A model generated the notes under the pieces. The model saw only the letters and a list, made by a program, of their open reading frames with translations. It did no database searches and was not told where the DNA came from. DNA of 64,000 bases, counting the filler, from an uncultured Methanoregulaceae archaeon (GTDB lineage Archaea > Halobacteriota > Methanomicrobia > Methanomicrobiales > Methanospirillaceae): the NCBI GenBank assembly GCA_964530035.1. It is 8 parts of 8 records of this genome, joined end to end, with 100 filler letters (N's around TTAATTAATTAA, not from the genome) between each part and the next. Parts side by side here need not be neighbours in the genome. Positions count along the whole stretch, not along the records: positions 61,378 to 64,000 come from CAZGXZ010000219.1; 7 more parts are not named here. One strand, 5' to 3'. The position numbers were made by a program, and so were the translations under genes. Position 1 is the stretch's first letter. Every line of letters starts with the position of its first letter. Shown piece after piece: positions 1-64,000 of this stretch.

Positions 1-2
1 TC

Positions 3-344
3 GCCGTCAGGGTCGTCGGGGCGGTTACCAGGGAAAGCATTGCAGTGGTCCGCGAGGCGAATTGGATTGCCGAGCAGGAACTCGTCGAGAGGTACAGGCC
101 CTGGCAGTGTTTTGCAGCCCTTATCGGCCTTGGAACAGGGGTAAAAGGGGACAACCGGGTACACGGGTGGATCGTATCCGTGAGGGCGGTCAATTCCCGG
201 GACGGGATGACCGCCGACCCGTTGGAGATACCGTTCGATGTCCTCGGCAGGATTGCCTCGAGAATAACCTCTGAGATCCCGGAGGTTGCCAGGGTGGTAT
301 ATGACATCACCCCGAAACCGCCGGCTACGATCGAATACGAATAA
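3..344 (+). CDS. guaAB: GMP synthase subunit B, C-terminal part (5'-partial)
   Basis: Frame is open from the window edge; motifs [15 protein letters not shown] and terminal [17 protein letters not shown]. Confidence 0.93.
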
Positions 345-362
345 TCAGTGCGGAGAAACAAA

Positions 363-1502
363 ATGAACAATAATAATTACCGTGAACTTGATTCCAAGTA
401 TTATATGCCCGCTTTTTCACGGGAGCTGATGATAGCCCGGGGAAAGGGGGCAACCGTGTGGGACTCCGATGGGAATGAATATTTGGACTGTGTTGCAGGC
501 ATCGCCGTGTGCAGCACCGGCCATTGCCACCCAAGGGTCGCTGAAGCGATCTGCCGGCAGGCAAACGAGCTGATCCACTGCTCCAACCTGTACTTCGTAC
601 CCCACCAGGGGGAATGTGCACAAAAGCTTGTTGAAATCACCGGGCTTTCGCGTGCCTTCCTCTCAAACTCGGGTGCCGAGGCAAACGAGGGGGCGATCAA
701 GCTGGCACGGGTTGCCACGGGAAGGAAATCATTTGTCGCCTTCACCCATGGTTTTCACGGGAGGACCATGGGGAGTCTCGCCGTTACCCACAAGCCTGCC
801 ATCAGGGAGCCGTTTCTCCCCCTTGAACCATCGTGTACCTTCATCGAATATGGTGACACTGATGCGATGGTGAAGGCGGTAACGGACCAGACCGCCGGTG
901 TCTTCGTCGAACCCATCCAGGGAGAGGCCGGAGTCATCATCCCTCCACCTGAATTCTTCAGGGCGATCAGGGAGCGGTGCGACGAGACCGGGGCACTCAT
1001 GATCGTCGACGAGGTCCAGACCGGCATGGGGCGTACAGGGACATGGCTTGCCATCCAGCAGACCCGTGTGAAACCTGACATCGTGACCCTTGCAAAAGGG
1101 ATAGCAAGCGGTTTCCCCATGGGAGCGCTTGTCGCCAGGGAGGAGCTTGCCTTTAAAAAGAGTGAACACGGCTCAACATTTGCAGGCGGACCCCTGGCCT
1201 GCGCTGCGGCACTTGCGACGATGGAGGTCATTGAAGAAATCCTTCCGGAAGTCTCCCGTAAAGGAGACCGCTTTGCAGGACTTCTCAGTGAGTACCACCC
1301 ACGCCACGCCGGACTCATGATCGGGTTCACCGTCGGCGATGCATGTACCCGGGTGGCATCGATATGCCAGGAGAACGGGGTGCTGATCAACTGTGCGGCG
1401 GACGGCAATATCCGGCTCGTGCCCCCGCTCGTCATCAGGGACGACGAGATCGACCGCGCTGCCGGGGTTATCAATGGAGCACTTGGTGAGGTCCTGCTAT
1501 AA
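363..1502 (+). CDS. argD: Acetylornithine aminotransferase (class III PLP enzyme)
   Basis: SNSGAEANE, FHGRT, EPIQGEAG, DEVQTGMGRTG and TLAKG motifs; ATG at 363. Confidence 0.92.
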   Translation: MNNNNYRELDSKYYMPAFSRELMIARGKGATVWDSDGNEYLDCVAGIAVCSTGHCHPRVAEAICRQANELIHCSNLYFVPHQGECAQKLVEITGLSRAFLSNSGAEANEGAIKLARVATGRKSFVAFTHGFHGRTMGSLAVTHKPAIREPFLPLEPSCTFIEYGDTDAMVKAVTDQTAGVFVEPIQGEAGVIIPPPEFFRAIRERCDETGALMIVDEVQTGMGRTGTWLAIQQTRVKPDIVTLAKGIASGFPMGALVAREELAFKKSEHGSTFAGGPLACAAALATMEVIEEILPEVSRKGDRFAGLLSEYHPRHAGLMIGFTVGDACTRVASICQENGVLINCAADGNIRLVPPLVIRDDEIDRAAGVINGALGEVLL

Positions 1503-2529
1503 AACGGGCGGATATGTCTATGCGCGTTCGGCATCCGATCTCTCTGCGAAGTATGGTCTCCCGCGTATAGCACGGCTGGCAAGCAATGAGAACCCGAAAC
1601 CCCCCTCTCCCTCTGCCGTTGCACGGGGGAGTGCGGCACTGTCTGAGGCGAACAGGTACCCGGATGAGACGACGCGGGACCTTGTGGACGCACTGAAGGC
1701 GGCATGTGGCGATTACCATTTCGTGACGGGAGTGGGCATGGACGGGGTCATCGAGACCTTCGTGCGGGTCCTCGTCGATCCAGGGGACCGGGTGGTCGTA
1801 TCCTCCCCGACCTTCTCTTTCTATCGCCTCGCGGCACTCGCTCATTCGGCAGATGTCAGGCTATCACCCCGCCGGGAGGACTTTTCCGTCGATCCGGCCT
1901 CCTTTTTACGGGATGCACAGGATGCAAAATGCGCCTTCCTGTGTTCACCCAACAACCCAACCGGCAATGCGACTCCGCCTGACGTCATCGATGAGATCGC
2001 CGGATCAATGCACGGTGTATTGTTCCTCGACAATGCTTACGTGGAGTTCTCTTCGTACGATTACCTCCCGCTCCTGAAAAAACACGAGAACCTTGTCATC
2101 GGGCGGACCTTTTCAAAGGCGTACTCCCTTGCCGGCCTCAGGATTGGATATGCCATGGTCCCTGCCTGGCTCGAACCGTTCTACAACCGTGCGGCAACCC
2201 CCCATACCCTTAACAGGGTTTCATCTGCTGCGGCTGCCGGTGCATTGACCGACACTGACCATCTCAGGGAAACCGTCAGCCATACCCGGAGGTGGCGCCA
2301 GTATATCATGGACACCTGCCGGTACCCCCATATCATATCCGATGCAAACTTCGTCCTTTTCGATGTATCACCGATGACAGGTGAAGAAATGACTGGTTTG
2401 CTTGCTGAGCGCGGAGTCATTGTCCGTTCATGCGCGTCATTCACCGGCATGGCCAATCATTATATCAGGGTAAGCATCGGAGACGCCTGGGAGAATGAAC
2501 TCTTCGTCAGGGAAATAAACGCATTATGA
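1474..2529 (+). CDS. hisC: Histidinol-phosphate aminotransferase
   Basis: LASNENP, NRYPD, CSPNNPTG, DNAY and RTFSKAYSLAGLRIGY; ATG at 1474 overlaps the argD end. Confidence 0.93.
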   Translation: MEHLVRSCYKTGGYVYARSASDLSAKYGLPRIARLASNENPKPPSPSAVARGSAALSEANRYPDETTRDLVDALKAACGDYHFVTGVGMDGVIETFVRVLVDPGDRVVVSSPTFSFYRLAALAHSADVRLSPRREDFSVDPASFLRDAQDAKCAFLCSPNNPTGNATPPDVIDEIAGSMHGVLFLDNAYVEFSSYDYLPLLKKHENLVIGRTFSKAYSLAGLRIGYAMVPAWLEPFYNRAATPHTLNRVSSAAAAGALTDTDHLRETVSHTRRWRQYIMDTCRYPHIISDANFVLFDVSPMTGEEMTGLLAERGVIVRSCASFTGMANHYIRVSIGDAWENELFVREINAL

Positions 2530-3050
2530 TGATCGGTATTACCGGTACGCCCGGCACGGGAAAATCGACCATTGCCGGGATCCTACGGGAAAGGGGAAAC
2601 ACGGTAGTCAGTGCAACTTCCACTACAACCCCCTTCATTACTTCGTATGACCGGGAGCGGGACACCAGGGTCATTGACCTTGACGCCTGGGCTGCGAGCA
2701 TCGAACGGTTTGACGGTTATATTGAGGGTCACCTTGTCCATTTTCTCCCCTGCGACAAGATGGTGGTCCTCCGCTGTAACCCGGAGGCCCTCTGCGGGCG
2801 GTTAAGAAAGAGAGGATATGACGAGAAAAAAATCCTTGAAAACGCTGAAGCAGAAGCCATCGACGTCATCCTTATCGAGGCGCTTGAAGAATGCGGCGAG
2901 GAGCACGTCCTTGAAATTGATACTACTGACAGGTCGCCTGAAGATGTTTCTGACATCATTACAGGATTTTCCAAGGGGACCATTGAAGCCACGTCCGGGG
3001 ATACCGACTGGTCAGACTGGCTCATCTCCGGAAGGAACGGGTGCCCATGA
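2526..3050 (+). CDS. Archaeal adenylate kinase, AK6/Fap7 family
   Basis: Walker A GTPGTGKST, IEGH motif, RLRKRGY...KILEN. Confidence 0.88.
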   Translation: MMIGITGTPGTGKSTIAGILRERGNTVVSATSTTTPFITSYDRERDTRVIDLDAWAASIERFDGYIEGHLVHFLPCDKMVVLRCNPEALCGRLRKRGYDEKKILENAEAEAIDVILIEALEECGEEHVLEIDTTDRSPEDVSDIITGFSKGTIEATSGDTDWSDWLISGRNGCP

Positions 3051-3643
3051 CACTCGACCAGTACCGTTCCCAGGTAATGCCGTTTATCGAGCCGGTCGTC
3101 CGCTTCGTTGCGCGCTGCCGCATCACTCCTGCCATGCTGACGGTTGCCTCCCTGGTCGTTGCCGTGGGAGCGGGCGTGGCGTTCTATTTCAGGCAGGAAC
3201 TCATCGGGGTCATACTGGTTGCCTGCAACGCGGTCTTCGACGCGCTTGACGGCTCCCTTGCCCGGTTGACAGGCACCGCCTCGGCACGCGGGGATTTTCT
3301 CGACCATGTCATTGACCGCTACTCAGATATTTTCATCATAACCGGAATATTCGCAGGAGGATTTGTTTCATGGCAGATAGGGGTATTCGCCCTTACCGGA
3401 ACCCTCATGTCCTCGTATCTCGGCACACAGTCCCAGGCGGTAGGTGTGGGGAGATACTATGGAGGTCTCCTGGGGAGGGCAGACCGGCTGGTCCTTATCA
3501 TGCTGGCGGGAGCGGGTGACATCCTCTTCTCGCTGACACCTGGCGGTCTGCCTCTCATTGCCTGGCTCCTGATCCTGTTCGGCATCTTCGGCCACCTGAC
3601 CGCAGTCCAGAGGTTCTGGTATACCTGGCAGCGGCTCCCCTGA
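3047..3643 (+). CDS. CDP-alcohol phosphatidyltransferase (archaetidylinositol-phosphate synthase-like)
   Basis: Signature DALDGSLAR...GDFLDHVIDR; hydrophobic protein. Confidence 0.88.
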   Translation: MTLDQYRSQVMPFIEPVVRFVARCRITPAMLTVASLVVAVGAGVAFYFRQELIGVILVACNAVFDALDGSLARLTGTASARGDFLDHVIDRYSDIFIITGIFAGGFVSWQIGVFALTGTLMSSYLGTQSQAVGVGRYYGGLLGRADRLVLIMLAGAGDILFSLTPGGLPLIAWLLILFGIFGHLTAVQRFWYTWQRLP

Positions 3644-3663
3644 GTTAAAAAGGGGGCTGCCCT

Positions 3664-4665
3664 TTAAAACCAGGATGAAAGGGTTTTCTGTCCCGTCCCT
3701 GCAACTTCTGCACCCAGGACCTTTCTGACCCGGTCCTCGGAGAATGCATACTCCCCGCAGAGCATCGATATGATCCCGTCAGTATCCGGCTCCTCCCAGT
3801 CGAGGGAGTACTGGTCAGTCACCGGGGGGTGCTCAAAAAAGTCCAGGATGTCCGGAACATCCACATCTGCCATCCGTTCCGATACGATTTCCTCAAACCT
3901 CCCTTCCCGGACCGCTCGTAGTCCCAGCTTCGGGCCGATCCCAGGAACACCGTCGTTGAAATCCGTCCCTACAAGGATCCCGATCCTGATAAGGTCGCTG
4001 CGGGTTATTGAAAGCCCTGAAAAAACCCTGTCGGCAAGTATCCTCTCTGGTGAAACCGTTATTAAGCGGCCATGGAGTTTCCGTTTTCCGCTTATCGTCA
4101 TATTCCGGACCAGCACAGGAGCGCCGAACAGAAGGGTGTCATAGTCCTGGGAAACTGCATATTGTGCAGATCCCTGCATGACCATATGGGCGATCTGGGC
4201 CTCCCCCTCGCTTGGGGCTTCGATAACAGGGATCCCCATCAGTCCAAGAAGCCGTTTTGATGTATCGATAATTTCGGCATCGATCTTTGATGAGGCACGT
4301 GCATGCTTTCCAGCTTCCTGGATATCTCCGCGCTCAAGGGCTTCACGCCACTGTTCGCGGGCGTTTTCCCTGATCACCCTCCGGCCTTCTATCGTCCCTT
4401 CCTTGAATTCCGGAGGCTTCCCGTCGTATACATATACGGGTCGTATCCCTTTCTGGATGAAGTTCATGTTCCGGAACAGGATCCCGGACAGGTGGGAGGT
4501 CACCCTGCCATTCCCGTCCACGAGGGGTGTCCCGTCCGGCTGGCGGATGATTGAGAGAAACTGGTACAGGGTATTGAACGCATCAACCGCAGCAATACCC
4601 CGGAGGTCCTCCCAGCCTGTGACAGTGCGATAATCCCGGAGCAGGTCACGAAGCGGAACTCCCAC
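3664..4665 (-). CDS. fen: Flap endonuclease-1
   Basis: DAFNTLYQFLSIIRQPDG, EAPSEGEAQ, SQDYD, GTDFN and C-terminal PIP box QKTLSSWF. Confidence 0.96.
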   Translation of the reverse strand: MGVPLRDLLRDYRTVTGWEDLRGIAAVDAFNTLYQFLSIIRQPDGTPLVDGNGRVTSHLSGILFRNMNFIQKGIRPVYVYDGKPPEFKEGTIEGRRVIRENAREQWREALERGDIQEAGKHARASSKIDAEIIDTSKRLLGLMGIPVIEAPSEGEAQIAHMVMQGSAQYAVSQDYDTLLFGAPVLVRNMTISGKRKLHGRLITVSPERILADRVFSGLSITRSDLIRIGILVGTDFNDGVPGIGPKLGLRAVREGRFEEIVSERMADVDVPDILDFFEHPPVTDQYSLDWEEPDTDGIISMLCGEYAFSEDRVRKVLGAEVAGTGQKTLSSWF

Positions 4666-4678
4666 GCCGAAAACCTCC

Positions 4679-4993
4679 CTAACGGTATGCCCGTTTTGAG
4701 AACTCGGTGACTACCTCATCAATCCGTGCCATGGTCCGGTCATACCGCTGGGTCATCCTGGTTTCAAAGTCCTCGAGGTTGCCCCTGACCATGCGCTCAC
4801 GGGCCATGAACTGGTTTTCAATCCTCTCAGTCCTGAGTGACAGCGAGAGGATGAGCGCTCCGAGGGCGAACATAAGGACTCCGGCATACACCGCGACAAG
4901 GGGATTCGGAGAAATCTGCTGCATGAGGAGGACGGTTGCTGCAACCATGACGATTATCAGCACCACATTTGCCACAAAGGAACGGAGATTCAT
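4679..4993 (-). CDS. Small membrane protein (2 TM plus coiled coil)
   Basis: Two hydrophobic helices then a charged helix; sits just upstream of fen on the same strand. Confidence 0.7.
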   Translation of the reverse strand: MNLRSFVANVVLIIVMVAATVLLMQQISPNPLVAVYAGVLMFALGALILSLSLRTERIENQFMARERMVRGNLEDFETRMTQRYDRTMARIDEVVTEFSKRAYR

Positions 4994-5050
4994 GCTTTTA
5001 GATAATGGGATTATAATTATTAAGGTAACGACCCTCCCGCCCGGTGTTCC

Positions 5051-5941
5051 ATGTTCCTGAAAGAATACATTCCCCTTGCCGCGATGGCCTTCATGCTCAT
5101 TATCGTGGAAATCCTTGCGCTCGTTTTATCGGTACCGGTACAGACGGCAGGAATCGCCGCTTTTTCCGACCCTGAATCACTCTCCAATCCCGTGATTTTT
5201 TTCGGGATCCTCATCGTGTTCACCGTTGTCATGCTGGTCCTCATCAGACGGGGTTTTAAAAGGATATTTGCTGCACTTATCTGGGTTTCCCTCTTTCTCA
5301 CTTTTTGTTACGTTTTCAGTGCCATCCTCTTCACCCTGGACCTCCCTGAACCGTGGCTGACCGTGGTCCCAGTCCTGCTCGCAACCGTCGGGACCTATGC
5401 ACTGTATGCCTTCCCTGAGTGGTATGTGATCAATACCCTCGGAATACTCCTCGCAGCAGGAGTCGCTGCCATCTTCGGCATCTCACTCGGGATCGTTCCG
5501 GTGCTGGTCCTTCTCAGTATCCTCGCGATATATGACGCAATAGCAGTATACCGGACACGTCACATGATTGCACTCGCTGAGGGCGTGCTTGAATCAAAAA
5601 TGCCCATCCTTTTCGTCATTCCAAAGAAAAGGGGATATTCCTTCATTAAGGAGGGTGTCCGTGATATTTCTTCAGGTGAGGGAGAGAGAACGGCCTATGT
5701 CATGGGGATGGGTGACCTCATCATGCCTGCAATCCTCGTCGTATCGGCAGGGGTATTTCTCCCCGGTTCAGGGAACCTTCCCATCAGCCTCCCGGCTCTC
5801 GGCGCCATGCTCGGCTCCCTTGCAGGTCTTGCGGTACTCATGCATTTCGTCAGGAGGGGGGTTGCGCAGGCAGGGCTCCCTCCTTTAAACGGGGGGGCTA
5901 TCCTCGGTTTTCTGGTCGGGTACGCCCTTACATTTCTCTGA
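5051..5941 (+). CDS. Presenilin-family intramembrane aspartyl protease (PSH)
   Basis: Multi-TM; catalytic YD (IYDAIAVY), GxGD (MGMGDL) and AGLP motifs. Confidence 0.92.
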   Translation: MFLKEYIPLAAMAFMLIIVEILALVLSVPVQTAGIAAFSDPESLSNPVIFFGILIVFTVVMLVLIRRGFKRIFAALIWVSLFLTFCYVFSAILFTLDLPEPWLTVVPVLLATVGTYALYAFPEWYVINTLGILLAAGVAAIFGISLGIVPVLVLLSILAIYDAIAVYRTRHMIALAEGVLESKMPILFVIPKKRGYSFIKEGVRDISSGEGERTAYVMGMGDLIMPAILVVSAGVFLPGSGNLPISLPALGAMLGSLAGLAVLMHFVRRGVAQAGLPPLNGGAILGFLVGYALTFL

Positions 5942-6868
5942 TCCGGGGACGTGGCAGGACAGGACCCTGATAAGTACCTCCTCAACTCCCTCTCCGCTTG
6001 CCGTTGCCATAGACGGGTACTGGTCAAGGGCCAGAATATCGGACTTGTTGGTGACCACCACGAGAGGGACATCTACCAGTCCTTCGACTTCACGTAAAAG
6101 ACGCATCTGGTCCTCCAGGGGGTACCCGCAGTGGGCACTCGGATCGAGGATGAAGAGAATGGCATCGGCTACGTGGAGCATCGCCGAAACCGCCTGTTTT
6201 TCCACGGAATTCCGTTTTTCAGGGGGGCGCTCAAGGATCCCGGGTGTATCGATAAACTGGACCCTGCCCTGAGGAGTCTCCCTGTGGCCGACAATGATCC
6301 CCTTGGTGGTGAACGGGTACGACGCCACTTCAGGCTCGGCGCTTGAAACTCTTCTTATAAAAGAGGACTTCCCGACGTTCGGGAAACCCGCCACGACCAC
6401 GGTGAAATGTTCGCCGACATGGGGCAGCTTTCTAAGAACATTACGGACTTCGTTCAGGAAAAGCAGGTCAGGGCCCACCTGATGGACCACGGATGCAAGA
6501 CGTGCCACCGCCCGTTTCCTGATTATTGTCGGGTCATCCGCCTTTCTTGCCTGGTAGGAAAGCCCCGGACCATGCTCCCTTGCCCATTTTGCGGCCCATC
6601 CAACGGCACCGAGGGATTTGCGTATCCGGTCGATGGAAAAAAGGATATCCGCGATTTCATAGTAGAACCGTGGTACGGTATCAAATTCCGGGAATGAACG
6701 TATCACCTTGATAAGGCGATCATGAACCGCCTGGTGGACGGTGCGCACAAAATCAACATTCGCCCGGTCCTTGTTCCTCTTCTCTTTCATTTTCACCGCG
6801 GCGCGACGGAAACTCCTGTCGAGGATCTCCTCTGCCGTCGGGATTGTTGGTATTTTTTCAAATTCCAC
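5885..6868 (-). CDS. NOG1-family GTPase
   Basis: GFPNVGKSS, YPFTTKG, DTPGIL, NKSD; N-terminus FEKIPTIPTAEE. Confidence 0.92.
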   Translation of the reverse strand: MEFEKIPTIPTAEEILDRSFRRAAVKMKEKRNKDRANVDFVRTVHQAVHDRLIKVIRSFPEFDTVPRFYYEIADILFSIDRIRKSLGAVGWAAKWAREHGPGLSYQARKADDPTIIRKRAVARLASVVHQVGPDLLFLNEVRNVLRKLPHVGEHFTVVVAGFPNVGKSSFIRRVSSAEPEVASYPFTTKGIIVGHRETPQGRVQFIDTPGILERPPEKRNSVEKQAVSAMLHVADAILFILDPSAHCGYPLEDQMRLLREVEGLVDVPLVVVTNKSDILALDQYPSMATASGEGVEEVLIRVLSCHVPGSEKCKGVPDQKTEDSPPV

Positions 6869-6917
6869 GACCGGTTCAACCTAATCTATTTATGCGGGAT
6901 CATGATGATTAATCATT

Positions 6918-7796
6918 ATGGATCTCTCCCTCATACAGAAGGATATCCTTATCACCCTCATCAGCCTCTACCAGAAAAATTCCGCACCAATCAAGGGGGA
7001 AGAGATCGCCGAGGTCATACGCCGCAACCCCGGAACGGTCAGGAACCAGATGCAGGCCTTAAAGGCGATTGGCCTCGTCGACGGGGTCCCGGGCCCGAAA
7101 GGGGGGTACTATCCCACGGCCCTGGCATACAAGGAGCTCAACCTCAATGTCTCGGGAGACAGCTACGAAGTACCGGTGTACCGGGGAGGCGCCGTGCTCG
7201 AGGGCGTGAAGGTCTCCGAGATCGCCTTCACCTCCCTCTGCCACCCCGATGTCTGCCAGGCAATGATAAAAATCCTGGGCTCGGTCAAGGTATTCGAGAC
7301 CGGGGACCTGATAACCATCGGCCCGACCCCGGTCAACAAGCTCATCCTTCGCGGAGAGGTGTTCTGGAAGGATGAACTCGAAATGTCACTCCTCATCTCA
7401 ATCATCGAAATGATCTCGCTCCCGAAAAGTCCGATACGGGAGTACATGACATCGCCGGTGATAACCCTCCTCCCGGATGCACCGATCAGAGAAGCCATAA
7501 GGCTCTTCCATGAACACCGGATCCATGGAGCACCAGTTGTTAAGGACGGGACGCTTCTTGGGATCGTAACCATGAGCGACATCATTGCTGCACTTGACAG
7601 GCGGCAGCCGGCCCACAGCCCGGTCATCTCCATCATGACCGAGGACGTCGTCCAGGCACCACCCCATATCCAGCTGTATGAAGTCATCCGACGGTTCAAG
7701 GAGAGGGAAATAGGGCGGCTGATCGTAATAGAAAACGGTGCTATCGTCGGGATCCTGACCCAGTCCGATATTATCCGGGTTTTCCCTTCGCTCTGA
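6918..7796 (+). CDS. wHTH plus CBS-pair putative transcriptional regulator
   Basis: N-terminal HTH (KGEEIAEVIRRNPGTVRNQM) and two C-terminal CBS repeats. Confidence 0.88.
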   Translation: MDLSLIQKDILITLISLYQKNSAPIKGEEIAEVIRRNPGTVRNQMQALKAIGLVDGVPGPKGGYYPTALAYKELNLNVSGDSYEVPVYRGGAVLEGVKVSEIAFTSLCHPDVCQAMIKILGSVKVFETGDLITIGPTPVNKLILRGEVFWKDELEMSLLISIIEMISLPKSPIREYMTSPVITLLPDAPIREAIRLFHEHRIHGAPVVKDGTLLGIVTMSDIIAALDRRQPAHSPVISIMTEDVVQAPPHIQLYEVIRRFKEREIGRLIVIENGAIVGILTQSDIIRVFPSL

Positions 7797-7918
7797 AACC
7801 GGAGCCCTCCGAACCATTCTTTTATTATGTCCTGACCACCACGTACACGCAGATCTTCTGCAAGGACCATCCAGGGACCAGAATCACGAAAAACCATCAG
7901 GAGAGGGAACTACAACAC

Positions 7919-8128
7919 ATGGGGACCATACCACGAGCCACTGCAGGACGGATATTGAAGCAAGGGGGAGCCCTGCGGGTAAGCGAAGAGGCAAAGGAGC
8001 GGTTTGCTGCCGCTCTTGAAGAGTACGGCATGAAGCTGGCTGTCGAAACACTGAAGATCTCCAGCCATGCAGGACGGAAGACTATCCGCGGAACTGACAT
8101 CGACATGGCCGTGGACCTTATCTCCTAG
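7919..8128 (+). CDS. Archaeal histone (HMf-like)
   Basis: 69 aa; GRILK, RVS and HAGRKTI...DI motifs of the HMfA/B fold. Confidence 0.92.
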   Translation: MGTIPRATAGRILKQGGALRVSEEAKERFAAALEEYGMKLAVETLKISSHAGRKTIRGTDIDMAVDLIS

Positions 8129-8203
8129 GGCCTTTTCAATGCAGAAAAGAGCAGGGCAGGAATCTGGACATGTTTAAATATGAAAATAACCTGATGATTT
8201 TTC

Positions 8204-8455
8204 ATGACTAAAACACTCGCCCGAAGCCTCTCGAGAAAAAAAGTAATGACCAGCGAGGGGAAGATGATCGGGACCCTCAAGAATATCATCGTGGACTTCG
8301 AGAGCGGGGCAGTTGTTGATCTTATCGTCCAGCCTGACCCTTCCTTCGACATCTCGGGTTATCGCATGGACGGTGACAAGCTGTTCATCAGCTTTGAAGC
8401 GGTCAAGGATATCAAGGACTATATCGTGATTGACCGTTACCTGGCAAAAAAATAA
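8204..8455 (+). CDS. PRC-barrel domain protein
   Basis: KKVMTSEGKMIGTLKNIIVDFESG...ISFEAVKDIKDYIVI pattern. Confidence 0.88.
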   Translation: MTKTLARSLSRKKVMTSEGKMIGTLKNIIVDFESGAVVDLIVQPDPSFDISGYRMDGDKLFISFEAVKDIKDYIVIDRYLAKK

Positions 8456-8750
8456 TGCTTGAAATGGTCCACGACATCGATAAATCCGTCACCATACTTT
8501 TTCTCTGAAACATACCCTGCCACTTTCCTGACCACCGGGTGTCCGTTCGCAACGGTTGCACTCATCCCTGCTGCCTGCAGCATCTCGAGATCGTTGAGGG
8601 AATCACCGATAGCCAGAAACAATCCACGGGCGATCCCCAGGTCATTTGAAATCCGTTCAAAAGCCACCTGCTTGGTAATCCCGGGAGGATGGATATGGAT
8701 GGCAAAACCCGTATCCACAACCATTACCGGCATATCGGCAACAACCTCCC
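8437..8750 (-). CDS. HAD-family phosphoglycolate phosphatase (5'-partial)
   Basis: DTGFAIHI, K..A and GDSLNDLEM motifs; cut by the contig end. Confidence 0.82.
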
Positions 8751-8850
8751 NNNNNNNNNNNNNNNNNNNNNNNNNNNNNNNNNNNNNNNNNNNNTTAATT
8801 AATTAANNNNNNNNNNNNNNNNNNNNNNNNNNNNNNNNNNNNNNNNNNNN
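8751..8850. other. Artificial contig linker
   Basis: N run + TTAATTAATTAA + N run, 100 nt. Confidence 0.98.
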
Positions 8851-8852
8851 TC

Positions 8853-10073
8853 GCCTCCCGGTCCGACCTGTACCGGGACATCGCCCGCCGGGAACTGGAC
8901 ACGGCCCTCCAGACCCTCGAGATCCTGGCCGAGGTGTATGTCACGGCGTTCGTGGCCGGCCCCATCGTGGTCATGATCATGATCGTCGCCCAGAACCTCG
9001 GCGGCCAGAACCAGCTCTCGGCCTACCTGCCGATGATCCTGGTCTCCATCCCTGCGGGAGCGGCGGGGATCATCTGGATCCTCCACATGCTCCTCCCGCC
9101 CGACGACCTCTCCATCATCAGGAAGGAGATCCGGGAAAGCGAATACGCCGATGACACCGCCATGAAAACGGCCAGGTCGTTCGCCGACAAAAAGGTCATG
9201 AAGAAGGTCGAGTCCAGGAGGCAGTGGTTCCGGTACCTGAAGGTCATGAAACACCCGGTCCGGGCCTTCACCGCCAACTACCTCTACGGGGCCGTGGCAG
9301 GGACCGCCCTTGGCCTGGTCATATTCCTGCTGTACCTGAACGGCATCACCGGGGTCCTTTTCACCCATTACCCCCTTGAGAGCTCGCTCTGCCTCATAGC
9401 GACCGTTGCCGTGATACCCCTCATGGTCGCCTACGAGATCAGGAGGCACTACGTCAGGGCCATCGAACAGCAGATGCCCGAGCTGCTCCGTGAACTCGTG
9501 AACATGAAGGACATCGGCCTCACCCTCCAGGGGGCGGTCAGCATCATCTCCCGGACCCGGGTGGGTGTCCTCTCGTCCGAGCTGAAAATGGTCACCGAGG
9601 AGGTCGACCGGGGGTCGAACGTCACCACGGCACTCACCCGGATGGAAGAACGCATCGGGCTCGTCTCGGTGAAGAGGGCCATATCCCTTGTCGTCAAGGC
9701 GAGCGAGATAACGGACTACATCCGCGACATCCTGGTCATCGCGGTATCGGACTTCGAACACTACCTGAAGATGAAGTACGCCCGGTTCAACAACGCCTTT
9801 GTCTACGTGATGATCGTCTACCTCTCGTTCGGCGTGTTCCTGTTCACCGTGTACCAGCTGAATGTCGCGTTCGTCGCGAGTTTCAAGTCATTCAACCTCC
9901 CCATGAACACCGCCAGCAACGTCGTCGACATGTACTGGATCGCCATCCTGCTCGGCATCTCCTCGGGCCTCATGGCCGGGAAGCTCTCTTCGAACAGCCT
10001 CTTCTCCGGGTTCAAGCACGTCGTGGTCTTCATGGTGGCGACCATCCTCCTGTTCGAGGTCTGGGTGGTGTGA
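8853..10073 (+). CDS. Type II secretion system F / TadC-FlaJ-like pilus platform membrane protein (5'-partial)
   Basis: Open from the contig edge; multi-TM; IEQQMPELLRELVNMKDIGLTLQGA...G.LSSEL segment; precedes pilins. Confidence 0.88.
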   Translation, partial: ASRSDLYRDIARRELDTALQTLEILAEVYVTAFVAGPIVVMIMIVAQNLGGQNQLSAYLPMILVSIPAGAAGIIWILHMLLPPDDLSIIRKEIRESEYADDTAMKTARSFADKKVMKKVESRRQWFRYLKVMKHPVRAFTANYLYGAVAGTALGLVIFLLYLNGITGVLFTHYPLESSLCLIATVAVIPLMVAYEIRRHYVRAIEQQMPELLRELVNMKDIGLTLQGAVSIISRTRVGVLSSELKMVTEEVDRGSNVTTALTRMEERIGLVSVKRAISLVVKASEITDYIRDILVIAVSDFEHYLKMKYARFNNAFVYVMIVYLSFGVFLFTVYQLNVAFVASFKSFNLPMNTASNVVDMYWIAILLGISSGLMAGKLSSNSLFSGFKHVVVFMVATILLFEVWVV

Positions 10074-10519
10074 GAGCCATGACAGGAAGGCGCGAGCCAG
10101 CGGTGTCAACGGTCGTCGGGGAACTCCTGATGCTCTCCGTCGTGCTCGTCATGGCCGGGGCCCTTGTCGTACAGTCCGGGGCGCTCATGCCTGCCGGCCG
10201 TGCCCCTGTTGTCACTGTCCTCATGAACGCGACGACAGGTGAAGAGGGGAGCGTGACCCTCTGGCACAAGGGAGGGGATTATGTCAGGACCGACCAGCTC
10301 AGCCTGACCATAAACGGCGTGGCATATACTGCAAAAGCTCCCCTGTATCCGAATAATACTCCAAAACTGACCTTTTTCACCGCTGACGGCGGGAAGGCGA
10401 GGACCGTCCTCGACCTCGGAGGGAGGGTCCAGGTGAATGACATTTCCGTACAATTAGGCGACAGCGTCAGGCTCTCGACCCCGGAGACGGTCCTCTTCAC
10501 CGGGACGGTGGGTCCATGA
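10070..10519 (+). CDS. Archaeal type IV pilin
   Basis: Class III signal REPA/VSTVVGELLML; LWHKGGD motif. Confidence 0.85.
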   Translation: MRAMTGRREPAVSTVVGELLMLSVVLVMAGALVVQSGALMPAGRAPVVTVLMNATTGEEGSVTLWHKGGDYVRTDQLSLTINGVAYTAKAPLYPNNTPKLTFFTADGGKARTVLDLGGRVQVNDISVQLGDSVRLSTPETVLFTGTVGP

Positions 10520-11382
10520 AGGACCCGGCTGTCGCTGCCGTCGTCGGCGTGATGCTGGTCCTCGTGATCGTGGTCTCACTGCTCGCCGTCCTGAACACGA
10601 CGACCATCCCCGACCTCAAGGCCCAGGCAGAGGTAGGCCACGTGCGTGAGGTCGAGGAGGGCTTCGCACGGCTCTCGGCGGCACTGTCGGGTATTGCCTC
10701 TGGGCCGTCCGGGAGCAGCGGGACGTTCGCAATCCCCCTTGGGGGAGGCGAGGTGCCCCTGAACACGCTCCGTTCGTCGGGCACGCTGTTCGTAACGAAT
10801 GATACCACTGGCAGCCCTGCCGTTACGGTAACGGTAAATGAAACGAAGTACGAAGCACGTCTCGTCACGGTCGGGTACCGGCCCACCGTCCACTTCTGGG
10901 TGGACCAGGGGTACAACTGGTCGCTCGGGTACGTGACGGTTACGAAAGGCGACATCGAGACCCCGCTCGAGTACCGTGACGACAGCAATATTGAAACGTC
11001 CGGGCACTGGGAGCGGTTCAGGAGAGTGATTCTCCCGGATGAGAACCCCGGAAAAGACGGTAACCTGACCCTTACCCTGACTTCCTTCGAACCCGGCAAC
11101 CAGACGTTCACCTCCGGCAACGGTGTCGGGTCGATCAGGTACAGCGTCCATGACGAGCCCGCAAAGACATTTCAGCCCATCTCTATGGATGTCAGAGTTA
11201 ACCAGACGCTCCCGGAAGGGCTCAGGGATGCCCTGGGCAGGTATTTGACATCAATCAACGGGACCTGGCCTAATGTCAGTGTGAGTGCTTCAACCGATGG
11301 GACTTTTACCTATAGTTTTGACCCGGTTAATCGGTCATTCGTCTCGGTCAACCGTCGCGTGGTCTCTCTTTCTGCAGGATGA
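10516..11382 (+). CDS. Pilin-like protein with class III signal peptide
   Basis: MKDPA/VAAVVGVMLVL...IPDLKAQAEVGH; ATGA overlap with the upstream pilin. Confidence 0.8.
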   Translation: MKDPAVAAVVGVMLVLVIVVSLLAVLNTTTIPDLKAQAEVGHVREVEEGFARLSAALSGIASGPSGSSGTFAIPLGGGEVPLNTLRSSGTLFVTNDTTGSPAVTVTVNETKYEARLVTVGYRPTVHFWVDQGYNWSLGYVTVTKGDIETPLEYRDDSNIETSGHWERFRRVILPDENPGKDGNLTLTLTSFEPGNQTFTSGNGVGSIRYSVHDEPAKTFQPISMDVRVNQTLPEGLRDALGRYLTSINGTWPNVSVSASTDGTFTYSFDPVNRSFVSVNRRVVSLSAG

Positions 11383-11388
11383 ACGACT

Positions 11389-12096
11389 ATGAAACACAAC
11401 TCCGATTACACAAAAGACCCCTATAAATCCTTGAAAGACCGGGCGGTATCCCCGGTCATCGGGGTCATGCTGATGCTCATCGTCACGGTGATCATCGCAT
11501 CCGTGGTCTCCTCCCTCTCGGGAGGGTTCATGACCAGCGAGAAGAAGGCGCCCACGATGATGGGCGAGGTGCGTTTTGTCAACACCGGCGAGAAGGGCAG
11601 TTTCTTTTCCTTCGGCGTCCTGTCCGTGAGCGAGCCGATCCGGACAGCCGACCTGAAAATCATCACCTCGTGGAGGAGCAACCTGTCATCGAACGGGACA
11701 TACGTTCCCGGGAGCCTCACCGGGGCGAACACCCATGTAGGGAGCTGGGAATACCGGTCACCGGCCGGGTTCGGGCCCGGGACGCGGGCCTGGAAGCAGG
11801 ACCCCCCGTACGACCCGGCCCAGGACTTTGGCAACTACACCCTGGCGGCAAACACCCGGCTGATGGCGTCCGCGTATGGACCTGATGATGGTAGCGGGGG
11901 GTATGGAGTAGAAAAGAGTAAGCCTTTTGTCTATAAAGTCGGGACAAATTACACCTCATCATCCGTCGACGAGATGCAGGCGCTGTTCGGGACGAACTGG
12001 TACGAGCTCCGCCAGGGGGACCTCGTGCAGGTGAAGGTCCTCCATGTCCCGAGTGGAAAGGTCATTTTCGACCGCGAAGTCCCGGTGGAGGGATGA
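11389..12096 (+). CDS. Archaeal type IV pilin
   Basis: KDRA/VSPVIGVMLMLIVTVIIA; C-terminal HVPSGKVIFD. Confidence 0.88.
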   Translation: MKHNSDYTKDPYKSLKDRAVSPVIGVMLMLIVTVIIASVVSSLSGGFMTSEKKAPTMMGEVRFVNTGEKGSFFSFGVLSVSEPIRTADLKIITSWRSNLSSNGTYVPGSLTGANTHVGSWEYRSPAGFGPGTRAWKQDPPYDPAQDFGNYTLAANTRLMASAYGPDDGSGGYGVEKSKPFVYKVGTNYTSSSVDEMQALFGTNWYELRQGDLVQVKVLHVPSGKVIFDREVPVEG

Positions 12097-12602
12097 AAAT
12101 GGCACTACGGTGCTGCGACCGGGCGGTGTCACCGGTCATCGGGGTCATGCTGATGCTCGTCGCCACCCTCATCATCGCCGGTGTCGTTTCGACATACTCC
12201 TCATCTCTCGTGACTGACGAAAAATCCCCCCTGCAGGTTACGATCCGTGCCACGTACCACCAGGGGGGGAACCTGACCATCGAGCACATGGGCGGCTCCC
12301 CCATCCCGATCAGGGCGAGCCTCGTGACCGTCCGGCCGTCGAGGACCTTCGGGGACGTGGGCCACCTGGTGACGGTTGTTGACCGGAGCGCCATCACTGA
12401 CGGCAAGGGGAACACCTGGCAGTCCCTGTCTGCATTCAGGCCCGGAGATGTCGCCTATGTCAGCAATGCCTTGCTCCAGGCCGGGATATCTCAAAATTAC
12501 CGCTTCAATACGACCGAAAACCTTGGGAAGACCTTCTATCTCGAGTTTTCCGACGAGTCACGGAGGCTCTTCTCAAGGACCGAAGTACTCATCGAGGGGT
12601 GA
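12093..12602 (+). CDS. Archaeal type IV pilin
   Basis: DRA/VSPVIGVMLMLVATLIIA; IEHMGG motif. Confidence 0.88.
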   Translation: MKMALRCCDRAVSPVIGVMLMLVATLIIAGVVSTYSSSLVTDEKSPLQVTIRATYHQGGNLTIEHMGGSPIPIRASLVTVRPSRTFGDVGHLVTVVDRSAITDGKGNTWQSLSAFRPGDVAYVSNALLQAGISQNYRFNTTENLGKTFYLEFSDESRRLFSRTEVLIEG

Positions 12603-12863
12603 CAAAGCAGTCGGACGGACACAGACCGGAAAGAATGGAGACCTGCAGGAACAATCCGTGCGGAGCCCTGACAAGAGGCCGTCGGCAGGACGTCCCCTTT
12701 TTTATGCACCTGCGTGCTTTTTTTCGTGATGACCCGGGAGCCATGAACTGATGGAAAAAGGGAATTGGTACTGATTCCCGGCATCCTTTTCGTCACTCCT
12801 CTTTCCCGAAGGCCGGAAAGGAGCGATAGCATTTTTCACAAAATAGTGATGGTATTCGTGGTA

Positions 12864-13286
12864 TCAGTCACCTATCGGGAGGGTTGTCAGTTTCACTGAG
12901 TCCACACCCTTCTGGGCCATGAGGCGTTCGGCGAGTTTCTTTAGATCCTCGCCCTCTCCCCGGACCAGGATGACCTCGAGGCACTGGGCGTGGGTGATGT
13001 GAGAGTGGATCGCCGCCTGGATAATATTCATGAAATCGTGCTGGATGTCGGCGAGCGTTGACAGGAGGCCCCGCTGTTCATGGTCGTAGATCATGGTGAT
13101 GACCCCCTGCCGTTCACCGTGGACATCGGACATCCACTTGTAATAGGTGATGTAGGACCGGATTGCGTCCCGGATCCCTTCTGAACGGGAGGAATAGCCC
13201 CTCAGGTTGATGATGTCGTCGAACTTGGTCAGGAGGTGGTTCGGCAGTGAAATACCTATCCTTGAGAGCTCATGGTCCCTGGTCAT
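12864..13286 (-). CDS. nikR: Nickel-responsive regulator NikR
   Basis: RHH N-terminus RIGISLP...GYSSRSEGIRDAIR; Ni ligands QH...HSH...C. Confidence 0.93.
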   Translation of the reverse strand: MTRDHELSRIGISLPNHLLTKFDDIINLRGYSSRSEGIRDAIRSYITYYKWMSDVHGERQGVITMIYDHEQRGLLSTLADIQHDFMNIIQAAIHSHITHAQCLEVILVRGEGEDLKKLAERLMAQKGVDSVKLTTLPIGD

Positions 13287-13521
13287 CCTTTTTCACTGTA
13301 TGCTCTATAAGCGGTTTGATGCAAATAAATATTTGTACGGGAGTTCAAAACAGGTAGCACTTTTTAACACCCTGGAGGAATGATGCCCGGTTTTGTTGGT
13401 CTTTCCAGGCAGGGGATCATGCGTTCATAAGGGGCCGGCGTGAATGGAGTGTTTCCTTTTCTCATAATGAAAATACCGTGGCACTGACTACATCTGATGA
13501 AGATAAACGACTGGAAAAAAG

Positions 13522-16500
13522 TTACTTGTGGAGCTTGATGCTGCCGCCACCGAGGGATGTCGTGGGATCGGCGGTGTCGGCACCCATGCCATTGTCATAG
13601 ATGATCCTGCTGGTCCCCTTCTCCCAGATCTTCACCCGGACCTTGTCGCCTCCTTTCGATACGTCTCCTGAAAGTGCCGATACAAGGAAGCCGTAACTCC
13701 CGGCGCCGTTGATGGTCCCCGATCCCTGGTATGTTGCCTTCGCCCCGGAGATTACCATCCAGTCATAGGCGGTCGCCTTGAAGTTCATGCCGGCCTCCTT
13801 GAACTTGACCTCGGTCTCCCCGGTTGGTGCCTGGCTCCCGGACTTGTACTTGGAGTTTAAGCCAAGGTTCACTTTGCCGGTCGAAGCAGGGTTTGCCTTG
13901 TACGCACCTGCCGGGGAGGTGAACCAGCCGCCGGCGGTGAGGAATGCCCCGTTCGGGTCGTAGACGGCAAGGAGGACAGGCTCCGAGGTCGCCGTGTTGC
14001 CGGCTGAGTCGGTCGCCCTGACATAGATGCTGATGATATCAGCAGTGGTGTATCCGGGCAGGGTTGCCTGGGCCTGGACCGTCGGTGTCCCACCCGGGAT
14101 GGATATCGTGACCCAGTTGTTCCCGTCTGTTGAGTACTGGACGGTGACGATCTTCGAATTGCCGGTGGTGCTGTCGTCAATGGTCGCCTTCAGGACCGGC
14201 TGGCTGTTGACAGCCACGGGGTTCGGGGTAATCACGACGTTCTGGATGATGGGCGGGGTGGTGTCGGTGACCGGGGGTTGGGAGGGATTTATCGTTAGAT
14301 CGTGATTTATCGAAGCAGTTGCTCCGTCATCGTCGGTAACGGTCAGGGTCACGGTGTAGGTCCCGGCAGTGCTGAAGGTATGAGTCGGGTTGTTATCNNN
14401 NNNNNNNNNNNNNNNNNNNNNNNNNNNNNNNNNNNNNNNNNNNNNNNNNNNNNNNNNNNNNNNNNNNNNNNNNNNNNNNNNNNNNNNNNNNNNNNNNGGT
14501 GATTGTTATCTGTGCATCAGAGGTAGCAGAAGCTCCGTCATCGTCGGTAACGGTCAGGGTCACGGTGTAGGTCCCGGCAGTGTTGTAGGTATGAGTCGGG
14601 TTGATATCAGTGGATACCGCTGGATCGTCCCCGAAGGACCATGAATGACTGGAAATGGTTCCATCCTTGTCGGTGGATTCATCGGTAAACTGCACGCTGG
14701 TCCCGGTTGTCAAGGTTCCTGATGAAAAGCTAAACAGTGCAGTCGGGGGATCGTTGATGTCTCTGACGTCGATGGTGACAATTGCAGGAGAACTGGTCTG
14801 TGATCCGGCAGTAATCGTATAGGTGAAGGTATCTGCTCCGTAATAATCACCATCCGGGGTGTAGGAAAAAGAACCGTCCAGCTCCAGGTTTACTACCCCG
14901 TTTGCCGGGTTCTGTTGAACAGAAACGCTTACGGATCCTGCAAAGTTGTCGTTTGCAAGGACGCCGTCCTCCCCGGCAACGCTCAGCACCTGGTCTTCAT
15001 CAACGTTGTAACTGTCTCCATTAGCAACAGGAACGGAATCGGTAATGGTTACCTGTACTGTGTCACTCCCAACCCCGTTGTCCTTGTCAGTTACGGTCAG
15101 GGTTACGGTATACACACCTGCCGAATTAAAGATATGAGTGGGGGTCAGTGTATTGGCTGGTTGGCTGTTGTCTCCAAAGTTCCAGACAATGGTGTGGGTA
15201 TCTTTTGTCCCCGGGTCACTGAATGACCCTGAGAATGAAACAGGAGTTCCTGTCGTCGCAGATAAATCAGGGCCTGCATCCACGGTTGGGGCCACATTTG
15301 TTATTTTAACCCAAACTGTACCCATTCCACTTAATCCACCTGAATCGGTAACGGTTAATTTTACTATGTATTGCCCATTATCCGCAAAAACATGCGTTGG
15401 AGTCAGTGTACCTGTTGATGATGTCCCATCAGTAAAATCCCATACAAAGGTGTGAACCCCGCTGTCACCAGGGTCAATATAGCTTCCGGAAAACTGAATG
15501 GTCGAGCCTTCAAGGCCTTCCAACGAGGAAGTCCCGCCGGTTACAACAGGTGCCTGTGCTGGTGCTTCCCGCATTTCTACGATCTGTCCAAATATTGTGG
15601 TCCTGGTACCGCTTCCCTGTCCCGTAGAAAAGGCCACGAGATAATTGGATGAACCGGAGGCAATAGTTGGATAATAATACTGAGTTTTGGCTACGGAAAC
15701 TGCAATTCCCTGAGGGTCGATTACCTGGGCATTCTGAGAGATTTTAACAGCTTTTACTGGATTTCCGCCCATTACGGCCAGCCAGTCCGTCCCATCAAAA
15801 GCCAGGTCTACCGGATCATATCCATCCATTATCAGAAATCCACCAGGATTCGTGGGAGTGTCGATAAGATCTCCGCTTGAGGATACCCGGGTACCCCGTG
15901 TCATAGAGACATATGGAGAAACCGTGGTATAATCATTCCATGATACAAGAAAATCCTCACTTCCTTGTACTACTGCATTGGATCCACCCTGGCTTGTGGG
16001 ACCATTTGCAATGGATATCGGACCCTTAATAAAATGGCCATCTGAAGAAATTAATTCTCCAAAAAGATCATTATCTTTTGCGTTAGGTACATCACATTCA
16101 TACCACACCACAAGGTAATTGTCTTTAAAAGCGACCGTTGGGCTGCCCTGGTTTTTTACTTGCGGGCTTATGACAATATTGTTTCCTAAACGAATCCCCG
16201 ATGATGAGATCCTCTGACCATAAATGTCACCATAGTATGGTGAATAGTTACGGTTATCTTGCCATACGATAAAAAAATCAGAGCCATTTGACGCTATTTC
16301 CGGGTCATACCTAGAGTTAGATACATTAGGATCGCTTACGACTATGGTGGTCCCCACTGTGCCGGAAGGATTCACAAACGTTCCATAAATCCCCTCACTT
16401 CCCTGCTGGTTAACATACGTAACCAGGTAAGTGGCTCCATTATATGCAACACTCACCGATCCCGCATTAACCAGATTATCTGCAATTAACATGGGACTCC

Positions 16501-16768
16501 CGACATATTCACCGGTTTGACTCATAAACTGGCCTTTGATAAACCCACGAGACCCGGATATCCCAAACCATACAACAAGGTAATTCGTCCCATCAAATGC
16601 ACTATCTGAATAATACCATGCCTCCCCTGCGGGGGAACTAATTTGTATATCAGCAGGCAAAATCGGGGTTGGAATTGTATCCGCCCCTGCTACCATGGTT
16701 ATACTCGCAAGAAGCACAATAAATAAAATCGCTATTCCTGTATTCTGAAAATACTTCGGCAAATCCAT
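13522..16768 (-). CDS. Large secreted surface protein: propeller-like repeats, PKD domains, cadherin-like Ig and C-terminal domain; spans a 100-N scaffold gap
   Basis: Signal peptide; about 7 repeats of the FDGTNYLVVW type; PKD motifs W.FGD...H.Y..AG.YTVTLTVTD on both sides of gap 14398-14497; DGSFSYTP Ig repeat. Confidence 0.8.
14321..14608. repeat. Intragenic direct repeat of PKD-coding DNA
   Basis: 14321-14397 and 14532-14608 match over 77 bp with 3 mismatches and flank the gap. Confidence 0.92.
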
Positions 16769-17146
16769 TCCGGTCTCTCCCATTCGAATCAGTCCAGCCA
16801 CTAACCGTGTCCAGGGCTGATCTCATGGGTCCTACAGAGCCCCCCATAATGCAGTCCCGTCAACCATTCTGCTTTATATCATAATTTGAACCCAATCTGT
16901 TTCCAGAGAGGTGTATGAGATGGTGACAGATCTGCCCCGGCTTGGGGAAAAGGTGCTCAGCATTAATAAAAAAAATTGTGAATCAGCATCACGATACTAC
17001 TCGTTAAGATAATGCTTTGTCTGGATCAACAAGGCGAATCGAATAGGTAAAATGGTGAAAGGAGTTGTCAAAATCTTTAAAAACCGGTAGTTTTTATTGA
17101 CAAGTATCGACTACAGGTTCGCTGTTGAAAGCGTGTAAAAAAAGCG

Positions 17147-17193
17147 GTTGGAAGAAACCTTCTGTCACGTATTAAGGAGAGGTTTCTTCCAAC
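17147..17193 (-). terminator. 14-bp perfect stem-loop followed by a T tract on the minus strand
   Basis: GTTGGAAGAAACCT (17147-17160) pairs with AGGTTTCTTCCAAC (17180-17193); A7 run at 17137-17143. Confidence 0.45.
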
Positions 17194-17562
17194 TCAGCCG
17201 GATCTAATACCATAGAGGGTACGGATTCACCCCATAGCGCCCACCAGGGTCTGTCCCCGGGGAGGACCTCCCTGACCCTTCATACACCTCCCGTCCGGCC
17301 TCACCCGGCTATGATCGGTGAGGCTGCGAAAAATCCTATCAGTTCCTTGGGTGCCCCTCATTTTCTCCTCGTTCTCTCAGTGACAATCGGCCAGGTGAAG
17401 GAAATCCTTGAGCAGGAATTCATGGATAGCAGGCTGAAACCCGGGATGACCTGATTCATAGGTCATGGTACGAGGAAAGCCCGGGCTGTTTTTCTCTTAA
17501 AAAAAAAGTAACTGTTCAGGTTCAACCACAAGATCCTAGTACAATGACGTCAAACTAACAAT

Positions 17563-17662
17563 NNNNNNNNNNNNNNNNNNNNNNNNNNNNNNNNNNNNNN
17601 NNNNNNTTAATTAATTAANNNNNNNNNNNNNNNNNNNNNNNNNNNNNNNNNNNNNNNNNNNN
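17563..17662. other. Artificial contig linker
   Basis: N + TTAATTAATTAA + N. Confidence 0.98.
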
Positions 17663-18906
17663 TGGGTGGTCATACCTGACAGAGTCCCCGAAAGACCCCT
17701 CCAGTCCTCCTTGGAAAGGTGCGTGTAGTAATTCGCCAGCAGGGGTGCATTGACGAGACACGCGACCAGGATAAATGCATAGATTACGGCTTTATTTCTG
17801 ATGAATTTCACGAAAACAAGGTAGGAAGTAGCGATTCCCACATAAAAGACCGGGAGGAGGAGGATCAGGTGTCGCGCCTCCATGGGCATGCGATATGAAA
17901 GGTAATTACTGATGATGAAGGTGAGGGCGATTACTGCGACGATAAACACCGCTTTTTTCCATTCTGCGTAGAATACGGCTATCATTCCCAGGATGAAGAG
18001 AACCATGAAGAGAACAAGCACAATCAGACTATAACTGGAAAACTGGGCAAATGCCATGAAAAACAGGTCGAATCCCTGAAGTCCGAAGGTAGGAGGCTTG
18101 CTTGTGCGTATGAGAAAGAGACTGGCTGTAAGAATGATGAGGGGGAGACATGCAACAAAACAGGTGAGAATGCCGCATAAAAATGGCCGTATCTTTGATA
18201 TACCTGCCCGGAATGCCTCGAGCATGATAACAGGCGTGAGGACGACCAGGATGAGCGTCATGATGAAGCCATAGAAATGCGACCAGCAGCATAGTGCAGA
18301 AACAAGCCCGAACACAATCCATGAACGCGGTGTGTTGGTGTTGATTGCTTTCCAATAGAGCCATATCTGCACTATGATGACAACAACAAAGAGGGAATAG
18401 GCACGTGCTTCCTGGGAGTAAGAAATATGCATTCCCGAGAAGGTGAGGAGTGCTGCAGCGATAATCCCGACATTTTTATCCCAGAACTCCTTCCCCATCA
18501 GATATATTGCGGGTATTGCAATCGTTCCGCACAGTGCCGAGAGGATCCTAAGAACAACTTCTGATGTCCCGAAGGTGATGACCGCATGAATAAGCCAGAT
18601 ATAGAGAGGGGGGTTGAAATCGGTACCGGTTGCAACCGTCTGCCAGTACTCCCCGAATGTCTGCTGTGCAAACTGGAGGGTTACGGCCTCGTCAAGCCAG
18701 AGGGGATTGAAACCAAGGTTGAAAAAACGAAGGAATCCACCCACGAGGGTAAGTATGATAAGAATCTGGATGTACCTGCTGCTGGTAACCGTCGCCCTTA
18801 TCTGTTCCAGGCTCCAGCAACTACCACCCGACCGTTCTTCAATGATCCCATGATCGAGACTAATTCCCCCATCTTTTTTCCTTTCAGGTTGCTTTCTGGA
18901 TTTCAT
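17663..18906 (-). CDS. GT-C membrane glycosyltransferase (family 39/PMT-like), 3'-partial
   Basis: LRFFNLG..PLWLDEA, PPLY, SYSQEARAY; many TM helices. Confidence 0.85.
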
Positions 18907-19124
18907 CGGGTCTTCCCTTCAGACTGTTGAAGAAAAAAACAGATATACATTTCCTCCAGGCCTGGAGAATGAATCATTACCGCTATCACCAGGGCTGTTC
19001 ATTTTGGTACCGAAAGAGGTCCTTCCGATCTCATCAAACACTCAATTAGTCCCGGCGACACGGGTCTGTTCCCGGATTTATCATTTTCCGAAAGTTTCCC
19101 GGTGAATACCTGCGATTGCGAATT

Positions 19125-19991
19125 TTATCGACAGTTACAGTCAAATGTGGGAGTGATATCGGGGAATGGTTTTTTATATGTCAGTACTTCCACCAGGTCC
19201 TTGCAGGACTGTACGACCGCAGCCGACTGCTCGAGCATGAGATTCACATGCTCATGGTCACCCACCATCCTGAAATCCGTTCGCAAGGCTACCACCGGTA
19301 TTTTATTCGCGAACGCATATCCCATCTCCCAGGCTGTGCCGGAATCAGCATCGGCGCCATCAACAACGGCAATGACAAGATGCGATTTTTGTAGAGCGGT
19401 AATATTTGCCAGGAAAATCTCCTGGTGTTTACCTGTGTCCCTCCCCGGCGTATTATCCCCTGCATCCTGGGGCAGGTATACCATGAGATTATGCCTGGCC
19501 AGGACCGCTGCAAGTTTCCTGTTAAACAGGCGCTCTGCTTCAGAAAAAAGAGGGGCTGCAAGATAGATACGGTAACGCGAAAAAGTTGCGGCATCCGTAA
19601 CCGGGGTGCCGGGGAATACGGTCGCAAATAAACAATCGGGCTGATCATTGCAGGTGGATGGGCACCCACAGATCATCTTACCAGCCTGCGATACCTGACC
19701 CAGGATTATGCATATCGGAAATCCATGGTCTATTCCCTTTAAATACGTTTTTTCCTGGTTTTGCAGCCGTTTCTTCCCATTGTCCCGGAATTCAACTTCT
19801 CCACACCCCGTGCGTGGTACCTGGCCCCAGGCTGCTTCATCCTCGAGGGGACAGGGGAGTGGCACTACCCTGATCCCGAACTCCGTGCAGCGTTGAAGAG
19901 CACAAGTGGAATCTTCAGGCGAATATCTGCCTGAATTCCTGAATTTACAGGGTGAGATCCCAAGTACTCCCGTGCAGGCGAGAACGTACAT
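19125..19991 (-). CDS. Nucleoside 2-deoxyribosyltransferase family protein with a Cys-rich N-terminal domain
   Basis: IYLAAPLFSEAE, YLPQ, DGADADSGTAWEMGYA; start placed at MYVLAC. Confidence 0.8.
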   Translation of the reverse strand: MYVLACTGVLGISPCKFRNSGRYSPEDSTCALQRCTEFGIRVVPLPCPLEDEAAWGQVPRTGCGEVEFRDNGKKRLQNQEKTYLKGIDHGFPICIILGQVSQAGKMICGCPSTCNDQPDCLFATVFPGTPVTDAATFSRYRIYLAAPLFSEAERLFNRKLAAVLARHNLMVYLPQDAGDNTPGRDTGKHQEIFLANITALQKSHLVIAVVDGADADSGTAWEMGYAFANKIPVVALRTDFRMVGDHEHVNLMLEQSAAVVQSCKDLVEVLTYKKPFPDITPTFDCNCR

Positions 19992-20023
19992 GTACTTATC
20001 CGGTAAGCACGCACCGGAGATAG

Positions 20024-20518
20024 ATGATCCCCCTCTTCGCGTACCGTGACAATACCTGCGACCCAAGGAAATGCAGTGTAAAACGTCTTGAACGCGCAGG
20101 GAAAATCAGGCTGATACCCCGCCTGCGACAGATACCAAAAAACAGCCTTCTCCTCGACCCTACCGCAGAACAGGCTATCTCGCCGTCTGACAGGGTCATC
20201 ATCAGGTCCATCACCGTGCTTGACTGTTCATGGGCAATCCTCGATACCACCGCCGTGCGTTCCTGGAGGATCAGGAGAGCTCTCCCCTTTCTCCTCGCGG
20301 CAAATCCGGTTAATTTTGGTAAACCGTTCAAGTTATCCTCGCTGGAAGCATTTGCAGCTGCCCTGTTCATCCTTGGTGAACCGGAGCAGGCGGCCGATGT
20401 AGTATCGGTGCTGTCATGGGGTCACCGCTTTCTTGAGGTCAATGACGAACCGCTGAAGGCATATGCAGCAGCATCGGACAGTACATCGGTTATTGCAATC
20501 ATGCACGAGTTCATGTAA
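20024..20518 (+). CDS. tsr3: 16S rRNA aminocarboxypropyltransferase Tsr3
   Basis: CDPRKCS, LDCSW, RALPFLLAANPVNFGKP..LSSLEA. Confidence 0.93.
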   Translation: MIPLFAYRDNTCDPRKCSVKRLERAGKIRLIPRLRQIPKNSLLLDPTAEQAISPSDRVIIRSITVLDCSWAILDTTAVRSWRIRRALPFLLAANPVNFGKPFKLSSLEAFAAALFILGEPEQAADVVSVLSWGHRFLEVNDEPLKAYAAASDSTSVIAIMHEFM

Positions 20519-20746
20519 ACAGTCAGGAAGGGATTTCTGCAGGTGTGAACTCACTACGCATTTTTCATACCAAATCAGGCCAAACGGTATCGGTTCGCTG
20601 TATCACATTTGGATCCCGAAGACGTTTCCCCCGCCCGGGGTTTCCCAGGTGACCGCGGTCTGGTCCTCTGATCAACACTTCGCAACACCCATATTGTCCC
20701 AGAGCATACGGGATAGGCACCACACGTACGTGGAGGATTGGATTTA

Positions 20747-22009
20747 ATGGTTTCAAAGCGCTTTGTCTGGGGGGTATTTGTAGCAGCCGCCCTGTTATTC
20801 CTTGTCGCGGCAGTCTCTGCGACCGATGCGCAGGTCGCATGGCAGAAGTCCTTCGGCAATCCGGGAAATGAAGTCCTTAGAGGGATTGAAAAGGTGTCAA
20901 ACGGGTACTACCTCTTCGGGTCAACGAATGCATCCGATGGTTCGGCAGTATTCCTGACCCAGATCGACGTGGACGGAAAAGAGATCTCAAACAAGACCAT
21001 CAACCTTGCAGGACAGGATATCGCGCTCGACATCGAGCCGTTAAAGGACGGAATGGTCCTCCTTGTGCGGGGTTCGATGGCACAGCCCGGTCAGTCCGAC
21101 ATAGGTGTTTTAAAACTCGACGGCGCAGGGAAAACGGTCTGGAAGCGGACGTACGACATGCCAGGGTACACCAGCGCATGCAAGGTGGTACGGACCTCCG
21201 ACGGCGGATTCCTTATTGTTGGGAACACGACGACCAAGACTTCCGGGACTGATGTCCTTGTAATTAAAACTGATGTCGAGGGCAACCCGGTATGGACCAA
21301 GACCTATCCTGGAGCGAAGAATGACAATCCCCGCGGGGCCATAGCCCTCGATGATGGCGGTCTGGTAATTGTCGGTTCAACCGAGTCCGCATCTCCGCTT
21401 CTCTCAAAGGGTCTTGAAGATATCTTCATCATGAAGATAGCCGGTGATGGAACCATCGTCTGGAACCATAACTATGGTATGACCGGAAATGATCGTGCGT
21501 ACGATGTAGTCCAGACCGCTGACCGTGGATTTGCGATCATCGGAAGCACCACCGATTCCCGGACAGGCAACCAGACAATCGCCCTTATCAGGACAGACGC
21601 AGGTGGCGGCAACAAGCTGCTCGAGAAGCATTACGGAGGTCCGCAGGTCTGGAGCTTTGGCAGCCAGATCAGGAAGTCATCAACAGGTGGATTCGTGATC
21701 GCCGGTGTTACAACGGTTAATAACACGACTGCAATGGATCTCTTCGAGACTGATGCCGGTGGCAGGGTCGCCTGGGAAAAACAGATCCCTCTGAAGCAGA
21801 ACGGGACAAACAACCTTGTCCGGCCCTTCATGGTTCCCGCCGAAAAGGGATACCTCCTTGCAGGTCTGGATATCATGGAAGGTGCAAATGCTACGGCCGA
21901 TTTCATTGTTGCGAAAATAATGCCACCAGGAACCGTCCAGCCCACAACACCGGTTCCTGCGGTTCTGACGGGCCAGGCAGTCCTCAATGGAACGGTGAAT
22001 ACTACTTGA
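20747..22009 (+). CDS. Secreted beta-propeller-repeat protein
   Basis: Signal peptide; repeats of the W.KTY.G...D......T.DGGF.IVG type. Confidence 0.75.
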   Translation: MVSKRFVWGVFVAAALLFLVAAVSATDAQVAWQKSFGNPGNEVLRGIEKVSNGYYLFGSTNASDGSAVFLTQIDVDGKEISNKTINLAGQDIALDIEPLKDGMVLLVRGSMAQPGQSDIGVLKLDGAGKTVWKRTYDMPGYTSACKVVRTSDGGFLIVGNTTTKTSGTDVLVIKTDVEGNPVWTKTYPGAKNDNPRGAIALDDGGLVIVGSTESASPLLSKGLEDIFIMKIAGDGTIVWNHNYGMTGNDRAYDVVQTADRGFAIIGSTTDSRTGNQTIALIRTDAGGGNKLLEKHYGGPQVWSFGSQIRKSSTGGFVIAGVTTVNNTTAMDLFETDAGGRVAWEKQIPLKQNGTNNLVRPFMVPAEKGYLLAGLDIMEGANATADFIVAKIMPPGTVQPTTPVPAVLTGQAVLNGTVNTT

Positions 22010-22195
22010 ATCTTTTTTTTATTGTCCGTTGACGATCGAAGAGTCTTTTTTCTCTCTACTGCACACGTAGCTCCAAAAGACAGTAGTTACTGCTTATTTT
22101 TTAAAAAAATTTGATTGGTCAGAGACCCGTGTACAATACCCAATAGGTTTATTTCATACCCTATCCAAGCACCGGTACGGACCAAAGACACCTGT

Positions 22196-23509
22196 ATGGA
22201 TATAATTGAACGGCTTTTTGGCAGATCCGAACCAACGGTGCTGGATTTTTTGGAAAAAGGCGACGGACTCTGTGCAAGCGGCAGATACGAGGAAGCAATA
22301 GAGGAATACGACCGGGCAATCGCCGACAATCCCGCAGTTTCAGTACTGTGGGATCGAAAGGGGCTGGCATTTTATCAACTGGGCCGTGATGACCGGGCTA
22401 TCCGGTGTTTCGATCGTGCCATCGAGATCGACCCACGGTGCCCTGATACCTGGACCCACAAAGGAATCACGCTCCGAAGGGTTGCAGCGTCCCAGGTCAG
22501 TACCCTTGGTTATCTTAAAGCCCTAGAATCGTTCAACGAGTCGCTCACCCTCGACCCGAGGAACAGCGTTGCCCTTCATGAAAAGGGGGTAACATTATTC
22601 CTGATCGGGAAGAAGGATGAAGCGATCCGTCTTTTTGACCTCGCGCGTACCTATGACGATCATTACCAGTATCCCTGGCGATGGAGGGGCCATTATCTTT
22701 ACGACAAGGGTGATTACCGCGAGGCGCTCAAGGCATATGAAAAAGCCATCTCCATGGAACCGTCCGACGCTTCACTCCTTATTGCCAAGGGAATGACATT
22801 TACAAAACTTGACCTCCCCGATGCCGCGGTTGAGTCCTTCCAGAAAGCGCTTGACATCGACCCGGATAATATCCCTGCCTGGGAACACCTCGCAGAGGCA
22901 TTCAGGCGAAAAAAATCATTTACAGAGGCAATATCTGCGTTTGAACATGTTACTGCCCTCGACCCGAAAAATCCAAGAGTCCAGGAGCAGGTTTCAGAGA
23001 CATGGAACAGCATGGGCAACCAGTCGTTGTACAGGCTTGGCCGGTATGAGGAGGCTATCTCGCATTACGACAGGGCCATTGAATTAAATCCAAGACATTA
23101 TAACGCATGGTTCTCAAAAGGGATCGCCCTGAAAAAACTCGGAAGATATGACCGTGCTTTCGAATGTTTTACCAGGGTGGTCGAACTGGCACCGAATACC
23201 GCTGATGCCTGGTATGAGATTGCCAGATATCACCAGAGAGGCAGAAAGCTCGATAAATCCATGGCAGCATATGGGAAGGTCCTGAAACTCGACCCCTCCC
23301 ATACCGATGCATTCTATCAGCTGGGTTCCATCAACCTCATGCTCGGCAATTACCAGGAAGCGGTACGGTTTTTCACAGGTTACATACGCATTGAGCCTGA
23401 TTCAGCGATAGCCTGGTACAGCAAGGGAAAAGCACTCGAACTGCTCGGCCAGCAGGACGAGGCCTCCGCCTGTTTCGAGCGAGCAAACCGCCTCGCAGGT
23501 AGAATTTAA
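22196..23509 (+). CDS. TPR-repeat protein
   Basis: Many W..KG.AL..LGRY.EA...FDRA.E.DP repeats. Confidence 0.9.
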   Translation: MDIIERLFGRSEPTVLDFLEKGDGLCASGRYEEAIEEYDRAIADNPAVSVLWDRKGLAFYQLGRDDRAIRCFDRAIEIDPRCPDTWTHKGITLRRVAASQVSTLGYLKALESFNESLTLDPRNSVALHEKGVTLFLIGKKDEAIRLFDLARTYDDHYQYPWRWRGHYLYDKGDYREALKAYEKAISMEPSDASLLIAKGMTFTKLDLPDAAVESFQKALDIDPDNIPAWEHLAEAFRRKKSFTEAISAFEHVTALDPKNPRVQEQVSETWNSMGNQSLYRLGRYEEAISHYDRAIELNPRHYNAWFSKGIALKKLGRYDRAFECFTRVVELAPNTADAWYEIARYHQRGRKLDKSMAAYGKVLKLDPSHTDAFYQLGSINLMLGNYQEAVRFFTGYIRIEPDSAIAWYSKGKALELLGQQDEASACFERANRLAGRI

Positions 23510-23773
23510 GGGGCTTGGTCCTTTCGTTTCACAACCGGGTTTACCTGCGTACGAACATTTTTTGCGCGTTTCGTGCAAACAACTGTTTTTCTCGACGGGT
23601 AGGGTCCATGCTGCCCATCGCGGGTTATGTCCGCAGGTCTCGGGGAATACTCAATTCCCATGAACCTTCTTTAGTTTTCTTTTTCGGAACTGCACTGAAG
23701 AGAACCGGAATACCTTTATCGGGCCTCTCTTAAAAAGAACGTTATACCGGTTCATCCGGTATAAGAGGCTTTT

Positions 23774-26358
23774 ATGAGACTATCAGGTCAAGCTAGGGCT
23801 ATTTATCGAATCATATATCAACTGCGCAGGGCCCTGCCGGAAAACTGCATTCCACCATACCTTCAACCGGTTAAAAATAAAAAACCACGAGATTTCAGGA
23901 AAAAAGGCCATATCCCCTGTCCTATAATTCCTTCCACCGATCAAGCAGGATACTCCCTGAACAGGGAACTATTTCTTGCATTGATCATCCTCTCAACAAA
24001 TATCGGCCTTGTCCTTCCTTCATCAGGTGAGGCAAATCTCACTGGCTCCGTGAGCGTCACGCTTCCGTGTCCACCCCCTTCCACCGGGGAGGAGGACCTG
24101 GCGGGAAATGGAGATGGTGCCACCAATCCGCAGGACTACCCGGCATCCCGGAATTCGCAGTTCCCTGATGCCCTGCCACACCCTGAATTTGGTGTCGGAC
24201 TTGACGAAACCGCCATTACTCTAGGATTGGCCGCAGATGTCCCACCCGGATCAGGAGATACCCTCGCCAGAGTGCCAGATGACCACACAACAGAAATTTC
24301 CGGGCAGGCCGTAAACCCTCCAGGGATCCCTGCAGATGAATCCTTTCCTCCCGGGTATCTTTACTTTAGAGATGAGGATGACAGATCCGTTCATTTCCCA
24401 AAGACTGATGATACACCCGGTGACTATCCATCTTTTCCTGCCGGGGAGGAAAGCGCTCACGGGGATCCAGCCCCCTTGTCCCTGCCATCCTTGACCGGGA
24501 CAATGGAAATCTCTGATGAAAATGAACACCCCACATCTCAATCAACCGTTACCATTCCACCAGGATTACCGGGATTTTCTCAGCAGAGTGTCTATCCCGG
24601 TCCGCCTTCCCGGGGCGCGGTACATACAACCTCCCATTCCGGGGGAGATGACGAAATACCCACATCTCTCTTCCTGGGCGATGTAGAGATACCGGTTGAG
24701 GAAGCCCTACCCGAAAGTGAGGACCCCCACGCCATGGTTACTCCAACCCTTGTATCCGGGAGTTCCCTTGAAGAGGGAGGCTGGCTCCACATCACCATTC
24801 CAGGCGCATATCTCCTCCTGGCAGATATTGTCCATTCATCCCCTGTCGGTATCCTTATCGAATCATCCGGGGTCACGCTCGACGGACAGGGTCATGTCAT
24901 AACACCATGGAATGCCCCATCCGGCAGCCAGGGAATCAGTATCGCGCCTGTAAACGAAGGGAGCGTCCTGCAGGAGATCAGGGTCAGCAACCTCAGCATC
25001 CAGGGAGAGGCGACGGGTCTTGGTCTTGAATCACTTTCGGGATCCACCCTGGAGAAGATTAATATAAAGGGTAATAACGTCGGGATGAGCATCCAGGACA
25101 GTCAGGGCCTTCTGATACAGGACATTTCTGCTTCCGGGAACACTGCGGGGGCCTCGATGGTCCATTCCAGTAGCATCACCATGAACAACAGTTCATTCAC
25201 CGGATCAGTCACCGGAATACGGGTTGAGTCAGGTGAAAACGACCATCTTTCAGGCATAGCGATACATGAGTCACGAGGCAGCGGAATGGTGATCACAGGC
25301 TCAAAGAGGGAAAAAATCACATCTTCGTCAATAGACGGGGGAAGTGTAGGACTGTCAGTCCAGAACTCCGAGGCATGCTCAATAGAGGACAGCCTTATCT
25401 CAGGGACCAGCATGTTTGCCGTATCCCTGGGGACTGGACGGGACACTGCCCTGAAGGACACCATCGTTGTAAATGACCCGGGGAGCATCGGTATCCGGGC
25501 TCGTGGGGACAACACCGGTACTGTCATCGACTCATGCCAGGTATCCGGGGGGGCGTACGGTATCGTGATAGACAGAAGCACCGGGCTTTCCATCAATAAT
25601 ACCAGACTGTCCCGCATTTCATCGGATGGTATATCCATGCAGGACAGCCGGTATCCGGTTCTGCGCGGCTTGAATATTTCTGATACCGCAACAGGATTTC
25701 GTGGGCTTTCCCTCCAATCGCTGGAGTTATCTGACAGTACCATCCGGGACAGTCAGGAGGCGGTCATCGTCCAGGGCCTTCACGACGGCGCCCTGAATGG
25801 ACTCGTGGTTGATAACTGCTCTGAGAAGGGGATTTCCGTCATCTCCGCATCAGGTCTCAGCATGTCGGACAACAGGATCAACAACTCCGGAAATGGGATA
25901 TCCATCGTGAATTCCCTTGTGAACATCAGTACAAGTAAAATTACAGGGGGAGGAGTCGGTATTTCGATGCTGAATTCCCACGACGCAGTTGTACTCTCCA
26001 ACACCGTGCAGGGAGCAGGCGGCGGCATCAGCATGGTACATGGAAACAGCTCGCTTATCCTTGGAAATACCCTGTCTGAAAATACATGGTACGGTGTCTC
26101 GATCCAGGACTCACCTGGAGTTGTCCTGAGCGGCAACCGGTTTGACAACCTGAACAACACCTGGATGCCAGAGATGTCGGGTGGAGGGATTATCTGGAAT
26201 GCCACACGGGATGCAGGTGGTTTGTACACTCCGTTCCATGGTGGAAACACATGGGTTTCACCAGGGGGGGACGGCTATTCGCGGGATTGCACAGACAGAG
26301 ACCAGGATGGTTTTTGTGACACGCCATTGCCGATCCCTGGTTCGGGATATGATATGCT
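23774..26358 (+). CDS. NosD/CASH right-handed beta-helix surface protein (3'-partial, start uncertain)
   Basis: ITIPGAYLL, VTLDGQG, parallel beta-helix repeats, GGNTW...G.S..C.D.D.DGFCD; long Pro/acidic low-complexity N-terminus. Confidence 0.8.
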
Positions 26359-26458
26359 NNNNNNNNNNNNNNNNNNNNNNNNNNNNNNNNNNNNNNNNNN
26401 NNTTAATTAATTAANNNNNNNNNNNNNNNNNNNNNNNNNNNNNNNNNNNNNNNNNNNN
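26359..26458. other. Artificial contig linker
   Basis: N + TTAATTAATTAA + N. Confidence 0.98.
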
Positions 26459-27097
26459 ATCCGGACGGCTGACTTGAACAAGGCGGTCAGGGTGATTAAG
26501 GATGTCTGCAGGTCGGGTATCTGCGCCAGTACCATGATACGGTTCGAGCATTCAGGGGCAAATATTGAAGGATATGTCATTCCCGAGGGAATGACCGGTT
26601 TAATGACCATCTGTAGTACCACCCTTGACGGGCTTCTGCTCAACCGGGGGGTCCCTATGAACCCGGTGGGTGGTGGTGTAGTGGAGGTTGAGGAACGTGT
26701 CCCAAGGCGGTTCACCCATCTTATCCGATATGAATACACGACCATCGACCCGTTGCAGGTGCTGATCTCCCAGGAAATTACCTCAATTACCCGGGTGATG
26801 AAGAGTGGAAACGGTAATATCCTTGCAAACATCCGGGAATGCCACATGGAGGCTGAGCCTATCCTCGCAGGTCTGCTTGAAGATCTGTCGGGAGCTGCAT
26901 TCACCGGTATCCTTGATGTCGGGCTCCCCAATACACCCGCCCTCGGGGTCACCGTCGACCCCCAGTATTTCGGGGTTGTCGCTCTCGGAGGGACGAACCA
27001 GATGGCAGCGCTTGTTGAAAATGGAATATGGGTACAAATCAGGGCCATGAAAGGGCTTGTTGATATCGGGACGATGCAGGACGTCCTTACCTATTGA
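26459..27097 (+). CDS. NrpR-family regulator (NRD domains), 5'-partial
   Basis: TICSTTLDGLLLNRGVP..P.GGG, YEYTTIDPL, G.ILANIRE, GGTN. Confidence 0.82.
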   Translation: MRTADLNKAVRVIKDVCRSGICASTMIRFEHSGANIEGYVIPEGMTGLMTICSTTLDGLLLNRGVPMNPVGGGVVEVEERVPRRFTHLIRYEYTTIDPLQVLISQEITSITRVMKSGNGNILANIRECHMEAEPILAGLLEDLSGAAFTGILDVGLPNTPALGVTVDPQYFGVVALGGTNQMAALVENGIWVQIRAMKGLVDIGTMQDVLTY

Positions 27098-27546
27098 GGG
27101 GATTGCCCTGCATGGCTTAAAGATCACGTCCCGGGAAAAAGGTTTATTAAACCACCTGATTCAGAATAATGGGCATTTCTTCCCTCTTCATCGGTTTCCA
27201 TGCCACTCTCCCCCTGTCCTTCCATAAACATCCGATTATAAGCTGGCTGGGATGTCCCTTTCCCTCTGACCCATACAATATCAGTCCAAACGCTGGCTGG
27301 GGTTGATTAAAGGTAAATGCCTGCGAGACCGGAAAACCAATTTCCTGGAGTCACCCGGTTTTTCATGGATTTCAGTGGATGAAGTTGAAACCACTGTAAT
27401 AAAAGCGATGTATCCAGGCGATTCGCTCCTGGTCCGGCAAAGTAGGAAAAAACCGGCGATCCGGCGCTTATCTACCGGCTGGGCCGTCATCCAGCTATAG
27501 GTATATATGGTTCGCACATGATTGTTGTTATATCCGTAACAACAGG

Positions 27547-28863
27547 ATGATCGGGATGAAAAGGTGCCCTATTCTTATTGTTTTCCTCCTTATTTGGATT
27601 ATCGCAGTACCTGTCCATGCCGGAAGCAAGTATATGTCAGGTGGTCCGGAACTTACTGCTGCGATATCGGGTCCGAATGAATTCAAGCCCGGCGATACCG
27701 TTTCATTGAATATTAAGGTTGAAAACAGCGGGCTTATTTCTGTAAAATTTGCCCAGTCCGGAATCATCGAACGGGATGACCTCCCCAACACCGCGAAAAT
27801 GGTAATCGCGGATCTCGCAGCCGGTGAATCCCCGCTTGTAATAAAGTCAGACCCCCAACGCATCGGGGACATCCCTGGCGGCAAGAGTGCCCAGGCATCA
27901 TTCCTGATTAAGATTCCCTCTGAAACCCCCGGGGGGACGTTCAGTCTTCCCCTTCACCTTTCGTACACTTATCTTGCAATGGCAGAACAGGAAGGCCAGG
28001 ACAATGTCCAGTATATTTACAAGGTGAAGGAGACGACCCTCGATCTCCCGTTCAGGGTCAGGCCCGTGGCAGCACTGACGGTCCTTTCCGTCACCCCTGA
28101 GCAGCTCAATGTAGGGACGGAAGGCTATGTGACACTCCAGATCCGTAATACCGGGTCTGAACCGGCAAGAAAGGCAGTAATAAAAATAACCCGGAATGGA
28201 AACAGTCCCGTGATCCCCACGGATAGCAGTGTTTACATCGGGGAATACCCTGACGGCGCCACTATCACCCCCCGCTTCAAGGTATCGGTTTCGTCTGATG
28301 CAGAAGGCCAGACCTATCCCCTCGATGTTGCCCTCATCTATGAGAACAGCGAGGGAGACATGGCAACCTCGGAAATAGTCACGGTAGGCGTCCCTGTTGG
28401 AGGAAAGATCTCCTTTGTCGTTTCTTCGCCCCCCTCGGCAGTTACCCCGGGATCAAAGCGTGTTATCGATGTTGTCTATAAGAATACCGGGAATGCAACA
28501 GTATTCAATGCCCAGGCCAGGATCAGCGCCGTGGACCCGTTTACCAGCAACGATGACACCGCGTATCTCGGTGATCTCGCAGCTGGTGAGAGTGCCGTTG
28601 CCCATTTTGAAATCAGTACTGAAAAAAGTGCAGTTCTCAAGGATTACGGCCTCGACTCCGAGGTGAGGTACCGGGACTCACTGAATAACAGCCAGATTTC
28701 GGATACCCTGAAGGTAAGGGTTTCTGTGGTCCAGAGACTGGATTCAGATACGGATTACCTTAATTATGTCTGGGTAGCCCTGCTGGTAGCAGTCCTTGCG
28801 GGTTTTGGTTACTGGTGGTTTTTTAGGAGAACAAAAGGGAGAAAACCAGGCGGTCCTGCATAA
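27547..28863 (+). CDS. S-layer-domain (COG1361-like) membrane-anchored protein
   Basis: Signal peptide; Ig-like repeats (Y.NTG...AQARISAVDPFTSNDDTAYLGDL); C-terminal TM plus basic tail. Confidence 0.8.
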   Translation: MIGMKRCPILIVFLLIWIIAVPVHAGSKYMSGGPELTAAISGPNEFKPGDTVSLNIKVENSGLISVKFAQSGIIERDDLPNTAKMVIADLAAGESPLVIKSDPQRIGDIPGGKSAQASFLIKIPSETPGGTFSLPLHLSYTYLAMAEQEGQDNVQYIYKVKETTLDLPFRVRPVAALTVLSVTPEQLNVGTEGYVTLQIRNTGSEPARKAVIKITRNGNSPVIPTDSSVYIGEYPDGATITPRFKVSVSSDAEGQTYPLDVALIYENSEGDMATSEIVTVGVPVGGKISFVVSSPPSAVTPGSKRVIDVVYKNTGNATVFNAQARISAVDPFTSNDDTAYLGDLAAGESAVAHFEISTEKSAVLKDYGLDSEVRYRDSLNNSQISDTLKVRVSVVQRLDSDTDYLNYVWVALLVAVLAGFGYWWFFRRTKGRKPGGPA

Positions 28864-28873
28864 TTGCCTGGCA

Positions 28874-29626
28874 TCATCTGTCTTTTTGATACAGGAGAGA
28901 GATGGCTGGCCGGCGCTTGTGCTCATTTTTTTTCAGGCGTTCGATAACGACCCTTTCATCATCTGATGTGGGATTGACACTGCCGTTTTCCAGAAACCGC
29001 AGGGCTTTGTCTATCCTTTCATATGCCATTCCGAGCTCCCCCTCATCCGTCTGCCCTGCCCACAGACCCGCGGAAGGTTTTTTTGAAAGAATTGGTCCCG
29101 GGATACCCACTTCCCGTGCAAGTGAGTACACCTCGTCCTTCTGGAGGTGGAGAATCGGTTGGATGTCGGCTGCATTGTCTCCCCATTTTGTACAGTAACC
29201 GAGCAGGTATTCTGTCTTATTTGATGTACCACAGACCAGCCTTCCGTCCCGGTTTGCATAATAATACAGGATGGCCATGCGGGTCCGTGCCGCCAGGTTC
29301 CCGATGAGATACGGGGTTTCAATATACCCCGGAAGTATCCGGTGAGCATCGATTATCCGGTCTATAGGGATGATGCTGTGCTGCATTCCCAGCACCTGGC
29401 AGAGGGTAATGGCATCGGAGACATCCCCTTCCGGCGTGACTTTCGTGGGCATGGTGATACCGAGAACCCGGTCAGGAGGGATGGCCCTGCAGCACATGGC
29501 AGCTGCAAGGGCGGAATCAACCCCGCCGCTTATCCCGATCACGATACCGTTGCACCCTGAGTTCCAGACGGCATAACGGATCATCTGTTCAATCCGTCCG
29601 AGGAAGCAGCCGATCTCCTCATCCAT
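28874..29626 (-). CDS. nadE: NH3-dependent NAD+ synthetase
   Basis: ISGGVDSA, GNLAARTRM, GTSNKTE, K.PSAGLW.GQTDE. Confidence 0.95.
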   Translation of the reverse strand: MDEEIGCFLGRIEQMIRYAVWNSGCNGIVIGISGGVDSALAAAMCCRAIPPDRVLGITMPTKVTPEGDVSDAITLCQVLGMQHSIIPIDRIIDAHRILPGYIETPYLIGNLAARTRMAILYYYANRDGRLVCGTSNKTEYLLGYCTKWGDNAADIQPILHLQKDEVYSLAREVGIPGPILSKKPSAGLWAGQTDEGELGMAYERIDKALRFLENGSVNPTSDDERVVIERLKKNEHKRRPAISLLYQKDR

Positions 29627-29635
29627 GTTTATAAC

Positions 29636-31306
29636 TCAGAGGGATAGTACCTTTTTAAGGCTCTCCCTGCTCCCCATCACGTAGAGAAGACACCCCGTAC
29701 CGCAAAGGGTATCAGGTGCAGGAAAAACCAACCCTGTCCCATCCTGTTCGATACCCAGGATGCGGGCACCTGTCTTCCTGGCTAGCCACCCGCTACTGAC
29801 GGCAGACTTCCGCATGAAACGCCGCAGGAGGATCATCTCCCCGTTCGGGAGGTCAAAAAGGATGCGTGCCTCATCAGAAAGTACAATTTTACCAATAACC
29901 TGCCCTCCGATTGCCGGTAGCAAGGCTACGTAATCTGCACCGGCACGGTATAATTTGTCAACAGATGCCGGTTCATTGGCACGGGCCAGGATACGCATCG
30001 AGGGATTCATCCCCCAGGTCATAAGGGTGGAAAATATATTGACATCATCATCATTCAGCGCTATGATTGCAAACTGCGCATCTTCAATGCCGGCAGCCTT
30101 CAATACATGCTCGTCCTCTGCATTCCCGACAACTTCAGGGACATTATGGGATTTCTGGTCGATGACCATGCCCTTTACTCCAAGACGGGACAGTTCATCG
30201 AATGCTGACCTCCCAACATCCCCAAAACCTGCAATCACTGCCTTGTGATCGCCTGAACCTTTTGGGGTGAACTCGGTTTCAACGAGGTGTACAACGTTGT
30301 TCGCGGGACCGATAAGAAAAAGAAGCATCGAGGTATCAATGGTCTCTTCTCCGGAAAACGGACTGACGATCTCACCGCCCCTGATGAGAAGGATGCAACC
30401 GAACCCATATTTCCCCATGAGATCGAGGTCGGATACCTTTTTTCCAAGGGCGTGGGACCCCGGCACGATGGGGACCGGCATGACAACCAGGTTGCCCTTG
30501 TCCTGCCAGGTCTCCTCTATCAGCCGGTCGATTGCATCGTTTTCCTCAAGGTCCCCAAGGTCGGATATCAGGGCTGCATACCGGGCAAGCATGCGGCCGG
30601 TGAGGTTCTTTGGGGATAGGACGTATTCTGCCCCTGCATACCTGAGGTATCGTTCAAGTGACAGCTTGTCGACAACAACGATGATCCTGGCATGCGTCAT
30701 CTCCCTGATCCCGAGGATGATGTTCGCTGCTGTCCGCTCTTCCAGCGATATAATCACATCCCGCGAATTTGTAACCCAGGCTGATTTCCATGTTGCCTGA
30801 TCGGTGTAATTCCCCCAGATCACATAGGCACGTCTCCGGTATTTTACAGCGCATTCCATGGCCCGTGTCTCATCAGATTCTATCAGGAGAATCTCATGGT
30901 CGGAGATCATCAGGCTTTCAAGGAGAAACCGTGTGAGTTCGTTGTACCCGAAAATGATAATGTGATGGTGCAGTTCGTGGGGAGGTGACTGGGCAGGCGT
31001 TGGATGGACAAGGGAACTGAAATAGGGGAGGAGGAGGACCGGGATCATCATGAAGATCATGATAATACCGGTCACCATGATCATGATGGAGAGATAGGTC
31101 ATCTCACTGCTCTGGAAGGGTAGTATCTCTCCGTAACCCGTTGTTGTTATCGTTTCCATGACGAAAAGGAGCGATTTGTCCCACGCAATGGCTTTCCCCT
31201 CAAAAAACGGGTAGAAATGGTGAAACATAAGGGTATAAAGGATGACCTGCACAAGGAAGGCACCCAGATAAAGCGCTATCCGGATATCGGAGGAGCTCTT
31301 TATCAC
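29636..31306 (-). CDS. Potassium channel with tandem RCK (TrkA-N/C) domains
   Basis: Selectivity filter TITTTGYG; IIFGYNELT and IAGFGDVG Rossmann motifs. Confidence 0.9.
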   Translation of the reverse strand: MIKSSSDIRIALYLGAFLVQVILYTLMFHHFYPFFEGKAIAWDKSLLFVMETITTTGYGEILPFQSSEMTYLSIMIMVTGIIMIFMMIPVLLLPYFSSLVHPTPAQSPPHELHHHIIIFGYNELTRFLLESLMISDHEILLIESDETRAMECAVKYRRRAYVIWGNYTDQATWKSAWVTNSRDVIISLEERTAANIILGIREMTHARIIVVVDKLSLERYLRYAGAEYVLSPKNLTGRMLARYAALISDLGDLEENDAIDRLIEETWQDKGNLVVMPVPIVPGSHALGKKVSDLDLMGKYGFGCILLIRGGEIVSPFSGEETIDTSMLLFLIGPANNVVHLVETEFTPKGSGDHKAVIAGFGDVGRSAFDELSRLGVKGMVIDQKSHNVPEVVGNAEDEHVLKAAGIEDAQFAIIALNDDDVNIFSTLMTWGMNPSMRILARANEPASVDKLYRAGADYVALLPAIGGQVIGKIVLSDEARILFDLPNGEMILLRRFMRKSAVSSGWLARKTGARILGIEQDGTGLVFPAPDTLCGTGCLLYVMGSRESLKKVLSL

Positions 31307-31340
31307 TCTCCATGCCGCACCCCGCTTGTCCCGTATCTTG

Positions 31341-32168
31341 TCACGCAGGAGGGATCACCCCGTTGCCGGCCTCAGTCGTTGGGCGTGATATCCATTGAGA
31401 GTCTGGGTTTAAACACTGTTCCGGGGCTTTGCTGCTTGCAAAACAGTCATGACCCTCCTCCCAGATCCTCATGAGTGCATAATATGTCGATGGGTGACGC
31501 TCCTGGAAACCCGGCAGGCCTGGAGGCCCTGGGAGATCCATGGGTTCCGGTGAAAAAACCTCCTTTCCTACAAGATAATGCCCATAAATTCGAGCTTCTT
31601 CAGTCCTGATCCCCATGAGGGGGGTCATTATCCTTCCTTGATAACCCGGGCATAGGTAGCTCCGTCTTTTTGCTGATTGAAGCCCAAAAAAAACATCGAA
31701 TATCGAGGATGCAACATCATCAAGGGTGTCAGGAACGGCAACCTTTGTACAGCCATGTTCATCAGCCAGTTTCTCCAGCCAATCAGTATCCCCGGGTGCT
31801 TCATCCTCCTCGCTGTACCCGGATTCAGATAGAATGACCGAATAGTTATTGATACGAGCCACGTTGGTGGCATATGATTTAAATACCGCATCAGGGTGAT
31901 CATTCACCGGGATATAAATCGAAACCTGCATATCCTTCCTCTGACGGCACACACCTGTCAGTATATCAAGCAGGGTGACAGACATGGCATCGGGTCGAAA
32001 AAAAATGCCAATATGGTCTCCTTTCTGGATAAACATGTGTTTCCGGATTGTCCGTCTCGCCTTGGCATGGACATCCCTGCCGAGATGGGACTCGCATAGA
32101 TAAAGACCAGAATAAGGTTGATAAACGACAAAATCACGTTTGCAATGGCTGCAATGACACCTGGTCAT
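31341..32168 (-). CDS. Divergent TtuA/NcsA(CTU1)-like protein with a degenerate PP-loop
   Basis: N-terminal C..C...QPYSG.YLC..H, A..G.TKVA...TLDD.A and PL motifs; SGGKDS is absent. Confidence 0.65.
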   Translation of the reverse strand: MTRCHCSHCKRDFVVYQPYSGLYLCESHLGRDVHAKARRTIRKHMFIQKGDHIGIFFRPDAMSVTLLDILTGVCRQRKDMQVSIYIPVNDHPDAVFKSYATNVARINNYSVILSESGYSEEDEAPGDTDWLEKLADEHGCTKVAVPDTLDDVASSIFDVFFGLQSAKRRSYLCPGYQGRIMTPLMGIRTEEARIYGHYLVGKEVFSPEPMDLPGPPGLPGFQERHPSTYYALMRIWEEGHDCFASSKAPEQCLNPDSQWISRPTTEAGNGVIPPA

Positions 32169-32213
32169 CAGATTAACCTTTATCATCTGGCTACATAAAA
32201 GGTGTTAGGGACG

Positions 32214-33071
32214 ATGCGAATTTCAGGCGAAGATGTCAGGAATCTTCATCAGTACGAACTGAAGGTCCTGCATATCATCGAGAGGCTCATGCAGAGATAC
32301 GACTGGGTGCCACGGGATCTGATCACCAGGAGCTCAGGGTATTCGGAAGGGGAGACGGGATACCGTCTCGGGCAGTTGCTTGAGAAAGGGTTCATTAAAT
32401 TCGAGGCCGTTCCCTACGAGGGCTACGCTCTTGTATTCGCCGGATATGATGTCATTGCACTCAGAAGCCTTGCATCAAAGGATATTGTCTCATCACTGGG
32501 CCCTTTTATCGGTGAAGGAAAGGAGTCGGTAGTCTATGAAGCCCTGGGCCTTGGGCCGCTGGCCATCAAGCTGCACCGTATCGGCCAGAGAGCATTCCGC
32601 CAGGTTCGGATTAAACGAGAGTACCTCCCGAGGGACGGGCACTGTCCGTGGCTGTTCGCATCGCATTACTCTGCGCAAAGGGAGTATGACGCCTTGAAAA
32701 AACTGGTAACCACCGTGAATGTGCCAGTTCCCATCGGTATAAACCGTCATGCTGTAGTGATGTCCTATCTTGAGGGCATTCCTTTGAACCGTGTCACCCT
32801 TTCGGATCCTCAGGAGGTCCTGACCTCGGTCCTTGACGAGATACGGAAGTCCTTTCAGCTCGGTGTAATCCATGGTGATTTAAGTGAATACAATGTCCTC
32901 GTGGACAAAGACAGGGTTTACCTCATCGACTGGCCACAATGGATAGAAACCCGGCACCAGAACGCACCGGCGTTTCTTGAACATGACATCAGGACAATCC
33001 TGGGTTTTTTCAAGAAAAAATACCGGATGGATGTCCTATATGAAAAGGCGATGGAACAGGTATCGCAGTGA
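32214..33071 (+). CDS. rio2: RIO2-type Ser/Thr kinase
   Basis: N-terminal wHTH, IGEGKESVVY, IHGDLSEYNV, IDWPQW. Confidence 0.92.
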   Translation: MRISGEDVRNLHQYELKVLHIIERLMQRYDWVPRDLITRSSGYSEGETGYRLGQLLEKGFIKFEAVPYEGYALVFAGYDVIALRSLASKDIVSSLGPFIGEGKESVVYEALGLGPLAIKLHRIGQRAFRQVRIKREYLPRDGHCPWLFASHYSAQREYDALKKLVTTVNVPVPIGINRHAVVMSYLEGIPLNRVTLSDPQEVLTSVLDEIRKSFQLGVIHGDLSEYNVLVDKDRVYLIDWPQWIETRHQNAPAFLEHDIRTILGFFKKKYRMDVLYEKAMEQVSQ

Positions 33072-35020
33072 AGATCTTCGGTATTGACATTCTTACGGGC
33101 TCGGTCAGGTCACGGACAAAAAGCCCGGTCTATGCTCTTGCCATCGTGGAAGACGGGGTACTGACAGAGACTTCCGAGGTCCGCCTGTTCAGGCTTATCA
33201 GGAGAATTGAGGCTGAGCGCCCGGACATCCTTGCCGTGGACAGTCTTCAGGAGGTTTCAACCGATACCCATGATCTCTTTCAGTTCCTTTCACTGCTGCC
33301 GCCTGCCACCCGCCTTGTCCAGGTGACAGGTGGAGAACGAAAGGAATCCCTTGGAAAAGTTGCAGCCCGGTATAATATGAGTTTCAACCGGTTCGATCCT
33401 CATGCCGAGGCCAGGACGGCCGCTCTTGTTGCATCGCTTGGTGCCGGGTCCGAGGTCATTGCCTATGAAAACAGCAGTGATGTCGTCGTCAGCAGGAACA
33501 GGTCCCCAGGAAAAGGCGGCTGGAGCCAGAACCGGTATGTAAGGAAAATCCACGGTGCCGTACTTACCCGGTCACGGGAAATTGAGATGTCCCTGGTGAA
33601 TGCTGGAATTCGCTATGAAAAAAAGGAAACAAGGGCTTTTGGCGGATGCAGCCGTGTTGCGTTCAGGGTCCAGGTTCCACGCGACCAGGTCCCTTTCGGG
33701 ACCTATCATGGAGCTGATGTCCAGGTCAGGATTGCCGGAAGAAAACTGGATCGGATCCGGTTCAGGCCATTGGCAGGAAAGCTGAAAAACCTTATTGTAG
33801 GGCTCGATCCGGGGACAACTACCGCTATCGCAGCCCTGGATCTTGAAGGAAACCTTGTTCACCTCTCAAGTTCCCGCCAGATGTCCATGTCCGACACGGT
33901 CGAGGTCCTGTGTAAAATCGGGAAGCCTCTTGTCATCGCTTCTGATGTACAGTATATGCCATTCTCGGTGGAGAAGGTCCGGCGCTCCTTCAAAGCTGTT
34001 GCGTTTTCCCCGAAGCAGGATTTGAGTGTCGAGTCCAAGGTTGAAATGGCAGGGCAATATGGCTATGGGAATGATCATGAGCGCGATGCACTTGCCGCCG
34101 CAGTAGAGGCATACCGCCATTACCGGCAGAAGTTCCAGACTATTATCCGGCGGGTACCCCCCGGCCACAACCTCGAGGACATACGGGCAGGGATCATCAA
34201 AGGCCAGTCCCTTGAACAGATAATTACAGAAACAAGGAAAAAGACCGAGGAACCAGCAGCCACCCTCCTTGAACCGGTTCAAAGTACCAGGGCTGATGAC
34301 CGGATACGGCTCCTTGACGGTTCGATGAAACGTCTTCGCCTCTATATCCAGGACCTTCAGGCAGAACTCGGGAAAAAGGAGTATGAGATCACCAGGCTCC
34401 AGCAACGCCTTAGAAGATTACACACGTCCAGGGATGAAAAACTCAGGAAGGACGCCGAGATTGCTACACGCGACGCGATCATTGCCGGCCTGAAAAAAAG
34501 GCTCAGACAGGAGGCAAGGAAGAACCGGAACCTTATGAACAGGATTCGGAAAATGAAGGAGTTGGATGAGGTACAGGTATCGGGCGAGGGGATACCGGTC
34601 AAGGTCATACCGGCCCTCACGAAAGACTCCCTTCGTGTTGTTATAAGAGGTATCGGTCTTACTGAGGGAGATATCCTCCTCGTCGGAAGGGCCGATGGCT
34701 GGGGAGCGAGCAGCATCAGGGACCTTGCAGAAATTCGTCCTCGTGCAGTAGCCTTTCCCGACGAGGTATTCAAGGCTCTCGACAACAGGCTGAAAAACAT
34801 ATTCATGGAGGAAAATATCCCTCTGCTGCCCCAGTCAGGTATAGGCGCGTCTGTTCGTGGCAGTTATGGAATGGCGGATCCCGTGAAGTATGCCTCGGCT
34901 GTCAGGGAGTGGGAGAAGGAGAAACAGAGGTCCGAGAAGGAAGAGCATGCCCGTCTCTTTGAAGACCTCTGGAAGGAATACCGTGCGGAAAGGGGAAAGG
35001 AGGTGCGTAAAACTGGATGA
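33068..35020 (+). CDS. DUF460 protein (RNase H-like fold plus coiled coil)
   Basis: IVGLDPGTT, NDHERDALAAA, long coiled coil. Confidence 0.85.
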   Translation: MKIFGIDILTGSVRSRTKSPVYALAIVEDGVLTETSEVRLFRLIRRIEAERPDILAVDSLQEVSTDTHDLFQFLSLLPPATRLVQVTGGERKESLGKVAARYNMSFNRFDPHAEARTAALVASLGAGSEVIAYENSSDVVVSRNRSPGKGGWSQNRYVRKIHGAVLTRSREIEMSLVNAGIRYEKKETRAFGGCSRVAFRVQVPRDQVPFGTYHGADVQVRIAGRKLDRIRFRPLAGKLKNLIVGLDPGTTTAIAALDLEGNLVHLSSSRQMSMSDTVEVLCKIGKPLVIASDVQYMPFSVEKVRRSFKAVAFSPKQDLSVESKVEMAGQYGYGNDHERDALAAAVEAYRHYRQKFQTIIRRVPPGHNLEDIRAGIIKGQSLEQIITETRKKTEEPAATLLEPVQSTRADDRIRLLDGSMKRLRLYIQDLQAELGKKEYEITRLQQRLRRLHTSRDEKLRKDAEIATRDAIIAGLKKRLRQEARKNRNLMNRIRKMKELDEVQVSGEGIPVKVIPALTKDSLRVVIRGIGLTEGDILLVGRADGWGASSIRDLAEIRPRAVAFPDEVFKALDNRLKNIFMEENIPLLPQSGIGASVRGSYGMADPVKYASAVREWEKEKQRSEKEEHARLFEDLWKEYRAERGKEVRKTG

Positions 35021-35143
35021 GCGGTCTCTTCTTCTGACCGTGGGACACATCATCGGGGAGGACAGGATTCGGGATGATTGTGCCGTGATCCCGTGGAAAG
35101 GTGAATATCTTGTCGCAACGACGGATATGCTCCACAGAAGTAC
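35013..35143 (+). CDS. thiL: Thiamine-monophosphate kinase N-terminus (3'-partial), probable CTG start
   Basis: DERSLL...DDCAVI....LVATTDML; GGAGGTG at 34999-35005. Confidence 0.75.
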
Positions 35144-35243
35144 NNNNNNNNNNNNNNNNNNNNNNNNNNNNNNNNNNNNNNNNNNNNTTAATTAATTAAN
35201 NNNNNNNNNNNNNNNNNNNNNNNNNNNNNNNNNNNNNNNNNNN
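35144..35243. other. Artificial contig linker
   Basis: N + TTAATTAATTAA + N. Confidence 0.98.
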
Positions 35244-35485
35244 TCCTGCTCGGCGGGCGGGTGGTCGAAGGTGAGCCACCGTTTCGTGGCATCGCTCATC
35301 CGGTACGACCGTTGCGGGAGGTCCGCGGGAGCGGTCTTCACCGAGTCGTTGTCAGGGTCGAAGTACGAGACGACCTCTGCCGTTCGGTTTTCAGCCTTCT
35401 TCATCTGCACCGTCCGGATGTACGCGATAATTGCAGCGGCGAGCATGACGAGCAGCTCGACGACCTCTGAGAGTTCAGGGTCCAT
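35244..35485 (-). CDS. Hypothetical protein with N-terminal TM (3'-partial)
   Basis: MDPELSEVVELLVMLAAAIIAY...SYRMSDATKRWL; overlaps the upstream small gene. Confidence 0.7.
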
Positions 35486-35639
35486 GGTGTTGTTCCTTCA
35501 TCCTGGCATGTTCGTCCCGGAGGGCCGCGAACTCGGCGCAGACCACGTCGTACTTCCCGATCTTCTGGTGGACCGAGAAGAGGACGGGGTAGAGCGGGAG
35601 CACCGTCCCGAGGACGACCGCGAGATATTCAGTGTCCAT
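35475..35639 (-). CDS. 54-aa small protein with a hydrophobic N-terminus
   Basis: MDTEYLAVVLGTVLPLYPVLF...; GGAGGG RBS upstream. Confidence 0.65.
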   Translation of the reverse strand: MDTEYLAVVLGTVLPLYPVLFSVHQKIGKYDVVCAEFAALRDEHARMKEQHHGP

Positions 35640-35742
35640 GATGGTCCCTCCCGTCCCGGCCCGGGATGTGAGAAGCGAGTAATCCCTGGACCGGGACGAT
35701 GGAGTGAAAGGGGAAGGGATGTCCCCCCCTTTCAAAGCCCGT

Positions 35743-36246
35743 TCAGGCGAGGTCCGGGATGCCGTCGGCCCAGGTATCGACCGCGGTCCTGATTGCGTCG
35801 TCGGTGTACGACGAGATCCGGACGTTTTCACGGGTGAACGTGACGTTGTACAGTTCCCCGTTGGAGTGGTGACACTTCAGGGTGCAGGAGTAGGACTCGC
35901 CCTCGGTGTCACGGACGGCGGTCCCGCCGATCGCCGTGGCAAGGGCGGTGTTTGCAAGGAGCTCGGTGTTCGCCGCGTTGAACCCGGCGATGGACCCGGC
36001 CTTCGCGGTCGCATTCCCGAGCGTCTTTCCGTCCACGTCCTCGTAGATGACCCGGGCGGTGTAGGTCTCCCGGCTCTTCGAAACGGCGGGCTGTGCCACG
36101 CCGCTCACCTCGTAGGCCGTGCAGCCCCAGGGGTTGGTGTTCACGACGCTGTTCACGAGTGCGTCGAAGTCCGCACTGCTCCCTATGGGAGTGGCGAGCT
36201 TCCGCACGGCGGTCTTCGTGACCGACTGTTCAACAAAGTCTGTCAT
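35743..36246 (-). CDS. 167-aa Ala/Thr-rich hypothetical protein
   Basis: MTDFVEQSVTKTAVR...LKCH.SNGELY.V.F.R..V.ISSY.DDAI...V.TWAD; GC-rich third codon positions; family recalled as multicopy in Methanomicrobiales. Confidence 0.8.
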   Translation of the reverse strand: MTDFVEQSVTKTAVRKLATPIGSSADFDALVNSVVNTNPWGCTAYEVSGVAQPAVSKSRETYTARVIYEDVDGKTLGNATAKAGSIAGFNAANTELLANTALATAIGGTAVRDTEGESYSCTLKCHHSNGELYNVTFTRENVRISSYTDDAIRTAVDTWADGIPDLA

Positions 36247-36708
36247 GTTCTGTTTCCTCTGGCCCGTTCAGGGCCGGAGAAGGGTGCTCCGTCTTTATTT
36301 TAAAAGGATTGGCGGGGGTTCGGATCGGGGGCATATTGTTTGAGGAAACCTGGAAAGGAGTCCTCTGAGGAAGTATGAGAGTGCCGGTGGGACCGATGTC
36401 CATGGTGATGTTTCCTGGGCCCCCTTATGCCGGGACCGTCCAGGCCGGCCGATTGGCTGGGTACTACAGGCCTGGCACGGTCATGCCGGTCCGCTGCCTG
36501 GGAAAATGAGGGAAATGGGACTGACAAGGATTGGCGGGCAGGAGAAAACGAGGGGGAATGAGTACCGGAAAAGGACAGTATGGAGCTGATTCTCAAGCCA
36601 CGGGATTTCTGTACGGTCTGATGGGGGTCATTGGTACCCAACAGGGTTTATAAGGGCAGGGATGAACCCTACAGGACAGGCCTGTTGGACGGGTTGTGAG
36701 GGAGTCTC

Positions 36709-37830
36709 TTGAAGAAAACGGTGTTGAACGTCCCCATTATTGTAATCGCCATCGTATTGCTCTGTGGATCAGTCGCGGCAGACCGCCTGCCAAACCAGAC
36801 CCCTGAAAACCAGGTCTTTACGACTGCATCGTCGGTTGAGGCGATCGGGTCATATTCGGGATCACAGAACCTTCAATGGACGACGGGGTATGATCCGGCA
36901 GGGTCCGCAGGGACACAGACCATGTATGCATATCACGGAACGAGCGTTTCCGTTACTGTTCCCATTTCAGAGTATCCTACCTTTCACTCCCAATTAATCC
37001 AGGCAGGCGGTTGGGATGACGGAGTACCAGGGCCATTTCCCGCTGAACATTATGTCATTCAAAACATGAATGTACCCGCTTCGCTTCTGGATAGCACGTA
37101 CGGGTCAGGCACGTACCGCCAGTTGGGAGAACAACTGGTTGGAGCCGAGGGGTCCCCTGAAATCCTCGAAGGGACTCCTGCCATCCTCGGCCATGGCGGC
37201 CTGCACACCGGGATCCTCGACCCCACCGAGGTCCGTGCGACAACCGCTTACAGTGAAATGTCCGAGACAAATGGTGGCTACGTCTCCGAGACGAAGACAT
37301 TCGACCCCGACACCCGGAACAAGGCGGTGGGACTGTTCAATGTCGAATCAACGAAGACCTTCACCTATGCCACCGACGCGAACACCGGGAGTATCGCCCA
37401 GACCTCCGAGATGATAGCGACCGACAACATGGGTACTCCCACGGCGACCGCTGACGTCGTTGCCTGCCCGTTCGGGCCTTCGCAGAGTGAAATCTACCCG
37501 GCGTTCTGCAATGTGGTATATGCGAAGTCGATGAGCCAGGGGGTGACCTCGGCGGCCCAGTCATCGTCCGCACAGGTCCGGATGGTCGCAGCGAGCGCCG
37601 ATGTCCCGGCTGAACTCAATTATAACTTCGATGTGAAGCCTGATGCCTCCGCAGGTGTCGGGTACGCGATGGGCACCTTCGGGACGGAGTTCGGGGTCTC
37701 GATCAAGGAGGCCCGTGGCGGCAACTGGACGCCCTCTGCGACGCTGGTCTTCACCGATAAGGCGACCGTTTCCGGGATGGTCGCGAAGTTCTCGAAGCAG
37801 TACGCTTCGAAGTCCGGCTTCAGCCTGTAA
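36709..37830 (+). CDS. Sheath protein (Methanospirillum MspA/SH-like) homologue
   Basis: Signal peptide then DRLPNQTPENQ.F, TNGG, C.F...PAFCN.V.AKS, VAA.AD.PAELNY, PDA, EAR and terminal SGF motifs. Confidence 0.8.
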   Translation: MKKTVLNVPIIVIAIVLLCGSVAADRLPNQTPENQVFTTASSVEAIGSYSGSQNLQWTTGYDPAGSAGTQTMYAYHGTSVSVTVPISEYPTFHSQLIQAGGWDDGVPGPFPAEHYVIQNMNVPASLLDSTYGSGTYRQLGEQLVGAEGSPEILEGTPAILGHGGLHTGILDPTEVRATTAYSEMSETNGGYVSETKTFDPDTRNKAVGLFNVESTKTFTYATDANTGSIAQTSEMIATDNMGTPTATADVVACPFGPSQSEIYPAFCNVVYAKSMSQGVTSAAQSSSAQVRMVAASADVPAELNYNFDVKPDASAGVGYAMGTFGTEFGVSIKEARGGNWTPSATLVFTDKATVSGMVAKFSKQYASKSGFSL

Positions 37831-38114
37831 ATCCTGTTCCCTCCTTTTATTTTTGGGATTTCATCCTGTCTCACGGTTTCATTGGCGTGAGAAAGGGCAC
37901 CTTTATGGATGGATCCGAAATGCAGTGCAGAACGTAATGATTCACCAGATGACCTGGTGTTGCCCTTTCAGGCCTGTCCCGGGGGTGGAAAATGGGGATA
38001 AACGGGGATTACAAGAACCGAGGGCAGAGAGGAGGGGGATTATTGATTCGTCTTTTTAGAAAGGTACCTTTTCAGAGGAAGTTGGGAGGTGAAAGAGGAC
38101 CGTTCCCGGCCGGA

Positions 38115-38687
38115 CTACTGAGGTAGACGGTATTTCTCCAGGTCTGTCTCCCGTATCCATGTCCCAAAGACCTGCCGGAATACCTGGACCTGGTCGATGT
38201 ACCACTGGAACTGGGTATTCCAGGTGTCCCGGTCCGTGATATCGATGTACAGTGATACGGAGAGGGCGTAGGCCCCATGCCCGTGCGGGTTGTAGATCGT
38301 GCGGCCCCAGACAAATTCGTCCCCGTACTGCTTCCTGGTCTCATCACCATGGGCCTCCCTGAGGTCATGGGCCCAGGCCTTCGAATACCGGTCAAGCGGC
38401 ATCCAGAGGATGACACTGACCTGCCGGTTGTCCCATTCGAGGTAGGCGGAAAGGTGAATATCGGTCCTGCCTGTTGGGAAGGAGAACAGGTTCTCCACTT
38501 TTGCCGGGTCATTTTCGGTTTCAATCCCGGACCCCGACTCTTTCAGGTACGAGATGAAGGCGTACCAGTATTCGTACCGGAAACCGGCGATATCCGTCAC
38601 ATCCGGGCAACGCTTCCGTACCTTGAAGTCCTTCGGCAGCCCCACGATCTTCACTGACTTCTGCACCACGTTCGGTTTGTCTTCCAT
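38115..38687 (-). CDS. DUF4268-like protein
   Basis: EYW.AF..YL...TG...HLS...FVW...DITDRDTW..QFQW......FRQVF pattern. Confidence 0.65.
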   Translation of the reverse strand: MEDKPNVVQKSVKIVGLPKDFKVRKRCPDVTDIAGFRYEYWYAFISYLKESGSGIETENDPAKVENLFSFPTGRTDIHLSAYLEWDNRQVSVILWMPLDRYSKAWAHDLREAHGDETRKQYGDEFVWGRTIYNPHGHGAYALSVSLYIDITDRDTWNTQFQWYIDQVQVFRQVFGTWIRETDLEKYRLPQ

Positions 38688-38987
38688 CCGGACCTCACGG
38701 TTCTGTTTTGACTGGTTTCCTAAAATAAATTGGCGTAAGGGAGCCTTTGAGGGACAGTTCCAGGTAGCGGTTCCCATCTGGATAATGCATAATGGATGGG
38801 GTATCTTAAAGGCGGTCTTCGCTTTAACTGAAAAGCAGGTATCAGGGTATTTAGGCCCACTGGGTTATCCCTCCCCTTTAACCTTCCTGCTTATTGTCGG
38901 TCTGCTCTACCTGATCAAAGAGGCGCATTCTTCCAGCAACAGGAAATCTGCCGGATTATTAAAATCTATCAACGATAAAGAGCATCT

Positions 38988-40463
38988 ATGGGATTTTTTA
39001 AAAACCTGCTGAAACCGAACATTGTGCGATTGGCTGAAAAAAAGGATATTAATGGCTTAATATCAGCTCTCCACAATTCAGACTGGCATGTCAGGAGTGA
39101 TGCCCAGAACGCCCTGGTTGAAATCGGGGATCCAGCAGTCGACCCATTGCTGTCCGCTCTTGATAGTCCGGATTCTCAGATAAATGCCCTCATCGTTTCT
39201 ATCCTTGGAAGTATGCGTGAACCAAGGGCAGTAGAACCACTCATCACGTTACTCGGAACTGACAATCATTACCTTTTAACTGTGGTGATAGGGGCTCTCG
39301 GAAAAATCGGTGATACCAGGGCAGTAGATCCCCTCATTGATCTTCTTAAGACGTCAAATAGACCGATACAGTTAGAAGTTATCAGTGCCCTGGAAAAAAT
39401 TGGCGATGCCCGTGCAGCAGCACCATTAACCTGTATCGTCAAGAATGAATACCCTTACAGCTGTCACCCTGATGTCCGCAGGAACGCAGCTATTGCACTG
39501 GGAAAACTGTCGGGACCGGTTGCCGTTTTTACATTAAGCTCTGTATTGCATGATTATGATTCGGAAGTGCGACTGGGAGCAGCAAGAGGGCTGAAAGAAA
39601 CCAAAGACCCTCATGCTTTTGACCAGATCATTACCGATCTTAAAAGTCCGGATTATGATACCAGGATGCGGGCAGTAAAGGAATTCCAGGATATTGGGGA
39701 CACGGGGTTTAATGCCCTTTTTCCCCTTCTGAATGATTCTGATGGCTGGATATCGGGGGATGTGGACAAATGGATACAATGGAACAACCGTGCAGATTTA
39801 TCCCGGGACGAGACCGGTTATGCATACATTACTGCAGTACTGCTCTACAACATCTGTACTCGTGATTCAGAAAAAAATAAAGTCCTGCAATTGATGAAAA
39901 GCCTCCTGGACTCAGGTTCTGCTCCAGGTGACGAACAGGTCTCCAGATTAAAGAAAACGGTGCTTGAATCAGATAACCAGGCGTTTCTAACATTTTTTTT
40001 CTGCACTCTTGATGCGTTTTCTGTACGTCTGCCAACCTTTCCGGTCATATGGTCCCCTCTGCTTGAAATTGCACAGCAAAACCATTCAGCTCTCATTTTC
40101 AAGTTTATTGAAAGAGTTGTTTCTGAAGGGAGCACACTCGTAAAAGGGTATCCGCCAGATCCTTTATGGATGAGGGGAATAACAAAACCCCATATTGCTG
40201 GAAGGAAGGAATTTGGATGGGGAGATGACTTATGGATGGGAATTGTATCTTCAGGAGCTGCATTTTTAAGAGACAATATCCAGGTGCTCCCTGAAAACAT
40301 CAGGGAAACGCACCGGACGAATCTTTTCAATACCTGTAACCACATGCTCAAGGAGTGGGAAAAGATGAAAGAAAATAAAAACGAAACCAGGATTTTTAAA
40401 ATCAATGGGCAGATTGCATATTGGAGACTGCTTTCGGGTTATTTCGAACCAACAAAATTTTAA
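38988..40463 (+). CDS. HEAT/PBS-lyase repeat protein
   Basis: KPNI..L..KKD..GLI.AL start; ALG.IGD.RAV.PL repeats. Confidence 0.85.
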   Translation: MGFFKNLLKPNIVRLAEKKDINGLISALHNSDWHVRSDAQNALVEIGDPAVDPLLSALDSPDSQINALIVSILGSMREPRAVEPLITLLGTDNHYLLTVVIGALGKIGDTRAVDPLIDLLKTSNRPIQLEVISALEKIGDARAAAPLTCIVKNEYPYSCHPDVRRNAAIALGKLSGPVAVFTLSSVLHDYDSEVRLGAARGLKETKDPHAFDQIITDLKSPDYDTRMRAVKEFQDIGDTGFNALFPLLNDSDGWISGDVDKWIQWNNRADLSRDETGYAYITAVLLYNICTRDSEKNKVLQLMKSLLDSGSAPGDEQVSRLKKTVLESDNQAFLTFFFCTLDAFSVRLPTFPVIWSPLLEIAQQNHSALIFKFIERVVSEGSTLVKGYPPDPLWMRGITKPHIAGRKEFGWGDDLWMGIVSSGAAFLRDNIQVLPENIRETHRTNLFNTCNHMLKEWEKMKENKNETRIFKINGQIAYWRLLSGYFEPTKF

Positions 40464-40621
40464 AAAGGTCGTCATATGTAGGAGGTCATCGAAAACACGT
40501 TAAAACTAACCTTAACTGGCTATTTCAAAATGTGTTTTGGATAAACCCGAAAAACCCTTGCCTGGCACTATAACATCATGATTGCTGATTTGTGTCTTGT
40601 ATGCGATAAAATAAAATCAAA

Positions 40622-41185
40622 TCATTTTGTTACTTCGAACTCGAGAGAGGTGCAGGAATCGCCACTATTATTTTGTATTTCATTTTTTATCACGGTATAG
40701 AGGGATTTTCCTTTCATGATCTGCCAGTTGGGATAGAAGTCTTTCACCCCACTCGTCTCAGTTGAGTCGAGGTATACCTTGGTCCCTTTCGATGTCATCA
40801 CCAGGTCGAATTTCTTGTCATATCCTGGCTCTTGGAATATGATATAATATTTTCCGGGTTTTGATGTGGTCGTTTTCAAAAGGCTTACTGTTGTAGTTAT
40901 CGTCGAACCGGCCCCAGTTTTCTTTACCGTTACCGGTTTGTAGTAGACAACTGCGGTTCCTGTCTGTTTGAACACCCATACCGCGAACTGGTCAATGTTT
41001 TTGGTTGTGGTGACGGTGAATTTCACCGTATCTGATGTTGAATAGGTTGTCTTGAGATTTTTTGCAGAAATCCACATCGCGGCCTGATTGGGGTCATTTG
41101 TTGTTCGTGCGGTGGTTGTGCCGCAGAAGAAAACCAGGACAAGGATAAACAATAAACATGGTATTATGACTTTTTTGCCAGGCAT
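40622..41185 (-). CDS. Secreted Thr/Lys-rich hypothetical protein
   Basis: Signal peptide; PGKYYIIFQEPG. Confidence 0.7.
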   Translation of the reverse strand: MPGKKVIIPCLLFILVLVFFCGTTTARTTNDPNQAAMWISAKNLKTTYSTSDTVKFTVTTTKNIDQFAVWVFKQTGTAVVYYKPVTVKKTGAGSTITTTVSLLKTTTSKPGKYYIIFQEPGYDKKFDLVMTSKGTKVYLDSTETSGVKDFYPNWQIMKGKSLYTVIKNEIQNNSGDSCTSLEFEVTK

Positions 41186-41351
41186 TAGTGAATGTCGGTT
41201 GCTGGAAAAGATAATATTTTTTAGTGCCTCTTTTTCATACCATCCTGCTTATCCATGCGGTGATTTTCTGGCAGGTCTTTCAGGTATTCCCGTTTTACTG
41301 GTTTAAAAGCACACCTTCTCCGGCATTATTGAAAATGGGATGGTATGGAAT

Positions 41352-42101
41352 TTAAAAACCCTGTCTTGCCACTGCTTTGGTAAATCTGCCATGTCCCTCC
41401 AATGGCAACTCACAATCAGGAGTTAGTTCTGCTGTTTCCGAACCCCCATCACTCCATAATATTACCATGGTGTTGTCATATGGATGAGGTACTTCCCAGG
41501 AACCGTGTCTTGTCAATAGGAATGAATCTCCGTAATAATAATCAAGAGTCCGGTTTGAATAAATCTCCAGATACGAAGCCATGGCAGTACTTGGTGCCAT
41601 TGATTCCCACTTCCCTGGCAAACCACATAACACGGCCTGTTGCGTGCTTTCCGGAACAAGGCATTCTTCCGGGGTCATGGTATCAATTTTCGTGAATGTG
41701 CTATCGACATCCTGGATTGACAGGATACCTTTTTCCAACGCAGGACATTGACTCAGGTCATATACCAGGTAATTGGTTTTGGTCTGCCATCGTTCACCAT
41801 AGACTACATATCGGTTATTGGATGGATCCTGGATCACATCGCCCCTGCTGAATTTTGGTCCGTTGTTCTGGTTTTGCAGCGGAGTGGTACCCGGATTGGC
41901 CACTGGACTTCCGGTTGGCGCAAGAGAGACCTCCTGGTCTTCACGGATCCCTGTAATTGTCGGAACGGCAGTTCCAGGTTTATCTACCCCTGGGGTCAAA
42001 AGAGGATTTTCTGGTGTTTTTTGTGAAATACAACCTGCTAGGATTGCAGTACATCCAATCAGAGCGATCATTGTTAAAAAAACCAGCATCACGCGTTTCA
42101 T
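41352..42101 (-). CDS. Putative lipoprotein
   Basis: Signal with LAGC lipobox, Pro/Thr linker, PKFSRGDVI. Confidence 0.7.
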   Translation of the reverse strand: MKRVMLVFLTMIALIGCTAILAGCISQKTPENPLLTPGVDKPGTAVPTITGIREDQEVSLAPTGSPVANPGTTPLQNQNNGPKFSRGDVIQDPSNNRYVVYGERWQTKTNYLVYDLSQCPALEKGILSIQDVDSTFTKIDTMTPEECLVPESTQQAVLCGLPGKWESMAPSTAMASYLEIYSNRTLDYYYGDSFLLTRHGSWEVPHPYDNTMVILWSDGGSETAELTPDCELPLEGHGRFTKAVARQGF

Positions 42102-42607
42102 TATCCTTCTCTTATGAGGCAGGGCCCGTAAATCATATAGATCTTTCGATTTATGCTTGGATCCCTGTTTTTCAGCAGGATTCGGATTTCAGGAAAGATC
42201 TCCCATAAATCGCAGGAAATATTTACCTTTTGGAATAGTCCACGGCAAGATCCTTCGAACTCCTGTTCAATCGAAAATGTGCCCGTGTGAATTTTGATTA
42301 ATCTCCACAATTCTTCATCCTGATACCTTTTGAGCCATGGAAACGGGAATTTCCGTAACGCTCATGAAGGTCAGTCTAATCCAATCCTAGATCAGAATAA
42401 GGGACCATGCAAACAGGAATACGCATATCTCTCTCGTTCTAGGTACGTTTGCCAAGGAATACCTTGAGAAATGGAACCGTTACACCCGGATGTTCTTCAG
42501 GATAATTCGCTATCATATTGACTTTATGGCGTTCAGACATCTCACCCTGTTTTAACTGGAGTTGAACGAACCTGATACCAAAAAAGAAAATAACCGGTTA
42601 CTCCCCA

Positions 42608-43102
42608 TCAAACCCCGGCAAACAAAGCCACCTTCCTCCGCTTTCCCTCAAGGACAAGCATCAGAATCTTCAAAGGGATGGTATACAGCTTCCCGTCGAT
42701 GACCATGTTCAGTGCCCGGCCGTCGGCATCAGACCGGAGGACAAGGTCGCCCCCGTCCAGGACGGCCCTCCCGACCTTCACGAAGGATGAGGCCTTGTGA
42801 GTCGTCACCACCCACCTGTCCTCGTGATCTCTGTCTTGCAGGATTTCCGGTCCGTTACGTCCCGTTATCGCCCCGGTATCCCCGTCCGGGACAAGGAGGC
42901 CCGTTGGTGGAGATACTGATCCTGGCTCCAGGCCGGGCCCCGGTTCAGGGATCCGGTTCGTGAAACCGGGTGAAACGGTCCGTGGTGCGTCTTCTGTTTG
43001 CTGTCCCGACGGCTGTGACGGTCCTGTCCCCCGGAGAAGGCCCTGAAGCCTGTTGCACAGGGTTGTGATGCCCTCTTCAAAGACCTGCCAGAATTTCCTC
43101 AT
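42608..43102 (-). CDS. Hypothetical protein (element core)
   Basis: GGAGGGAG RBS; C-terminal VGRAVLDGGDLVLRSD...LYTIP...VLEG..RKVALF. Confidence 0.65.
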   Translation of the reverse strand: MRKFWQVFEEGITTLCNRLQGLLRGTGPSQPSGQQTEDAPRTVSPGFTNRIPEPGPGLEPGSVSPPTGLLVPDGDTGAITGRNGPEILQDRDHEDRWVVTTHKASSFVKVGRAVLDGGDLVLRSDADGRALNMVIDGKLYTIPLKILMLVLEGKRRKVALFAGV

Positions 43103-43547
43103 GGGTTTTCTCCCTCCTTCCCGGTGTGATGACCTGTCCCGGTGTTCTCCGTGAGATCCTCCTGCATCCCGTGGCAGTTCCGGGGCCTCTGCTGCCCCAC
43201 GTCCAGCCTTTGGTCCCGGGAATACCGCTTCGTCCGTTTCCGTGTGCTCTCCCGTGCCGGTCCCCTGCCGGACTTTCCAAAGTAGTCGGGAAGCAGTTGG
43301 TTCCGGGCGGTTCCAGGGCCGTGAAGAGTCCTGAATGCCGCGAAAACCGGGGTGTCCCCAGATACGCGTACCATGCGGTTTTCAGTAGGGGCAGGAGGCG
43401 ACCGGGGCGGATGGGGTGAACCCGGGAGAGATCTCCCCTGGAATGCAGGATACGGGATGACGTTTCTTCATGGCCCGGCCTCCGCCCGGTTTCGGCTCTC
43501 CCGTGCATAGCACGCGTTACAGAGGTCAAGGTCGGCACCAGGGTCAC
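43077..43547 (-). CDS. Possible hypothetical protein, or non-coding origin-like region
   Basis: ORF overlaps both neighbours, has no good start and is rich in GTYCCRGK-like repeats. Confidence 0.3.
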   Translation of the reverse strand: MTLVPTLTSVTRAMHGRAETGRRPGHEETSSRILHSRGDLSRVHPIRPGRLLPLLKTAWYAYLGTPRFSRHSGLFTALEPPGTNCFPTTLESPAGDRHGRAHGNGRSGIPGTKGWTWGSRGPGTATGCRRISRRTPGQVITPGRREKTHEEILAGL

Positions 43548-43918
43548 GCCAGGCCGCCGTTTCCAGGTGGCAAACCGAGCATCTGCCTATAGGCCGGGCC
43601 AGCCGGACGAAGGCTGCCGGGTTGATGATCCCCGGGAGTACCGGGGCGGACGCCCGGTCCCGCCTGGCCGCAGCCTGGTAACACCCCCGGCATATCCGGC
43701 GTGCCTCCCGGTCCCCCTCCGGCCGGGAAAGGCGCTCTTTCGTGAGTTTTTCGACGTAGGAGGCACCCTTCCTCCCGCAGACGTGGCAGGGGGCCCTGGC
43801 CTCGAACCGGTCAAGGACCTTGTAATCGCCGGCACGGACCCTGCAGGGGCTGTCCTCCATCGGGCACGGATGGTGCATGGAGCAGACCATTTCCGGCTCC
43901 CGTGCCCTGGTTCCCTGA
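43468..43918 (-). CDS. C-terminal double Zn-finger part of a larger protein (5'-partial)
   Basis: CHVC...ICRGCY and RCSVC...LCNACY; frame open to the contig edge. Confidence 0.7.
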
Positions 43919-44018
43919 NNNNNNNNNNNNNNNNNNNNNNNNNNNNNNNNNNNNNNNNNNNNTTAATTAATTAANNNNNNNNNNNNNNNNNNNNNNNNNN
44001 NNNNNNNNNNNNNNNNNN
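43919..44018. other. Artificial contig linker
   Basis: N + TTAATTAATTAA + N. Confidence 0.98.
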
Positions 44019-44093
44019 TTGTCTGGTAATCGGGGGCATGATCATCTGCCCAGAGTGGTACCGGGAACGATACTATCAAAAAGAAAAAGCTTG

Positions 44094-44906
44094 TCAGGCT
44101 CTTCTGATGATGGAACCTGTTGACTCCCCCCGGAGAGCCTTGGTAAGGTTTCCGGGCTTGTGGCCATTGATGATCCTGACTGAGTCGATGTTCTTTGCAT
44201 GGAGGAGCATTTCCGGAACCCGGCGTTCGAGAACAAGGTCCTCCATATCCCTGTCCAGAAGTTCCTGTGCTGTGATGTCAGGGATCAGCTCTGCATCTGT
44301 GTTTGTTACGGGGTTCTTCGTATAGAGTCCGTCCACGTTCTTAAGGAGAATGCATGACTTTGCCCCGAGTACTTCGGCAATGAGGAACGCCCCGGTATCT
44401 GTCCGGTGCGGAGGAATGACCCCGAGTGGAGAGGGTTGTTCATAGAGACCATACGGTGGTGTACCGTGCATAACCGGGATGACTCCAAGGTTGAGGAGCA
44501 TGGGCAGCTCCAGGAGGTCACCGGTATGAATCCTGACCCCATGGTAGGGTGACAGGAGAATCGCCACCATGATAGCATTCTGTTCGCTTACCTTTCCAGC
44601 CAGTTCCGCAAGCACTCCTGTTGGCATCCCGAGATCGAGGCCGATATCCAGGATATGTCGTACGCGGACCCCTCCGCCGGTCACGATGAGCATCCGGTGA
44701 TGCTGTGAAAGTTCTCCTATTTCACGAATAAGAGGAAGAAGAATGTCTTTTCCATAGTCGATGATGCCATGACCTCCGATCTTGACGACGTTGAGGTCAG
44801 GGACAAGCCGCATCTGGGCCTGGGATTCATATCTTGAAAGGAGGCCTTTCCTGACCAGGGACTCCCCCTGGAGCTTGTTGGCGAGTTCATGTCTTCCATG
44901 GCTCAT
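44094..44906 (-). CDS. Molybdenum storage protein (MosA/MosB)-like, amino-acid-kinase fold
   Basis: VKIGG..IID.G, TGGG.R.RH, G.PPY...P...IPPHRTD.G.FL.AE, DGLYT.NP, NG..PGNLT.AL.GE. Confidence 0.82.
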   Translation of the reverse strand: MSHGRHELANKLQGESLVRKGLLSRYESQAQMRLVPDLNVVKIGGHGIIDYGKDILLPLIREIGELSQHHRMLIVTGGGVRVRHILDIGLDLGMPTGVLAELAGKVSEQNAIMVAILLSPYHGVRIHTGDLLELPMLLNLGVIPVMHGTPPYGLYEQPSPLGVIPPHRTDTGAFLIAEVLGAKSCILLKNVDGLYTKNPVTNTDAELIPDITAQELLDRDMEDLVLERRVPEMLLHAKNIDSVRIINGHKPGNLTKALRGESTGSIIRRA

Positions 44907-45114
44907 GGCAATACCTTCTCCATACTAGATTGGCAGGAGTTGATATCTACTGATCCCTCTTCAGCACACTAAACAAACGCAAATCAGGTGATATATCAGT
45001 AAAAAACGATTTCCCGAGAATATTTGTTATTTGTCAAAAATAAATGCTTAAAATACAACCTATCTGATTTACCCTCCTTATATTTTAATAGCAAGACGGG
45101 AAGATATATGTATC

Positions 45115-46062
45115 ATGAAGCCATGGTGGTTTTTCACAGCCGGCCTTGTCGTCCTGGCGATCCTCGTTGCCGGTTGCACAACACCTTCTGAACCGGCAAA
45201 GCCTGTAACTACTCCCACTGTTACGACCGCAGTCCCGACTCCTGCGAACGTTTCACCTACAGTTCCGGTCAATGCAACACAGGTTGTTACGGTAGTCCAG
45301 ACGAAACCGCCCGCAGTGAATGCAACCGGGACGAATGCAACTGTTCCGACCCCGCCGGCAATCATTGGCAGCTGGGACCTGACCGGTGTCACGAGCTACG
45401 GGAGCCCCACCGCGATTATCCCCGGAACAAAGCTGATGACGGTCTTCAACGCGGACGGAGGTGCGGCTGGAAGTGCAGGCTGCAACGACTTCACCGGTTC
45501 TTGGAAGGCTGACGGAAAGAAACTCGCCATTTCAAACATAACTCCTGGCAAAAAAGTATGTTCTACGCCAGCCGGCGTGATGTCCCAGGAATCAATGTAC
45601 CTCTCCATCCTTGGGAACACTGCCTCATGGTCTGTGACTGGCGATGTACTTGCATTATCTGATGCCAAAGGTACAAACAAGCTCAGTTTCAAGAAATCTC
45701 CAGTGAAGGCGGTTTCACTTCCTGCAATCGTCGGGAGCTGGAACCTGACCTCCCTCATTGTTGGTGGCAATACCACGACTCCGGCAGGGAAGCCTGTCAA
45801 TGCGGTCTTCTCCCAGGGAGGCAACCTGACGGGAACGGATGGCTGCAAGGTGTATGCAGGGAGCTGGAAGGTCGAAGGAAGCAACCTTACCCTCGGAAAG
45901 GTAACCGTTACCGAAAAGGGGTGTGACCCGTCGGTCATGACCGGGGACTCCGGCTACATCAACATGCTGCAGGGAGTTTCGAGCTTTACAGTGAAAAACA
46001 AGGAGCTTACCCTGTCTGATAAGACCGGCTCTGTTAAAATCGTCTTGAAGTCGGTTTCCTGA
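45115..46062 (+). CDS. Lipoprotein with two META (HslJ-like) domains
   Basis: VAGC lipobox, Thr/Pro linker, GSAGCN.F.G and GTDGC.VY.G motifs. Confidence 0.85.
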   Translation: MKPWWFFTAGLVVLAILVAGCTTPSEPAKPVTTPTVTTAVPTPANVSPTVPVNATQVVTVVQTKPPAVNATGTNATVPTPPAIIGSWDLTGVTSYGSPTAIIPGTKLMTVFNADGGAAGSAGCNDFTGSWKADGKKLAISNITPGKKVCSTPAGVMSQESMYLSILGNTASWSVTGDVLALSDAKGTNKLSFKKSPVKAVSLPAIVGSWNLTSLIVGGNTTTPAGKPVNAVFSQGGNLTGTDGCKVYAGSWKVEGSNLTLGKVTVTEKGCDPSVMTGDSGYINMLQGVSSFTVKNKELTLSDKTGSVKIVLKSVS

Positions 46063-46328
46063 CTGGCATATTCAGAACAGATATCAGGGGGACAATAACG
46101 GCCGGGGAAGACCGCCGTGAAAGCCCCCCTCTTTTTGAAGGGTATATTGAATGGGGTGAAGCCAGAATGTCAGGATTCGACCTCCCGGGCAGTCAATATT
46201 CAAAGGGTTGGTCTGTCTTATTGCAAATTCGTAAATCATAGGGATTATTTCAAATTTAGCGCCTTTGATACAAAATATTTGTCAGGATACAAAGGGATAT
46301 CTATAAGCAATTGTAATAGCATACCGGG

Positions 46329-46344
46329 TATACCAATTGGTATA
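46329..46344. promoter_or_regulatory. Perfect 16-bp palindrome, putative operator
   Basis: TATACCAATTGGTATA, 22 nt upstream of the ATG at 46367. Confidence 0.55.
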
Positions 46345-46366
46345 TCACATGTTACCGGAGTGATCC

Positions 46367-46573
46367 ATGATGAAAATCTATGTTCGTGAACGCCAGAAAG
46401 TAGGCGAAGGAGTCAGGCAGCCGAAATACCGTATCGTCGCGGTTACCGGTGGTCAGGTCCAGATTGAGGCCACCCATTTCAGGAAGATGGAAATCGAACA
46501 GATAGCGAAGGATATAGGGGCTGAATTGGTCTTCCTTGAGCCAGTCCCTGACGAAGAGAAAAAGAAGCATTAA
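46367..46573 (+). CDS. 68-aa hypothetical protein
   Basis: GGAGTGA RBS; plausible composition. Confidence 0.72.
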   Translation: MMKIYVRERQKVGEGVRQPKYRIVAVTGGQVQIEATHFRKMEIEQIAKDIGAELVFLEPVPDEEKKKH

Positions 46574-46625
46574 CCCTTTTTTCCATCACCCTTATCTGGC
46601 AATGGGGTGAATATCCTTCTGTTTC

Positions 46626-46988
46626 ATGCCCAGACTGTCGATACCCCTCATCTTTGATGCAAGCGCCCGCCTGATGATTGACGAGGGCCATTTTACGATA
46701 ACCTTCGGTCATGATTCGGTTGCCTTCAAGATCCCGACAACCCGGAGCCTTGCCGAGTACCTTAAGGTCCCCCATTATTATGTCCTACCCCTGTTTGCTG
46801 CCATGGAGGAGGAGGCCCTGGTCACTCGTGCCGAGCGGGTCGGGATCATGACAACACCCGAAGGTACGCGGAGGATGATTACCATCTTGTCTACATCATA
46901 CCTTGAGGAAAGCCGGGCAATACTCGGGGATGACCTGTTCCACCTGTTCCTCGAACGTATCGAAAATACCGGCAAGCTCCGGGGGTGA
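46626..46988 (+). CDS. Putative GntR-like wHTH protein
   Basis: KIPTTRSLAEYLKV...MEEEALVTR..RVG resembles LPS.R.LA..L.V...LE.EGL..R...G. Confidence 0.6.
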   Translation: MPRLSIPLIFDASARLMIDEGHFTITFGHDSVAFKIPTTRSLAEYLKVPHYYVLPLFAAMEEEALVTRAERVGIMTTPEGTRRMITILSTSYLEESRAILGDDLFHLFLERIENTGKLRG

Positions 46989-47013
46989 CCGTGCCTCAAT
47001 ATGGAATAATGGT

Positions 47014-48087
47014 TCATGTCTTGAACAGATGTACGGCGGTCGCCTTAATCGCGGCGGTTACTGGTGAACCCTTCGAGATAGAAAGGTCTTCGATCGTCGT
47101 CCGGGTCAGGAACGCCGTTATGATGATTCCGCAGTCGACCTTTACTGCGGTGAAGGGACCATAGGGAAACAGTTCGATAATTTTCCCGGGCAGGAGGTTC
47201 CTGGCGCTCGTTTTTCCGGTATCTCCCACGATGAGGGTTACGTCTTCGGCACGGAAACTGGCGGTTACATTTCCCAAGGCACGCCATTCGGATCCGGATA
47301 CGAGGACCACGCCCTGGGTTTCGAACCGTATACAACCTTGTGACGAATCTAAAACCTTGCCTTCAAAGATGTTTTCAACACCAACATAATGAGCGACGGG
47401 AGTGCTCCCCGGCATATGGAATATCTCGACCGGTGTCCCGACCTGGCAGAGCTGTCCATCGATGATAACCCCGATCCTGTCACAGAGGCGTTGTCCCTGG
47501 ATAAGGTCGTGGGTCGACAGGATAATGGTCATTCCCTTTTCGCGGTTCAGTCTCCTGATAATCTCCTCAATCACAACAACCGACTTCGGGTCAAGGTTTG
47601 CCGTAGGTTCGTCAAGGAGGAGGAGATCGGGAGAGATTACAATTGCCCGGGCCAGGGCCACCCGCTGGGCTTCACCGCCGGAAAGCGTCCGCGCCTTCCT
47701 TTGTTCGTAACCCGCCAGTCCGACCTCCTGAAGAGCATCCTTGACAAGTGGGTGCCGTCCTGACTCGTGCACACCACGGAACCTGAGCCCCATGCCGATA
47801 TTGTCTTCGACTGAAGCATTGAACATGATCGGTTTCTGGAAGAGCATTGCCATCCTCCTTCCGACCGGGTCAGCGCCCTTTCCTGTGCGTACGACGGGAG
47901 AACCATCAAACTGGTAGTTCCCAGTGCTTGGTTTTTCGATAAGATTGATGATTTTCAGGAGCGTGGTCTTTCCCGACCCGCTCGGCCCTATGATTCCGAA
48001 TATCTCCCCTCTTTTTACCTTCAGGGAAATATCCTTCACAACACTGCGTGACTCGTAGGTCATCGTTACATGGTCAAGGTCGATCAT
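47014..48087 (-). CDS. tupC: Tungstate ABC transporter ATPase with TOBE domains
   Basis: GPSGSGKTT, LSGGE, LLDEPTANLDP; C-terminal SARN.L.G.I...IKATAV. Confidence 0.85.
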   Translation of the reverse strand: MIDLDHVTMTYESRSVVKDISLKVKRGEIFGIIGPSGSGKTTLLKIINLIEKPSTGNYQFDGSPVVRTGKGADPVGRRMAMLFQKPIMFNASVEDNIGMGLRFRGVHESGRHPLVKDALQEVGLAGYEQRKARTLSGGEAQRVALARAIVISPDLLLLDEPTANLDPKSVVVIEEIIRRLNREKGMTIILSTHDLIQGQRLCDRIGVIIDGQLCQVGTPVEIFHMPGSTPVAHYVGVENIFEGKVLDSSQGCIRFETQGVVLVSGSEWRALGNVTASFRAEDVTLIVGDTGKTSARNLLPGKIIELFPYGPFTAVKVDCGIIITAFLTRTTIEDLSISKGSPVTAAIKATAVHLFKT

Positions 48088-48779
48088 GACAACCCCCTCT
48101 GCTGCATGATAAAGAGTCCAAGGTTGACCACAACCGCCACTCCGAGTAGGATGATTCCAAGGGCAATAGAGAGTGGAAAGTCGCCCATTGAGGTCTCAAG
48201 TGCGATGGCGGTCGTGAGCACCCGCGTGGAACCACGAATATTGCCTCCTATCATCATCGCTGCACCGACCTCAGAGATAGCTCTCCCGAATGCAAGGACA
48301 ATGGCTGCGAAGATGGCGAACCGCGCCTCCTTCATGATGGTCAGTATTGAATCAATCCACGACGCCCCGAGGGAAACGATGGTCTCACGCATCTCCTTGT
48401 CAATATTAGAAAGGGCTGAAATGGTGAGTCCTGTCAGGATGGGGATGATGAGGATCATCTGGGCGATGACCATGCCCTCCTGGGTGAAGAGAAGTTCCAT
48501 GAAACCGAATGGTCCTGCACGTGAGATGAGCAGGAAGAGAAACAACCCCGCGATAACAGTTGGAAGTGAATAAAGGGTCTGGATGACTACGATAACCGCC
48601 TTCTTTCCCCGGAAATCGTAGAAATGGATGAGACCTCCCAGCGGCAGCGAGACAAGGGCCGCAAGCGCGGTTGCTGCAAGGGAGATCTGGAGAGACCTGA
48701 TAGTTATTTCAATGACTTCCGGGTCGAGAGTGAGGATCAGATCGATAGCCTTGATGAAACCTTCAACAATTTCGTTCAT
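48084..48779 (-). CDS. tupB: Tungstate ABC transporter permease
   Basis: LPTVIAGL....LISRAGP.G...LLFT and FGRAISEVGA.M.IGGNIRG.TRVLTTAI. Confidence 0.9.
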   Translation of the reverse strand: MNEIVEGFIKAIDLILTLDPEVIEITIRSLQISLAATALAALVSLPLGGLIHFYDFRGKKAVIVVIQTLYSLPTVIAGLFLFLLISRAGPFGFMELLFTQEGMVIAQMILIIPILTGLTISALSNIDKEMRETIVSLGASWIDSILTIMKEARFAIFAAIVLAFGRAISEVGAAMMIGGNIRGSTRVLTTAIALETSMGDFPLSIALGIILLGVAVVVNLGLFIMQQRGLS

Positions 48780-48927
48780 GATCGCCTCCGTGTATATCCG
48801 GCCTCCAAGGAACCCGGCAATCATCTGACGAAATACCTGGCCCCCTTCCTGGCCTCATGCGAGAGAATGGGCAATCACCGGGAAAAGGAATTACGAACAA
48901 TTTTTTTTGCATAAAAAAAGGGGAGGT

Positions 48928-50889
48928 TCAGGCCTTGGCCATGAATGGCTTGAACGCATCGGAGATGTTTCCCCCACCAGTTGCCGGCGTGTTCTTGATC
49001 AGCCCCGATTTCTCGAGGATAGCCTGGCCGTCCGGCGAGAGGAGCATGACGACGAACTTCTGGCCCCCATCCTTGTTCATGGCATTGGTCGGAACGGTTG
49101 CTCCGTAGAGGATTGCTGAACCGGTATCAGTCCCGGAGGCCCGTTTTACCTGGACGGTACTGTAGATCTTCTCCATGTTCTGGTTGGAGAGGTCGATCTC
49201 CTCTGGGAGCGTGATATACTGGAGGCCCGCGTCCTTCATGACGTTTTCGTACCCGATACGGTAGTCGACCTTGCCCGTTTTCATCAGGTTAGCCGCCTCG
49301 TCAGCAGTCTCGTAGATGATATACTTCTTGCCATCGGTCTTCGGGTTCCTGACATCGATGATATACTTGCCGTTGTTGAAGTCACGGGTGATGCTGCTGT
49401 GCTCACGGATCAGCTTGTCGAACAGGAAGTCCTTGCCGTAGAACCGTTCCGCGAGCTGGATCATAATCGGTACACGGTATCCGCCCGGGTCGGTATTGGG
49501 GTTGGATCCCATGAATGTCACGCCGTCCTGCATCAGGACATCATACCAGTTGTCCTTGGTTATTGACGATGCACCCGTGCTGTTGTTGGTGAACCCAATA
49601 ACCATCCGGTTCTTGGCGAAGTTGACATAGCTGTCGGCATACTTCGGCATCATGTACTGGGGTATGAGGAAGTTGTCCGCGCTCGCTACGACGTCTGCCT
49701 GTTTTCCATTCTTTGTGACCTTGTCTACCGCGACCTGGCTGGCCGAGCTGAACAGCTGGAGGTCATACGTCGGGTTGGCCTTGTCAAAGACCGGGACCAT
49801 CTGCTTGAACGCACTTGCAAGGCTGCCGGCATGGTAGACAATCACCGGCCTTTCCGCAATTGCCGGGTTCATACAGTCACAGTTGAAAGGCGCCTTTCCA
49901 CATTGGTCGGCTCCAAGCGGCGTGAAGAGTGACTTCCCATAGGTGTCCTTGCCATAGTTACCCACGAATTGTTTTCCTTCATCCGAAACGATCCAGGTGA
50001 TGAACCTGTTGGCTTCGGCAAGGTTGACCCCCTTTACCTTCCCCGGGTTGATCGCAATGGCACTGTACCTGTTCAGGAGTGCATCGCCCTCGGTAACCAG
50101 CGGGACAAGGCCGAGTTTTGACTTGAACGCGAGGAAGGTCCCTTCATCCGTAAGGGTATATGCTCCCTTCTCGTTTGCGAGCTGCAGGGTTTCACCCATG
50201 GACTTTCCGGTCTCGATATACCACTTGCCGGATTTCTGGACCTCGGTTGTGTAATTCTTCTTGGCCAGGCTCCAGATGGACTTTTCAGCGGTATGTGTCC
50301 CCGAATTGTCGCCACGCGATGCGAACATGACCTTTGCATCGCCTTTCTTTCCAAGTTCCATGATCTTGGCAAAGGCAGCTTCGGGTTTCATTCCCTTGAT
50401 TCCGGCAGGGTCGCTCTCCGGGCCGACGATGAGGAAGTAGTTGTATGCGAAACACCTGGGGTTCAGACCATAACCATCTTCAATGAAAGCACTTTCCTGT
50501 GATGGTGAATGGACGAGAAGCAGGTCGACGTCACCCTTCTTGGCGAGTTCAATTGCCTTTCCCGTGCCCTGAGAGGTTATCTTCAGGTCGACACCGTATT
50601 TTTTCTTGTAGAAGTCCTGAACGGCGTCAAGGAGTTTCGTATCATATAACGACGTGGTAGTCGCGATCTTCAGCGTCCCGCTCCCTGGTACAATTTGAGC
50701 GGTCGGGGCAGTTGTGACATTGGTTGTCTGGTTCACCACGGGCGCCTGGGTTGTTGGCGGGAGTGTCGTGGGAACCTGAGTCGTCGTCCCCCCACTCGGG
50801 GTCTGGGTACAGCCTGCCATGAAAAGAGCCGCCGCGAGGACCACGGCGACAAGCACGAACAGGGTAAATTGACTGCGATGATTGCTCAT
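48928..50889 (-). CDS. tupA: Lipoprotein: TupA domain fused to a WtpA/ModA-like domain
   Basis: MAGC lipobox; ATTTSLYDT, VHSP and SRGDNSGTH (TupA), then YHAGSL, DVVASAD, SNPNTDPGGYR and LPEEIDLS (WtpA) in one ORF. Confidence 0.88.
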   Translation of the reverse strand: MSNHRSQFTLFVLVAVVLAAALFMAGCTQTPSGGTTTQVPTTLPPTTQAPVVNQTTNVTTAPTAQIVPGSGTLKIATTTSLYDTKLLDAVQDFYKKKYGVDLKITSQGTGKAIELAKKGDVDLLLVHSPSQESAFIEDGYGLNPRCFAYNYFLIVGPESDPAGIKGMKPEAAFAKIMELGKKGDAKVMFASRGDNSGTHTAEKSIWSLAKKNYTTEVQKSGKWYIETGKSMGETLQLANEKGAYTLTDEGTFLAFKSKLGLVPLVTEGDALLNRYSAIAINPGKVKGVNLAEANRFITWIVSDEGKQFVGNYGKDTYGKSLFTPLGADQCGKAPFNCDCMNPAIAERPVIVYHAGSLASAFKQMVPVFDKANPTYDLQLFSSASQVAVDKVTKNGKQADVVASADNFLIPQYMMPKYADSYVNFAKNRMVIGFTNNSTGASSITKDNWYDVLMQDGVTFMGSNPNTDPGGYRVPIMIQLAERFYGKDFLFDKLIREHSSITRDFNNGKYIIDVRNPKTDGKKYIIYETADEAANLMKTGKVDYRIGYENVMKDAGLQYITLPEEIDLSNQNMEKIYSTVQVKRASGTDTGSAILYGATVPTNAMNKDGGQKFVVMLLSPDGQAILEKSGLIKNTPATGGGNISDAFKPFMAKA

Positions 50890-50937
50890 AACCATCAGAA
50901 TATTAGAAAATGATGTTAAGAATATTTGCATTTATGT

Positions 50938-50965
50938 TTTTGTTAATATTTAATAGTTAACAAAA
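50938..50965. promoter_or_regulatory. 9-bp inverted repeat upstream of tupA, putative operator
   Basis: TTTTGTTAA-N10-TTAACAAAA about 50 nt upstream of the start. Confidence 0.5.
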
Positions 50966-51210
50966 TGGAAAGGTCATGAAAATAACGAATAACAATTGGT
51001 TTTTTGCTGATATACCAGAGAAAAACCGATGGAAACCGAACCCGGTGATTATTCATTCGTTTCTTTGCTCGCAAGACAGCAAGCCGGATCCTGAATCCCA
51101 GTAATGGTATTTTCTTCAAAAAGTGGAAAGAACATCTGGCAAAACCTGATGGAATGTAACGATCAGGAAACTATTCGCCCTGCATCCCTCGATTCACCAT
51201 AGATCCGGAG

Positions 51211-51951
51211 TTATTGATGTCCTTTCAAATTGCCGGGATGTGTTGAGGTTTCCTTTGAACATTCAATCCGGTGACAACCGGTATAAACATTCATGCTCTC
51301 ACGCTTGACAAAACCGATTATCGTCAGGTCCCCTTCCGTTGCAACCCGGATAGCCTCTGTTGTGGTCGCACCCCGGGTTGCCGCGACCGGGATCCCGGCG
51401 ATGATACATTTCCTCGCCATCGCGGCGGATATCCGGCCGGAACATACGACAAAGGAGTTCCTGAAATCAATATTGTGCATAAGGCCGAACCCGATTACCC
51501 TGTCCAATGCATTATGCCGCCCGATATCCTCAGCCCGGTAGACCACAGCAGGTGGTACAATAAGTCCCACTGCCTGTGCGCCCCCGGTCCGGTTGTGCAG
51601 GTCAGATTCAAGCACCTCGAACAGACCTCTTGTAATCGTTTCTACAGGTACCCGGGGTGCGCCTGCAGGGTCTGCCGTACGCTGCGGAACCGTTTTGGTA
51701 CTGCGTTCCACTACTACTCTGGCGGTTTCACCGTCAATTTCGAGAGAAACAAGTTCCGATATTCCCCTTATAGACCCGGTGGTAAATAAAAAACCTGTGA
51801 CGAACTCGGGGAGGTCCACCGGGCTTGTCATTGCAGTCGTGATGACAGTACCATTCACAGATATTTTCAGAGGGATTTCCACCATTACTTCATCTGCAAA
51901 ATGTTCTGCCTTGGTTCCGCGGATTCTCAACGATGGAATGCTTCTGAACAT
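51211..51951 (-). CDS. fdhD: FdhD-family protein (Cys loop missing)
   Basis: E.PL.I.VNG, F..GFLF, TGG, EDIGRHNALD.VIG, SGRIS, IGFV. Confidence 0.82.
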   Translation of the reverse strand: MFRSIPSLRIRGTKAEHFADEVMVEIPLKISVNGTVITTAMTSPVDLPEFVTGFLFTTGSIRGISELVSLEIDGETARVVVERSTKTVPQRTADPAGAPRVPVETITRGLFEVLESDLHNRTGGAQAVGLIVPPAVVYRAEDIGRHNALDRVIGFGLMHNIDFRNSFVVCSGRISAAMARKCIIAGIPVAATRGATTTEAIRVATEGDLTIIGFVKRESMNVYTGCHRIECSKETSTHPGNLKGHQ

Positions 51952-52132
51952 GATCACACCATTAACCCGGATGGCAGTAACGACCACACGACGATACGTG
52001 CGGGAGGAGTGTGAAGGCTGACGGTAATCCCGGCCCTCCGTTTACCATGGGAATATCAGTTCTCCTGCTACAAATTCATGACTCCTCCCCCTGTTTCCGG
52101 GAGGTGCCGTCTGCCTGCCGAAGTGCCGGTAC

Positions 52133-52641
52133 TCAGGTGGTTTCATACCCGGCAGACAGGCATGCAGATTTCCATGAGTCTGACACCAGGAACCTAAGGA
52201 GAGTATTGAGTCTGGCATCTCCTCCGGGTAACGTATAGAGGAAGGTGACAATATCACCCAGTGGAGCAAAAGAAAGGCCGTGGGAAAGAGCAGCAGGCCG
52301 TGAAAGAGTCCCTGCAGGGTATAACCCTGATGCTATCGCGGTTGCTATGGCACCCTCATCTTTGAACTGGATGCATTTCCAGGACTTTTGGTTCCCCGGT
52401 TGGCTTTCCAGGTATTGTTCAAAGATCATCCGTGCATCTCCTGTACTGGTGACAGCGACCTCTCCCGGAGCCAGCCGTGGATCCTGTGCGTCTTTCCGGA
52501 AGGCAAGTCCATAGGGAATTCTGCAAATCATGACCTTATTAAGCCTGGTTTCACTGCGCGCAGCCTGATTGCTTTCATTCAGGAGGGCTGCGTGGGATGA
52601 TCCCCTGAACAGGGAAGCTATGGCGCCGTTGGCATCAGAAC
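52133..52641 (-). CDS. Divergent PBP-superfamily domain like the C-terminus of MoeA-PBP fusions (5'-partial)
   Basis: Open to the contig edge; GAIASLFRG.SHAA, AIA.AIASG, HGLSF.PL, terminal GY. Confidence 0.5.
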
Positions 52642-52741
52642 NNNNNNNNNNNNNNNNNNNNNNNNNNNNNNNNNNNNNNNNNNNNTTAATTAATTAANNN
52701 NNNNNNNNNNNNNNNNNNNNNNNNNNNNNNNNNNNNNNNNN
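52642..52741. other. Artificial contig linker
   Basis: N + TTAATTAATTAA + N. Confidence 0.98.
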
Positions 52742-52742
52742 C

Positions 52743-54074
52743 CACCTGGCAGGCCGGGGTCACTTCCTGTTCCTTGTCCCCCTCGTCGCCCTTGCGGTCC
52801 AGAAGTTTGAAAGGTTTACCGAGCGGTACGGAAAAATCGCGCCTGTCTCCATCATCATAGGAAAGGAACGCCTGCGTATCCCGGGAAACCGTCCCAGGGA
52901 AGGCAGGAATCCACGTGCCTCGATTATTGTCGGGACCTATGAAGGAGTCGACCATCTCATGAGAGTCGGGTCCTCCCTTCCTCCCATCGGGACGGTCGTG
53001 ATCGACGAAGTACAGATGCTCGAGGACCCTGAACGAGGGCACCGGATAGACGGACTCATCGCCAGGCTCCGCTATCTTTACCCTGAAGCGCAGTTCCTGT
53101 ACCTTTCTGCAACCATCGGGCTCCCGAAGACCCTTGCCAAAAAACTCGACTGTCAGCTGGTCAGCTGGGAGGACCGGCCGGTCAGTCTCGAACGATACCT
53201 CCTGTTCATGGAACGCAAGCAGAAGATCCCTACCATCCGGAAGCTGGTGAGGGAGGAGTATGCGAAGGTGTCGGAAAAAGGGTTCCATGGTCAGACTATC
53301 GTATTCACCCACTCCCGGGCCCGCTGCCATGTCATTGCGGAAGCTCTCGGCGATGGGACCGCCGCGTATCATGCAGGGCTTACTTCCGATGAGAGAAGGG
53401 GTATAGAGGAGAGGTTTGCCGGCGGAAAAATCATGGCTGTGATTACAACGGCAGCGCTGGGGGCCGGTGTTGACTTTCCCGCCTCGCAGGTGGTTTTCGA
53501 CTCGCTTGCCATGGGGATATCCTGGCTCTCCGTCGCAGAGTTCAACCAGATGGCGGGGCGCGCCGGCCGGCCTGATTTTCATGACCTTGGAAAGGTAATC
53601 ATCCTGGCCGAGCCCGGGGCGTCCTACATGAGGGGTTCTTCCCTGACCGAGGACGAGGTCGCGCTTCAGCTCCTGAAGGGCGACATGGGTGAAGTGGCAC
53701 CCGTCCACAACCTCGAACAGTCATCAGAGGAGTTCGTGGCAAATGCGGTGGTCGCAAAAGGAAGTGCCGCCGGTATTGATACCATCGAGAGGACGATGGT
53801 CGGAGAATCAGAGCCTGTAAAGGATATTCTTAAACAAAAAGGCCTTATTTCTGAGCAGAAAGGAAAAATTTTCATCACCGACATGGCCCGGGTGATGAGC
53901 GAGCACTTCATCGGTATCGAGCGATTGGAACTGATTATCCAGCTTATCAGGGAAAAAGAGAGTCCTGTCGCGATAGTTGCCGAACTTGACTGTATCACCG
54001 AGGAGGAGTCAGAGAAGGACCGGCCAAAGAGAAAAGACCACGAAAAACGCCGGGCTCACCGGAGAATGCCGTGA
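52743..54074 (+). CDS. Archaeal SF2 DEAD/DEAH-box helicase (5'-partial)
   Basis: FLVPLVALA, GTYEG, DEVQ, LSAT, YHAGL, QMAGRAGRP. Confidence 0.9.
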   Translation, partial: HLAGRGHFLFLVPLVALAVQKFERFTERYGKIAPVSIIIGKERLRIPGNRPREGRNPRASIIVGTYEGVDHLMRVGSSLPPIGTVVIDEVQMLEDPERGHRIDGLIARLRYLYPEAQFLYLSATIGLPKTLAKKLDCQLVSWEDRPVSLERYLLFMERKQKIPTIRKLVREEYAKVSEKGFHGQTIVFTHSRARCHVIAEALGDGTAAYHAGLTSDERRGIEERFAGGKIMAVITTAALGAGVDFPASQVVFDSLAMGISWLSVAEFNQMAGRAGRPDFHDLGKVIILAEPGASYMRGSSLTEDEVALQLLKGDMGEVAPVHNLEQSSEEFVANAVVAKGSAAGIDTIERTMVGESEPVKDILKQKGLISEQKGKIFITDMARVMSEHFIGIERLELIIQLIREKESPVAIVAELDCITEEESEKDRPKRKDHEKRRAHRRMP

Positions 54075-54151
54075 ATTGCCAGTTCCGGTAAGTATTAATA
54101 CGACTTTCACTTTCATTACACTATTAGGATTAACATCCGGGGTGATCCCCG

Positions 54152-54736
54152 ATGGGATGTCTCAAAGTTCATTGCACGTGGGTTATAATCGTCTGTCTTC
54201 TGGCAGGGATGGTTGTTCTTATACCGTCCGTTACGGCTGCCACGAATTATAGTGGCACAAAAGCATTCATTTTCCACCAGGGCGTGTTGGTGCCCACCAC
54301 TCCGAGCAGCAGTGCCGGCTCTTATATCAAAATAGGGACTGCTGTAGAGTCCGACACAGGGCAACAGGAACAGGGAGGTACCCTTGAAGTCAGCCAGGGT
54401 GGTATCAGGGGGGCCGCATCATCCGGAACTTCAACGAATACCACGAAAACCCAGGGCTATTCAAGGGAGATGATGGGTCTGCAGGTTTCGACATTCGATG
54501 GTTCATCTGGTCCGAAAACACTTGGATTCGCCGAGAATCCTGACGTTTCCTTTACAGACAACCCGGGGCAGGTACAAACGCTTTTTTCAAAAAGCAGTGA
54601 TTTCAAGGCGGCAACACCGGTCCTCCCGAAAAGCGGCGGTATTACTGAGAAAACAACGGTGTTTGGAAAGAAGGTGGCTACAGTGACCAATATCCGGGCT
54701 ACTCCTTCTCTGGATAAAACTCACCTTTTATCCTGA
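54152..54736 (+). CDS. Secreted Ser/Thr/Gly-rich hypothetical protein
   Basis: Signal-peptide-like N-terminus. Confidence 0.55.
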   Translation: MGCLKVHCTWVIIVCLLAGMVVLIPSVTAATNYSGTKAFIFHQGVLVPTTPSSSAGSYIKIGTAVESDTGQQEQGGTLEVSQGGIRGAASSGTSTNTTKTQGYSREMMGLQVSTFDGSSGPKTLGFAENPDVSFTDNPGQVQTLFSKSSDFKAATPVLPKSGGITEKTTVFGKKVATVTNIRATPSLDKTHLLS

Positions 54737-55561
54737 TACCAGGCAGACCCACCTGTCGTACACGGGGTCCCTGTCATTTTCCCACACGCGGGTTTTTTTC
54801 CCTGTTTCGGCAACCTTTCTGGCAACAAATTCTGCTTCTTTTTGTGTACCCGTGCTGATGAGGCCCTTTTCTGAAAGACGGGCCATGCTTGTGATAATGG
54901 GCCCCCAGATATCTTCGTTAAAGGATGTAATCTCTCCAAACATCAGCCCAACAGAAAAGTGGACAGGTTTCACGTAGGATGAGGCTATACGTGCATCGAT
55001 GCACAGGGTAGATGCCGGTTCGAGTCTTCGCGATGCAAAACCCCGTGAGAGCAGACCCGGGTCATTGTCGAGCGAGACCGGGGAAAAACCAAGGTTCCGG
55101 AGAGCAGCGGATGCAATTCCCGAGCCACAGCAGAAATCCAGGCATATCCCCTGCTCCAGGCTGTCACATACCTCCCTCAGCAGCTCGAGAACGCTTCTCG
55201 CCCGTTCAGGATTACAATCTTCGATAGACGGAGGAACATTTTCACGTATAAACGAGGAAAAGTACTCCCTTACCGCCGCCTCCCAGACCTCACGCGACTC
55301 CTGCCAGATCTCCCCGGACAACGATTCGAAACGCTCTATGACTGTGATATCGGGCCTTCTCAGGTGGAACGAGGCAGCGGTCCAGGCATTCATGCATCCG
55401 ATGGCAAGTGCAAGGGGGTTGTCTTCTTCATCGACGAGCAATCGCCCTTCCTCTCCTGCCAACCCGGTAATCACCTGGTTGTAACACATATCTGGCATCG
55501 AGGCATAATCCGGTTCGACAAAGGTCAGGGAGGGGACACCAAGAAGTTCATGAGCCTGCAT
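54728..55561 (-). CDS. Class I SAM-dependent methyltransferase-like protein
   Basis: LDFCCGSG motif I and SLDND; start placed at MQAHELLG. Confidence 0.7.
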   Translation of the reverse strand: MQAHELLGVPSLTFVEPDYASMPDMCYNQVITGLAGEEGRLLVDEEDNPLALAIGCMNAWTAASFHLRRPDITVIERFESLSGEIWQESREVWEAAVREYFSSFIRENVPPSIEDCNPERARSVLELLREVCDSLEQGICLDFCCGSGIASAALRNLGFSPVSLDNDPGLLSRGFASRRLEPASTLCIDARIASSYVKPVHFSVGLMFGEITSFNEDIWGPIITSMARLSEKGLISTGTQKEAEFVARKVAETGKKTRVWENDRDPVYDRWVCLVSG

Positions 55562-55571
55562 GGTCTCACCA

Positions 55572-56807
55572 TCAGGCCCCGAATTTTTTCGAGCGGTTGA
55601 CAAGGTCAAGGGCAATAGGGAGGAGAGAAGGGCCGCTGATCCTTGAGAGCCCGCCGGCAGCACAATCGACCTCGTCAAAGCGGGTGATCCTGTCCCTCCT
55701 CACACCTTCCCCGTGGATGAGCACGGGGACCGGGTCAGCACTGTGGTCCTTCACCGAACAGGGGGTACTATGGTCTCCGCATACGACCAGGATGGTGTCG
55801 TCAAGATCGCAAAGCCCTGCGAGCGCCGTATCGATGTGGTGTATAAAGTCGCGTTTCTGCTCCGGTTTCCCATCGTGGCCTGACTCGTCCGCGCCCTTGA
55901 TGTTCATCAGCACGAAGGGATAGGTCTCAAGGGCATTGGTCGCTGCCACGACCTTACCGTCAAGATTGGTGTTGACCGAGCCGGTAATGCCCCGGACCGG
56001 TATTGAGTCGAGGCCAACGACCCGCCCGATCCCGGTAATCAGGGAGGCTGCCGAGATTACGGCGCCCTTCATCCCGTACCGCTTATCAAACGGCTCCAGC
56101 CTTCCCATCTCACCTGCACCCCTGACAAGAATGATATTCGCCTGCTTTTCCCCGGCAGCAGCGCGTTCCAGGTTGAGTGGGTGAGTACTCAGGATCTCTC
56201 CGGACTGCCGTATGAACTCGGCCAGAGCACGAGAGGTCTTCATGGCTCCCGGACCTTCCTCCAATGGTCTGATCTCCAGGGGGGCTTTCCCCTCTGACTT
56301 CGGATCGTTCGATGATACACAGTGGGACAGCCCCTCTCCCCTGAAGGCAAGAGCGGCCCGGTGGCCGGCTCCTGACCTGAAGCTGACCTCTATCCCATAC
56401 TCTGAGAGATCGACACCTTTCTCAACAGCGTTGGACAACACCGCCGTGTCATGGATCCTTCCAGCACGACGATCAACAATCTTTCCTGATCCGTCAAGGG
56501 TAGCATAATTGGCTCGGAAACCGATCATCCCTGGCTCCATGTGGATCCCGGACCCCTCCGCTTCCAGAGGTCCCCTCCCGGTATAGTACGTATATGGGTC
56601 ATATCCAAGGAGGCTCAAATGTGCTGTATCCGAACCCGGCCTGATCCCGGGCGCAATGGTGTCCATAATCCCGCATACTCCGGTTGTTGCCAGCCTGTCG
56701 AGAACGGGTGTTTCAGCGGCCTGCAGGGGTGTCATGTCACCAAGTGAGGGGCAGGGCCGGTCGCCTATACCATCCAGTACGAGGAAAAGGATCCGATGAG
56801 CGGTCAT
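55572..56807 (-). CDS. apgM: 2,3-bisphosphoglycerate-independent phosphoglycerate mutase
   Basis: LDGIGDRP, PGSDTAHL, YTGRGPLEA, DESGHDG, GDHSTP...HS.DPVP. Confidence 0.94.
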   Translation of the reverse strand: MTAHRILFLVLDGIGDRPCPSLGDMTPLQAAETPVLDRLATTGVCGIMDTIAPGIRPGSDTAHLSLLGYDPYTYYTGRGPLEAEGSGIHMEPGMIGFRANYATLDGSGKIVDRRAGRIHDTAVLSNAVEKGVDLSEYGIEVSFRSGAGHRAALAFRGEGLSHCVSSNDPKSEGKAPLEIRPLEEGPGAMKTSRALAEFIRQSGEILSTHPLNLERAAAGEKQANIILVRGAGEMGRLEPFDKRYGMKGAVISAASLITGIGRVVGLDSIPVRGITGSVNTNLDGKVVAATNALETYPFVLMNIKGADESGHDGKPEQKRDFIHHIDTALAGLCDLDDTILVVCGDHSTPCSVKDHSADPVPVLIHGEGVRRDRITRFDEVDCAAGGLSRISGPSLLPIALDLVNRSKKFGA

Positions 56808-56994
56808 GAGAACAGGTATGGGCTTTACCTCCTTATTCCTGACGACGTGTGTCGTCATTTCTGCGCCCGTTCTTATGAGGGGCGTAACGGGGGTTATTCT
56901 GGGTCTCCTGTCCACGCTCTTTCCCATGGATGGGCAGGACTGTCCGGGGTATGAGAGAAGTCGGTACTGCGGATAAGTGCAATAAAAAAGAGTT

Positions 56995-57618
56995 TCAGGC
57001 AGCTGCAGCAGCAGCGGCGGCAGCGAGTGCCGGCCCTGTGACCTCGACCTTCGACTTGGTGATCTCAATCCTTCTTACCGGATAGATCATCTTGGCCTGC
57101 TTGAAGAGCTCCTTTGTGATGTCCCCGCTTAAAACACCGTTTAACAGGACATTGACATCTCCTGCCGGAAGCTGGGCAAGGATTGATCCGGTTACCAGTT
57201 TCCGGATTGCATGTTCCTGGCTTTCCTCTGCCCGTGACAGGGTAAAGACCGTTACCGTGACCATTACCCGCCTGCCATCCCGGGTTACATAGGGGATGTG
57301 GCAGTCGATCCGTGAAGTCCGGCGCTTGACCATGGAACGGAGATAGTCTCGGGATATCTCGTGACCTACGAACTCAGTGTATGCTGCGTCTCCGGCAACA
57401 CTGTTGATGCGCAGTCGTATCTTGACATGCTGCTTTCCGTAATCATTCACGACCTCCCCGAGGGTCGTCCCCATGACCCTGCCGACCACCTGATCCGGGG
57501 AGGCGGCAATCGTATCGCCAAGGTAGGTCTTCCCGAGCATGTCGGGGGCGTATACCTTGTACCAGCTCTTGGCCTTCCAGCCTTCTACTCGTCTTCCGAT
57601 CTGTTTTTTCTTTGCCAT
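56995..57618 (-). CDS. rps3ae: 30S ribosomal protein S3Ae (eS1)
   Basis: WKAKSWY, DYLRSMVKRRTSRID, IYPVRRIEITKS. Confidence 0.96.
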   Translation of the reverse strand: MAKKKQIGRRVEGWKAKSWYKVYAPDMLGKTYLGDTIAASPDQVVGRVMGTTLGEVVNDYGKQHVKIRLRINSVAGDAAYTEFVGHEISRDYLRSMVKRRTSRIDCHIPYVTRDGRRVMVTVTVFTLSRAEESQEHAIRKLVTGSILAQLPAGDVNVLLNGVLSGDITKELFKQAKMIYPVRRIEITKSKVEVTGPALAAAAAAAAA

Positions 57619-57643
57619 ATGATTTCACATCCTTTTGTAATGT

Positions 57644-59182
57644 TCAGAGGAACCTGAACACCTCGTTCTGCTCTCCTACGAGATTTGCAACTGATTTTGG
57701 CCAGTTCTCACGGTCAAGCCCCTTCTGGGCGAGGAAAGCGGCGGTCCACCGTTCGAGCCCTATCCCCGAACACCCCGACCAGCAGGTCTCCCCGCTCTGG
57801 ATCTTTACGTTGAACCCCGTGGGATACTTGTCACCATTTATACTGACGTTCTGGAACTCCAACCAGTTTCCGTTGTACGGGAGGATTGCTTCGTAATCGG
57901 TTGTGCCAATCCGTGCGCCACACCCGCACTCCCCTCCGGTCCCGGTCGTGTCAACCAGGCCTTCCTGGGCCATAAACCACGGTGTGACCCGGGCACAACG
58001 CCATTCCAGTTCGAGGAGGTCCTCGAAGACGCGGGTATACTTCTCGTGGAGCCGGTCGGCGATGTCGGTAGTCTGTTCCGGAGTACCCAGCCAGAGGACC
58101 TCTATCCGATGAAACTCATCAACCCGTTCAATCCCGTGAATACCCCCGCTTTCGTACCTATGGGACGTCCCGCTCCTGTCAAAGACCCTGGCGGGCAGGC
58201 AGTCGTTTGCAAGGGTCTCCCCCTGGAGGAATGGCCAGAATGACGGACACTGGGCATAACAGAGTCCTCCGATCGGGCCGTCAATCTTTTCCCGAATCAG
58301 GTCCACGGGCACCTCGCCCGTCACCTTGAAATAATCTCCGACCTCCTCCCAGTACTCCGGGTCCCTTGTCTTGGGGGTACAGACGTAGTAGATCTCCGGG
58401 TACACTCCTTTCGCATGTCCCGACTTTTTCCAGACCTCCCAGGGGACCAGTTTCGGGAAGATCATCTCGGTGAACCCGAGCGGACGGATGATCTCGTCCA
58501 TGACGATCTGTTCAAATGCCCGAAAGAGTCTGACTGACTGGGGACCATGGATCCACTGGCCGCGGGAGAGTGCGTGCTTTATCCAGTTCCGCTTCAGCAT
58601 CTCTTCTGTCGGGTCGCCTGAGAAATGGCGTGGTTTAGCCGCACTTTCAAAGACAAGGTCCCAGTGCTCTCCCTTGCCGCCGTACTGGCGTGCGACGATT
58701 TTTTCTTCGAGGAGCCTGATAATCCTGTCAGGAATCCGGTTTTCCAGGTCCACAGCCGTTACGGCCATGTCAAGGGTGACACAACCGGGCTCTACCCGTG
58801 AACCTGCGATAAAGGGTAACCTCGGTACTACCAGCCCCTCCGGGACATCACCCAGCAACTGGACCGAGAACCCTGAAATGGTAATGTTTCTGACTCCGAG
58901 CCGGGCCTTTCCAAGCGCCTGCGCAAGCTGTTTTCTAAGCCTGAACAGGGCGTCATGTGCCCGGGTATAGGGACCACTCAGGATCAGGACCGATATCGTG
59001 TTCTCCTTCACACTGTAATCTTTCACAAAGCCGATTTCATCCGGAGAAGCCCCCTTTGGGGCACCTTTTCTGAAATGAACGGTATTGCATTCATTGACTA
59101 CTGATGCCAGGGACTCGACCGCATCCGGGGAAAGCACCCCGCTCATCACGATGTCAGCTGTCAGTCTGAATCGAGGCTGCAT
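57644..59182 (-). CDS. serS: Methanogen-type (type 2, Zn-dependent) seryl-tRNA synthetase
   Basis: YAQCP, FDRSG.SHRYESGG.HGIERVDEFHRIE, LEFQN, WSGCSGIGLERW. Confidence 0.93.
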   Translation of the reverse strand: MQPRFRLTADIVMSGVLSPDAVESLASVVNECNTVHFRKGAPKGASPDEIGFVKDYSVKENTISVLILSGPYTRAHDALFRLRKQLAQALGKARLGVRNITISGFSVQLLGDVPEGLVVPRLPFIAGSRVEPGCVTLDMAVTAVDLENRIPDRIIRLLEEKIVARQYGGKGEHWDLVFESAAKPRHFSGDPTEEMLKRNWIKHALSRGQWIHGPQSVRLFRAFEQIVMDEIIRPLGFTEMIFPKLVPWEVWKKSGHAKGVYPEIYYVCTPKTRDPEYWEEVGDYFKVTGEVPVDLIREKIDGPIGGLCYAQCPSFWPFLQGETLANDCLPARVFDRSGTSHRYESGGIHGIERVDEFHRIEVLWLGTPEQTTDIADRLHEKYTRVFEDLLELEWRCARVTPWFMAQEGLVDTTGTGGECGCGARIGTTDYEAILPYNGNWLEFQNVSINGDKYPTGFNVKIQSGETCWSGCSGIGLERWTAAFLAQKGLDRENWPKSVANLVGEQNEVFRFL

Positions 59183-59385
59183 AGATCCTCCGCTACTGTG
59201 AGGTTGGTAAGGTAATCGTCCACCGAGGCAATGACCGAACGAATCCTGTCCGAAGTGATGGTCGTTACGACCTGGTCTCCATCGGCACGGGTTTTCATCG
59301 ACATGAGGTTATCAGGAGAGAGTGCACCGGCAACGGTTGACGGATCGCGGTGCCTGGTGATAATACGGCCTGTTATCCTGGTCAT
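59161..59385 (-). CDS. pcc1: KEOPS complex subunit Pcc1
   Basis: ALSPDN...RSVIASVDDYL.NL; lies in the rps15-DHH-pcc1 run. Confidence 0.85.
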   Translation of the reverse strand: MTRITGRIITRHRDPSTVAGALSPDNLMSMKTRADGDQVVTTITSDRIRSVIASVDDYLTNLTVAEDLCSLDSD

Positions 59386-60593
59386 ACCGTGACTGCCCCC
59401 CTGAACGCCTCGGCAAATCCATTCAGGCGGTCCGTCGGGATCGTGGCCCCCGCACGTGTCCGGTGTCCTCCACCATACCCCCCTGCCTCCCGTCCAAGTT
59501 TATCCATAAGTTCTCCAAGGTCTGCTGATGACTCAACGGGTGAACGGACTGATATTCGGCATGAACCATCACGACAGGCATATACCAGGATAGGTGCATC
59601 AGGTTTCCATGTTCCTGCTATTGCATCAGCAACATCAGATGCAACAGCCGGGTTTTCAACAGGAAATACCCCCTCTTCGCGCTCTTTAAGTGAAATGAGC
59701 GCCTGGACGACGTCTGTGCGGTGTTTCCGTGCCACTTCCCAGCCGGACTCGACTGATCCCATCTCCCTGAGACCTATCGTGAGGGCAAGTCCTCCATGCC
59801 CGGTCTTTCCACAGGCGTCCATTACCATGGCAAGGGAGGAGGCATCGGGTATTACCTCTCTCCCGAGACGGTAGGTATCACCGAAAAGGGTGAACATCGC
59901 CCGGGGGTGAAGTGAAGTGGCGTTTTCAAGGACAATAAGCGAGAGAAGGGTTGTAATGTCCTCTCCGTCAGAGCCCTGGGATTTTCCAAGGAGATCCTCG
60001 ATGGCCGGCTGGTTACCGCTCACGCCTGAAAGGAAGGGGTTTGTCGCGAGATACAGCCGTTCCAGGATATCACGCCCGGGAAGGAGCATGCCCCTGCCCG
60101 GCTCGATGACTCCGAGCGCCATGGCCTCGTGTATGATATCCCTGTTCGGACCGGCGAGGTGCTGGCCATCACCGATAATACCGCACAGCACAAGTCCTGC
60201 AAGGTCCCGGTTGTCTCCGAGGCCCTGTGCAACGAGGAACGCTGTCCCGGCTGCAGACAGCTCATGCTCCCCGTCAATCCCGAACAACCTGGGATTGACA
60301 TGGTTCACACCCTTGAAGTCGGGCTTATGGTGATCGATGACCATTACCCTTTCCGGCATGTCCGGGAGCGAGGCTCCCAGGTCTGTCAGGAGGATCGGAT
60401 CATCGGTCTTCAGGTCTTCGGTGGTGACGCGCTGCCGCACCCGTACCCGGAACCTGACCCCTGCACGGAACATTGCAGTGGCCATGATGGCCGCCGCGGC
60501 TATGCCGTCGGCATCGTGATGTGTATAAACTTCAACGAATCCGCATCGGGTGATCTCCCGGGCAAGGTCGGTACACGCGTCAGTGATTCCCAT
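59382..60593 (-). CDS. DHH/RecJ-like phosphoesterase
   Basis: HHDADGI, IDHH, VNP..FGIDG, GGGH..RAGA. Confidence 0.9.
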   Translation of the reverse strand: MGITDACTDLAREITRCGFVEVYTHHDADGIAAAAIMATAMFRAGVRFRVRVRQRVTTEDLKTDDPILLTDLGASLPDMPERVMVIDHHKPDFKGVNHVNPRLFGIDGEHELSAAGTAFLVAQGLGDNRDLAGLVLCGIIGDGQHLAGPNRDIIHEAMALGVIEPGRGMLLPGRDILERLYLATNPFLSGVSGNQPAIEDLLGKSQGSDGEDITTLLSLIVLENATSLHPRAMFTLFGDTYRLGREVIPDASSLAMVMDACGKTGHGGLALTIGLREMGSVESGWEVARKHRTDVVQALISLKEREEGVFPVENPAVASDVADAIAGTWKPDAPILVYACRDGSCRISVRSPVESSADLGELMDKLGREAGGYGGGHRTRAGATIPTDRLNGFAEAFRGAVTV

Positions 60594-60596
60594 GGA

Positions 60597-61055
60597 TTAC
60601 CTTGACAGCAGGATTTCAGCGGTCTCCGGTTTGTACGTCCAGCCCTTAGCCAGCCTGCCGCTCTTCACATAGTATTTGACGAGCCGTCGTACCTTTGACT
60701 CGGTCAGGTTGAGCTGCCGTTTGTTATGGACGTCCTTGGTGTTCTCGGCAAGGTGCCTGCGGAGCCGCAGCGCCTTTATGATCAGGTTTCTCAGGTCCTC
60801 GGGGATTTCGGCTATAATGCCTTTTTCCTTGAGAATCTCGTCTATCCGCTTTCCTGTAGCGAGCTTGACACTCGGGACTCCGTACTTGTCACGGAGTATA
60901 AGTCCTATCTTGGCGCTGGGTACGCCTTCCTTTCTCAGGTCGAGGATGACCTTTTCAATCGCAGCGGTATCAGTGTTCGACCATTCCGGCGCTTCCTTTC
61001 GAAACGGCCTGATGGATGCCGATAGACCCCGCGTCCGCGCATGTATTCGTGCCAT
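60597..61055 (-). CDS. rps15: 30S ribosomal protein S15 (uS15)
   Basis: MARIHAR.RG.S.S.RP, IPEDL.NLI, LTESKVRRLVKYY. Confidence 0.97.
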   Translation of the reverse strand: MARIHARTRGLSASIRPFRKEAPEWSNTDTAAIEKVILDLRKEGVPSAKIGLILRDKYGVPSVKLATGKRIDEILKEKGIIAEIPEDLRNLIIKALRLRRHLAENTKDVHNKRQLNLTESKVRRLVKYYVKSGRLAKGWTYKPETAEILLSR

Positions 61056-61082
61056 GGTTGCAATTTCACCTCCCAAAAGCAG

Positions 61083-61195
61083 GTAAATCCGAAAAAGAGC
61101 CCTATGTCTGGCTCTCCGTAATCCCATGAGCCCTGGGCGGGCAGTGCCGTCATGGACGGACACGTCGGATTTACAGCTGCCACACTCGTCCTGCT
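61083..61195 (-). ncRNA. Structured 5' leader of rps15 (S15-Methanomicrobia r-leader-like)
   Basis: GTAAATCCGA (61083-92) pairs with TCGGATTTAC (61165-74) and encloses hairpins GAGCC/GGCTC, GCCC/GGGC and CCGTC/GACGG. Confidence 0.72.
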
Positions 61196-61277
61196 AGCGG
61201 AGAGTGCTCAATATTAATAGATGAGAGCATTCTTAAGGGTATGCCCGTCAGTCCGGTTGCCCATACCGGTTGATCAG

Positions 61278-61377
61278 NNNNNNNNNNNNNNNNNNNNNNN
61301 NNNNNNNNNNNNNNNNNNNNNTTAATTAATTAANNNNNNNNNNNNNNNNNNNNNNNNNNNNNNNNNNNNNNNNNNNN
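61278..61377. other. Artificial contig linker
   Basis: N + TTAATTAATTAA + N. Confidence 0.98.
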
Positions 61378-61717
61378 GGCGGGTGACTGCACTGGACACG
61401 AGGCAGGAGAATGTTACGATGGATGCGAAGAGCGGGCCCCAGTTTACGTAGGTTCCGTAGGGAAAGAACGTCATCGGGTCGTAGGTCGGGTAAGCGGGAA
61501 ACCTGGGGAGCATGAGCTCGACCTGCCGCAGGAGGTAGAGGGAATCGCCTGTTTCGACATGACCCAGGAGCTCTCCCTGGACGGTGAAGACTGGCCAGAT
61601 CCTTAAAATCACAGCAAGGCACCCGAATAGGAAAAGAAACAGCACGGTCAGGGATGACCTGTGCTCGGCTAAGGAAGGGAGTGCCTTGAAAATGTGTCCT
61701 TCTGCCGGATTTCTCAT
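61378..61717 (-). CDS. aglB: Oligosaccharyltransferase AglB/STT3-like, N-terminus (3'-partial)
   Basis: TM ending LR, then D.LY.LRQVE...FP.Y..YDPMT.FP.G....WGPLF. Confidence 0.8.
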
Positions 61718-61868
61718 TCCACGATACTAGGTGGCGTTGCAGCCACTTCAAGGTGCGTATATCGTGGATTGGGAGGGACATGTGCGGGGAGGGGATAGTC
61801 GAAACCCTCTCGCAGTCAAGATAATGAGGTCCGCCCCGAAAGGTACCTGAAACACTGACGTGTGAACT

Positions 61869-62162
61869 ATGTCTGAACTATCGCTCTGCTCCACGGTTTC
61901 AGCGGTCAAGGACCAGGTCTCCTGCGACCTTGCCGGTGAAGCGGTCATCCTCTCCCTGAAAAACGGGGTATACTATACCCTGAACCCAATGGGTGCAAGG
62001 ATATGGTCCCTTGTCCAGGCGCCCACACCTGCGTCCACCGTCCGTGATACCATCCTTGCCGAGTACGACGTTGATGCCGGCCGGTGCGAAACCGAACTGC
62101 TCTCTCTTTTAAAGGACCTTCACCGGGAAGGACTGATCGAGGTTGAAAACCCAAACATTTAA
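61869..62162 (+). CDS. PqqD-family RiPP recognition element (lasso B1)
   Basis: DLAGEAVIL....GVYY.LN.MGARIW.L...EYDVD...C......L..L...GLI. Confidence 0.92.
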   Translation: MSELSLCSTVSAVKDQVSCDLAGEAVILSLKNGVYYTLNPMGARIWSLVQAPTPASTVRDTILAEYDVDAGRCETELLSLLKDLHREGLIEVENPNI

Positions 62163-62586
62163 CCGTTTTTTAAACCTTTCCACGGAGGAGCAGGTTCTTC
62201 TTCTCCGTGCGGTACTGCTCCTCGGGCTGGTCAGGCTCGGGCTGTGGCTCCTTCCCCTCAGGGCGCTCCAGCATGCCCTTGGAAGCCTTTTCGCAAGGGG
62301 GAAGACACCAGGAAAACCGCAGCCTCCCGTTGAGCGGATCTGTTGGGCCGTGCGGCTGGCAGGAAGCATCGTGCCCCGGTCGACCTGCCTTGTCAAGGCC
62401 CTGGCAGCCCAGGCCCTGCTGGCTTCCGGAGGCCAGGCCTCAAGCCTGTGTATAGGGGTAGCAAAGGACGGGGACTCTTCCCTGGGGGCTCATGCCTGGG
62501 TGGAAATAGATGGGGTGGTCATCATTGGTGAGACGGAGCCAGGGCGTTACACCCGCCTCATGACTATGCCGGGAGAGCCGGAATGA
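62143..62586 (+). CDS. Lasso peptide B2 leader peptidase (transglutaminase-like)
   Basis: TCLVKALA, LCIGV and AHAWVEIDG give a Cys-His-Asp triad. Confidence 0.9.
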   Translation: MKTQTFNRFLNLSTEEQVLLLRAVLLLGLVRLGLWLLPLRALQHALGSLFARGKTPGKPQPPVERICWAVRLAGSIVPRSTCLVKALAAQALLASGGQASSLCIGVAKDGDSSLGAHAWVEIDGVVIIGETEPGRYTRLMTMPGEPE

Positions 62587-64000
62587 GTGGCATCGGAGGA
62601 GTATTCAACCTTGACGGTGCACCTGTGCCACGTGAAACGCTCGGATTGGTCGCCGCTGCCATCAGTCACCGGGGCCCTGACGGGCTTGAGAGCTGGACGG
62701 ACGCACGGGCCGGCCTCGTACATAGTCATTTCTGGACGACACCCGAGGACCTTGGTAAGAAACAGCCCCTGTCAGACGGGGCATGCTGGATAACCGCGGA
62801 TGCGAGGATTGACAACCGCGACGAGATCCTGCCGGTGCTGGAACACCCGTGTTCGTCATCAGTCCCAAGCGATGCCGGGCTCATCCTTGCGGCATACCGG
62901 AAGTGGGGCGTGGAGAGTCCGAAACACCTCGTTGGTGACTTTGCCTTTGCCATCTGGGACCCGCAGGCCCAACGGCTTTTCTGTGCCCGCGATCCAGTCG
63001 GCATCAGGCCATTCCAGTACGCCCGTGCCGGCAACACCCTTGTCTTTGCTTCAACGACGGGTGCGGTCGTCGCGGCATTTTCCTCCCGTCCCGTTCCAAA
63101 CCTGCCATTCATGTCGGACCTCCTTGCAGGAAGGTATGAACGCTGGATATCGGAAACCGCGTACAAGGATGTCTTCCGCCTTCCCCCGGCCCACTCTCTC
63201 ATCGCTGACACGAACGGAATTTCCATATCCCGGTACTGGACCTTCGGGCAGGGGCAGAAGGAACCCTGTACGACGAAGGAGGAGTACATCACCCGTTTCA
63301 GGGATGTATTCAGGGAGGCGGTCCGTTGCCGGCTGAGGTCAGCAGGGCCTGTCGGCATGACGGTGAGCGGGGGTCTTGACTCGTCTTCGATTGCCTGTAT
63401 GATAAAACGGCTTATAGAAGACGGGATGGTTAAGGATCTGCCGGTGCGGATGTATTCATCCGTCTATGACCATACACCGTGTGCCGATGAACGCGTGTTC
63501 CTCGACGAACTCCTTGGCGCATGTCCCGGGTTCCCGGCGACCCTGATCCCCTCGGATGACCTGTGGGGGATGAAGGAGTTTGCAGATGACCACGGGTTCC
63601 CCCTTGATGAGCCCGAGACAGACGTGATACGGGCCCTCCTCCTGGCACAACTCCAGGCTGCACAGGGACACGGGTGCCGGGTCTTTGTCAGCGGCCACGG
63701 GGGGGACCAGGTCATGAACACGGATGCGTATTATTTTCCCGACGTCCTGAACGATGTCGGGCTCTATGACCTGATCAGGGAACTCCGGCACTTCTATGTC
63801 TATCGCCGGTCTGCCCCCGTGTTTTTCCTTAGTGCCTTCATTGCACCGCATATTCCAGCAATGTTGAAAAAAAGGTTATCCACCCTTTTTTACGACCCGA
63901 GTGCCGGGGGGCTCCTCACCCCGTTGTGCACGAAGGTGATTCCGGGAGCGGATCCTGAGGAGATCCCCAGCGGCCTTGGAGGAAACGGCTCTGGCAGGAT
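62583..64000 (+). CDS. Lasso cyclase (asparagine-synthetase-like), 3'-partial; not in the ORF track
   Basis: Hand translation: MSGIGG..HRGPDG..ADARIDNRDE..GDFAFAIWD..ARDPVGIRP..VSGGLDSSSIA..SGHGGDQ; ATGA overlap with B2. Confidence 0.9.
   Translation, partial: MSGIGGVFNLDGAPVPRETLGLVAAAISHRGPDGLESWTDARAGLVHSHFWTTPEDLGKKQPLSDGACWITADARIDNRDEILPVLEHPCSSSVPSDAGLILAAYRKWGVESPKHLVGDFAFAIWDPQAQRLFCARDPVGIRPFQYARAGNTLVFASTTGAVVAAFSSRPVPNLPFMSDLLAGRYERWISETAYKDVFRLPPAHSLIADTNGISISRYWTFGQGQKEPCTTKEEYITRFRDVFREAVRCRLRSAGPVGMTVSGGLDSSSIACMIKRLIEDGMVKDLPVRMYSSVYDHTPCADERVFLDELLGACPGFPATLIPSDDLWGMKEFADDHGFPLDEPETDVIRALLLAQLQAAQGHGCRVFVSGHGGDQVMNTDAYYFPDVLNDVGLYDLIRELRHFYVYRRSAPVFFLSAFIAPHIPAMLKKRLSTLFYDPSAGGLLTPLCTKVIPGADPEEIPSGLGGNGSGR

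Follow-up and report, generated by a model that had tools for sequence, protein, structure and literature searches.

A lasso-peptide gene cluster of likely bacterial origin in a Methanospirillaceae methanogen, with a predicted phosphoribosyltransferase fused to a RiPP recognition element

Organization of the locus

The window, the whole stretch of 64,000 nucleotides that was analyzed, consists of separate contigs strung together by N spacers. Positions 61378-64000 are the whole of one contig of 2,623 bp (C219 of the genome under study, G000). Gene calls on the window sequence place three overlapping genes on its plus strand: B1 (61869..62162), encoding a stand-alone RiPP recognition element (RRE) of the PqqD fold (97 residues), B2 (62143..62586), encoding a lasso leader peptidase of 147 residues from a TTG start, and C (62583..64000), encoding residues 1-472 of a 635-residue lasso cyclase. 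An earlier, sequence-only reading of this DNA had described the three overlapping genes as an RRE, a B2 protease and a protein resembling asparagine synthetase (AsnB), and their coordinates and family matches agree with that description. C has no stop codon in the window, as that reading noted, because C219 ends there. The minus strand of the same contig carries the 5' part of aglB, an archaeal gene for an AglB/STT3 oligosaccharyltransferase (61378..61717; TIGR04154, E 1.2e-16). This gene is divergent from B1 and is a flanking landmark that ties C219 to an archaeon while standing outside the lasso pathway. The stretch between the two genes (61718..61868) is presumed to be the promoter region. 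It holds no precursor ORF, and its six-frame translation contains no lasso leader. A motif scan of the orthologous stretch in a genome of the same genus (G001) gave matches at chance level, as did the promoter and terminator scans.

The remainder of the cluster is found on the minus strand of another contig of the same genome, C180, outside the window. The cyclase gene resumes there (4617-4144, residues 479-635) and is followed by a degenerate precursor gene, A1 (4025-3891), an intact one, A2 (3799-3617), a gene for a 386-residue fusion of a predicted phosphoribosyltransferase (PRTase) to an RRE (3519-2359), a gene for an HprK-like kinase of 328 residues (2369-1383), and an ABC exporter gene that occupies positions 1257-1 and ends on a third contig, C209 (3088-2447), past which lie unrelated genes. 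The precursor had been expected to lie outside the window, and both precursor genes indeed come right after the cyclase gene on C180.

The end of the window has no direct overlap with any other contig of the genome by blastn, and the link between C219 and C180 is drawn from three sources. In G001 the locus lies on a single contig and comprises B1, B2, a 635-residue C, two short ORFs, a 388-residue protein and the start of the kinase; a search of the studied genome with the G001 proteins found all of them on C180. A database protein of 635 residues (P0121) is identical to C over all 472 residues in the window, continues for six residues and then follows the C180 translation. Finally, a 41,296-nt contig of sequencing run X7 spans both contigs, which lie 16 nt apart in it (record places 24247 and 24264); this DNA may itself derive from X7. 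The full-length protein and the spanning contig dispose of the earlier concern that C might be frameshifted downstream, and the identical 635-residue cyclase is present in other assemblies as well. A genome from another genus of the same family (G267, 99% complete) has the same gene order on a 658-kb contig, and a divergent aglB adjoins the cluster in all three genomes. The order of the cluster is B1-B2-C-A1-A2-PRTase/RRE-kinase-ABC, and the window holds its 5' half. With a length of about 7 kb the whole cluster is compact; it is intact and follows the standard genetic code.

Lasso enzymes, precursors and kinase

B1 matches the Pfam PqqD family (PF05402) with 61.7 bits against a cut-off of 23.4, and its best NCBIfam match is to lasso_PqqD_Bac (NF033536) with 75.8 bits, slightly below the cut-off of 80; it is 95% identical to its counterpart in G001. 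B2 matches lasso_biosyn_B2 (NF033537) with 100.3 bits (cut-off 33), and a sequence search of the PDB with B2 gave no match. The sequence-only reading credited B2 with an intact Cys-His-Asp triad. Its first two members hold, since none of the 73 B2 proteins in the alignment, which includes the one from the window, departs from Cys82 or His117. The third is less certain: the alignment has no invariant Asp column, and position 123 is occupied by Gln in 42 proteins, Asp in 11 and Glu in 10. The acid best kept in the family is Glu121 (64/73). The sequences thus point to an intact Cys-His pair in B2, with the third catalytic residue uncertain.

The 472 residues of C in the window match the lasso cyclase family (NF033535) best among NCBIfam models, with 358 bits against 170 for AsnB (TIGR01536). 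The full-length protein scores 419.6 bits with the cyclase model, which is below the cut-off of 525, and 211.5 with the AsnB model. Its N-terminus reads Met-Ser-Gly-Ile, so that Ser2 stands where glutamine-dependent AsnB has its N-terminal Ntn cysteine, and the ATP motif SGGLDSS is present; both features had been read correctly before.

The A2 precursor has 60 residues and a YxxPxL leader that scores 28.5 with the leader model NF033521 (cut-off 19). It has Thr at position -2, and Gly1 and Asp8 in a core of 38 residues that ends in a long, 30-residue tail. A2 thereby fits the pattern that had been proposed for a scan of small ORFs (YxxPxL leader, Thr-2, and Asp or Glu at core positions 7-9). 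The genome-wide scan for the precursor motif gave 33 matches, five of them in short frames, and the only credible one is that on C180. The product predicted from the sequence is a lariat peptide closed between Gly1 and Asp8, and the cyclized A2 core has a calculated monoisotopic mass of 3997.78. The A1 core of G267 is shorter, with 21 residues, and its calculated monoisotopic mass in cyclized form is 2050.93. The start of the A2 core had no matches (0) in the seven supplementary files of PMC12214591.

Precursors directly follow the cyclase in G000, G001 and G267, so the worry that no precursor exists in this or related genomes does not apply. Gly1, Gly4, Asp8, Gly10, Ala12, Ser14 and an aromatic residue at position 15 (Phe or Tyr) are invariant in all six archaeal precursors from these three genomes. 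Phe/Tyr15 is a plausible candidate for the plug, threading of the tail being presumed. Thr-2 is present in five of the six, the second G267 precursor having Ile at this position, and none of them (0/6) has a C-terminal Ser. Four of the six pass the NF033521 cut-off. Those that fail are the second G267 copy and A1 of G000, which scores 15.8, has Phe in place of the leader Tyr and lacks an ATG, GTG or TTG before the leader. The defects of A1 are spelled by the same sequence letters in three DNA runs.

The cluster closely resembles the canonical split-B lasso pathway, including the clusters that were fetched from Cyanobacteriota, Chloroflexota and Acidobacteriota. They share the B1-B2-C order, a cyclase that starts with Ser, the YxxPxL leader, Thr-2 and the Gly1/Asp8 ring, as well as genes for an HprK-like kinase and for ABC export. 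The cluster differs from that pathway in its archaeal host, in the 30-residue tail of A2 and in the PRTase-RRE fusion, which occurs in 5 of 79 loci fetched by their cyclase.

The kinase has weak family scores (15.7 with PF07475; 31.3 with TIGR04352, cut-off 200), HAS and LTDD motifs, and a variant P-loop, STNKGGKST. It is 22-49% identical to the kinases of bacterial lasso loci. It directly follows the fusion gene in the archaea and in three bacterial loci (L022, L104 and L105), and the kinases that adjoin a fusion are 44-49% identical, against 22-37% for other cluster kinases. The paeninodin and pseudomycoidin clusters of Bacillota are described as likewise combining a discrete RRE, B2, a cyclase, an HprK-like kinase and an exporter (PMC7533575, PMC13381572). 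These same sources describe phosphorylation of a C-terminal Ser and a WxxP leader there, whereas here no precursor ends in Ser and the leader is of the YxxP type. Pseudomycoidin, as described there, also uses a nucleotidyltransferase. The corresponding family (PF14907) is represented here only at G000:C7 and G267:546120, within separate radical-SAM cassettes rather than in the lasso cluster; it was not found in G001, which is 77% complete.

A fusion of a predicted PRTase to an RRE

The C-terminal part of the fusion protein is a PqqD domain (41.5 bits), and the remainder matches no family above cut-off; with the Pfam family PRTase-CE it scores 14.7-20.3 bits, below the cut-off of 27. Among 4,975 candidates, 256 are homologs at E <= 0.001. 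The named homologs belong to cyanobacteria and to one Desulfobacteraceae bacterium; a precomputed PF00156 assignment exists for several. A sequence search of the PDB with the fusion retrieved matches to the RRE part only, and no match to any solved PRTase.

An AlphaFold2 model built from 105 homologs has a pLDDT of 93.8, and its residues 90-291 match type I PRTases, with a top VIA Z of 12.4 (rmsd 4.4, 142 aligned residues; Foldseek E 3e-5). Residues 297-384 match the lasso B1 protein TbiB1 (Z 11.8, rmsd 2.4, 88 aligned residues). Three stretches are near-invariant in the 105 homologs: Pro-Arg-Gly-Gly (128-131), Val-Val-Val-Asp-Asp-Cys-x-x-[ST]-Gly-x-Arg, and W-N-E-P-D. Gly130, Gly131, Asp163, Asp164 and Gly169 are present in 105 of 105, and Pro128 and Arg129 in 104. 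A PRPP-binding motif consists of a hydrophobic run, two acids and small residues, and we take the Pro-Arg-Gly-Gly and Asp163-Asp164 motifs to be the pyrophosphate and PRPP loops, respectively. The model thus presents the protein as a predicted PRTase fold joined to an RRE, with PRPP-type motifs intact. The fold and the PRPP-type loops are common to the fusion and to type I PRTases such as HGXPRT, APRT, OPRT and PyrR; the fusion differs from them in lacking a sequence match to the solved ones, in its RRE and in its peptide-cluster setting.

The fusion is optional in lasso loci, to judge from the loci compared. When loci were fetched by the fusion itself, 9 of 13 had a lasso cyclase alongside, the other four being contigs of 1.6-8.3 kb. 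Overall, a lasso cyclase is nearby in 16 of the 20 distinct fusion loci examined (L106, which duplicates L040, was removed; many rows are closely related), but 7 of these 16 were located by way of the cyclase or B2, so they are not independent. In the family Methanospirillaceae the fusion is encoded in 3 of 228 genomes, the same three that encode B2. It was found neither in 400 other sampled genomes of the phylum nor in plasmids. Among 301 relatives of one Brasilonema genome, 11 encode it.

We consider it very likely that the locus is a complete Methanospirillaceae lasso cluster, of likely bacterial origin, for a predicted Gly1-Asp8 lariat that probably receives further decoration before it is exported. 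The steps up to the lariat can be modeled with good confidence on characterized lasso pathways as described in PMC10664482 and PMC4289311 (RRE and leader, cleavage by B2, ATP-dependent macrolactam formation, export). By this analogy, B1 would bind the YxxPxL leader of A2, B2 would cut after Thr-Leu, and C would use ATP to adenylate Asp8 and join it to the amine of Gly1 as a macrolactam, with a loss of 18 Da; the ABC exporter would then secrete the product.

The decoration steps are proposed more tentatively. The kinase would phosphorylate an internal Ser, since no archaeal precursor ends in the C-terminal Ser that the paeninodin kinase uses, and Ser14 is the best candidate because it is invariant in all six precursors. 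An HprK-like kinase that acts on an internal Ser, LppK, is described in PMC13381572 and provides a precedent. Through its fused RRE, the PRTase domain may be guided to the precursor while the leader is still attached, and may there use PRPP to place a 5-phosphoribose on the core or the phospho-Ser. For PRPP-dependent transfer to an acceptor that is not a nucleobase, BtrL is a precedent, as it phosphoribosylates neamine (PMC13707489); it is likened to the fusion by the description of its function only. On these analogies, transfer of phosphoribose to the core by the fusion is a possibility that we rate at somewhat under an even chance. The full proposal, a lasso peptide that bears a PRPP-derived ribose-5-phosphate (or ribose) through the action of an RRE-guided PRTase and of a kinase on internal Ser14, is more speculative still.

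A regulatory or scaffold role of the fusion is about as likely as phosphoribosyl transfer. The lasso core would then be real, and the fusion would not modify the peptide: it could be a PyrR-like sensor-regulator of nucleotides or PRPP, or a scaffold for the kinase. This reading, too, commands rather less than even confidence. It draws on the structural comparison, in which PyrR scores on par with the enzymes (Z 11.5, near the best PRTase Z of 12.4), on the rarity of the fusion among cyclase loci, and on the presence of the core Gly-Ser motif in cyanobacterial precursors from loci that lack the fusion. Modification of the peptide is favored by the joining of the fold to an RRE, a type of domain that delivers RiPP precursors to modifying enzymes (PMC10664482). 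It is also favored by the near-invariance of both PRPP-type motifs and of W-N-E-P-D, and by the position of the fusion directly before kinases that are more closely related to one another than to those of other clusters.

Related modifications described so far differ from the one proposed. LPP clusters encode the HprK-like LppK, and minviopeptin is described as a RiPP that carries ADP-ribose (PMC12912966); neither combines a lasso peptide with a PRTase. The term 'phosphoribosyl' does not occur in the main text of the LPP paper (PMC13381572), and the secondary lasso modifications listed in a 2023 article do not include ribosylation (PMC10664482). The literature searched, mostly titles and the starts of abstracts, with subscription papers largely outside it, describes neither an archaeal lasso product nor a PRTase in a lasso pathway. 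If peptide phosphoribosylation is correct, it would be a RiPP modification for which we found no description, would supply a leader-directed tool enzyme, and would be common to several hundred uncharacterized proteins of cyanobacteria, other bacteria and these methanogens. If the fusion does not transfer phosphoribose, the locus is a further archaeal example of a familiar class.

Conservation, origin and distribution

By its family the host belongs to the methanogens, and its genome has an mcrA fragment (E 1.6e-40) at the end of a contig. Archaeal lasso clusters have been predicted before by genome mining, as the sequence-only reading had pointed out. Supplementary file 3 of PMC12214591 (RODEO/LassoPred) has 80 rows labeled Euryarchaeota among 4,749 sequences; 32 of the 80 were examined, with their labels taken as given. 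The Euryarchaeota precursors in these rows represent predicted archaeal lasso clusters; the Methanobacterium cyclases fall elsewhere in the cyclase tree. PMC7533575 cites Tietz et al. (2017) for Euryarchaeota as an underexplored source of lasso peptides. An archaeal B1-B2-C set is to be expected, given such clusters in genome-mining sets. B1-B2-C alone is already predicted for archaea, and the new element is the PRTase-RRE fusion, with its intact PRPP-type motifs, in clusters whose precursors retain Ser14 and have no C-terminal Ser. As an intact and compact archaeal cluster, the locus is a test case for whether methanogens make lasso peptides, and its product, if made, would be the first archaeal one to be characterized.

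Alternatively, the cluster could be in decay after horizontal acquisition and have lost its expression, which we regard as unlikely. The degenerate A1, with the same letters in three DNA runs, would be in keeping with decay, as would the rarity of the cluster (B2 is found in 3 of 228 genomes of the family and 2 of 301 of the order) and the slight RNA support. The latter consists of pieces of 151 nt, two of which map to B1/B2 and one to the 3' end of A2, at a depth of about 2, from one metatranscriptome (run X19); these three single-read-length contigs are not evidence of expression. Run X15 is probably DNA. The state of the other genes speaks against decay: B1, B2, C, A2, the fusion, the kinase and the ABC exporter are all open and full length in both G000 and G267. 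Gene order and motifs are moreover conserved between the two genera, whose cyclases (that of G000 and P0125) are 56% identical.

A further reading assigns the large ORF to aglB, as an asparagine synthetase that depends on glutamine or as an amidotransferase for glycans, with the RRE and B2 as unrelated neighbors. It appeals to the Asn_synthase and GATase Pfam domains of C and to the aglB gene that adjoins the cluster in all three genomes, and is very improbable. A quick IQ-TREE search, with SH-aLRT as the sole support measure, gave a tree of 107 proteins that include the cyclases of G001 and G267. This archaeal pair falls, on a long stem (1.59), within a Ser-start side of 86 rows from bacterial lasso loci. 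This side is split from a Cys-type side of 21 rows with SH-aLRT 100. All 18 AsnB-like proteins from genomes of the same order are on the Cys-type side, and none of the 18 has a neighboring B1, B2, kinase or ABC gene within about 1.5 kb. The tree answers the question, raised earlier, of whether the large protein groups with AsnB: by sequence, C groups with bacterial lasso cyclases, apart from methanogen AsnB. A glutamine-dependent AsnB is contradicted by this position together with Ser2, the overlap with B2 and the lasso precursors that come next.

A second tree of 38 rows, which includes 20 of the 77 closer matches, was made by a quick search without bootstrap. Here the Methanospirillaceae cyclases are nested in a group (supports 99, 99, 96 and 93) with proteins named as Chloroflexota, Thermoanaerobaculia and Limnocylindrales, several of the nearest rows carrying no names. 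Cyclases of Methanobacterium and of another euryarchaeote lie in a separate group with cyanobacteria. These relationships suggest that the cluster was likely acquired from bacteria, separately from the Methanobacterium clusters.

That C219 itself is bacterial DNA mis-binned into an archaeal genome is scarcely credible: at 2.6 kb the contig is short, and bacteria provide the closest named relatives of its cyclase, but it carries an archaeal-type aglB, the synteny in G001 and on the 658-kb contig of G267 contradicts mis-binning, and the GC content of the enzyme genes (0.55-0.61) fits that of the genome (0.56). Metagenomes from digesters and sludge contain the organism, in 14 DNA runs from 6 studies.

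aglB and neighbouring RiPP cassettes

The lasso operon start and aglB stand back-to-back in all three genomes, the source genome (window 61378-61717), its same-genus relative G001 (L021:1-468) and G267, from another genus of the family (L101:6831-9437). In the source genome, the body of an aglB gene on contig C7 reaches the contig end. Because it overlaps the aglB fragment of the lasso contig C219 by 148 nt at 82% identity, C7 and C219 may be neighbouring contigs or paralogs. In the source genome and in G267, RiPP cassettes seem to collect around aglB.

Downstream of the C7 aglB lies a second RiPP-like cassette of the source genome (aglB body and cassette, G000:C7 20733-29514 = L103:3734-12503, minus strand). 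It contains a signal-peptidase-like gene, three radical SAM genes, PqqD, a Cys-rich precursor of 57-60 aa with a WxxPxL leader, and a nucleotidyltransferase (PF14907) that faces the other cassette genes.

Directly after the lasso ABC gene of G267 lies a SynChlorMet-like cassette (G267:C1 about 541300-547200 = L101:17300-20000 plus L132:1-4200), with an ScmF match above cut-off (491.9 bits), a second radical SAM gene and a nucleotidyltransferase. The same stretch also holds two precursor-like ORFs in tandem, which are rich in Cys and Gly and start with a leader of the YxxPxL type.

Precursor cores and the PRTase gene

An N-x-S/T sequon occurs, within the ring or across it, in both A2 cores of the source genome and G001. 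This is probably chance, since the other four of the six archaeal cores lack it.

Within the PRTase gene on the continuing contig (G000:C180 2927-2983, L102), three DNA runs differ from the assembly by nine letters and also carry a 6-nt in-frame insertion, reflecting either a strain variant or a local assembly error.

Other lasso loci and contig C113

Three other archaeal lasso loci (L042:7087-17308, L066:5298-10847 and L090:8001-11472), hosted by two Methanobacterium and one Euryarchaeota MAG, contain a kinase and gave no PRTase match; in the tree, the cyclases of these loci are placed apart from those of Methanospirillaceae. Cyanobacterial precursors adjoining the PRTase-RRE fusion (loci L025, L109, L124, L125, L129, L130 and L131) have long tails that bear a Gly-Ser-x-Asp/Asn motif together with two cysteines late in the sequence; to our knowledge, such precursors are uncharacterised.

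Contig C113 (window 52742-61277) has no link to the lasso contig. Its archaeal housekeeping content is ordinary for archaea, comprising what we take, from translations, to be a helicase fragment, phosphoglycerate mutase, ribosomal S3Ae and S15, a methanogen-type seryl-tRNA synthetase and a DHH protein.
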